From Zootoca vivipara (lineage: Eukaryota): DNA of 64,000 bases. Every line of letters starts with the position of its first letter. Position 1 is the first letter of the stretch. The notes under the pieces were generated by a model, which did no database searches, was not told where the DNA came from, and was given only the letters and a program-made list of their open reading frames with translations. Location: positions 50,530,001-50,594,000 of the forward strand of contig NC_083284.1 in NCBI RefSeq assembly GCF_963506605.1, written 5' to 3'. The position numbers and the translations under genes are program-made. Shown piece after piece: positions 1 to 64,000 of the stretch.

Positions 1-255
1 AACAGGTGGGGAGAGTAACAGTACAGATCTGATTATTGCTGAGGCTATAAGAGCACTCTGCAATGTTGTATTCTATGTTATTTTTTGACAACGAGGCCTG
101 GGTGCACTGATTCAGAAAGGTCAATGATGAGGCAGTTCTGCATACATCTGGTCTGGAATCTCTCGTTTAGGTATTGTAATAATAGATTACACAAGAACAA
201 TGACAGTGAACACCTAAATATAATAAATACCATTAAATTAATCATAATTACTTAA

Positions 256-493
256 TAAAAAAATTCCTTCAGTAGCACCTTAAAGACCAACTAAGTTTTT
301 AGTTTGGTATGAGCTTTCGTGTGCATGCACACTTCTTCTTTCATGCGGCTCAATGTGGTGCCTTCCATAGTTCTAGTTACAGGTAAGTAGCCGTGTTGGT
401 CTGAGTCGAAGCAAAATAAAAAAATTCATTCAGTAGCACCTTAAAGACCAACTAAGTTTTTATTTTGGTATGAGCTTTCGTGTGCCTGTAACT
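256..493 (-). mobile_element. Penelope-like element terminal fragments (partial tandem plus short inverted end) with hammerhead remnant
   Basis: Two tandem partial copies of the GTAGCCGTGTTGGTCTG...GTAGCACCTTAAAGACCAACTAAG...GAGCTTTCGTGTGCATGCACAC unit, ending in CTGTAACT (inverse of AGTTACAG). Flanked by the direct repeat ATAATTACTTAA (244-255, 494-505). The same unit occurs at 20018 and 45902. Confidence 0.7.
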
Positions 494-906
494 ATAATTA
501 CTTAAGAAATTTATTGCTCTTATGCAGAGCAAAAATGTAATAATTTTTGTTTTTTGTTTTTGCACATTCAGGCTGGTGACTAATCACTTTTATGTTTTGT
601 TCTCAAAACAAAGGAGGGGTCTATGCAATCTAGTTAAGGTTGGTTTGGGCTTGCCCAGATAGATAGAATATGTTTGTACATTAGTCATTCACCCATCTTT
701 GAAACCCACTTGGGTTCCAGAGAACCCTTGCATAGAGCAGAATAGTAATGTGAAAACTGACACACAATTCACTGTGGCGACAGTTCCTAGGCTACTTATG
801 CTGGAGTTTTGGCAATAAAGTCAGTAGAAATACAGTGTGCTAGTGCTCATCCCATGATAAGAAATGAACCAGATTGATGGTAAAAGGGAACACAAACTCA
901 TAGGGA

Positions 907-985
907 GTAAAGGTAAAAGGTAAAGGTAAAGGTAAATGACCCCCTTGACAGTCAGGTCCAGTCAAAGGCGACTATGGGGTGTGTG
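907..985 (-). mobile_element. Sauria SINE 3' fragment
   Basis: (GGTAAA)n is the reverse complement of the (ACCTTT)n tail. It is followed by GACCCCCTTGACAGTCAGGTCCAGTC...GACTATGGGGT, homologous to the 3' end of the copy at 44654-45063. Confidence 0.75.
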
Positions 986-1529
986 ATGGCTGTGTTCTAC
1001 TGTGCCTCTGAATGCCAGTTGCTGGAAATCACAAGTTGGAGAGCACTGTTGCAATAAAGTCCTGCTTACTGTCTTCATTAGGTTCATCTTGGTAATGTCT
1101 GCCAATTACTGACCCTCAATATTTTGTAAATTTGTGACATCAGACTTCTTGCTGAGAAATAGCTACAATAAATTTCAAATCATATTGTAATTATCAGACA
1201 GTAAAGATTTTACTGATACCAATGGGTTCTATTCTTTTCTTATAACTTTAAAAACGGAACCGAGTGACCTCCTTGTAGGATATCTACAAATTTGAAAACA
1301 TAAACCTCAAAGAAAAGCAGGTGTATATCTCAGGAAACATTTCGCCTCATTTATCCAATTAAGAAAACACCAGGTTAGAATCAATAGCTTTGCCTTCTGC
1401 ATAGACAGTATTAGGCTTTTAATGAGCAATGCAGAGGTTTCCCATCTGCCCCCAGTATTTGTTGTGGTTCTCTAATCTCATAATGTATCTGACCATCAGC
1501 TAAACATAGGTATCTCAGTTGTTGATTGA

Positions 1530-1794
1530 GGGCTTATCCACACTTACTTTTCATCCTCACTTTCCAGGCGCAGTCCACAATTTAAAGCTCTGTCCGAGCA
1601 CCCCCTTTTTAGCTCCAGAGTTTTCCCTGCGAAAACCCACTCTTTAAAATTCACTTGGAGCAAACATCAATTTGTGGAAAACCCAAAGCGACTTTGGTTC
1701 CGATTCAGGTTTAAAGAGTGGGTTTTCATGGAGCGTTAGAAGTGTGGACCTCTGCCTGGAAGGAGCAGGGCAAAAGGTAACTGTGGATAAGTCC
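1530..1794. mobile_element. Palindromic PIF/Harbinger-like MITE
   Basis: TIRs GGGCTTATCCACA / TGTGGATAAGTCC, 3-bp TSD TGA (1527-1529, 1795-1797), and perfect 18-bp internal inverted arms GAAAACCCACTCTTTAAA / TTTAAAGAGTGGGTTTTC. Confidence 0.7.
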
Positions 1795-2024
1795 TGAGAT
1801 GAATAACTTGTTTCCTATACATAACAACTTTAATGTACACATGTATCAGGTAGAAGCAATGACCCAGTTCACACAGAACAGGCCAAACCAAACATGTACG
1901 GTAGGTTCCTATGTAAGAGATCATAGCCCCTTTGCTCTCCTCCAGTCCTCCTACTGTGAGCAAAGCTATGGGTTGGTTTAGCATGTTGTTCAAAGTTGGG
2001 ATCTGACACTTGGTCACTCTAGAT

Positions 2025-2160
2025 CAGGCATCCCCAAACTTCGGCCCTCCAGATGTTTTGGACTACAATTCCCATCTTCCCCAACCACTGGACCCGTTAG
2101 CTAGGGATCATGGGAGTTGTAGGCCAGAACATCTGGAGGGCCACAGTTTGGGGATGCCTG
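2025..2160. mobile_element. hAT (Charlie-like) palindromic MITE, 136 bp
   Basis: TIR CAGGCATCCCCAAACT / AGTTTGGGGATGCCTG; perfect 8-bp TSD CTCTAGAT (2017-2024, 2161-2168); near-identical copies at 12706 and 45190. Confidence 0.92.
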
Positions 2161-5100
2161 CTCTAGATAAACCATAGACAAACGTCTCCAAAAGTGTCCC
2201 ACTGTCTAACATATCTAACCCCTCTTTCCCAGTGGCTCCAGGTCATGCATTGAGACCCTGAAGTTATGCCTCTCTAGCTAGCATTACATGTGGAACAAGT
2301 AGAATTTCTGAAAACGCTTCCTTGCAGATTCTAGACTTCAGCATTTTAGATAGCAACATAAATTTGGCTTACACAACTCAGTATTATATTTTTCAATATT
2401 AGTTGGACTTCCTGTGTACCATACCATAGACTCCTTTCCTTTATCAGCCTTCCTAGATAGGTCATATATCTGTTTTCCTGATACTATTAATGACAATTCT
2501 GTCTTTGTTCCTTAAATTATGTCTTTGTTGCTGAAATTCTCTGACCTCATGACTAAGTTACTACTGCTGCCAGTAAAATTAATTATCATAAGATTTTTTT
2601 CCTCATTCACACTGATCAAGACTGTAAAATGTGCAATGTAAATTAGGGCATCAGTGAGTTCATGTCCCAAGAAACTAATTTAAAAATCCCCTCTGGATTT
2701 ATTGTGAATTTCAAAATAGTCTCTTTTGATGCAGTGCTAGAGGTTTTAGTAGATTATAGCCAAAGTAACTACAGTTTGGAAAATACAAGCAACGTGGTTC
2801 CCAAATTAGGCAAATGTTTAATACAAAAGCATTGTGTAGCATTGTGTAGCTTCATATGTGAAGCTCAAATATCTTTTGAGCGTTTCCTGAAATATATATA
2901 TTTTAACATGGTTGCTAAAGTGAGAGAAGCTTTTGTAGTTTGAATGACTCTCCTGACCTGTTTGACATTTGCATTACAAACCAATATAAGCAACAACAGT
3001 AACAAAAACAAATAAAAATGTTAAGCTGTATGTAAGGAAATGACCTTTAGGCTTTGTCAAAACATTATACTGTATTGAACGTGTTATATTAGATGAAAGC
3101 GGAAACTATAGTTAATTGGAAATTTACTCATTTACTCACAGCCTGTGACAAAAGGAGAAGGGAAGAGATTGTACACAAAAGTTTTGTTCATACTTCTGCT
3201 TTGTAAGCCACATTATGTCCATCTGATCACAACCACTATGACAGAATTTTCCTTTGTTTCCTCCCTCTAATCTGGTAAATCAGTTTAAGTTTTGAATATG
3301 ATTAGATGCTTATCAGGCATAACTTATAATATTGTGTTTTAGATTCTGATGGTCAGTAATGCAGCAGTATTATTAATGGTCCACAAACATGTTTTTAAAA
3401 TTGATTCTTTTCTAGAAGCATGTGAACATTTGGAAATATGGAAAATTTAAAAATGCATATAGGTAAACAAATTATGAATATTAATTCCAGGATACTTCAT
3501 TTCGTTGTGTGGATTTTTTTTCTTTTCTTGTGCTTTATTTGGTTGAAAGACAATAGATACTTTAAGGAAAACAAATCAAAAGGTTGAAAACCTGAATAAG
3601 AAATGGAAAAAACAACCTATCTGTAATAGCTATGAAAGCCATCCCTGACTGAGGTGAGATGAAAGCATCCATGAAAATAGCCATAAAACAGTACTTTCAT
3701 ACATCATATTGAAATTATTTCAGTACTGTGCTTTATTAGATTTAAATCAAAGACTTGTTTACATGTTTTAGAAAGTGTATGCTGCCCTCCACCATATGCA
3801 AAGCAAGCCATGTTTGCATAAGTTTAATGTGTACACTTTCTGCTAAAAAAATAAGGTGGAAAATAGGCTGTATATCCTACATGTGGATCTTTGTAAATGA
3901 ATGAATGTGTGAGGAGAGGAGATAGTTGCTTTACTCCTCCTCTGGATCTGCTACAGTAAATCAAACCATTGTTTTACTTACCATGTAGTCCAGACTCAGG
4001 CTGGTGGTTTGTCATTTTGCTCACTCTTATAACTGCTTGCTTAGGTAAGTGATCTACATCCATGAGCTGTGTAACATAGAGAGAATTTGACCATTATCAT
4101 AATCAGGAAAACAAAATCTGATATTTTTTTCTTAACAGAACTAAACAGTGCACATTTACTCCCCCAACATTATATAACTTCTAATGTTCCATTGCTCATG
4201 AGAATGGGCAGTTCGCTCAGCTAGTTATACAGTATATACATGTCAGCTAGGTAGCATAAGAACTGCCTGAGTTGAGAAATAAATGTGTTCACTTTATGTT
4301 GCACTGCAAATTTGTTTTTACTAATACAGAACTAAATTTAGAAATACATATACTTAGATTAGGGCTGTAAATCTGTACCTCCTGAAGGTGATCTGCAGAA
4401 TAAATAGAAATGAAGAGAATCCAAATAAAGAGAAATGCCAGGGCTAGCATTCTAAACATGCAGCCAAGAAATATATGTCTCTGCCCTGTATTAAAGATAA
4501 AAGGATTTTGCAGTTAGGGTTTTGGAAACTTTGCTTTTGTAAGTTGCCTCAAGAACATCTAGCAAAAATGCCTTAGCAAAAGAGCTAGGAGTTTACAGTA
4601 AATCATAATCCCCTTTACAAGTAATGGAATGGAATGGATGGCAAGGTTTGATATACTATTTTCCCGAGAATTATAACTAGGTGCTGTATATTTAATTAGA
4701 AACTGATCTATAGTGGATTTCACATAACAAGGTACTACAGGTGAAAAAGTACTCATAACTGCACTGAGAGACAAATGCCAATGAATATGGCTAGTAGGGC
4801 TATGGTGTATGGAGCCCATTGGCCTACATCTGGTGCATCTATGATCCACTGAACCTATAGCCTAATCCATGTGGGTTACTTGGTTTGTCATTGTGCAGTA
4901 TCTCTGCATCTGCTTTTTATGGAGGAGTTGTCCCCACAATGAGAATTGGTGCAGCTACAGTTTTCCACATGTCCAAGGCCTGCTGTCAGTCACCTAGACA
5001 GGAATCCCACACTTTGGAGGGTTTGGCTCCAAGTGTTCCGTGTGTACGTGAAAATCACGTATAATCCAATCCTAGGAGCTGTCCTGTGGCTAGCGGCTGT

Positions 5101-6069
5101 GTGAGAGAGAGCCCCCCCCCCCAGCACTCCCAGAGTTGGTGTACCATGCTGTCCTTGCCCAGCAAGCAAGGCAAAGAGATTAAAAGCAGACAGAGTAGGG
5201 GAAGAAAGGTTTTCAGCTGCCCACATTTCTTGGCACTTGTGCAATTTCAGCTAGCCATGTGTGGTTGAAATTGAGCAAGTCAAATTCACGTATGATGCAG
5301 GATTACTGTATAAAAAGCTTACTCACACCAATATATACACAAATTATCTCCCAAAGCTGTGAACAAGAAAACAAAATATATCCCGGTACTTGTATTCTTA
5401 TAGGGTTTTAGGAAGCTTTAATAAATTTATGCATGCTTGATACTTCACACTTTAGCCTGTGTTCGGAGCTGTTTCTGTAAAGAGAAGAATCTTGTCAGTG
5501 ACTATTCATTCTCATTTTCCACTTTTTTTGAGCAGTTTTTCTATCCCTTTGTCTTGAATTTTTATGATGAGTTTTTCTAAGCAGCTACCGGTATATTCCA
5601 GAAAATGCTCTAAAGCACTAGTTATAAGTCACTAACATTGCATGTTGAATTTGAACTGTGTTCCTAATAGCTGAAAAACACTTCAAGAGTTCCCCTTCAC
5701 CAGTTGGAAGACTCTCTGATGGCCTGTGAAAAGCCCAAGAGCAATTATGAGTTATGGTCAGCAGCTGTGTATGCCTAGGTGCTTAGCAGGCCTGGCCTTA
5801 AGCAGCCTTAGGTGATGAACTTCCTTGTATTCAGCTGCAAAGTAGTGCTCCTTATCACCAGTACAAAATGGGAGTTTGCCTGCATTTGGAGGTTCCTAGT
5901 AAGCAAGATCCTCTTTTTCTGTGCAGGAAGCATAGTGTCCCCTTGTACAATATATGCTGCTTCCTTTTAATGGAGAAGGGTTGCTTGTTCAGTACAGAGT
6001 TAGGTTGTATTGGAAAAAATATAGGCGGCATATACACATGCTTGCCTGTGTGTTTTGTCCTTACATCAG

Positions 6070-6159
6070 CAATTGTAATGGTGGAGTCAAGATTTCTGTT
6101 GCGTGTTAGTGTCTGCAATTCCGAGGTGGAGTACTTAGAAGCATTCTGAGAAGACCAGG
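6070..6159 (+). other. Candidate non-coding (5'UTR-type) exon, 90 nt
   Basis: Pyrimidine tract and acceptor TTTTGTCCTTACATCAG, donor AGG|GTTAGT, in non-repetitive sequence. All three frames contain stops. Confidence 0.25.
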
Positions 6160-8229
6160 GTTAGTAATATTTCTTTCTTTATTAGTGCATAATGTTTGTT
6201 TCTGAGAAATGTTCCCTTTTTGTGCAAGTGCCCTTTCACCAGAGTTCCCATCACTAAGCCCCCCCCCCATGTTTTCTAAGTTCTGTAGACACGGATATGA
6301 ATGAAAGAACCCTGTGCCATTCACCTAATGCATTATGTGTGTATTTCATTTTATATCTTGTGGTACACTGATTGGCTGCATGTTTAGGACTGTGTAAAAG
6401 TTGGGGAGACTACAGGTTGAGCTGGTGTAATGTTACATTGCCAGGGATAAGACTGACCTGGGATTGAGCATAGGGTTCTGACTATGTCTAGTTCTTCACC
6501 TGCCACACTGGATTGCTACTTAAATTTTTACCCTTAGGCTTTGTACAATTATACTGGTATAATGGTTGTGCTGGCATAATATAATTCTGATGCTGCATCA
6601 GCATAAATCTCCAGTGGTCGTACATTGTATCATATTTGCACCAACTCAGGGATAGCATTGCACTTAAACCCCACACACATCCCAAAAATGGTTGTTTCTT
6701 TATCTTTTTTTCTTTTTAACAGTGTACTTGATGTGATTTGGGAGGATTTAATAGCTAAACCTTCAGCTCAGAATGAAAGGAAAGTGAAATGGCTCTACTA
6801 TAGCTTTGAATATTGAAAGTTTTTCTGATAGATTAAAATAGGCCTCCATTAGAGGGAGTTATACATTCATCATTAAATGTATCTGAAAGGTTTTCAAAAC
6901 ATCATAGGTGCTGTAGATTATCTCTTGGCAGCTGCAGAGCATTTCTAGAATAATTTCTACTCCATTCTGTCCCATATACTCAGGGTAGATTTGAAATGCT
7001 CCTTCCACCCCTCGGTTACAAGTACCATGCTCACATCCCTGCCCTAAACATTGAGAAAGTACAAAATGATTAAAAGGTTATATTGCATTTCTGTATGCTA
7101 TTAGTGAGATTTAGAGAAGGAAGCAATATTTTAGTCATCTTCCTGCTTTCTTGGTTTGGCCATGTTACTTCTAGTCTGGTTATTTTAGAAAATGGCTGCT
7201 TTGCTTAGATTCCCGAAATAAGATTAATAGCTGCAAGTGCAATGTAATCTCAGTGGGAGCTGATCATGGCCATTCCCATTCCCACAAAGTACTCACATAA
7301 AGTTTAGAAGAGCAGACACACAGTACACCAGAATTATTTTGACACCCTATCAGAAGCTGCCCCACCAAATCCCTCAAACTTATTTTTTCATGGTACACAT
7401 TTCTGAATTAAGGCAAACATAGGGTGAGCAATTCACAGGAGTAATTCAATTATCGCCAGCAGTGTAACCTGCATGATGTCAGTGACTATTATCCTAGGCA
7501 AGCTTAAAATGCATTGCATTTCCAATCCTCTGGTTCCATTGTGACATTGCTTTCTGTTAGTTGCCTTGGCTGCTGGTACCAAAGAGGAAAGTCTCCTACT
7601 TCAAAATATAGTATAAAACTAGCCTGAAGGAGCAGGTCTCTATGTGCATTAATATGCAATAAAACACTTCAAGGTATGTTGTAAATGCACTGGTAGGTGC
7701 ATTATAGCACTCAGGCTTGTGCCTAACAGCCTGCCTAAAAACACATCTATCACTAGGCTGAAAACATACCCATTGACTGTTAGTTTAATGTAGATGGTTC
7801 TGGTTGTGCAAGAAGTAGTAGCTGTGAAATATGGAATACATTTCCTTGCGTTACAAAACTCTTTTCCCTAGAAGTGGAAATAAATTACACATTTCACAGT
7901 AATTCATGTTACAGTTCTCTCTTCCTCTCTCTCTTTATAAATACAAACCAAGAGCATTTATTTATATACTTTTTTACCATATTCAAATTGTAACATTGAA
8001 ATCGTGACAAAGGCAGACAGAAATGGGTGACCACATTGTGGCAACTGAATTGATCACTGAAATTGATAGGTCATCAAGCATTTTAGGATTTTAACAGGTG
8101 GATGCCATGTGACATAACTAGGGCTCCAAATACTTTTGGGGCCTCCAGAAGTGAGAGGCATCGAACAAAGTGTTTCTAAGGTTGCAGGCACCAAGGGATT
8201 TGGAGGGAACAGTGCCAGGAAGGCGTATT

Positions 8230-8600
8230 TGTGCTTCATCATGGAGCAGGGAGACAGAGTGAAGCAGGAGATGGCCCATAAATGATGAAGGCTTTTAGGA
8301 CATTCAGTAGGAAGTGAATAAATTGCATTGGAGTTTCTGAAGCATGACAGGCAGAAGAGTTGAGAGAAATGGTGAGATAGTAGTTATATTAGAAGACAGG
8401 TGAGTGTGTTGCATTTCAATGGGGAGAAAAGTTAAAGCATTTCAGAATGGTGTGAAATAGGGAATCTAGAAATCTGTCTTTGGCCTTAACAAATAGGCTT
8501 CTTAAATTAGAAGAGAGTGCAGGAAAAATTGAAACTGGTATGTTACTGGAGTGATCACAAAGCTCTGTAGAGGCAGGACAGAAAGTAAGTGTGCACAGTT
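8230..8600 (-). mobile_element. Old L2-like LINE ORF2 remnant
   Basis: Degenerate purine-rich tract (GAGTGAAGCAGGAGATGG..., GAGAGAAATGGTGAGATAG...) resembling antisense L2 ORF2. Recognition only; no intact frame. Confidence 0.3.
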
Positions 8601-8885
8601 CAAAGAACTGAAAACATACGACCAAAATTATTGAATCATTTTCCAACTATCTTCTGCATACTAGGCAGGCAAATAATTAGTTTTAAAGAGCAGCAGCAGA
8701 TGAACTCGCAGAACCAGACATTGGCTTCTATAATGTTCAGTGTAAATCACTCCAATATTAGGGTTGCCATATGTCCTCTTTTTCCAGGACACACCCTCAT
8801 TTTCATTGGTAGCGTTGTCATAGTGATCCATAGTTAAAAGTAGAAGTTGGCAAATGTGTCCTCTTTTTTGGTCTTCAAAATATGG

Positions 8886-9086
8886 TAGGGCTGCCAGATG
8901 TCTGGGTTTTTCTGGACACATCCAGGAATCACTCAGAAAAATGGCATCCAGGCGGATTTTTGCCGAATTGACAAAATGTCTGGGAAGACCCAGACATACA
9001 GCAAGTCGGGCTATCTTTATTTTTAAAATCTTTTAAAAAATCAAAAGAAAGCCGCAAAACAAATAAACACCTATATGGCAACCCTA
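8886..9086. mobile_element. hAT (Tip100-like) MITE
   Basis: TIRs TAGGGCTGCCAGAT / ATATGGCAACCCTA; TSD degraded. A second left end, TAGGGTTGCCATATGTCC, lies at about 8759. Confidence 0.6.
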
Positions 9087-9844
9087 TAAATATCAAGGTT
9101 TTACATGGGAATTAAAGGGAAACGACTATTGTATAATAGCTTTGAAAAGCACGTCAACATACAAAGTCTATTTGAGCATTTCTAATGGCAAGAGATGTTT
9201 GAAATACCTACTGCATTAGAGAGAACAGGGTGGATTTTTCCTTTCTCTGAAAACTTGTACACTTTTACAGATAGGGCTGCTTTGTTGGTGGTCTTTACCA
9301 ATTCTTGTTGGTTAACTATAATGTTGTTTCTTCAGGAAAGCCAATTTTCTGTGCCAGACCACTATACAAAACCATATATTATTATTTCAGGATGTCTGCA
9401 AATACCTTACTGTGGGTGGGATTTCTTACAGTTCTGTGCAGACATGTTAGGCTGCCTCTTCTATTTTTTATTTTCCATTTTCAGATAAATCCCTTGTTGC
9501 TACATAAGCATCAATTTCTAATTAAAAAATATGCGACTTAAACAGAAGGTACTGGCACTATAGGAGCAAGAGCCAAAAACTTAAGTCCAAGCCTCCAGGT
9601 CACTTGGAGGCTGTTGTATTATGGAGATTAGACAGTATGGAAGCACTGCTGGCTGTAGCTGTGTAGGCAACTAGTTCCCTGCCAGATAAAAGCCAATATG
9701 CAGCAGCTGCTAGCAGAAGAAAATGTGAGAAAATGGCAGGTTATGAAAGAGAGAGCAAGTGGACTGATGAGATTCCAGTGGAAGAATTGTAAAAGGTCCC
9801 CCCCCCCAATATGTAGTAGTCAGAAAATGCATTTGGACTACTGC

Positions 9845-10860
9845 TGGAATTTATTTTTTTCTTTTAAAAATATATTTTTGAAAGTTTTCAACATAGCATA
9901 GAATAAAAACCAAACTAATCTAAAGAAAAATAATAAAAGAAAACAAAAAGAAAAATAAAGACAAAAAGAAGCAGGAGAAGATGAGAGAAGAAAAAAATGA
10001 ATGCAAAAGCTCTATCACAATTATATCAAATCCTTTTTTCCACGCACAGAAAAGTAGATCTTTCTACCTCTTACCTGGGAGCATATCTTTCTTCCCCCAG
10101 CCTCCCACCCTTGGAGAGCCTTTCTACCCTGCCTCTCACACAGCCCTTCATCTTCGATCTGTCACCTTCCTATGTATATTTTCATCAATCCAAAATAGGG
10201 AGCTTCTAAGAGGTAAAAATAAAAGTAGCTAGACTAAAAAGAAAAAGGAAGAGCTTCTGATTCTCTATTTGTCAATTATATGTAATAAAAATCATTCAAA
10301 ATATTCAAAGCATTTACCACTGGATAACATAGAGCTGTGTATTATATAGATGCTTATCAATCTACCTGGCATAATTCTTCCCCGGCATCTCAAATTCCCC
10401 TTTTTCACTCAAAAAGTCCAGAAATAATTCTTAAATTTTTGTTCTCCAGGATTGTCCTTCTCCAGTCCAGTTTAAAAAATTTCTCTCCAAGAATTCCATC
10501 TTAACAGTAGTCCTTTTTCTGCTTTTTCCAATTCTTTCCAACATCAGTCATCAGAGGCTTAGAAACTTCTTGTCTTGCAGTTGTCTCTTTGAACTAAATT
10601 GTCTTCTGCCCTCGACTCCTGTCTCCTCTGATCATAAGGTCCATCAACAAACCAGCTTTCTTTGTCTGTTTTGGTCTTTCAGCAAGACTGATGTCTCCTG
10701 TCACTCTCTGCACTCCTGCAACTCTCATATGGCAAGTCCTAGGCATTCTCCTGTTCAAGAATATTTCTCTTGAAATTTTATACATTTTGGCTCTTAGTTC
10801 TACGAGCTGCTCATTCAACATTTGCCTTATGATGATCAGAAGGGCATTCAACCCTTCTGT
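9845..10860 (-). mobile_element. Degenerate L1-like LINE fragment
   Basis: Minus strand is A/G-rich with broken Lys/Glu-rich frames typical of squamate L1 ORF1/UTR; no clean domain motif. Confidence 0.3.
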
Positions 10861-10864
10861 GATG

Positions 10865-11094
10865 TAGTGGCATAGTAGAGGGCACAAAATCGTTAGGGGC
10901 ACAAAATTTCAACACCTAGTGCAGCTTCAACACAGCTGCACACTTCTGTTGCTGGGCTGCATTGGAAACATGTTCTCCATGCAAACCACTAAGTGACCTC
11001 TCCAAACACATGTGTACTCCATCCGTTTCCCTCCTTCCCCCCCCCCCCCCCCCCCCCGCATAGCCCTGGGCACTGGCAACCCACTATGCCATTC
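10865..11094. mobile_element. Degenerate hAT-like MITE with poly-C core
   Basis: Inverted termini AGTGGCATAGT / ACTATGCCATT; internal C homopolymer at 11037-11057. Confidence 0.45.
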
Positions 11095-12270
11095 AACCAT
11101 ATTTTTGCCATGTTTCTGTTGGTGTTCTATCTTTGTTGGTGTTTCCCTTCGTTATCTTCCTTCCAGGACCTTTGTTATGTTTACATATTCTTCCTTCAGA
11201 TAAGGATAGGCTTCTATTTTATCTTGGTTATTTTAATCACCACATAATTATCTCTGCCAATGGGAACATGGGCAGCGGATAACTTAGTCTGCCTTTTTCC
11301 TCTCTGGAAGTCCTGAGTACTGCTGAAATTTCTTCAGGAGTCACTCTGAGGTGTGGTGTCCATTTCTGGAAAAGAAGAAAACTATGATTCCAAAAAGCTA
11401 TGCTGCTTTTTCTTCTGGGAAGGATTTACATTGTCCCCTCCCCCATGGTAATAATAAGTGGGTGGATGTTTTTAAATGAAGCAAACATATTTGTAATATA
11501 CCTGTATCATAATGTTATTTTTGCATTGAAATAAATGCATTCTTTTTTTTGCAAAATATTATGCTAATTTTGAAACTTTTAAGGAATTATCGTAATTACT
11601 TCAAGTTTTATATTCTTAATTCTCATTTTAAAAGCAAGGTGGCATCACACAATTTGAATCTTCCTAGTTGAAAGTGTTTGTTGATCTAAGACTCTAAAGC
11701 ATGGACTCAATGAAATAATTTGTCCTTAAGCACTTAACCAGCAGTCCTGTTTCATGTTCCAGTATGATAACAAAAGTATGTATGCTTCATTTGTACACTA
11801 ACTGTCTCTTTTATTAAACATCTGATGCCTGTGTGCCCTTTTTCTCTGAAGTCCACTGATTAACTGATGATATCTTCACTTGTGCTCAAAGCCTAGGGGC
11901 AATTAACTGGTTAAAACTGTTTTCAGATCATGAAAAACATAACTGTTCGGGTTTTAGTTTTGGGATATGAACTGAGTGAGTTTCTTTGTATCATACATAG
12001 TATGTTTTGGGGGGTGAGGGTGGCTGTGATTCAGACAGATCAGCTTTGAATAATGTCATTAAAATCTGAGACATTAGTCACATTGTCATTTCCATATTAT
12101 AAATGTAATAAAATTATATGGGAGCAGTCATGTGTCTATGGATATTACAGTAACCAGAGTAGAATTCCTGCTTCTTTGGGTAGGAGAAGGCATTCTGGTT
12201 AGGGTGGTCGCATATACATCCTTTAAAAAGAGAAAATGCATCACCAAAGAAGAGCACATATCTGCATATA

Positions 12271-12509
12271 CCCTGTTTCTCCGAAAATAAGACGTAGCCA
12301 TAAAATAAGATGTAGCAGGATTTTAAGCATTCAAGGAATATAAGCCATACCCCGAAAATAAGACATAGTGATAGGCGCAGCAGCAATGCCGGCCGCGGCA
12401 GGAGGAGGAGGAGGGAAAAAAAATAATATATCCCCTGAAAATAAGCCATAGTCTGTTTTTTTGAGGAAAAATAAATATAAGATGGTGTCTTATTTTCAGA
12501 GAAACACGG
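12271..12509. mobile_element. Tc1/mariner superfamily (Tc2/pogo-like) MITE
   Basis: TA TSDs (12269-12270, 12510-12511), TIRs CCCTGTTTCTCCGAAAATAAGAC / GTCTTATTTTCAGAGAAACACGG, and internal repeats of AAAATAAG(A/C)C. Related to the element at 36965-43771 in the opposite orientation. Confidence 0.85.
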
Positions 12510-12672
12510 TATGTATAGGCACAAATTTTGAAATAATATAATAGAAATACAACCATAGATTGTAAGTCCTGCATTCCTGCTTAATCTGCTGTTTGGATCC
12601 AAACTGTTGATGAGCAGCAGCAACAACCCTGCTCACTATTCTGAGGATTCTCTATCTTTAAACTTAACTTGG

Positions 12673-12700
12673 AATCATAGAATCATAGAGTTTGAAGGGC
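12673..12700 (-). mobile_element. CR1 LINE extreme 3' tail fragment
   Basis: ATCATAGAATCATAGAGTTTGAAGGG is the antisense of the (ATTCTATG)n CR1 tail. Confidence 0.55.
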
Positions 12701-12705
12701 TAGAC

Positions 12706-12841
12706 CAGGCACCCCCAAACTTCGGCCCTCCAGATGTTTTGGACTACAATTCCCATCATCCCTGACCACTGGTCCTCTTAGCTAGGGATCATGGGAGTTG
12801 TAGGCCAAAACATCTGGAGGGCCGCAGTTTGGGGATGCCTG
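12706..12841. mobile_element. hAT (Charlie-like) palindromic MITE, 136 bp
   Basis: Same family as 2025-2160; 8-bp TSD GGCTAGAC (12698-12705, 12842-12849). Confidence 0.92.
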
Positions 12842-13099
12842 GGCTAGACAGTCATTCACATAGAAGACAGAGGTGTGTCGTCTCAATTTTGTTTTATTTT
12901 TAAGGAGTAGGAAACATGGCTTTCACGTTTAACAAAAATAAACTAAAAACCCAGTTCTGTCTTTTTATTAAAAAGTCTCTGGTTTCAAAAATTTGAAAAA
13001 TAAATAGGAAAATATTACTACCCCCCCACATCCCTAAATTTGTAATCTGCTTGGATAGTTTTCAATCTTGTCCAATTAGGCCTGCAGTACCTTCATCCT

Positions 13100-13570
13100 G
13101 CATGATGATACCTTCCATTTTTAAAAAAAACAAACAAACACCCACCTTCATCTTTCATTTCTTCTGCAGTGGAGCAGCTTCTTCCTTCTGTTCCTGCACT
13201 GACAGCTGAAAACAATTGATTTCACTCGGTTTTCATTGGTTTTTAGTATTTCCCTTACCCCACCTTCTCTTTGTCTTCGGTGTTTGTTTTGTTTTTTCAA
13301 CTTCTGCATCCTCCATCTTTGCTATCTAAAAGCTTTCATTTGGTTGAACTTGTAACAGCTTAACTCTTGTGCAATTCTTGTGACAATTGGTTTTATTTTC
13401 CAGAAAACAACCCTTTTAGACATTGTTTATGGAATATTACAGCTTCAGTGAAACACTGCTCTACCTTTTGAACTGCATCTTCTTTGGTCTCTCTATCAAG
13501 GCCTAATTCTTCTCTTTCATCACTATGTAGCCTTTTACTTTGCTGAATTGCTATGCTGGCTTCTTAACAT
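13100..13570 (-). mobile_element. Possible degenerate L1 ORF1 fragment
   Basis: T/C-rich plus strand whose complement gives broken coiled-coil-like K/E-rich frames. Confidence 0.25.
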
Positions 13571-25980: not shown

Positions 25981-27646
25981 CTGGCGTTTGAAATGAGGTG
26001 GCTTTTTTTAACCCCTCAAGGGGTGAGGGGAGAGCTGGCGAAGGCACAGGCTTAACTTTGCAAGATCGCTCTGCCTGCCAGATGCTGTTGCAAGTAGCTG
26101 TTCTCTTGAGAGCGAGCCTATTGTCCTTAAGAAGCACTTTAAATTTCATTCCTGTGCGAGGATGGGGTTCCGTCTCCCTAGATTGAAATTCACAGCAATT
26201 CCTTTCGAGCTTTAGGAGTACCACGTTTCGCCATCCTTGCCTTTTGATGTAGCTCAGATTTTACGCAGGACTCCTCCAGGCTTTTGGACTTGATTAGTGC
26301 AAATCTACCGTGGCATTCTTAAAGGGCAGGGTATAAAATATTTCTAATTATGGAATCACCCGCTTGTGAGAATGGCAGACCTCATGTATGACATTGGTTA
26401 GCAGACTGGCTTTTCTTTAAAAACAAAGTCCATAACGACAGAGCTAACTTTATAACTGCAAATGTAGTGTAGTTTAAAACAGCATGAAAGCAGGCTGGTT
26501 TGATTTAGAAATAATTGTTAAATGTTTCCTGTAAACTCAGGATTACTCTTTGACATTTATTACGGTATCTGGAAAAAATAAGGCATATCAGAGTTTCTGT
26601 AAACAGTTGCAAATTCCAGTGCTTTTTATTTATAATTCTAGCTCCTTTTCTTTCATATAACTAATACATGATATACACAGAATATATGACTGTATTACAA
26701 AGTCATTCTGTGTTCTTAGAGCTTAATATAATCAAATTCATTGCCTAAAGATGGTGTAGTTGAAGATTTGATCCCTTTCCACTGAAGTGGAAATACTTTC
26801 AGTAATTGAAAGCAGATTCATGTCTGGGGTTCTACAAGCCAAGGTTTTCATTTTCAAAAATAAACCTTTTGTTCTCCAACTTTAAATGTTTGAGTGAAGC
26901 ATCCAGAGACCACTGTTTGCTTATTGTCTAATGTGGTAGTTATGAGCTATTGGAAATACTTTAAGGGAAATGTTTATTAGAATTCCACTTATTTTGGACA
27001 ATTCTTGGGTTTAGCTTCACTATACATATACAACATGTTAAAATACAGAATGTTTTTTTTTTGAATTCTGTTTTTTACATGCACATTCCATATTACATGC
27101 ACATTCTGTTTTTACATAAGCATACAGTGGTGGCAGTTAATATGTTTCTTCAGCCTTTAACTAATATAGCTAATACTTCAAGCTGATTTCATAATTGAGA
27201 TGCGGACTGGATCTTGAGGAACTTTGAAGGGATAGTGGTCTACCTCACCAAACAAACCTGGACAGCTGCTCTTTGTTAACTTGGTTTCTGTTTTCTGGCT
27301 ATCATCTTCAAAAAAATTCTTTCAAGAATGCTTTTAGTCAATTCAGGAATAGTTTGGTGGGAAATAGACGCTGCGGACCTTCAGGCAAAGAGGGATCTGC
27401 TACTGACCTGGTCAGAAATTTGGAAAGTAGAAGACAAGGGAAATAAATAGTAGGACTTGCCTTACCCTTGTAGGCCCTTTAAATAGCAAAATAAATTGAC
27501 TGAAGTTATGTGAGAAAAGTTCCCAAGCATTGGAACATCCAGCCCTGCATACATATCTGTATATATCTTGTACAGCATACACAGCATATCATTTGTATTG
27601 ATTGCCTGATGGAATGAGTCAGTGTTACCTTTTGATCTTTTTACAG

Positions 27647-27658
27647 ACTGCCATTAAG
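27647..27658 (+). other. Candidate 12-nt microexon ACTGCCATTAAG
   Basis: Acceptor CCTTTTGATCTTTTTACAG directly followed 12 nt later by a consensus donor AAG|GTGAGT. Confidence 0.4.
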
Positions 27659-30600
27659 GTGAGTCAGTAAATTTGCATATTTGTATTAATGATAATGTAA
27701 TTGCTCTTAAAAACCATGGGGTGGCCTGTCTTGTTCAATTTTTGTAGATTTTTGAAATTACTTTGCAAAACTATTGAACACTATAAGAAAAAAATATTCC
27801 TTCCATGTTTTTGATGTTTATAATATATTAAGTAAGGCTATTATACTTTTTAAAAAAGAAATTACTTTGCTCGTTCAGAAAGATGATTGGGCTGATTGTT
27901 ACATAGTGCAGTTTCCTTTTTCAGATAATTTCATAAATTAGCAATTCACATTACAAATCTCTACAGTTTTGAGGGGGGAAGCCTATGTAGATATTTTACT
28001 TAATTAGCTGTTTGTTATTATTAACACTAAAAGTTTTTGTTTCTTTTCTTCCCCAGTTCAGATTTGGACACAGAAATTTAAAGTAATTTCAGTTTAAAGT
28101 GGAAAGAATTTCTCTTTTGAAGTGATAGTAGCTGTCTAAATACAGTGATCCTGATAATTAATGGTGTATGACAGATTACATGCTTTATGCCAGGTATTCA
28201 GTTCTTTAGAAGATTCACAAGAGAAGGGTTGCTAAGCACCCATCACTACTGCAAGTAATGTAAAATGACCCAAATTAAAGAACCTATTCAGAGCTGTATT
28301 TTTGCATTTGCTGAAGTGCATTTCAAAAGATTTAACAAGACTTATACAATTAGCTGAAAAAAGACCCCTTTTCAGCTATGATCAGCAATTAAAGGATCAG
28401 AATACAGAACTTCACATTTTGTTTATAACTTTTACTTTTCCTTTTCAGCCCATTCTTTGAACTAAACAATGGTGACTAGCAAATTTAACCAACCTTTCTA
28501 GAAATAAATGCTGATGCCATGTATATACAGAATATGATAGCCTGAATTCGTTTCCTCTGAATGGGAACTTGGGAACTTTGGAACTTTGTTTTCCCTTTCA
28601 CTGTAGAACAGTTTTTTTATGAGCACAACCCACTGTAAAGTCTTTCTGGGACCTGTTTGAGCCCCATTGAAATGAATAAGGAGTGACTGGAGATTTGCAT
28701 CTTGTTTTTGCAGCAACATACAAGCTCATTATTCTTTTATTAAGGGGTCCATTTAAATATTGCTCTGCAGAGAAATATGTACAAATTGCAAATGAATTGC
28801 ACAGCAGCTTTAGTTTAAAGGCCTGTTGATGGGAAATTTTGATTATATTTGTTTCCCAACCTTTTTTAGGCCTGCGTCCTAATGACCCTCCTTTTTCTGA
28901 AAATAGGAAACTGCATTGAACTAATTCAGTAGTTGGATTATAAATATTCACAATATTTCAAGCAAATTTAATTAACCTTTCAAATTTTCATTACTTACTA
29001 AGTACATGAAGTAACAGTGCATATTTACTTTTTTGGGAGAAAGGTCTGTGCATCAAAATGGCCAGATGCATTCTGTTTAGTGCAATATGGCAGAACAGGC
29101 ATAAGTTCACAGTGAGCAGTACAGTATTAACTCCTGTGCTTCTTTCATTTAAGGTATTTGCAGAAGCTGCTCTCCATTTTGAACTGTGTAACTTGAAAGC
29201 TTGCATATGCCACTACCTGCAAAAGTGTTGCCAATGAAGGGTATTGGACTGGATTGTAATTTTTATTCTCCAGAGTCATTATGCAACAACTACCAACACC
29301 CAAGCTTTTAAGACAATATCCCAAAACAGCTAGGTGGGAAAACAAAAGTGGAACACCATTATAAAGTCATGTGAAATAGGTGGAGCTTCAGATTTGGATC
29401 ATAATCATAGAAAAGTATTTAGGGATTCTTTTTTCCTTTTTTTGCACAGCACAGATTGAGCCTCACCTACTATAGTGGTGTTTATTACTGAGTGAAATAT
29501 ATTTAGAATAAGGGTGATAATAGTTGATTCGTGTGATTTCAGTAGGACAAGATTGGTGTGTCAATAATATATACTCGTTTTAAAAAGTGGTATCTCCACA
29601 GTACTTTGTGAATGGTCAGCAGTTTCACTTTCTAAGTTTTATAACGATAAATGGCATGCCTTTCTACCAATTTTAATTATTTTATTTTAAATGTAAGGGG
29701 TAACTGTAAAAAAGCAAATCATTGTCCGGTGCAATCCTATACATGTCTATGCAGAAGTAAGTTCCACTGAGTTTGGTTAGGCTTACTCTCATAGGTTTGT
29801 ATCGTTAGTCCTGGAGAAACAGGTGTAAGTAATTACAGACAGATCTAGATCTTTTCTCTCTCACACAACCCCCCACAGTTTTTGGTACTACTTTTTTCTT
29901 TAAAGAGCAGTCCCCCGTCCGTCCGTCCCCCATGCTACGCACAATGCTTTTTAAACACTTTCTGAAGTTCAAAAAAATTTGGGAAGGAGGCAATCATTTG
30001 TGAAAGGAAGGCAGGTTGGCTAGATATTAGAAGAAACCCACAGGTTTATTAATCGATTCTAACTTAAATGTTAGCTCAGTGACCATGTTGGCTATGCTGG
30101 TGCAAAAAGTGAAAAAGGAAGTGACTTTAATTTTTTTATATTGCTGATTTTTTAAAAAAATTTAATATCTCCTTTTTCATTGCATTGATTTCACCTCTTT
30201 ATTTAGTACGGTAGTTCTTGGGTTCTTTTTCTATCAGACTTTGCTGACATTCATCTAATAATTCAAGCTAGTTAAAATTTTATTGAAAATTATTAAGCCG
30301 CAACCCCTGCTGGGTGTATGAAATTAGTCATGTGGCACACTGGTTTGTACTGTAATTTTTTAAGAACCCTGACTATCATAGTTTGTTTTTTGTATGTTGT
30401 ATGCTGCCTTAACTGCATGAGAGGCAGACAGGAAATTTACCAATAAATAGGTAAAAAAGAGGGGGGATAGGTGCAATCTTTCGGTTGTATTTTATGGCTG
30501 TGTTGTTATTTTGTTCTCAAGATGTGAACTGATAAGAAAGGATCATGGTGGATAAAAGTGCCAGGTAAGCTATAGGAGGACCTGCACACTACTGTAGCCA

Positions 30601-32305
30601 GAGTAATATATAGTAGATTTTACATATGTTTGAGGGTTATATCTTAGGTTTATGACTGCATTAGCGCAAGAATCAAGAGTAGTCATTTCTTGTGGATGAC
30701 GTTTGGGGAAAAAAAGATTTACTAAGAAAGTGAGAAGCAAGTGTTACAAAGCCTTTTGCAAATGGGTACATTTTTGTTTTAGACAAAAGAAATAAATGTA
30801 GCTGTCCTGCAAATTTCAGTTTTAAAATGAACTTGTTTATTGAAAGTAGCCATGTCCAGATTGTTTGTGCTAATTTTTGCAGAACACCTCTTTCAGTCAT
30901 AAACTGATTTTAAGAGGAGGGGAATGTTGCCCGGGGAGCTGTAAAATGTAGTCTCCAACACTTTTAATGCTCTTTCTTTTTAACTAAAACAAAATTGCCT
31001 TATGTAACACAGTTAACATAGTTAACCTTTTATAATTATTTAACCATTATTTCATTAATGTTGCCCTCTGCTTAAATGTTGTACATTACTGCAAAAGACA
31101 CCTGACCGTGCTCTTAAAAGTTTATTTGTCTTTCAATTCCTGTGATAGTAGGGGGCAGTACATCTCCTTAATTATCTTTGTTCAGGGAAATGCTGAAAGG
31201 CCAGGGTTGTTAAACATGGCCATTTGGATTTGCGATAAGGTCGAAGTCAGATGCAAGGAAAGTGGTTAAATGCATTATCATATTATTGAGCATATCATCA
31301 GTAAAGTGACCTTGATGGAGATGAAAAAAAAACATTTGGCCTTTTTTTATGACAGTCCCCCCTCTGCTTGGTTTACCACTGCAAGAGAATTCATCATGTA
31401 GTTTTTTCATTATCTTCTCTTTCTGTTTTGAAAGCTGATTTCTTTTTATCATAACTCATCAGTCAGTTTTGCAACATTTAGATGGACATTTTACTGATGA
31501 TGGTAGATTTTAGTACTTAAAGGTTTAGCCTATCGTTTGACAGATATGGAAATACACTTCATTAAATATTAAAGTGACCCGGCTAGCTGACCAGCCTATA
31601 TCTTCTCTTTAGGGTCTTTTAAAGATAATGGTTATTTTCTATGCAAAGGACCAGCTGCTATTCTACTTCCCTATATTTTTTTAAAGCTAATATGAAGAGT
31701 AATTTACCAGCTTCAGTTTTAGCTGGCGATGTAGCTGGTGTATGAAACGGCTTACTTGGACTTGGTTCAAGTCAAAGCAGAACTGAGGCTGTTTACAGTA
31801 AAAAATTGATAAAAGTAAAGGCTGTGCCTCTAGTTAAGCATGCTATATGTAAGTTTTCTTGATCTGAATAAAACTTTAAGTTATACATATTTAACTGGAC
31901 CTCTTCCAAAATTCACAAGTACTGGTAGTTATGGTGGCTTTATGTATTCTTGGGTCAATTCAGTCACTAAATGCATTTAGAAAATTGCTGACTGATTGAG
32001 TGAATTCCCGTGAGGATTTCAACCACTGAACTTTGGATATTATGAAAAGTTATTTGAAGACTATCATTGCAATACGAAAACACGTTTACTTAGAAGTAAC
32101 TGACATGGAGTATGATTCGATCAAGTTAAGAACTTTTTAATCCTATAATTTCTTACGCACATGCATAACTCCCTCCCACTGAAATTCATTATTGATATTA
32201 ATTGCCTTTTAAAGTTCATGTCTTCGAGATCAGTCAAAACCAACTTTTGTGGTTTTAAAGTCCAAAATGTCTGTTGATCAGCAGTTGCCACAATTAAAAT
32301 CACAC

Positions 32306-32415
32306 AAACCTACCTCACGGGGTTGTTATGAGGATAAGATGGGGAGGAGGGGAACTACCGTATGTATATCACCTCAAGCTCCTTGGAGGAAAGATGATAT
32401 ATAAATATAATTAAA
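32306..32415 (+). mobile_element. MIR/CORE-type SINE 3' fragment
   Basis: CCTACCTCACGGGGTTGTTATGAGGATAA CORE-like motif followed by the tail AGCTCCTTGGAGGAAAG...ATATAAAT. Confidence 0.6.
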
Positions 32416-34797
32416 GAAAAAAAATTAGGTAAGACAATTGGGTTTTTTTAAAAAAAAATAAACCCGACAACAACAGTTGTGGTTAATCAGAGAGTTGCAG
32501 TCCGAAGCTTTTCAACATATCACGTTTTTATTTCTGCCATTTGATTATAATTAAGCAAAATGTTTTCCCCATCTATCCAATAATATTGTCTATACTGTAT
32601 AAATTAAAGATTATTTCATAGGTTCCAATGTTCTTGGTGGTTAATTATGAAACTATGTCAAGATGTAACTTAAGGGGTTTTTAATTCTGTGCAATGTAGA
32701 CAAACTCCCACAAGCTAAGCATTTTCTCACTTAGATCTCTCTTATACACATTCTCTGTCTCTTTGTCTGTCTCTGTTTGTCTCTATACTTCCATCATCTT
32801 AAAGTTCTAAAAAAAAAAAACCCAGAAAACTATAATGAGCCTTTTTTTTTTTAGTTCAGAGCATCCTGCCAAAAATATGGCCAGGATCCAAGGAACTGTG
32901 GAAGCACTTCCAGGAACCCAAGGGCCCTTTCTCTCCACCTCCACATACCATGCCACAAGGCAAGCCTCAGTACCACATGATGCTATGTGCGTGCTCAACA
33001 GCAGTCAATAAGTTTTGGTTTGGCTTAATAGCCAGCAGTTACTAGGTTTTCAAATGTCTTCTTCCAAATGACCCCAGGTGAGGTACAAGGAAACACAAGA
33101 GAGGCTGTTTTCAGTGTTCCCACCCATCTGTGAAATGCTGTCTTCAAGTTTCCCTGGGTACATTTTTTTTCCTGTGTCCTTTAATACTTCTAAATTTGGT
33201 CTTATGCCCTGTTTATGGTGAGGGGTGACTAACCTGAGAGGCATGTTCACCTCTGGCCAACCCTCCAAGGACAACATGGCAGTCAAAAGTGGTTCTGGCC
33301 ACCCCACACTCACAAATGCATGCACACAGGTGCACAGCCCCAAAGCTGATCCATGCAGATTAGCTGAGAAGGGGGGGGGGGTATTATCCCCCATTGATCA
33401 ATCAATCTGAGGGCTGAGTTTGAGCAGTTTGCATCTTCATCAGGGTGCTAGACTGCCAAATCACAGGTGAATTGATAGGGTCCTGCAGAGGAAGAATTAT
33501 TTGGGGGGGGGTGCAGATTAGCTTCCTCAGATTTATAATCTGATTTTGTTTTAAATATAGCTATACTATATTTGTTTTAATTTATATTGTGTAAAGCAAT
33601 CCTGGATTATTATTATTTATACAGGATCTCAAATGATTATGTATAGTAGCCCAACTCTGCTACTTACCCCATCCCTAAGCTCTCTAGCACATGCAGAGAA
33701 CTCAGCAAAAAAGGTGGTGCTTTTCTCTTATTATGTATCATAGATAAATTAAAAAAGAAAGTACACTTGGTGAGCTATGGTTGTCGTCCCCCCCCACACA
33801 CACACACATTTGCTGCAGCTTCCTGCATTGTAGGCCTTTCCTAAAGGCCTCCACTTCTCAGGAAATTCCCAGGAGAGACTTGTGGTGGGCAAGGGCACAA
33901 AGAAGGGCCGCTAGCCCCTTACCCCTGTAGCAGGCATAGAACATCATAGCAGTGCGTTCCTGTGAGGGATTGGTCTCAAGTGTAGGGGGGGAAAGCTGTC
34001 AAGCTGTCAAAAGAACTGAAAGTACTGCTTGAAGTAAAGCACATGAAATACTGCTGCAGTGAGACATTAAATAATGGAGTCAGTCAAAGACAAACCCTTT
34101 CTTTGCTTTAAAGAGTTAGTGCTTTCAGAATATTCAATCATTTCAGATATTTCACAATATTTGATTGGTGAATTGGTCAGTGATTAGTTGACTAATCAAA
34201 AGCACAACTTCAACACACATCTTGTTTTCTATTTATTTATTTTGATAGGGGATAGCCTTTCAAAGCACTACAGCAAAAGCACTCCTGAAAGTTACATCCA
34301 TGTGTCTTTCATAGCTAGACACCAGGTTAAAATTCAATAGACTTAGCCTCTTTTATCACTGTATCTGCAGCTCTTGAACTTCTGCTTGTCATGAGACATT
34401 TAAAACACAGAAGCCCTGCCAGCAAATGTGAACCTTATCAGAAAACACACACATCATTATTGTCTAGTTTCATTTAGGTTAGGGTTGGATTTTTGTTTTA
34501 ATACATAGTGGAGAGAGAGAAAGAGAGAAAGCAATGAAACTAAAAGGAGCCTCTAAACCTGGCTACTTTGAGTATTATTGGTTCCTATGTACTTCTACTC
34601 TGTTCCCTATGGAGGGTTTCCCCATAAGGAACTGGCAGTCATGCTAGAGAACCATTAATACTTTAGCTGCTTACTTCATTCCTCAAAATGCAAGGCAAAA
34701 TGTGAGAGGAGAGAGATACCTCAGAAGACTCAGGGGAAGGGTTTTGCTTCAATTTTTGCTGAGCTTTAGAGAAGATGAAAGTGATGTGGATCTTCAC

Positions 34798-35038
34798 NNN
34801 NNNNNNNNNNNNNNNNNNNNNNNNNNNNNNNNNNNNNNNNNNNNNNNNNNNNNNNNNNNNNNNNNNNNNNNNNNNNNNNNNNNNNNNNNNNNNNNNNNNN
34901 NNNNNNNNNNNNNNNNNNNNNNNNNNNNNNNNNNNNNNNNNNNNNNNNNNNNNNNNNNNNNNNNNNNNNNNNNNNNNNNNNNNNNNNNNNNNNNNNNNNN
35001 NNNNNNNNNNNNNNNNNNNNNNNNNNNNNNNNNNNNNN
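34798..35038. other. Assembly gap (N run)
   Basis: 241 N. Confidence 1.
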
Positions 35039-35545
35039 ACACTCAATCCTTTACTCCCCTGATTTCTTTGTGTATTTTGGGACTAAGCTAGATGTGGAGT
35101 TAATGAATGCCATTATCAGACCCATTTTTGTTTGCTATGTAAATAGCAGGTAAGTTAGTCTTGGAATGCTGGGGGTGAGAGGGGAAGTATGACTTTTTTA
35201 TGCCACAGTCCTGAGCTCCTGTTAACATGCAATTAACATGTTTGGCCCTCAGACTTGGATGGAGCAGGATTAGCCTCTTATGCAGAGCATAGAGGTCATG
35301 TTTTCATCAGATTGCCCTACAGGTCTCTCAATCTTTTGGAACACTTTTCAGAGACACCTCTAGAAAGGCTCTATATACCGGGATGTAATTGAGTTAATTG
35401 AGATTTTGTTTTGCTCATGACAACAAATAGAGTTCCTTCCAGGATACAGTCTAATGGGATAGCTCAGATTTGGAGTATTTATGGCTTGAACCAACCACGC
35501 GGACCTGTTTGCTCATTAATTTCCCCAGAGAAATCTCAATTTGGT

Positions 35546-35786
35546 ATGAGTCTTTTGCTCATGCATGCCCCTTCCATTCACTGCAAGTAGAAATTAAAGA
35601 GTGAATAGGCTATGCAGCATTTGTTTGAATGCAATACCTCCCTGCCCACCAACCTGTCCTTGTAAAGAATGGCTTTGTTTTACTGGGCTTTCAGAAAAAT
35701 ATCACGCTCATATAAATGCTGTGCTACCCCATTCACTTATTACTTTCTCCCCGTAATGAAGGGGCATGCATGCTCCAGAGACTCAT
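35546..35786. repeat. Degenerate long inverted repeat (old palindromic MITE)
   Basis: ATGAGTCT...CATGCATGCCCCTTC pairs with GAAGGGGCATGCATG...AGACTCAT; inner arms AGTGAAT...GCAGCATTTG / TAAATGCTGT...ATTCACT. Confidence 0.55.
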
Positions 35787-37032
35787 AAAGGACTGGCATT
35801 TCAACCTATAAAGTAATGAGTGAACAGTGAGCCCAGGTGATCTCACTCCACGGATGAAAACCATTATTCTTTATTACTAATTGATCAGACTGAGTATAAT
35901 AGAGCGTGAATTCTAGGCATACACTATCTGTAGGACAAACAAAGCTCTGGCCTTCAAAGGACTTGTACACACTATAAGGCTTTGTGATTTTAGTGCGGTA
36001 ATCTACAGTTACTTGCTTTAATTGTTTGCATGCTGGTAACTTTTATTGTTTAGTTATGTGCTAGAGTAAACAGCTGTTTTGTAAGATACAAAATGAGATA
36101 AAAATGATGCAGTTCCCCTTACCATATTGATCCAAATTTTGTCATAGACAATCAGTACTTCAGGATTCACTTGAATCCCAATTTATCATAGTTTGGGTGC
36201 GCACACATGTATGTATTACAGGCAATGGCCAATTTATGCATGTCCAATTGATGCGTGGCTGTGCATGCACACATCATGGCAACCCAGAAGTGGCTGGAAA
36301 AGGAGGTGGAACGGGCCGGGCCGGGGGCAGAAGCATAAGTGTAGCAGGGTGGAGTGGGCTTATGCGCGTTTCACTGTCACATGTGATGACCCAGAATGCA
36401 AGCCCCACATAAATCGAGGGTTGCCTATACAGTATTATCCCACCTTTCTTCAGTAGAACACAAGGCAGTGTATGTAATTTCCATGCATCAACACTGCTAA
36501 GGGAGTGTTGTCTGAATTAGGTACTGTACTGCAAATGAACAACAGCTGCATACCTCAAGTGTGAAAAAAGAAGGGTGGAGAATACCCTTGTCTGTAAAGA
36601 CTAATGAAAGTTGGTGTGAGGAAAAGCATGAAAACGAAAGTGAAATTCATTGGGGCAATGGTTTAGAAGAAAACGTTAAAAGCTGAGTCGGGCAACACTT
36701 TCTTATATTATGAAAGGATAAACCCCTATTGTAACTTTAGTGGAATATTGTTAAAATGTCATTGGCAATGAAAGAGTCTCAGAAGGGACCATCTATTTCC
36801 AAAGGCATTGAAAATGGCACCATGTAATATATTTGGCTGCAATAAGGAATGATTGAATGATGATCAGTGTAGCATTCTTTGGGTTGTATCCAGTGTTGTC
36901 TCTTGCACTGATGGATGGTTATTTGATCCAGAAAAGGCTTATGTCAGTGAAATAAGCACTGTTACCGTGTTTCTCACATTTTAAGACATGTCTTATATTT
37001 ATTTTTACTCAAGAAAATAAGCCTATGGCTTA

Positions 37033-37460
37033 TGTGAGGGACAGGGGATATCGCGAAGTCCCTCCCCTCCTGAGTTCAAGCCCATCCCCGAGCACAGGGG
37101 AAAGCAGAGGGAGCTCCGATTCCAGTGAGGAAGCAGGAAGTCGTGTCCGAGGCTCAGGCAAGGTAGCGGAGCCAGGGTCCCAGGTGGGACAGGAAGGGGC
37201 AAATAAGGGGGGGAGACCCATCCCCCCAACTCCGGAATTACAGAGAAAGAGGAGGGGAAAGAGGATGGGTCTGCCAAGGCTTTTGTGTTGGGGAAAGACG
37301 CGCCAAAAGCCATTCGGAGGTTCTGCAACGTAATGACCCCATCGTTCCGTGTAAATAGCAATGACTTCAGCACTGTAAATACGCAGCACCAATAAAAGAA
37401 TAAAATGCAGAGCTGCGTAGCGTCGTTACTCTGAAGTAGCCTGCTCCGGCCACTGTGACA
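37033..37460 (+). repeat. 5' LTR (428 bp)
   Basis: Matches the 3' LTR by eye except T37423 vs C42807; tandem AATAAA at 37391 and 37399. Confidence 0.97.
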
Positions 37461-37462
37461 GC

Positions 37463-37473
37463 AACCTCCGAAT
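37463..37473 (+). promoter_or_regulatory. Self-priming primer-binding site (non-tRNA)
   Basis: AACCTCCGAAT, 2 nt after the LTR, is the exact reverse complement of LTR 37312-37322 ATTCGGAGGTT. There is no TGG tRNA-type PBS. Confidence 0.8.
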
Positions 37474-37504
37474 CTTTTTTTTGGGCTACTTTGGAGTTGC
37501 CGGG

Positions 37505-38727
37505 ATGAGTGTGTCAGAGGCGGAGAAATGGCGGCAGATCGCGGAGAAAGCCCAGCAAGACCTGCAGCAGCTGGCGCAGCAGGCGCAGGGGGAATTAAAG
37601 GCAGCTAAAGAAGAAACCAAGAAGGTCCAGGACGACCGGCTACAACTTGCGGAACAGGTGAGAGCGCTCCAGGAAAGAGAGCAGCAATTAAGGGCGGTGG
37701 CGGTAGACCTCCAAAACAAGCTGGATGCAGAGAAAAACAAGGCGGGAGGGGCACCCCAAGTCCAAGTGCTGCCAGGAAGGAGAGCCGGGACCCTAGTAAG
37801 CAAGTTCAATGGAGACCCGAGGGAATATCATGGCTTTGAGACTGAGATTGTGTATGCTCTTGAGCTGCACCATGATGACTTCCCTGATGATGAGCACAGG
37901 GTAGCGTTTATTGTGGAGCACCTTACCGGGGCAGCCAGGGAGTGGCTAAGACCGTTAATCGCAACAAAGAATCCTTGCATGAAGAATGTCAAACTATTTC
38001 TAGAAGGTTTGAAAACGATGTATTCGTCCGATAGTCATATGGACCAGACTAAGGAGGAACTTCATAATTTACGCCAAGGAAATATGACAGTTCGCGCATA
38101 TTGGGCGAAATTCACCATGCTGGTGCACAGACTGGGGTGGGAACTAGAGTCAGCCCCAATGCAAGCGGCGTTCTACTTGGGTTTGCATGAGGAGGTGAAG
38201 GATGAACTCTCGAGAGGTCCAAAGCCCAGTAGTATGGATCAGCTGAGCAAAGCGGCTCTGGCGGTGGGGGTGAGACAGGAATCCCGATGGAGCGACAAGC
38301 AAGCAACGCGCGCAAAGCGGGCTTGGTTCCCACGGTCGCAGGAGAAGCCACTCCCCCAACAACCCTTTCAAGCCACGCCTGGGGCCAGCCAGGACCAGGA
38401 ACCCATGCAGATTGATAGCGCGCGCGGGCTTTTCAAACCCCAGCGGCGCCAAGACGCAAGGAGGGAAGGGGCGGGAATTGCTTTCTCTGCAACTCCCCCC
38501 AGCATCTCGTCAGAGACTGCCCACATCGCAGGGAGTGGCAAGGAAAGGCGGGAACGGTTGTGCCCTCCCCCACTGACGCAGCACCACAGCAGGGAAACGG
38601 GAAAGCCTGGCTGCAGGAGACAAGGGGCAGCAGCCAGGAACAGTCAGCAGACAACAGCCCCAGCCCGCCCACCCGCACAGAGAGGAGCAGAGCCAGCCCA
38701 CCCCTCCCAGAGCAGGAGTGGTTCTAG
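37505..38727 (+). pseudogene. gag (coiled-coil N-terminus, PEG10/RTL1-like capsid, CCHC knuckle), with one frameshift lesion
   Basis: MSVSEAEKW... coiled coil; KFNGDPREY...LTGAAREW; LRQGNMTVRAYWAKF; EPMQID. The zinc knuckle CFLCNSPQHLVRDC (38479-38520) lies in the -1 frame after a (GC)n tract at 38418-38426, and that frame stops at TAG 38725-38727. Confidence 0.88.
38592..38661 (+). promoter_or_regulatory. -1 programmed ribosomal frameshift signal (G GGA AAC + pseudoknot)
   Basis: Heptamer 38592-38598 correctly phased in the gag knuckle frame; 7-nt spacer; 9-bp stem CCTGGCTGC (38606-38614)/GCAGCCAGG (38630-38638); loop GGGGC complementary to GCCCC (38657-38661). pol is open in the -1 frame from this point. 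Confidence 0.85.
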
Positions 38728-41700
38728 AAGTCACGCTAACGCTCCCAAATGGCTATCCATTGACGGTCCTCGCCCTAATTGACAGTGGTGCCTCAGCCAA
38801 CTTCTTCTCGAGAACCTTTGCAGAAGAGCACCAGATCCAGCTTCTGCAGCTGGATTTTCCTCTGCACGTGGCAACCATTGACGGCAGAGAGTTGCTGGGA
38901 GGGGCCATCACTCATCAAACCCCCCCCCCCATGAGAATGACGGTGGGAAGGCACTCAGAGACACTGGCATTCAACGTCACCACCATCTCAGACCCCCCCA
39001 TCGTCTTGGGCATGAGCTGGCTGGCGCGCCACGACCCCTCCATCAGTTGGCACCAGAGATGCATCACTTTTGGATCGGACTTTTGCCTGGAACATTGCAT
39101 GCAGCACCAACCAGGGGAGGGGCCTCCGATAGCCACGGTGGCCACCATGCACGTCAAAGGGGGTGAGGCGATACCCAAGCCGTACTGGGACCTGCAGGAG
39201 GTCTTCAGCGAAGCGGAGTCCGACCACCTACCCCCGCACAGGCCTTTTGACTGCCAGATCAACCTGGTGCCAGGGGCAACTATACCCCCAGCCAAGCTGT
39301 ACGCCATGTCAGACCAGGAACTGGAGGATCTGCGCGCTTTCATCGACAAGAACCTCAAGCGGGGGTTCATCAGAGAAAGCAAGGCAGCAGGGGGCAGCCC
39401 GGTCTTCTGGGTGGACAAGAAAGACACGCAACAGCGCCGTCTTGTGGTGGATTTTAGACGGCTGAATTCAGTGACAGAGCCAGTGGCTTTCCCCATGCCC
39501 AGAGTGGATGATCTCCTGACAGCGGCACGCAGGGGTAAGATTTTCACCAAGCTAGACCTGAGGGGGGCGTACAACTTGATCAGGATCCGGGAAGGCGATG
39601 AATGGAAAACCACGATGTTCACGCCTCTGGGCTCTTTTGAATATCTGGTGATGCCCTTCGGGTTGCAAGGGGGCTCAGCATGCTTCCAGGCCTTCATGCA
39701 CCACGTCCTGGGGTCCCTCCTTTTCAAGAACTGCTTGGTCTTCCTAGATGACATCCTTATCTATTCCGCTGACCCAGTGCAGCATGTGAAAGACGTCAGG
39801 GAGGTGCTGCAGCGCCTGAAGGAGAACCACCTGTATGTGAAGCTGGAGAAGTGCAAGTTTCACACCAAAGAGGTGGACTTCCTGGGCTACAAGCTGTCAG
39901 ACAAGGGGTTAGCGATGGACAAGGACAAGGTGCAGGCCATCCTGGACTGGCACAGCCCCAGGACGCGCAAGGATGCCCAACGCCTACTAGGCTTCGCCAA
40001 CTTCTACAGGAAGTTCATCAAGAACTTCTCTCGCGTTACGGCTCCCATCACTGACTGCCTGAGAGGCAAGCAGAAGTTCAGGTGGACACCAGAGGCGCAA
40101 GCAGCGTTCGAAAGCCTCAAGAGGGTGTTCGCCTCGGACCAGAACCTGTTCCACGTGGTTCAGGACGCGCCCCTACGCGTTGAGACAGATGCTTCTGATA
40201 AAGCTGTGGGCGCCATTTTGTTGCAACTGGACGCCAACAGAGAGTGGAGACCCTGTGCCTTCTTCTCCAGGAAGTTGACCCAGCCAGAGCGAAACTACAC
40301 GGTGTTTGATAGGGAACTTCTTGCGATCCACGCTGCGTTCCAGCACTGGAGACACTTCCTGGTGGGCGCAAAGCACCCCATCCAGGTGTGCACAGACCAC
40401 AAGAACCTGGAGTTCTGGAGAAATGCCAGGGTGCTCAACCAGCGGCAGATACGGTGGGCAGAGTTCTTCTCGAACTTCAACTTCTCCATCCACTACATCC
40501 CGGGGGAGCAGAATGTCAGGGCGGATGCCCTCTCCCGCAAACCGGAGTACATGGAGGAGGAGGCGCCACCAGCACCCAGGCACATTTTCCCCCCGTCAGC
40601 ATGGTCCTGCGGAGCAGCAGTGGTGAGCGAGGCAGAACTCACAGCACTGACGGCAGCGGATGAGTTTGCCAACCGCATCTTCAGAGAACTGAGAGGGGGG
40701 AGGGAGCAGGCAAAAGACTTTGCAGAACGCAGGGGGCTGCTTTTCTACAAGGGTGCACTGTACCTGCCCACCACCCAGCTTAGACGTAAGGTCCTCAAGC
40801 AGATGCACGACAACCCAACTGCGGGGCATTTTGGAAGGGACAAGACCGCTCACCTAGTCATGAGACACTTCTGGTGGCCAGGGGTGCGGGAGGATGTCAG
40901 AGACTATGTAAGGGGCTGTGACACCTGCCAGCGGGCAAAGGTGGTCAGAGCAGCGCCAGCAGGATTGCTGGAGCCCTTAGCCACACCACACAGGCCATGG
41001 GAAGTGGTGTCCATGGACTTCATCACAGACCTGCCTTCTTCCAGGGGCAAGACCGCAGTGTTGGTGGTGGTGGACCTCATGTCCAAAATGTGCCACTTTA
41101 TACCGTGTGCCAGAGCGGTCTCTGCAGAAGAGACAGCCAAACTGTTTGTTGACCACGTATTCAGACTGCATGGCTTACCTTTAAGAGTTATTTCGGATAG
41201 AGGCCGCCAATTTGTGTCCAGGTTCTGGCGGCGGCTCATGAACCTCCTGCAGGTGGAGGTCAGCTTGTCGACGGCTAGACACCCGTAGACCAATGGACAG
41301 GCGGAGAGGGTCAACGCCATTCTGCAGCAGTACCTGAGATGCTACGTCAGCCAGAGGCAAACGGACTGGGTGGATCGCCTGCCACTGGCAGAATTTGCCT
41401 ACAACAATGCAGTGCACGTCTCCACAGGGGTGTCGCCCTTTAAGGCCAACTACGGGCGCGACCTCAGATCTTTCCCGGAGAGGGAGGGGGAGGAGGAGGA
41501 GGAGGGCCCGCAAGCTGAGGATTGGGCAGAGGAACTGGAGACGGTGCACCAGCAGCTCAGAGAACACTTGGAGAGAGCCAAGGAAGCATACAAGAAGGGG
41601 GCAGATCGCCACAGGCGACAGGGGGAGGTCATCAGGGTGGGGGACAAGGTTTGGCTGTCCTCGGAGGGCCTTCCCACCAGAGGGAGGTGCAAGAAACTGG

Positions 41701-42380
41701 CACCCAGAAGGTTGGGCCCCTTCACGGTCACGCAACAGGTCAACCCGGTGGCCTTCAGACTGGCACTGCCAGAGGACATGAGGGTGCACCCAGTGTTTCA
41801 TAGATCGCTGCTGTCGCCGTACAGGGAAAGCAGCAGGCTCCGAGACAGCGAACAAACCCCCGAGGGAGGGGGGGAGAGGGAAGGCAGGGAGCAACTCAAT
41901 GAGGCCACGGCCATCCTGGATTCACGGAGAGGGGTGGGGGGCCTGGAGTACCTCATGGCATGGGAGGATGCTCCGCAGTCCCAGAATGAATGGGTCCCGG
42001 CCACTCAGATACAGGAGGAATTCTTGGTGGAAGAATTTCACGCCCTCTATCCCCACAGACCCAAGCCCTGGCACATGGAAAGGGAGGGGGAGGAGGAGGA
42101 GGCACGGGAGAGCAGCTCACCATGGCGCTGGGAAGCGGAGTTTGAGGAACCGGGAGACGAGGTATGGGTGTCACCGAGATCCACCCAGTCAGAGGCAGAA
42201 GCAGATTGGCAGCACATTTTTACCCCCACCAGCTCGGACGCCACGGACTTTTTGGGATTCCAGTCCTCCCAGGCGGAAGGGGGGGGGCTCGCAGGACTGG
42301 GGGGAGGTGTTCACACCGACGGGCTCGGAAGGTACTGAGTTCTTAGGCTTCGAGTCGTCCCCGACACCTGGGGGGGACTT

Positions 42381-42416
42381 GGGGAGGGGAGAAGGAGAGC
42401 TTGGGAGGGGGGTGGA
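42381..42416 (+). promoter_or_regulatory. Polypurine tract
   Basis: GGGGAGGGGAGAAGGAGAG..GGGAGGGGGG immediately upstream of the 3' LTR. Confidence 0.8.
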
Positions 42417-42844
42417 TGTGAGGGACAGGGGATATCGCGAAGTCCCTCCCCTCCTGAGTTCAAGCCCATCCCCGAGCACAGGGGAAAGCAGAGGGAGCTC
42501 CGATTCCAGTGAGGAAGCAGGAAGTCGTGTCCGAGGCTCAGGCAAGGTAGCGGAGCCAGGGTCCCAGGTGGGACAGGAAGGGGCAAATAAGGGGGGGAGA
42601 CCCATCCCCCCAACTCCGGAATTACAGAGAAAGAGGAGGGGAAAGAGGATGGGTCTGCCAAGGCTTTTGTGTTGGGGAAAGACGCGCCAAAAGCCATTCG
42701 GAGGTTCTGCAACGTAATGACCCCATCGTTCCGTGTAAATAGCAATGACTTCAGCACTGTAAATACGCAGCACCAATAAAAGAATAAAATGCAGAGCTGC
42801 GTAGCGCCGTTACTCTGAAGTAGCCTGCTCCGGCCACTGTGACA
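42417..42844 (+). repeat. 3' LTR (428 bp)
   Basis: Matches the 5' LTR with one substitution; AATAAA at 42775 and 42783. Confidence 0.97.
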
Positions 42845-44429
42845 GCTTATTTTCGGGGGGTGTCTTATTTTATATTTTTTACTAACCAGTAAGTTGCTGC
42901 TGCTGCTCAAGCGCCAACAAAGCACCCAGCAGCGTGCGCCGCATGGAGCCCCGAGCCAGCGGGACCCGCTGAAGCGCCGACAAAGCTCCCGGCAGCGCTG
43001 CACAGAGCGCCCTGAGCCGCAGGAGGAGCACCGTGGCTCTCAGCCTCTCCGCCGTCCCGTTCCTGTCTCCGCCGCAGGCGCCGCCGCCTCCTGCTCCCTC
43101 CCGGGGCGTCCCAGGCTTCACCCGCTCAGCAGCACTCCATGCAAAGCCAGGGGCAAGTGCAATTCCACCAGGAGGTTCCCTCCGCGGCACCCATAGAGAC
43201 CATAGAGGAAAGGCGCGCGGCAGACACACCACTTCCGACTTCCATTACCCTCACCCACTCCTGCTGCGGCTCGGGGCGCTCTGCGCAGCGCTGCCGGGAG
43301 CTTTGTCAGCGCTTCAGCGGGTTCCATGCCAAGGGGAAAGGAAGGGAGGAGGGGAGAGAGAGCGGGCAGAAAGGGAGGAGGGGAATAATCGCTGGCGCTA
43401 CACGGCGAAAGAGAAAGGCAAGTTATGGCTCCACGTGGAGCGACTGTCCCTTCCAGTTTGCTGCTGCTGCACGCCACGAACAGCGGAGGGTGAAAGGAGC
43501 AGCGCCGGGTAGCCAGAGTAACCTCCACCACCCCACAGCCATGACGTTTCCCAGCACAGGACGATTGAGGCTTTGTCAGCGCTTCAGCTGGGTCCCGCTG
43601 GCTCGGGGCTCCACATGGCGCGCGCTGCTGGGTATTTTGGCGAGGCCCTCCAGAACTGCACTTACGGTAGCACTACGGCTTATTTTCGGGGTATGTCTTA
43701 TATTTTTTCAAAGCATGAAAATCGTGCCATGGCTTATTTTATAGGCACGTCTTAAAATGTGAGAAACACGGTATTGCTGATCTCACTTGTCCCCTGAAGC
43801 CCTTGCCTCTATGCCGTTCCAAAGGATCCTAACCCTTTAGTTTTGGGAATGTGCAGGGAGCTGCATGGAGAGGAAGAACTAGTGAAAATAATCTCCCAGT
43901 TCCATGGATGGATGTCTCCTCTAAAACAGCCATCTATCACAAAGAACACCATTGAATAGGATATTGTAGTTCTGCAAAGTTGTCCTTGGGTATCTGTATG
44001 TTTAAACTGGGTGGAATTTTACACACTTGAGTAATATTGACTTAAACTCACAGAGGATATGACAGAATTCACCTCAGTTTCTATAACCAACAGTGGTGTA
44101 CACTAAAAGTCAAAATGATTTGCAGTATGTTGAACTAGAATCATGGTACAAGCACTAAATGGTTTATTCAGACTGAAATCCTAATCCCACTTACCTGGGA
44201 GCAAGCCCCATTGGGTTCAGTAGTATTTACTTTTGAGTGGAGATGGTTAGGATTGCGCTGTAAGCAAATGTTGAAAGTCATTTGCTGGCTGGTGCACACT
44301 TCAGGAGCATGAGTGTATATGTGACAGTGTTGGATTTTTGCCCAACATGACAATCATTAATAAACAATTTTTCTTTTAAAATCATTCTCCATATGTGATA
44401 GAGGAATTCATAATTTACTTATTATTATA

Positions 44430-44642
44430 CAGTCATACCTTGGGTTACAGATGCTTCAGGTTGTGTGTTTTTGGGTTGCGCACCGTGTGAACCCAGAAGT
44501 ACCCAAACGGGTTACTTCTGGGTTTTGACGCTTGTGCATGCTCAGAACCACCGAATCGCAACCCGCGTGTGCGCAGACGCAGTGCTGCAGTTTGCGAATG
44601 TACCTCCTGCATGGATCACATTCGCAACCTGAGCGTCCACTG
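44430..44642. mobile_element. Tigger/mariner-like MITE
   Basis: TA-CAGTCATACCTTGGGTT...AACCTGAGCGTCCACTG-TA termini; internal palindrome AACCCAGAAGTA..TTACTTCTGGGTT. Confidence 0.7.
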
Positions 44643-44653
44643 TATTTGTATGT

Positions 44654-45063
44654 CGGGTGGCGCTGTGGTCTAAACCAAAGAGCCTAGGGCTTGCCGATCA
44701 GAAGGTCGGTGGTTCGAATCCCCACGACAGGGTGAGCTCCCATTGTTCGGTCCCAGCTCCTGCCCACCTAGCAGTTCGAAAGCACGTCAAGTGCAAGTAG
44801 ATAAATACCTTCCGTCGGGAAGGTAAATGGTGTTTCCGTGCACTGCTCTGGTTCACCAGAAGCAGCTTAGTCATGCTGGTCACATGACTGTCTGCGGACA
44901 AACACAGGCTCCCTAGACCTATAGAGCGAGATGAGCACCGCAACCCCAGAGTCGCCCGCAACTGGATCTAATGGTACAAGCACTAAATGGTTTATTCAGG
45001 CTGAAACCCTAATCCCACTTACCTGGGAGCAAGCCCCATTGGGTTCAGTTACCTTTACCTTTA
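44654..45063 (+). mobile_element. Sauria SINE (near full length) containing a 79-bp foreign insert
   Basis: tRNA head with A box GGTGGCGCTGTGG and B box GGTTCGAATCC; body CTAGCAGTTCGAAAGCAC...; BovB-like 3' GCAACCCCAGAGTCG; (ACCTTT)n tail; 11-bp TSD TATTTGTATGT (44643-44653, 45064-45074). Confidence 0.93.
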
Positions 45064-45189
45064 TATTTGTATGTGGATCTAGATTATGAGTGGAATTTCT
45101 GGGACCATGCTTATTTCAGATATGATCAGTATTTCTGGATAGAATTGTCAGATTTGTAGAAACGAGAAACATATTTCCATGCACTACAG

Positions 45190-45325
45190 CAGGCACCCCC
45201 AAACTTCGGCCCTCCAGATGTTTTGGACTACAATCCCCATCATCCCTGACCACTGGTCCTGTTAGCTAGGGATCATGGGAGTTGTAGGCCTAAACATCTG
45301 GAGGGCCGCAGTTTGGGGATGCCTG
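45190..45325. mobile_element. hAT (Charlie-like) palindromic MITE, 136 bp
   Basis: Same family as 2025-2160; TSD CACTACAG (45182-45189, 45326-45333). Confidence 0.92.
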
Positions 45326-45901
45326 CACTACAGCAATACAGTCATTATGGTAACAGTAGGCAATACATGAGGATTAAATAATGGCAATCTTTTACAGCCA
45401 GCTGTGCCAGTATACTGAGATGTCATGTGGTACAATCTCTTAGAAGTAAATTCCACAGTGTTCAGTCTGTAATCCCGTACTCACTCACAAGAGAAAACCT
45501 CACTGAAATCAATGGAAGTTACTTCTGATTAATATTTATGTCACCCTGTGTATATTTACTTGGAAGAAAGTTGCATAAAACTTAATGGGACTTCTGTGTT
45601 GGGCTTTATAGTTGTCAAGGTGAGAAACATATTTGAGAGAAATTGAAGTCAATACAAACAATATGTTTAGAACTGAACACAAAGGCATGTATTTTGATTG
45701 TTAAAATTGCAGTTGGTTCATGATTCCATATCATGAATAATGGAATTAAGCCTACTATCCTACCTTAGGCCAATTTTCTACAAACTAGCACTGCATATTC
45801 TAATGTGGCATATTGAAACAAACAGTTGTTAAATCTCAATTATTAGACATTGAGAGGAAGAATAATTCAAGTATTCATCTGACACATGCATGTTCATATT
45901 T

Positions 45902-46054
45902 GTAGTTACAGGTAGGTAGCCGTGTTGGTCTGCTGTAGTCGAAACAAAATAAAAAAAATCATTCCAGTAGCACCTTAGAGACCAACTAAGTTTGTTATTG
46001 GTATGAGCTTTCGTGTGGATCTGAAGAAGTGTGCATGCACATGAAAGCTTATGC
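45902..46054. mobile_element. Penelope-like terminus with inverted junction; hammerhead core on + strand
   Basis: Unit as at 20018, switching orientation at about 46017 to GAT-CTGAAGA-AGTGTGCATGCACAT-GAAA-GCTT-ATGC. Confidence 0.75.
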
Positions 46055-46809
46055 TTGTAGTGTTTCTGTTCCATTCATTAATTTGTGGAAACAGAGTTCT
46101 TGGGAAATGACATAAATCTACATAAAGCTATAATTTTCCTGAGTGCTAGATATTGTGTTTGTATATCTGACTTGGCTGAAACATTTCTAAATGGTCCCTT
46201 TGGCTACACATCTGAGGAGGCTCATAAACAGAAATAATTCCTTTCCAAGTCAATTATAACTCATGCTTGCTAAATTGGTTCAAGATCTGCTTGTGTCAGG
46301 CAAGTAACCTAATGAGTATTTTGCTTTTGAGGAAACCACATCTCAGTGCTTAAAGGGGAGATGAAGGATATGGAGACGGGAAGATCTTCATTTTTGTAGA
46401 ATGACAGAATATGAACAAATGGAAGTTTTCTTCTAAGTGCTCTTTTGTGCATATGCCAGCTAGTTTGAGGTGTGACTTTAGTTATGCTATTGTACTCTCC
46501 TTAAATTTCCCCCCTCAGTAATATAAAAACATATTGTTAATATTTGTTCATGTTTCTTCCTTGGAGAACTGAAGTGATAGGATTCTAAGGTAATGGAAGA
46601 CATTCTTTTTCACCAATTCTGAGTGCTGCCAGATGGCAAGTTTAATAAGCACTCATCTTGATTTGTTTGAAGGGAGATCAGATGATGCTGACCATTTATT
46701 ATCATTATTATTTTATATTTGTTAAATTTCTATATTTAATAAGCATTCACTCTGATTTGTTTATGGAATGGCTGGATAATGTTGCCTCAAAGCTTGTGGA
46801 ACATGATGC

Positions 46810-47375
46810 TTCATCAGTTTGTCTTGGGAGACAATAGACGAGTGTGCCTTTGGGGGTGAAGACAAACTGTTGGAGAGTTACAGCGCCTGCTGTGGCTGTA
46901 GAGCAGGCATGGCCAACCTTGGCCCTTCAGCTGTTTTGGGACTACAATTCCCATCATCCCTGACCACTGGTCCTGTTAACTAGGGATGATGGGAGTTGTA
47001 GTCCCAAAACAGCTGGAGGGCCAAGTTTGGCCATGCCTGCTGTAGAGACTGATATGGGAGAGACATGTTTTGTTGCAGCTGGACAGATGAAGGCATCCAG
47101 TTGTGCTGCTGCACCATGGCATTTATTCTCTCTGCACTCCCCCCAGCAGTCATTTCTTCTCTGGTCACTGCTGTGGGTGCACAACCTGACTATCTGGGTC
47201 CAGGAACTTCAATCATTTGCAGAGGAATCTCACATGGCAGGGTTGGTGTTACCAGCCTTCATGTCAAGTTTGCAGACATCTTTGTAATGCAGAGTTGGTT
47301 TTCCAAGAGGCCTAGCACTTGAAGCCAGCTCCTTGTAGAGCATGTCCTTGGGGATTCTGCCATATTCCATGCCTT
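46810..47375 (-). mobile_element. RTE-clade LINE (non-BovB) 3' fragment, degenerate
   Basis: Minus strand translates MEYGRIPKDMLYKELASSARPLGKPTLHYKDVCKLDMK and a terminal zinc-finger-like FICPSCNKTCLSHISLYSHSRRC, split by a MITE. Confidence 0.85.
46904..47039. mobile_element. hAT palindromic MITE (related subfamily) nested in the RTE fragment
   Basis: TIR CAGGCATGGCCAA / TTGGCCATGCCTG; TSD CTGTAGAG (46896-46903, 47040-47047). Confidence 0.92.
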
Positions 47376-47736
47376 AAAGCAACCCCACACTTTCTACTGC
47401 ATTTTCTCATCACTTACAGCAAACAGTCCAATCTTTCGAGAAAGTGTTTTTGTTGTGTAAGAGATCCAAATCAGCTTTAATTGAGCACCCTGAATTTGCC
47501 AGTATGTATTTGAATCCCACCTGAAAGTAGTGATATTCTGTAAGTGTGTACCCCTACATCTGATTATACTGATGGTGCCAGTAGTGTTTGAAATAGAATA
47601 ATGATTTCCACATAGACAAGAACTCCTAAGCTGATATGCGTGTGGAATTTGAGTATTGCTGATTCATGAATGCCCATATCCAAATATTTTAGGGTGGCGC
47701 AGTTGCTGGAGCAGATTGAGAATGTATATTGTAAGA

Positions 47737-48060
47737 CAGAGGTTTTCAACCTTTTTGAGTCCACGGCTCTCTTCACCAACTACCTTCTTTCTGTGGCTTC
47801 CCTGCGGGGCTCAGGAGCCTAGTTATGTTACCCCTTGCCCGCAGAGCTGGCAGCCTCTCACCCTTTTTCAAACACCCTCCCTTGTGGAGTGTTCCCTCAA
47901 CCTCCTCTCCCCTCTCCTTGAGAGTCCTCTGGGCAACCACTGCTGCTGCCTGTGGTCTCTGACTGCCCCCTGCCCCAAAGAAAGGTGACTGGAACTTGTC
48001 TGTCCATTCCCAATAGCAAGGACTAGCTGGCAAGTACTGGCTGGCGGGGCTCCCTCACCC

Positions 48061-48096
<36 letters not shown>

Positions 48097-48344
48097 CAAG
48101 GCCGCCTCAGCTACTGACAACCAGCATCCCCCTGCCCCAGAGGCACCATTCGCTTGCAGTGCTTGTAGCCAGGGCTGCTGCAACAAACAGCTGTGCAAGC
48201 CTTTGGGAGGCAGAGATGTGAGACGGTATCAGAGGAGGGAGGGAAGGAAAGAAAAGAGGGACAGGAGCCAGTGTTACCTGTGGCACCCCTGGCCATCATT
48301 CAAGGCACCCCAGGGTGCCATGGCACGCTGGTTAAAAAACACTG
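47737..48344. mobile_element. Non-autonomous hAT element, about 600 bp
   Basis: Termini CAGAGGTTTTCAACC / GGTTAAAAAACACTG; degenerate TSD nnnTAAGA; GC-rich interior with (GCTT)n at 48061-48088. Confidence 0.65.
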
Positions 48345-48375
48345 CCCTAAGAGATTAGGGAAAGCCTGTACTTTG

Positions 48376-48465
48376 CATAGCTGCCAAATTTACCCTTTTC
48401 TCACGAGGAAGCCTATTCAGCATAAGGGAATTTCCCTTAAAAAAAGGGATAACTTGGCAGCTATG
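48376..48465. mobile_element. 90-bp hAT (Tip100-like) MITE
   Basis: Perfect TIR CATAGCTGCCAA / TTGGCAGCTATG and perfect 8-bp TSD GTACTTTG (48368-48375, 48466-48473). Confidence 0.9.
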
Positions 48466-50984
48466 GTACTTTGGCAGGTTCCTTATAATCTCTGCCTTCC
48501 CTGGTGCATCTCTCATACACTTTAAGACAAACATACTCTTCACATAGTGAGGCTTCTCTTGACTGCAGCTGAAGTTATTTAAGTCTGGTCAAGATGAGAA
48601 ACCTGTTTATTGATGTTAAAGATTGTAAATCCTGGTTAAGCAAATACCTTGGATAGCTTCAACTCTGGTCAAGGCCTTTCCTAACGTATCTCTTAACAGC
48701 AGGGTTAAGAATTCCACGTGGCGGAATTTGTTATAGGAGGGGAGGATCTAAGTATTGTCTTGCTACCAGCTTCTGATTCCATGATGATTAGCAGAAAACC
48801 AGCATTTTCAGGGCTGGTTCCAGGTTTGAAAGGACCCTCAGCAAAGTGCCACCACCATAAGTTTTTCTCCCCCCCCCCCCCCTTGCAAGAAAGTTATCCC
48901 TGAAACTGCTGTCTTTTATGCTACTGAATGGGCAACTGATCAGCAGCCTGTGGAGAGGCAGTCATTATTTGTTCCTCCTAGCTGTCCTTGCTTGGTTAAT
49001 AAGCAGGTAGTTTATCAGTGCAGCTAGGAGAATTTGCTACTACTGCTTCCTCTTCTTCGTCCAGGCAGCTGTCGTAGCTCCAACCCTCAGGAGGCCATAC
49101 AGAGAAGAAAATTGGGCTGGTTGCAGAAGCTTCAGCAATCATACATAGTCCAAATGAGTTTGGACTAGCTGCTTCTAGATATGGGCATAAGAACTTCTTG
49201 CTTTCTTTACAACTATTAATGCTTCTTAGTTAACTTGAATCTTCCTTCATTGCTGTCCATATTTCTGTTGGAAATTATGTGAAACCCATTGCTCCCAAGG
49301 ATTCATTTCAGTTCCTGTAATAGCTAGTCCACTATGGGCAGCCTTACTTCCAGCTAAACCTTTTAAGGTGGCCTCAGCAAATGTGTTTTCGTCTGACACA
49401 TGGACACCACAGGCATTAGGAATAAGAGTGTGACACGCAGAAAGAGCACCGCTGAAATGTAAGAGCACCAGTGTCTTGTAGATTCCACTGTTCTTGTTTA
49501 AAATAAAAGGCTAAGAGTCAGGAGGGATTTCTTCTACATTCCCATATTAATCCTTGTCTTCAGATTTCTACTTCTGGCATTCTTCCCGATCTCCAGTGCA
49601 TGAAATGCTTTACAAAACACCATCCAACTGGAAACTAAGCCAGTTCAGCTACTTAGCTTCTGACAATCAGGAACAAATAGGGTGAGGCATTCCAGGGGAA
49701 TCTGAATTGCTTAAAATCACCCCCAGATGAAGGTACCAATAAAATAATTTATTTTTACTGGGGATACTTATTGTCCAGAATGTGATAAAGGGAATTTTTT
49801 AAAAAGTAAATGTCCTTTTCAAATTATTTCATGTTCTGCAAAAAAAAAACAGAAGGCAATTTATTAGATAGGCAATTCCTACTGCACACAGCTCCCGCTA
49901 TCTGCCTGCTCATTATGTGAAAATTCACTTATCCAAACAATTATGCCCAAAGCTCACTATATGCACGGCTGATTCAGCTATCTGAACAGCCAGTTTTCCC
50001 TGCCTTGTTTTGCTTTGCTGGTTGGCGACAGCCATTTTCTGGTAGACCATGAAGAGAAGGGGAAAAGAGATTGGACAAATCATGGAGCAGGACAGATCGG
50101 ACAGAAGTTTTTCCTTTGTCTCTCGTTTGCTGGTTGGTTTCAGCCATTTTTGGAAGAAATCCGTGTGTGTGTGTGCTTATGGCATAAAAATGTCCCCATA
50201 GGATATAATAGAAATTGTGAGCTCGTTGTGCAAATGCTCACTTAGCATAACAATTTAGTGGAAATGCATTGTGTTCAGAAAGTGAGACCTGTTTGTGTTT
50301 GTTCTGTAGCATAGGGTAGGAATTTAACTTGCCAGGATATGTAAATCTAATGATCACTAGGAGTTGGAATTGAGTATTTGAGGATTTTATCTTCTTCCCA
50401 TTTCTTACTAGGTGAGAACCTAGGGCTAGGTTTTGTGGAAATTTTCATGCCACACCCTTTGGTGACTTGTTTGTGGTGGAGCAGGACATGCTTTGGCCTT
50501 CTGCCAAGGACGCACTGCATTGGCAGGACATTAAATTCCAGCACAGCATGGCAAGACAGGCACCCCATTTCAATTCAGGAGGTCAAAATGTAGAAACTGT
50601 CACCTACTGTATTATGAACTGTTCATCAAAATGTTCATCTGAGTGTAAATACTGCCTATCTATACTCCATTGCTTTCAAGGGGATGCACATTCAGATATT
50701 TATTCCTAGGTTGTTTGGTGAGCATTAGCATCCCAGGCCATCCTACTAGCATCTGCCCACAAACACCTTAATTATAGACCCAGAACCAGAAAACTGCATG
50801 GAATCCTCTTGATTGTCTAGCATCAGGTAGTCAATAGGAAGAAGATTCTTTTAAAAAGAAGTGGTGCTGAAGCAGCTGCCACAATGGCCAGCAAAGATGT
50901 GTGGTAGAGGTAAAGAGGCCTGCAATTCCTTTTCACACAAAAGGATTGACCAAAAAAATGATCCAATGACCTCCAAAAAAGGTC

Positions 50985-51300
50985 ATAAAATTTATACACC
51001 ACTTAATTGTAAAAAACTACAAAGCGGTTTACAAAAGATAAAACAATAAAACCAGCCAAGAAAAACTACTGTACAACCCTACTTTAAAACTTAAAATTCT
51101 AAAACAGATTAAAACAGGAATGTTTTAGCAGGTGAAGGCTCCTGCTTGATCTCAATAGGCAGGGAGTTCCAAAGTGTCAGTACTGCCACACTAAACGATC
51201 AAGTTATTACAAATGTGGAACAGGAATTGTGTGGCAACTGTAGTTGTAAGTTCCACTGATCAAAGCGGTCAAGTGGGCGGGCACATGTAGGGTAAGGCAA
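50985..51300 (-). mobile_element. L2-like LINE 3' end
   Basis: A-rich antisense 3'UTR followed by GGCAGGGAGTTCCAAAGTGTCAGTACTGCCAC (antisense of VAV.TLWNSLP). Confidence 0.6.
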
Positions 51301-52031
51301 TTTCATAGGTAAAATCAAACTACATATTATTATTACTACTGGGGGAAGCAAAATACCCAGAGGATTATAATTTTGTGGATGAGAGAAGATTAACATTTAT
51401 GGTTTTACAAAATCTTTTACTGTTTTAGCCAGTGAAAGTGATGACTAGTGTATTGCAAGATAAATGTGCCATTCTTAGTTGTTTTCCTTGTTCTTTTTAC
51501 TAGAAGTAATATACTCTGGGACAATTGTGTTTTGACCTGACCATTCCAGCTGCTATGTTATTCACGAGGAGACTATAAGCTTATGTTTAAATAGCTGCAT
51601 AGAATGGTTGGGCTTGAAATGTGTCTTTATTTTTCAATTCACTATTTTGCATTCCACTTCCTCTCTCTCCTAAACCTTATTCTTAACATACGGTACTCAC
51701 AGATTCTGGAGATGGGGGCTGATGCACAGTTATGACTGTTCACAAGAGATGGTACTTGCCCTGCTGTGCCCAGATCTCTTTGACCCATGCTGTGCCTTTG
51801 GGCCCAGGGAGAATTTGAAGAAAGAAAGCTGTCCTGCTTCCCAGAGAGGAAAAGATGCAGACTCTCATCCTCAAAGCTAGTATTAATCCATCAAAGCCTT
51901 GAGAATTTGCTCCTATCTCAAGATCAGAGGTGAAGGGGGGACTAGTGTCAGTATGCATAATGGCATGAGATGACCTCTGTTCCCAATAAGTGATATCTCA
52001 GACTGTCCTCTACAGCTATAATCCTAAATTA

Positions 52032-52162
52032 AGGGTAGACAGTGTGGTGCCCTCCAGATCTTGTTTGGCTACATAACTCACACCAGACCCAGCCAGCATG
52101 GGCAATAGTCAGGGATGGTGGAATTTGTAGTCCAGCAACATTTAGAAGGCACCACATTAGCT
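52032..52162. mobile_element. Older degenerate copy of the palindromic hAT MITE group
   Basis: GCCCTCCAGATCTTGTTTGGCTACA...GGGATGGTGGAATTTGTAGTCCAGCAACATTTAGAAGGC. Confidence 0.7.
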
Positions 52163-52289
52163 AAACACACTGCTTGGTGAGTAAGCCCCCATTGAGCACA
52201 GTTCTGAGTAAATTGGGAAATGTGTATAATTTTACCCTTTATTTTCCTTGTTCCTTTTTTGGTTTAGTGTTGCGTAAGACATTGGTGGT

Positions 52290-52342
52290 CTCTTCTCTTT
52301 TCTTCTCTTCTCTTCTCTTCTCTTCTCTTCTCTTCTCTTCTC
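52290..52342. repeat. (CTCTT)n microsatellite
   Basis: Directly visible. Confidence 0.95.
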
Positions 52343-52510
52343 TGTGTGGTCACAAGAAGATCAGGAGCTTTCACTTGAATTTTAAGCTAGGCAGTTAGTG
52401 CTATATAAGAACAAGGACAAACTCTGGTTGTCTTAGCTATACTCTACTGAGACAAGCCAACATGATTTATGAAGATTCTTCCTTAAGAGGGGCGGGGGAA
52501 CCCTTAGTTT

Positions 52511-52952
52511 GGGGGATAGCTGTAGAACAGTGATAGAGCTCATGCCTTCAGTACAAAAGGTTCAGTCCCCAACATATTTAGGCAGGACTGGAAAAGATGC
52601 CATCTAACACAGGGGGAGCAACCATTTTCAGCCATGGGCCGGTCCACCGTCCCTCAGACCATGTGGTGGGCCAGACTTTTTTTTGGGGGGGGGTTGAACG
52701 AATTCCTGTGCCCCACAAATAACCCCGAGATGCATTTTAAATAAAAGGACACATTCTACTCATGTAAAAACACACTGATTCCCAGACCGTCTGCAGGCCG
52801 TATTGAGAAGGCGATTGGGCCGCATCCGGCCCACAGGCCTTAGGTTGCCTACCCCTAATCTAACACCTTTCAGAGCAGCTGCCTTCAGCATCAATAATAC
52901 TGGCCTGGATGGACCAATGGTTTAACTTGATATAAAGCAGCTTCCTCTATTC
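52511..52952 (+). mobile_element. Squam3-like tRNA SINE interrupted by a hAT MITE
   Basis: tRNA-like head and tail GATGGACCAATGGTTTAACTTGATATAAAGCAGCTTCCTCTATTC; sequence is continuous across the insertion. Confidence 0.65.
52610..52857. mobile_element. hAT (Charlie-like) MITE, 248 bp
   Basis: Termini CAGGGGGAGCAACC / GGTTGCCTACCCCTA; 8-bp TSD ATCTAACA (52602-52609, 52858-52865). Confidence 0.85.
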
Positions 52953-53019
52953 ATCATTACTGCTGTTACATTTCTAGTCCACACTTCAGCTCAAAAGTTC
53001 CCATGGCAGTGCCTAACAA

Positions 53020-53345
53020 TATATTAAATTCACAAATCTGCACAATAACCATAAAACTTAGAACATGAAACAAATCCTAAAACAGTACAACAAAACAGCA
53101 ATAATTTTAGTTAGTCCAACGGAAATATCTCCCAGGAGCTAAATCCATGAGCCAGGAAAAATAAATTAACCTTAATCTGATTCCTAAAAACAATGTTTGG
53201 GACAACTGGATCTTTCCAAAGAGGAAATTACACATGCAGGGTGCTACAACAGATAAGATCATTCTGCACATTGTCACACCACGAGATATGAATGACCTCT
53301 GAGCAGGGCCTATCACACAGATCTTCAGGCATGGGATGACAGGTA
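53020..53345 (-). mobile_element. L2-like LINE 3' end, degenerate
   Basis: A-rich antisense UTR, then GAGGAAATTACACATGCAGGGTGCTACAACAGATAAG (antisense of the SVVAP..WN-type motif). Confidence 0.45.
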
Positions 53346-56300
53346 ACAATGTTTAGGGTTGGGCTGCAAAGCTAAACTGCAATTAATTTAAAAAAGTATA
53401 AATGTCTGAATTCTTATGCTGCACTAAAGGAGATGCAGAGTGGGAGAAGTAGACATGCCTGAAGTTTATACATATGTCGCTAAGTCCTAGCCAGCGTCTC
53501 TAATTATACAATTCTAGGCTATGAAACAAAAACCTGTACTTTTCAAAACATTGGGGGGTAATATTTAAATTAATAGGAACATTAGTTTACCGAATTTCCA
53601 CCACCAGATATGTATTCTGGTAAAATAAGAGTGTTTGAAAAACAGAGTTCATAATGGAAATGACAGCTCCACCATAGTACTGTCAGAGCTGCTGGAACAA
53701 CAGTATTTAAAACGCCATAAAATTAAAGACTTAGCACATTTACATTTTCTTGCTACAGAATGATAATATGCCCATGAAATGCAGGCTTGCTTTTATAACT
53801 AAATTCTGTGCCATATAACTAAATTCTGTCTAGGCTATAGTGGAAATAAGAACTTTCACATCTATAGCAGTACAGTAATTTCTTTTATAAATAGCATTTA
53901 ATCTAAACCCAGTCTTTCCTTCCCCCAGTCTTCGCAAAGGTGTTCTGAAATCTTTATCGGTGACAGATACAAACTTAAATTACTGTCTACTGGAGTACTG
54001 AAGTAGGGCTGCTTTATATAGCTACACTTGTGTTTAATGTTTCACTTAATACATTGCAAGTGCTTATTCCTTAGCAATTCAGTTATTCTTAAAACATATT
54101 GAAGGTTTTCTTTAACAGCCTGTGGCTGTTAAATTAATTGTATATAACAATTACTGTGGTGAGCATTTAAGAACAGTCATCCCCACTTTTTCTGCCAAAC
54201 TTTTTGGAAAAGAGAGTGTAGGGGTCTATTCCAAAGTCTATTCTACTATATTCTACCTTTTGAAAATGATTGCTAGCTTTTTATACACATTTGCCTCATA
54301 CTTTAGCACAATACTTTTGTATGATGAGAAGACGTATTTTAAGCTTTTCATCAATTTACTTAGAAGGTTATCTTGGAATATTTTATCCAACTAATCCTTT
54401 TATTGTCAAAGCATTACTAAATCTACAGGATTATTTTGTAACACAAGGCCTTAAAAGAGCCTTAAATTTTTACAGAAGAGTAAATGGTCACTTTTTGTAC
54501 TGTCAAAACAAATAATAAAAATATGTTACTGCAACCAAGTAAGATAATAATTGTGGCTGTCTAATAAAATTCTAAGAAATCATATACATTAACTTACTTA
54601 TCAATCTCACATTGCAGCCATTACCTGGTTCTTATTCCCTGAAACTCTTTTTTGTAGCTTCAAATATTCACCCAAATTCAGCATGAAAGCTTTTGTGGTG
54701 TCTGCTTAACCTTGTGGGTGTGTCTTATGTAGATAGGAAAATATAGCGGGGATTAAGAGGGAACAGCAAGGCAAAAGATATACCAGTGAAAGGGTTAGTG
54801 AGATGAGGAACAAGTCCCAGTCACCATCCTCCCACAGAAGGTGGTCTGGAGAGGGGGCTAGTTCTTAAGGATGGGCCTGGATACCATGTTTATCTGTATT
54901 TATAGCAGCAAGCAGTTCACAGGTATACCTGTGAAGGATCATACCATTAGACTTAAGAGACAGGTTTCGCTTAGAACCTGTAACTTCCTTGAGCAATGAG
55001 AAATCAGTTAAATTAAATGAAAATCTTTCCAATCTACTTTACATTTTAGCTTTTGAATGTTATGCATATTCATCAATTTAGTAAAATAATGCCATCTGTA
55101 CAAGATCTAAAATAAGTGCAGATTTCACCGTTAAAACAGAATTGCACATTAAAATGTTTTCTTTAAAGAATTCTCCTACATACCGTTGAAATGTAAGCTT
55201 TTAGGAACCCCATCTTCCGTAACACACCACAGTTTGCTGGCAGGGGCATACTATGTTAAATGTTTTTTTTTTTCGTATTATTGTATGGCAACACCAAGCT
55301 GTTCTTAAGTCAAATATAGCACTTGTGCTTTCTTTTCTTTACCGAAGTGAAATACATGACTTAAACTTGCCAGAGAATTTCAGGACCAACTCCAGTTTTT
55401 TGTGGGCCATGGGTTACAAAGTTTTTAGTAGGCACCCATATGATGCTGTGCCTTACTCCCCTAACCACATCTCTTCTTCATTAACCTTACAACCATACCC
55501 ATCTCCTCTTTAGCATTTCCCTTCTGTTCCTTCCCTATAAATACCAAAATTGTCCAACATGACAGTCCTGTTCTCAAAGAACAATTTACAGTTTTGAACT
55601 TCCCAGCTTGCCTTTTACATATTTTTTTTAAGTAAACTTCGAAATACCAACAGCATGCAAGTATATCTACACCAATCTGGTTTCAAAGTAGGATCCATGA
55701 AAAAGGGTAAAACACACCAACTGGCAAAATTCATAGGATTGGACTGAAAGAATAGTCAGATCAGAGCAGAATAGAGTATGCAGTCCTTTACTCTAAATTT
55801 AGTGGGTCATACTTCTGTGTAAACGTGAAAAGAGTCAGGCTGCACATCTCTCCCTAAAAGTAACTAAGCCTGCAATTCTAATCCCACATACTTCAGAGTA
55901 AGGACCACAGAAGACAGTGGAGTTTACTTGTAGGTAGACATAGAATTATAATTTTTCAGAATGCCCATTGTGGGGGTGGAGCTAAAAATAGCAAGAATTT
56001 TATAGTAAGAATTGTAGCATATCAGACTGTGTTATATCTGGCATTTTCCTTATTAAACTATATAGATAGTTCAGTAATGGATAAACATAAGGAACCAATT
56101 TCATACATGTTGTCATCAGCAAGATTATTATATGACAGTAAATGGAGAGCATAAACTATACAAACAACAAAATAATAAACTGATAAATGTTGGAGTATTG
56201 CTTTAATCAATAGCAAAAACTGAGGAGAAAAAAAAGAGGCAAGATAGTTATGAGGGTAAATGGAAGCTACTTATTGATTATTGTAGAGTAAATCCATTAC

Positions 56301-56705
56301 TTCCACAGTCAAATTGAAGTTTTAGATTTTCTTCAATTACAGTACTCTGTTAGGTACTTTGTAATTATTCATATATTTGAACAAACATCTTCAAATTTAT
56401 GATCAAGTTTAAAACTTGTTGATTTTAGTAGTGAGTCACATATATACTCATGAGTGTGTGTGTGTGTGTATCACACACTTTTGTACATAAAACGAACGTT
56501 TTATTTGTTTGTGTGTAAGTATCATCCCCCTTCTTTTTCTATTTGAAAAGCTCGCTGCAGATCTTAAAATTTGTTGAACAGTAGATTTTCCTTTAGCTGG
56601 TGCCATTTAAAAAAATGACACTGTTATTCTTCCTCTCTTTACTCTCATCACCTCATACTAGTTTGAAATGTGCAATGTTGATCTCTTTTCTTGCCTCAGC
56701 CACGT

Positions 56706-56900
56706 CATACAAATTTGTGAAGTTGCCTTGTACAGAATCAGACAGTTGGCCCCTCTCGCACAGTACTCCCTGCTGCACATTACAGCAGCTCTCCCACGTG
56801 CCAGATATTTTTCTCCCAAGCACTGTACCTGAGAGAAAAGTCACTAAATCTGGAACCTTAGGAATGCAAAGCATGTTTCAGCTTGTGAGCTATTGCCCTT
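56706..56900 (-). mobile_element. Squam3-like tRNA SINE, degenerate
   Basis: Antisense tail GAAGTTGCCTTGTACAGAATCAGACAGTTGG and head GGAACCTT...ATGCAAAGCATG...TGAGCTATTGCCC. Confidence 0.6.
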
Positions 56901-56959
56901 CCCTCCTCCTCTATCACATTTTTGTCTCCATGTTTTCTGGCTGTTGACATAATCCCCAT

Positions 56960-56961
<2 letters not shown>

Positions 56962-57018
<57 letters not shown>
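56962..57018. repeat. (AT)n microsatellite
   Basis: Directly visible. Confidence 0.97.
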
Positions 57019-57020
<2 letters not shown>

Positions 57021-59504
57021 CTTCTAGACTTCCTTGGAGTTTCAGCCTGTCATAGTTGGTGCTAATGTAATTATATTAAGTCCTGTGGTTTTTTCTCCAC
57101 TGTTGAAGTTGATTGCATCCCCAGGATAGGTTCACATAAGCTACTGAATATTTAACACAGAAAATTCACATAAGCTACTGAATATTTAATGAAATTTTTG
57201 GTTGAGCTTCATGGTAAAGCTTATCCTCAATATTCTGCTTTTTCTACTCCTTGCTGTCTTGTAAACTACCTATCTCAATTCAACTCACAATTGGAACCTT
57301 TTCCCAAATACCATTAAGACCTCAGACTAGTTTAAATAAAAATAAAAACCTCTGCTACTGTAGGTATGAGAACTAAGCTTACACTCTTGAATTTACATTG
57401 TCATTGTGGAAGTTGCTTTCAGGCAAGAAAAGCTGTTGAAAAAAATCACTTATCAAATGATTAAATAACATACTCTAAAATATTTAATAACTTGTTGTAA
57501 AATTAAGTTTGCTTTTCTTAAATGAAAGCAATGATCTATTAATTTTTCCAATTAATGATATTTTTCCACTTGAAAGAGCTTTCATATTACCTGTGAACAT
57601 CTTTAAATAGATTCCATGTGGTTTGTGGTTAATTAAGAGAACCACTTATTAGCATCATAATCAGCATGATTCTGCCATGCTCTAATAATGAAGCTTCTTC
57701 CTCTGCAAAATCGATATCTGTAGTACAGATATGAAAAAGCATAAAGAATGTGGTCATTGAAAGATAATTGTCGCTAACTGAAACATGTCTGAGCAGCAGA
57801 ACTCGCAATGTCACAGGTATATCTTATTGAAATTAGCATTTATTCTTCAATATTTAAGCAGTAGTGCCAAATAATCTGAAGTAAATAAAATATTCTTTTC
57901 AGTTGCATATACAAATTATGTGAGAAAGTTTTGGAAAGAAATGGGATGTAACATTTGGCTGTTCATCCAATGTAAAACTTGTTAATGCTTGAAGACTTTG
58001 TACTATATTACATAATTGCCCCATCTCATTAGGCAATAAACTGGCAAGGGGTACTGCTAAAAAGCCAGTGATGAGTCAAGTTTGGTCGACAGTGGAATAG
58101 TATAGTCCATTTAGGATCAAAGAAGCCTTGCCTCAAGAAAACAAGGAAGCTACAGGGGTTTTTATGGCTAGAACACATTCAGGAGGAAGAGAGGGTACAA
58201 CAGCTCTAAAACAGCTTGAATGTAAACATTACCTATGTACTGTACAGTAGGCTAGTGTCTACACACATTTCTTTACAGTATTCCTCTCTGTTCTCCAGGC
58301 ATGCAAGATACATTAACAATCAATGATACATTCTAGCCAAACAATAGCGCCTGGGATTTAAAGCAGGGTCAATGGGTGGTATGGCCTAAGGAGAGCTCCG
58401 AGGGCCAGATAGAGAGACCTGAATGGTTGCCAAAGAATGTTGCAGCAGTGATACATAGCAAACACTCTGTCAAGAGGGTACTGTTTTCAGGCCGAACTGA
58501 TAGGTTCTGGTGCATCTCATAAACTTTAATGTTTTGCTGGCCTCTTTAATGACTAGGCTTGAACTGATGTCAAATTGAACTGAATCTCAGGTCCATTGCC
58601 GATGATGCTCTAGGGAGGCTGGAAAATAGAACTTACAAAAATCTCAGGCTTCCTTGAGACATCGGGCTTTTGAGTGAAACCAGTGCAGTTGATGTGACCA
58701 ATTTATGGCTGGTCCAAGACATTTTGCTACTTCAGGCAAAGAACAAGGTGGTGTCTCCCCATTGCCCGCCCCCCTCTGAAGTCTGGTAGACTAGCAGTTA
58801 ACTCTTTTTTGAGCAGTGGTGATATAAATTATCATCCAGCATACCTGAGGGTTAGGGGATGCTGGTCAAGCCATGTAGCACACACAGCACTGTTGTGCAG
58901 TGGAGGGAATAGCCTGGAGCTGAAGAGGAATGCCTGGGATGGCTGCTGCCCCCCCCCCCCACACACAGCATCACCACCACCTGAGGTGGTGCCTAATGGT
59001 AGTTGTGGCACTGGATTAACCAGTTATACACCTTGGTGGTAAGGAAGAATAGGTCATTGATCTCCTAGTCCTGGTGTTGTCTTCTTCCAGGAAAGTTATT
59101 GGTTTCTGAGTGGGTTATGACACCATTTGCAATAGAAACACTGCTCTAGAAAAAGCTGTTCTATATTCAAGGCAGCCCAATGCATAAGCTTTTCAAGACT
59201 CCCCTCTCTCCTTCCACCCCATTATTTTATAGAAGAAAAGGTTCCCTATGAGAGAGAAAGACAGCTCGATCAGCAGGAGGCATATGTGTTACAAAAATAT
59301 TTTCCTCACCAAGCCAGGGACCTCTCCATTCCTCAGACAGCCCAATTTGTTCTTTTCTCTAACACAACTGACAAATGTATACAGATCAGGTGTTTTCTGT
59401 TGAAGAAAGAGTGCTTCATGGAAGAATGCTTTTTAACTCTAACTGGATTTCCCCCCCCCCTGGAAATTTATCCTCTGGTTTTGATAGTGTTGGATTTTGA
59501 GTTA

Positions 59505-59601
59505 CAGATTTCGGGACTATAGCTACCATCATCGATGACCATATTGGCTGATGAAAGCTAGAGTCCAACAACATCTGGAGGGTCATGTCTCCTGTCCCCT
59601 G
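59505..59601. mobile_element. Degenerate partial palindromic hAT MITE
   Basis: GGACTATAGCTACCATCATC...AGTCCAACAACATCTGGAGGG...CCCCTG. Confidence 0.6.
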
Positions 59602-62600
59602 CTATGGAATTTTCCTCTTACTGCTCTGAGAGCTTTTTTGCTTGCACTTCTGCAAACATTTGCAGAACACCAGAGTTGGTTATTTGCCTTCTGCTCTCTG
59701 CATCCAATACTTTCTGCTTCTGAATTACTAGTATCATGCTAGTGTATCAAATCCATTATCTCTTTGCGTAGAAGTGCTCGATAAGCACAATCACTCTGAA
59801 CAAAGAAGAATACAATAGCCTTTTAAATCCAAATATATCTGAAAAGAGGAAGAGGCCACTTATCTGTGTGTCTTACTCTGTGGCTTGTTGCTATTGCAGC
59901 TCTGGCATATTAACACAGCCCTGCCTGAAGGATAACACTGCTGTGCAATCAGTACTTTAGAGCTTTCAGCCCCCTAAACCCCTGCAGCTCAATGCTTTGT
60001 AAAAATCGTATTCTTAAAAATACTTCTCCAACAGCTGCCCATGGGCAGTGTCCCAGCAGTGCCTAATAGGCTACCTGTTATAGTAAAAATAGCTCTTCTA
60101 GCTGATATAGCAAGATTAAACAGAGTTTCTCGCAGAGGGGAGTGTGCGTATCTGTGTGACTGCATTCATACTCTTTCTCCCTGCTGCACATACCGGTGTG
60201 GCACAGTTTAAGACAGTACTTATTCCTTGACAGCTTTGTGGAGCAAAGGAAACAACCATACTGCATTTATAGTTGATTCCTCAGATGTTGAGTAATCTAG
60301 TTTTTGCACTGATTCTTTGATCTGCCCATTATGAATGGCAAAGACAGAATGTAGCATTTCCTATAAATTAAAGATTACAATTTAAAATGTCAATGCTCTT
60401 CCAATTAATACCGTAGCTTGTAGCCTAGCCTTCTTTGAAAGGACTGAATTTGAGGACAAGATCCTTTTGATTGTTATGTTCAATTAACAAGCATGTCAGA
60501 GATTTGTTTAGTTCAGCAACTGCTTTGGAAATCACATAAACAAAAATGGGTGTTATGCAAAGTAAAAGATGAGCTCTGAATAGTTGATATTATAAATTTA
60601 GGTAATTTGTCTTAAACATCCTCACTGTCGTTCTCTGGCAGAATCCTATTTCTAACACTTTAGAGAATAATAAAATTGACAAGTCCATATCTCTCTCTCG
60701 TTTATTTTGGAAAGCAGTAAGGAGTGACTGTTCATCTTCATAGTTTTCTCTATCATATGCTCATCTTTGTGGCCGTAATTTATTTATTGTGCCCTAAGCA
60801 GATGGGAGTTTAAGATTTTTAACAGCTCTAGTATATTGAAAGAGGAGGAATACAAATCCTGTTTTCCTCCTTGTCAAGAAGGAGACATAAAATAGAAAAT
60901 GTCATTCTAAGTATGTGAAGGAGGGGTGGGAGAAGACAGATCATATATTGGGCCTGTCAAATATGACAGGCACTCTTTAAGCTGTATATGACAAATGAGT
61001 ACATGTAAAGTTTCTCTCTTCGCTTTTTGGCTGCTCTTTATTTACTATGGACCGTTTTAATTACTCTACAGGGCTATGCATGTATGCCAACTGTTGGGAG
61101 AAACATTTGTTTTACAGTACTAGATTGATCAATGTATTTGTGTGTAGAGTAAATAGTCTTAAGTATGTACTACTGTAATTTGATATGGACGGATTTTATT
61201 GATACATGACCCAACACATGCACGTGTGCATACGTGTAGGCGCACACATACTTTATTTCAGCAGGGAGTCAGCAGGAGGGTTGTTAAGGAAGCAGAATGC
61301 ATAAACTTACCTATCTGTTCATGGGTAATTGATGTGGATTTCCTAGGACTGTATCCATTTTCTCAAGTTGTGCTTCTAGTCTTATGATTCTATAAACATG
61401 GTAATAGAATTATGATTACATGTATACTCCTAAATAATGTTCTTGTGGTACAGATGTTGCCCCTTCTTTTCCTTTGCTCTTTTGGAAATCCTACTGTTCT
61501 GTGCAACCAGTCTGATTTTTGTCTCTCAGTTATATTGTTGGATGGCGGATGTTGTGTTGTTTTTATTATATTTTTATTACAAAATCACTCTAGTAGGATC
61601 ACGAGCAGTTTAGATTTTAAATAAATAAATTGGTATTCTAGTTAGATTTGTGTGGGTTTGGTAGACTGATGAGCATTGTTTGTAAGTTGGCTTTATAGTT
61701 AATTAAGGCATTTTATATTCAGCTGCCTGTTTTCAGTCTATCTCTTTTTCTTCCCAATATTACTGGATACAGAGCTAATAAAAATTCCGGGTTGCATAGG
61801 CATTTGGTGACTTTGATGTATAAGATTTATTTGGGGCTAAAAATCTTCACTTTTTGTGCACTGTGAAATCAGTTGGCATAAGTCTATTACAACTGGTTGG
61901 AATTGGATACCGTTTGTACTTTTGTAGGGAGATAAAATGAAATGTTCTGATATTCCTATACAATGTGCAACGTCGCATACTTATTTCTGCTAAAGGTTTT
62001 ATTCTGGGATGAGTTGGCAGGAAGAAAACTATGTTACATAGAGCACTTAAAATAGATATTGAACAGATTAAATGCATTTCTTGAAAAGTCTGTGTTTTTG
62101 CCTTTGTTATTTTCAGAATTACTTATTTTGTAATAGATCTACAAACCTAATCTGTTCTGTACCTATTGTAAAAATTCCCTCTTGTACCCTATTCACATGC
62201 CTCCCAAGGCCAGTGTGGCCCTGACTGTTCACATTCACTCATAATGTTGAATCATGGCGTAGCCCCACATGAATAAAAAAAACACCTACAAAACAGATTT
62301 GTACAGACCAAACCTAACTGTAGAAAGCTGGTGTAGATTACATCAGCATAAGGTACACTGGTGTAGGTTCCCCCTATTCAAAACTCCATTCAGGAGGAAT
62401 TTGACTTACAACTCACTTTGCCCCATGCTGCTCCCAGAATCCTTGTGTGGGGAACTGACGTCAGCATATCGCAGACTCAGCCAGGGTGTGGGACTTACTT
62501 TGACATAGTCCTGTCCCAGCCAGGAAACCTGAAGATCTACTAAATCTGAACACTGTCATGCTGAGTTTGGTCATGCTCTTAGGCGGTAGTCCTATGTACA

Positions 62601-64000
62601 TATATCCCCCCAGTTCTGCACATACATTTTTGTTGCAAGGCAAGTAGACTTCATCCGCTCATTAGTAAAACTCCTGTCATTGCCATAAATAATTCTGAGC
62701 TCAAATCCAAACTTGCTTTTTTATCTTTTAAAAGTAGTATGTACAAAATTGCTTCTCTGGCCATTTGAAATAGAATGTTATCAGTGGATTTGATGAAGTC
62801 TGGCTTTCAAACTTTTATAATAGTTTTAAATCTTCATACAAACCCTTGAACTTGTTTCTACAGTTGTGTGCAATTCCAAATATCTCATTATCAATTTGCT
62901 AATATAGTGTGTTTGCTGCTTTCACAGCTCTCAGTGAATATTTTATGTTTGAACGATGATACTTAGTAAGCAGTGTGCCACACTGCAAGCATTGTCAAGA
63001 TTCAAATAGTTCACTTTTCTTTTAATTCTGGGAATTAAGCTGACTTTTGTTCCTCATTTATAAGTCAGTGCAGTCTTTCAGAAATGATGCACCATGTTTG
63101 ATCCCCTTGCCCTGCCCACTATTCGTTGAATTTTTGTATTAACAGACATTTCTCATTTTATATGCTCCTGATTATGGAACATAAAGTTAATTAAATATTA
63201 TATATCTGGCCTGTTCTTTATTTTATCTATAGATAAATGATACTTGAAGTTTCTGGTATCATCAGTGTTCATGATGTTCATTGGAACTAAGTCCCGGATG
63301 ATTATCTGAACAGTGTATGCTTTCACTTCCGCAAGACCTCAAAGTATTTGGGTCACTGCACAATGAAATACTTTTTAGGTTGAACATATCCCATAAGACA
63401 CTCTAGAAAAGAACTGGCAACCAAATAGCAAAGTGAAAATGTAAACCTCGGAGTTTTATATCTTTAAAAGGATTTCCCAAAGAACAAAAATAAGAATGCA
63501 TTAGCTATGATCAACTTTAACTGCTTTGTTTTAGATTACCGTACTTTTGACCTCCTTGAATGCATCTGCTAGGCATATATCAAAATAAATAAATACTGTT
63601 CCTATTATAAAAGCTGATCAATAAAAAATAAGCTGTTTTTGCAGGAAACTTATTAATATGTTACATGACTAGAGATACCTATTCCTATTAAAAGAGATGT
63701 GTATTGTAATTAAAGTATTCCTGTTTGTATCCCGTTTGCTATCAGATTTTCTTGGTTTCTGTTGATTTGAGTCTAGAGAAGAATTTTCTGGGGACTGTTT
63801 GCTTTCTGCTCTCTAAAACCACACAAGCTGCTATTCTCGTGCGGTTATGCTCTTGCCTTCTTAGCATTTAACGATATGCTACAAACTTCCATAATCTGAT
63901 GTAACCAAGGTGTAGCAAAACACTACGATTTGTTGGTAGTTCGGACCTAATATGCTTAACCTTTGTCTTAATTCTACATATCTAGAATGAAGCATTTGTC

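What the first reader, a model, noticed from the sequence alone, without database searches (positions are those of the whole stretch)
42204..42360. Integrase tail carries two tandem IF-linker-FxGF motifs resembling LEDGF/TFIIS-N-domain interaction motifs: candidate new integration-targeting system
Seen: after the chromodomain, pol encodes DWQHIFTPTSSDATDFLGFQSS (42204-) and, 91 nt later (a 30-aa unit plus one extra G in the G9 run), DWGEVFTPTGSEGTEFLGFESS. The copies are conserved in protein but not DNA. FTPT is TTT ACC CCC ACC vs TTC ACA CCG ACG (4/4 third positions differ), and FLGF is TTT TTG GGA TTC vs TTC TTA GGC TTC (3/4 differ), which points to purifying selection on the peptide. Established, recalled from memory: the IBM/TIM motif by which JPO2/CDCA7L, IWS1, MLL1 and the domesticated transposase PogZ bind the integrase-binding domain of LEDGF/p75 and other TFIIS N-terminal domains is a short helix, often ending in I-F, then an acidic phospho-Ser linker, then FxGF. 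Lentiviral integrase uses the same LEDGF pocket through a different surface. Inference: this chromovirus integrase may mimic a TIM to tether to LEDGF/HRP2 or elongation factors and so integrate into transcribed gene bodies. That fits this copy lying about 11 kb downstream of a CpG-island promoter. I do not know of this being described for vertebrate Gypsy elements, but cannot check the literature.
Basis: partly seen in the sequence, partly recalled or inferred. Interest (0 to 1): 0.88.

Follow-up and report, generated by a model that had tools for sequence, protein, structure and literature searches.

The report
LEDGF-type docking motifs in lizard retrotransposon integrase
A young Ty3/Gypsy retrotransposon in this (probably lizard) genome has, in the floppy tail of its integrase, two copies of a short peptide that closely resembles the motif cellular proteins use to dock onto the chromatin reader LEDGF/HRP2; the peptide is kept in all of the element's relatives, whose usual histone-reading pocket is degenerate, so it is probably a new way of steering integration, though binding is untested.

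Summary
The window holds a 5.8-kb Ty3/Gypsy chromovirus (LTRs 427/428 identical, 5-bp target-site duplication). Downstream of its chromodomain it encodes DWQHIF-9 aa-FLGF (42204-42260) and DWGEVF-9 aa-FLGF (42295-42351). Between the two copies synonymous sites are saturated (pS 0.79) and pN is 0.20.

New evidence:
- Every relative in a strongly supported lacertid clade (Podarcis, Zootoca) whose sequence reaches the tail keeps one or two copies of [W/F]xxxF, an 8-9-residue D/E/S/T linker and FxGF. The rest of the tail diverges.
- A separate Anolis Gypsy lineage without a chromodomain has the same motif.
- The clade's chromodomain lacks a complete aromatic methyl-lysine cage in 18 of 18 members. 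172 of 196 other chromoviral integrases have a full triad.
- AlphaFold2 predicts a short helix followed by disorder, as described for TIM/IBM motifs.
- I found no report of this in the searchable literature.

Caveats:
- Binding to LEDGF/HRP2 or any other TFIIS N-terminal domain is untested.
- Motif 2 is out of frame in this copy, and the integrase core carries an in-frame stop.
- The "gene-body" context rests on a single insertion. That insertion also abuts a CpG-rich block.

Verdict: a real, selected short linear motif and a credible new integrase-tethering variant. Its mechanism is inferred, not shown.

The parts
37028..37032 (+). 5' target-site duplication GCTTA
   Evidence: Same 5 bases at 42845-42849.
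37033..37460 (+). 5' LTR (428 nt, TG...CA)
   Evidence: 427/428 identical to the 3' LTR; single mismatch at 37423/42807.
37481..38782 (+). gag ORF
   Evidence: Pfam Retrotrans_gag E=3.7e-16 and Ty3_capsid E=1.1e-11.
38718..41285 (+). pol, first piece: protease, RT, RNase H, integrase zinc finger and catalytic core
   Evidence: Pfam RVP_2, RVT_1, RT_RNaseH, Integrase_H2C2 and rve. +1 frame relative to gag.
41286..41288 (+). in-frame stop codon inside the integrase core (this copy is broken here)
   Evidence: Translation reads ...STARHP*TNGQAERVN.
41289..42335 (+). pol, second piece, same frame: end of integrase core, SH3-like domain (41640-41825), chromodomain (41904-42041), then the tail with motif copy 1
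   Evidence: Pfam SH3_Tf2-1 E=2.9e-19 and Chromo E=1.3e-6. Translation.
41904..42041 (+). chromodomain with a degenerate aromatic cage (N / W / A at the HP1 Y24 / W45 / Y48 positions)
   Evidence: Alignment to HP1 chromodomain structures 1KNA/6ASZ. Clade-wide comparison.
42120..42176 (+). degenerate older motif copy (PWRWEAEFEEPGDEVWVSP): helix-like WxxxF and acidic linker kept, FxGF replaced by VWVS
   Evidence: Occupies the position of copy 1 in Podarcis relatives and resembles the DWSEEEVDEVVSF stretch of P0002.
42204..42260 (+). motif copy 1, DWQHIF-TPTSSDATD-FLGF, in the pol frame
   Evidence: Aligns with the conserved WxxVF...FxGF column block of relatives.
42261..42294 (+). interval that contains the frame break between copy 1 and copy 2; holds the G9 homopolymer 42279-42287
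   Evidence: Copy 1 is in frame 0 and copy 2 in frame +1. Relatives read both copies in one ORF. G9 coordinates.
42295..42351 (+). motif copy 2, DWGEVF-TPTGSEGTE-FLGF, in the +1 frame
   Evidence: BLASTP to the P0002 motif gives E=3e-4.
42361..42416 (+). polypurine tract region, translated in the +1 frame as a G/E-rich stretch
   Evidence: Purine-rich run abutting the 3' LTR. Relatives have GGGEGGPGGE at the same place.
42417..42844 (+). 3' LTR; its first ~100 codons (42417-42714, stop 42715-42717) continue the +1-frame pol tail, ending in a basic stretch plus LLCWGK
   Evidence: The C-terminus matches P0001 ...LGVKQLLCWKRFKRRPLSDSAS with E=1e-4. The same ending occurs in P0002, P0342 and P0343.
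42845..42849 (+). 3' target-site duplication GCTTA

Best explanation
The two peptides are copies of a functional short linear motif in the intrinsically disordered C-terminal tail of the integrase of a squamate (lacertid-type) Ty3/Gypsy chromovirus lineage. Each copy has a short amphipathic helix with aromatic anchors ([W/F]-x-x-x-F), an 8-9-residue acidic or phosphorylatable linker, and FxGF. This is the bipartite architecture of the cellular IBM/TIM motifs that dock onto the TFIIS-N-terminal-type domain (the 'integrase-binding domain') of the H3K36me3 readers LEDGF/p75 and HRP2. The most likely mechanism is mimicry of a host motif. In this lineage the tail motif seems to have taken over from the chromodomain, whose methyl-lysine cage is degenerate. 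Shown here: the motif exists, it is selected at the protein level, it is clade-wide, it lies in predicted disorder with a predicted helix, and it coincides with cage loss. Inferred only: the binding partner and any effect on target choice.
For: Architecture matches the published definitions. TIMs have an obligate helix and acidic linker of 8-16 residues rich in D/E/G/S/T, plus an FxGF that is essential for every known LEDGF/HRP2 partner (PMC9987994). The consensus is (S/E)xFxGF, and the DPF3a IBM peptide LF-GSTSESDTST-FHGF is lost on either F>A (PMC7337902). MLL1 has helix anchors F129/F133 (i, i+4), a linker, then F148-L-G-F151 (PMC8022399). JIL-1 DFxGFDE binds the LEDGF domain of the fly homologue, so the mode is old (10.1101/624023). 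Here the linker between the helix F and FxGF is 8 or 9 residues in 27 of 29 distinct instances. G and the last F are invariant, the first position is F in 23 of 29 (L or M in the rest), position -2 is mostly S/E/T and position -4 mostly E/S/D. Conservation: all clade members that reach the tail keep at least one copy, across about 1 substitution per site of pol divergence, while the surrounding tail is barely alignable. Within 90% clusters the variable residue is the 'x' of FxGF. Between the window's copies pS=0.79 and pN=0.20. The motif recurs in an Anolis Gypsy lineage that has no chromodomain, and the tree needs at least 2 changes of the trait. A complete aromatic cage is absent in 18/18 clade members, against a full triad in 172/196 others. 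AF2 gives SH3 and chromodomain pLDDT >90, a tail mostly below 55, and a helix on LERFWEEQF.
Against: No binding data of any kind, and complex prediction was not possible with the tools. In the window's own copies position -2 is T, not the S/E of described IBMs. Sequence searches of the peptides against PDB chains did not retrieve IBM-containing entries, although this is expected for motifs this short. Acidic-aromatic peptides are promiscuous, and WxxI/V also fits LC3-interacting motifs. This copy cannot express motif 2 in frame and has a stop in the integrase core. The only insertion available abuts a CpG-rich block rather than lying in an obvious gene body. Anolis P0351-type elements carry NLGF (first Phe lost) at the same place together with an intact cage, so the motif is dispensable in some lineages.
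Confidence: 0.5

Rival explanations
1. The motif is a functional docking peptide, but for a partner other than LEDGF/HRP2. Candidates are another TND protein of the elongation machinery (TFIIS, Elongin A, IWS1, MED26, PPP1R10), a histone chaperone-like contact with H2A-H2B or H3-H4, an LC3/ATG8 pocket (WxxI/V core), a Mediator or TFIIH acidic-activator pocket, or an import or capsid FG-binding site.
For: TIMs bind several TNDs through the helix alone. The helix part (W-x-x-[VI]-F preceded by acidic residues) also fits other acidic-aromatic motif classes (sequence; motif classes are my own knowledge). The tail is disordered.
Against: The most strictly conserved part is FxGF at a fixed 8-9-residue distance from the helix Phe. 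The literature ties this specifically to LEDGF/HRP2 partners. The alternative motif classes do not require FxGF, and several instances lack the W or the I/V needed for an LC3-type core.
Confidence: 0.27
2. The motif acts within the element: it folds back on the degenerate chromodomain or SH3-like domain, mediates integrase multimerisation or contact with Gag or capsid, or regulates integrase stability or processing. It would not be a host tether.
For: It always lies directly after the chromodomain, which has lost its histone cage. Two copies could bridge subunits.
Against: AF2 shows no confident packing of the tail on the folded domains; tail pLDDT is mostly below 55. The same motif occurs in an Anolis lineage with no chromodomain at all. 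Copy number varies from 1 to 2, and spacing from the chromodomain ranges from 10 to about 55 residues.
Confidence: 0.12
3. No peptide function. The similarity would be a chance by-product of an acidic low-complexity tail and a tandem duplication, or the conservation would reflect a nucleic-acid signal next to the polypurine tract.
For: Bare FxGF is frequent: 16 hits in the six-frame translation. Motif 2 lies only ~10-60 nt upstream of the polypurine tract and is out of frame here.
Against: Synonymous positions are saturated between the copies while the residues are kept. The motif is retained across a deep clade and in a second lineage while flanks diverge. Copy 1 in relatives lies well away from the polypurine tract, directly after the chromodomain. 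Relatives translate both copies in one ORF.
Confidence: 0.04

Closest known systems
Cellular IBD-binding motifs / TND-interacting motifs (JPO2/CDCA7L, PogZ, MLL1, IWS1, ASK, MED1, DPF3a; fly JIL-1); ELM class LIG_LEDGF_IBM_1
   Same: Bipartite helix, acidic S/T-rich linker and FxGF in a disordered region. Both Phe, the Gly and an S/E/T at -2 are conserved. The linker length is within the published 8-16 range.
   Different: Here the motif sits on a retrotransposon integrase rather than a cellular regulator, and usually in two tandem copies. The window's copies have T at -2. Binding is untested. PogZ is a domesticated transposase, but it is a host gene and not a mobile element.
Lentiviral integrase-LEDGF/p75 tethering (HIV-1)
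   Same: A retroelement integrase proposed to use the IBD of LEDGF/HRP2 to choose chromatin for integration.
   Different: HIV uses the folded catalytic-core dimer interface and N-terminal domain, not a linear FxGF peptide. The element here would copy the cellular ligands. Published work reports the LEDGF interaction as lentivirus-specific (reference 79 cited), and a 2023 paper states there are no data for LTR-transposon integrases binding fly LEDGF (PMC10018349).
Integrase C-terminal tail tethers: MLV IN tail-BET ET domain, Ty5 IN targeting domain-Sir4, Ty1 IN C-terminus-AC40
   Same: A short peptide at the integrase C-terminus binds a host chromatin or transcription protein and dictates target choice (Ty1: PMC7459421, listed; the others are my own knowledge).
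   Different: Different peptide, different proposed partner, different host clade. None of these uses FxGF.
Chromoviruses with canonical (group I) and non-canonical (group II, plant CRM-type) chromodomains
   Same: Ty3/Gypsy order gag-PR-RT-RH-IN with a chromodomain after the SH3-like domain. As in group II chromodomains, the first and third cage aromatics are missing (the group definition is my own knowledge of Gao et al. 2008).
   Different: This is a vertebrate lineage. Cage loss is coupled to a conserved FxGF tail motif, which has not been described for plant group II elements.

Membership tests
IBM / TIM (LEDGF/HRP2 IBD-binding short linear motif) | FxGF with both phenylalanines | tested here: met
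   FLGF in both window copies. The first position is F in 23 of 29 distinct family instances (L or M in the rest), and G and the last F are invariant.
IBM / TIM (LEDGF/HRP2 IBD-binding short linear motif) | Acidic or phosphorylatable residues before FxGF: (S/E)xFxGF, D/ExExFxGF | tested here: met
   The window has D-A-T-D-FLGF and E-G-T-E-FLGF, with D/E at -4 and T at -2. Relatives have mostly E, S or T at -2 and mostly E, S or D at -4. Caveat: T at -2 is not among the described S/E.
IBM / TIM (LEDGF/HRP2 IBD-binding short linear motif) | Flexible acidic linker of 8-16 residues between helix and FxGF | tested here: met
   8 residues in 15 and 9 residues in 12 of 29 distinct instances, rich in D/E/S/T.
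IBM / TIM (LEDGF/HRP2 IBD-binding short linear motif) | Short alpha-helix with hydrophobic anchors upstream | tested here: inconclusive
   The aromatic/hydrophobic i, i+3/i+4 pattern is conserved. AF2 predicts a helix for copy 1 of P0001 (residues 277-285, pLDDT 71-91) but only three helical residues for copy 2. This is a prediction for a relative, not for the window's peptide.
IBM / TIM (LEDGF/HRP2 IBD-binding short linear motif) | Lies in an intrinsically disordered region | tested here: met
   Tail pLDDT is mostly below 55 from residue ~290 of P0001, while the neighbouring domains exceed 90. No Pfam domain in the tail.
IBM / TIM (LEDGF/HRP2 IBD-binding short linear motif) | Direct binding to the IBD/TND that is lost on Phe>Ala and enhanced by CK2 phosphorylation | not testable with these tools
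   No complex prediction or wet assay was available. This is the decisive missing test.
Ty3/Gypsy chromovirus (Metaviridae) | LTRs with TG..CA ends, target-site duplication, gag, PR-RT-RH-IN order | tested here: met
Ty3/Gypsy chromovirus (Metaviridae) | Chromodomain at the integrase C-terminus | tested here: met
   Pfam Chromo E=1.3e-6. HP1/CBX structures matched with E down to 9e-5.
Canonical (methyl-lysine-reading) chromodomain | Three-residue aromatic cage (HP1 Y24, W45, Y48) | tested here: not met
   The window has N, W, A at these positions. 0 of 18 clade members have the full triad, against 172 of 196 other chromoviral integrases.

The most novel reading that the evidence does not exclude
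A vertebrate Ty3/Gypsy lineage has converged on the lentiviral strategy of using LEDGF/HRP2 to place its DNA. It would do so by copying the host's own linear IBM/TIM ligand in tandem on the integrase tail, and this tether would have functionally replaced histone reading by the chromodomain. A second, chromodomain-less squamate Gypsy lineage would have acquired or retained the same device. This would be the first retrotransposon, and the first non-lentiviral retroelement, shown to target through a TFIIS-N-terminal-type domain.
Probability: 0.4. Interest if true: 0.85.

Novelty: new variant of a known kind. Interest (0 to 1): 0.74.

Why it matters
How LTR retrotransposons of vertebrates choose integration sites is largely unknown. 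The only well-worked models are yeast Ty1/Ty3/Ty5/Tf1 and the retroviruses. A conserved, sequence-defined docking peptide gives a directly testable hypothesis: peptide binding, Phe mutants, and insertion-site profiles in lacertid genomes. If it holds, host-motif mimicry of the LEDGF/HRP2 interactome would extend beyond lentiviruses. It would also give a natural example of a chromodomain reader being replaced by a linear-motif tether, and would suggest small portable peptides for steering integrases. If binding fails, the motif is still a clade-wide, selected integrase-tail element that needs a partner.

Tried and rejected
- PDB sequence searches with each peptide and with a two-row profile gave only chance hits (WD40 repeats, RexA). 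HMMER cannot see motifs this short, so this says nothing about IBM membership.
- Two primary papers with IBM/TIM alignments (PMC6065015, PMC8943916) and Tesina 2015 are not held. Motif definitions were taken from the review and secondary papers instead.
The DNA of relatives, their LTR boundaries and their insertion sites could therefore not be examined, and codon-level tests across the family could not be run.
- Rfam found nothing in the window.
- Pfam on ORFs around the CpG-rich blocks found nothing, so the host gene was not identified.
- I considered and rejected a nucleic-acid (polypurine-tract-adjacent) constraint and pure chance.
- I considered a programmed frame change at the G9 run. Relatives read both motifs in one ORF, so a private indel or a homopolymer assembly error is more likely. 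I did not resolve this.
All comparisons are between natural sequences.
- No contig was taken for human, no spliced model was used, and the N stretches (20242-20402, 34798-35038) were left alone.

Full report
WHAT IS THERE

The finding lies in the 3' end of a complete LTR retrotransposon at 37033-42844. Its two 428-nt LTRs (TG...CA) differ at one base (37423/42807) and are flanked by a 5-bp target-site duplication, GCTTA. Pfam finds gag (Retrotrans_gag, Ty3_capsid). It then finds protease, reverse transcriptase, RNase H, the H2C2 zinc finger, the integrase core, the Tf2-type SH3-like domain and a chromodomain, in the Ty3/Gypsy order. The element is therefore a chromovirus and a very recent insertion.

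This copy is broken in two places:
- An in-frame stop at 41286-41288 lies inside the integrase core.
- There is a change of frame somewhere in 42261-42294. This interval contains a G9 run at 42279-42287.

I describe these breaks only. No mended or consensus version was made.

THE OBSERVATION

Downstream of the chromodomain (41904-42041) the pol frame reads DWQHIFTPTSSDATDFLGFQSS (42204-42269).

The 22-codon units share 14 residues but only 44 of 66 bases. Nei-Gojobori counting gives 11.5 synonymous differences in 14.5 sites (pS 0.79, saturated) and 10.5 non-synonymous differences in 51.5 sites (pN 0.20). The duplication is therefore old, and the peptides have been kept by selection on the protein.

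A third, older and degenerate copy (PWRWEAEFEEPGDEVWVSP, 42120-42176) keeps the helix-like part and the acidic linker but has lost FxGF.

Bare FxGF is common, with 16 hits in the six-frame translation, so on its own it means little. The bipartite form is what matters.

WHICH FRAME IS REAL

In this copy the pol frame stops at 42336-42338, inside motif 2. The +1 frame continues through the polypurine tract and about 100 codons into the 3' LTR, to a stop at 42715-42717. It ends ...RKRRGKRMGLPRLLCWGKTRQKPFGGSAT.

Relatives read both motif copies in a single ORF. They continue through a G/E-rich stretch and VDVRE (the LTR start), and those whose sequences reach the C-terminus (P0001, P0002, P0342, P0343) end in ...LLCWKR.... 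BLASTP of the window's +1-frame piece matches the P0001 C-terminus (E=1e-4) and the P0002 motif (E=3e-4), collinearly.

So the family's integrase tail includes both motifs and an LTR-encoded end. The window copy carries either a private frame break or a homopolymer assembly error.

CONSERVATION IN RELATIVES

An exhaustive profile-free search, two word-indexed searches with the integrase C-terminus and a clade alignment and one with PR-RT-IN gave 494 related proteins.

The nearest relatives are 60-70% identical in PR-RT-IN. All the named ones come from lacertid lizards: Podarcis muralis, P. lilfordi and Zootoca vivipara. Two unnamed contigs (P0001, P0002) also belong here. The next relatives are at most 50% identical.

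On an IQ-TREE tree the window and the Podarcis sequences form a clade with SH-aLRT 100 on a long stem (0.73). A deep internal split gives paths of about 1 substitution per site.

Every clade member whose sequence reaches past the chromodomain has one or two copies of the same bipartite peptide. Examples:
- RFWEEQF-ATTDEEEED-FVGF and RWEAVF-ESTDDDSSS-FRGF in P0001
- FFEQVF-GPTDDEED-FKGF and GWGNVF-EDTEDEDEI-FLGF in P0155
- QWKTVF-ESDENEDTD-FLGF in P0002
- DDWLF-TPTLSAST-F[QHR]GF in nine P0003-type representatives

.

Over 29 distinct instances:
- G and the last F are invariant.
- The first position is F in 23 instances and L or M in the rest.
- The spacer from the upstream F is 8 residues in 15 instances and 9 in 12.
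- Position -2 is mostly S, E or T, and position -4 mostly E, S or D.
- An aromatic residue lies four or five residues before the helix F.

The rest of the tail is barely alignable. Within 90% clusters the residue that varies is the 'x' of FxGF.

The regex F-x(8,9)-F-x-G-F hits 57 times in 384,920 residues. 54 of those hits are in these integrase tails.

A SECOND LINEAGE

An Anolis carolinensis Gypsy family (P0445, a 46-member cluster) has RLRD[IL]F-AEP[ST]DE[DE]S-F[EK]GF in its integrase tail. All 13 listed members that reach the tail have it. This family has no chromodomain at all (Pfam). On the tree it lies outside the lacertid clade, so the trait needs at least two changes.

Anolis P0351-type chromoviruses have DEEENLGFP at the equivalent place, which may be a relic with the first Phe lost.

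THE CHROMODOMAIN HAS LOST ITS CAGE

I aligned the window's chromodomain to HP1 structures 1KNA/6ASZ. N, W and A fall at the positions of the HP1 methyl-lysine cage residues Y24, W45 and Y48 (the residue numbering is established knowledge).

In a MAFFT alignment of 214 integrase C-termini, none of the 18 clade members has the full aromatic triad, and the P0003 group has also lost the W. By contrast, 172 of 196 other chromoviral integrases have [YFW]-W-[YFW]. These include the sister snake and Podarcis P0352 lineages.

Gain of the tail motif and loss of the histone-reading pocket therefore coincide on the same stem branch. This is a correlation, not proof of replacement.

STRUCTURE PREDICTION

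I ran AlphaFold2 on P0001 with a 62-sequence alignment.
- The SH3-like domain and the chromodomain have pLDDT above 90.
- From about residue 290 the tail is mostly below 55, that is, disordered.
- A helix is predicted at 277-285 (LERFWEEQF, the first half of copy 1).
- Three helical residues are predicted at the start of copy 2.
- There is no confident packing of the tail on the folded domains.

This is what is described for TIMs, but it is a prediction for a relative.

COMPARISON WITH WHAT IS KNOWN

The TND review defines TIMs by an obligate alpha-helix anchored by F/V/L/I, an acidic linker of 8-16 residues rich in D/E/G and phosphorylatable S/T, and an optional FxGF. The FxGF is present and essential in all known LEDGF and HRP2 partners (PMC9987994). 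Other published points:
- The IBM consensus is given as (S/E)xFxGF. The DPF3a peptide LFGSTSESDTSTFHGFDEDD loses binding on either F>A and gains affinity on phosphorylation at -2 (PMC7337902).
- A second paper gives the consensus as D/ExExFxGF. MLL1 uses helix residues F129 and F133, then F148-L-G-F151 (PMC8022399).
- CK2 phosphorylation of the linker tunes affinity (PMC7220354).
- Fly JIL-1 uses DFxGFDE on the LEDGF domain of JASPer.
- ELM lists the class LIG_LEDGF_IBM_1 as 'a bipartite motif'.

The lizard peptides meet every sequence-level criterion I could test. The one caveat is that the window's two copies have T, not S or E, at -2.

I found no paper linking FxGF, IBM or TIM motifs to retrotransposon integrases. 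A 2023 study of fly transposon insertions explicitly says there are no data for LEDGF-LTR-integrase interaction (PMC10018349). The library does not hold most subscription journals, so 'not described' is provisional.

MECHANISM AND ITS LIMITS

The best-supported reading is host-motif mimicry. The disordered integrase tail would present one or two IBM-type ligands to the IBD/TND of LEDGF or HRP2, whose PWWP domain reads H3K36me2/3, and this would bias integration.

What is shown:
- the existence of the motif;
- selection on the peptide;
- its distribution across the clade;
- predicted disorder and a predicted helix;
- loss of the aromatic cage.

What is inferred: the partner and the consequence. 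I put this reading at 0.5.

Rivals:
- A different partner for an acidic-aromatic peptide: another TND, histones, an LC3-type pocket, or activator-binding pockets (0.27).
- A role within the element itself (0.12).
- No peptide function (0.04).

THE GENOMIC CONTEXT CLAIM

A CpG island does lie at about 25400-26100 (GC 0.57, o/e 0.82), 11 kb upstream. However, an 850-bp CpG-rich block (42845-43700, GC 0.62, o/e 0.77) starts at the 3' target-site duplication itself. This block contains internal inverted repeats and could be another repeat rather than a promoter. No host gene was identified. One insertion of unknown transcriptional context says nothing about targeting.

- Complex prediction with a TND was not possible.
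- I used pairwise and column-wise comparisons of natural sequences instead.
- A mobilisation assay would need an active element and is referred.

VERDICT

I rate it a new variant of a known kind, namely integrase-tail tethering and LEDGF-ligand mimicry. Interest 0.74.

Noticed in passing
window 42361-42717 (and 37025-37333 in the 5' LTR): The family's pol ORF runs through the polypurine tract and about 100 codons into the 3' LTR. It ends in a basic stretch plus LLCW[KG][KR], which is shared with Podarcis relatives. The LTR's first bases encode the conserved VDVR. This part of the U3 region is therefore both coding and regulatory.
   Followed up: partly
window 41904-42041: The chromodomain lacks two of the three aromatic cage residues (N/W/A). 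The whole lacertid clade lacks a full cage, and one subgroup has also lost the tryptophan.
   Followed up: yes
window 41286-41288 and 42261-42294: The LTRs are 427/428 identical, yet the copy has an in-frame stop in the integrase core and a frame break near a G9 run. It is either a dead-on-arrival copy from a defective transcript or contains assembly errors at the homopolymer.
   Followed up: partly
window 38718-38782: gag and pol overlap by 64 nt, and pol is in the +1 frame relative to gag, as in yeast Ty3. I did not check whether relatives share this or whether it is another private indel.
   Followed up: no
window 42845-43700: An 850-bp CpG-rich block (GC 0.62, CpG o/e 0.77) begins exactly at the 3' target-site duplication. 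It has internal inverted repeats (42961-43028 with 43258-43325; 42918-42986 with 43570-43639). It could be a promoter island or a GC-rich repeat; this is undetermined.
   Followed up: partly
window 25400-26100: A CpG island (GC 0.57, o/e 0.82). An ATG-less ORF at 25805-25960 contains a leucine-rich hydrophobic run like a signal peptide and may be the first exon of a host gene on the + strand.
   Followed up: no
window 44143-44234 / 44971-45062 and 45185-45294 / 46899-47008; also 43668-43781 vs 12260-12373: Short dispersed direct repeats (82-92% identical), probably SINE-like host repeats. The retrotransposon's flanks (36946-36993 and ~43743-43787) also resemble each other.
   Followed up: no
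proteins P0351, P0162-P0165 (Anolis carolinensis): An abundant Anolis chromovirus family (366-member cluster) with an intact aromatic cage carries DEEENLGFP at the tail position where the lacertid clade has acidic-FxGF. This may be a relic or a weaker variant of the motif.
   Followed up: partly
proteins P0004, P0007, P0018, P0458: Several database 'host' proteins (a vomeronasal receptor, TM9SF2, an OGFR-like protein) are chimeric gene models that have swallowed Gypsy integrase fragments. They are annotation artefacts worth flagging.
   Followed up: no
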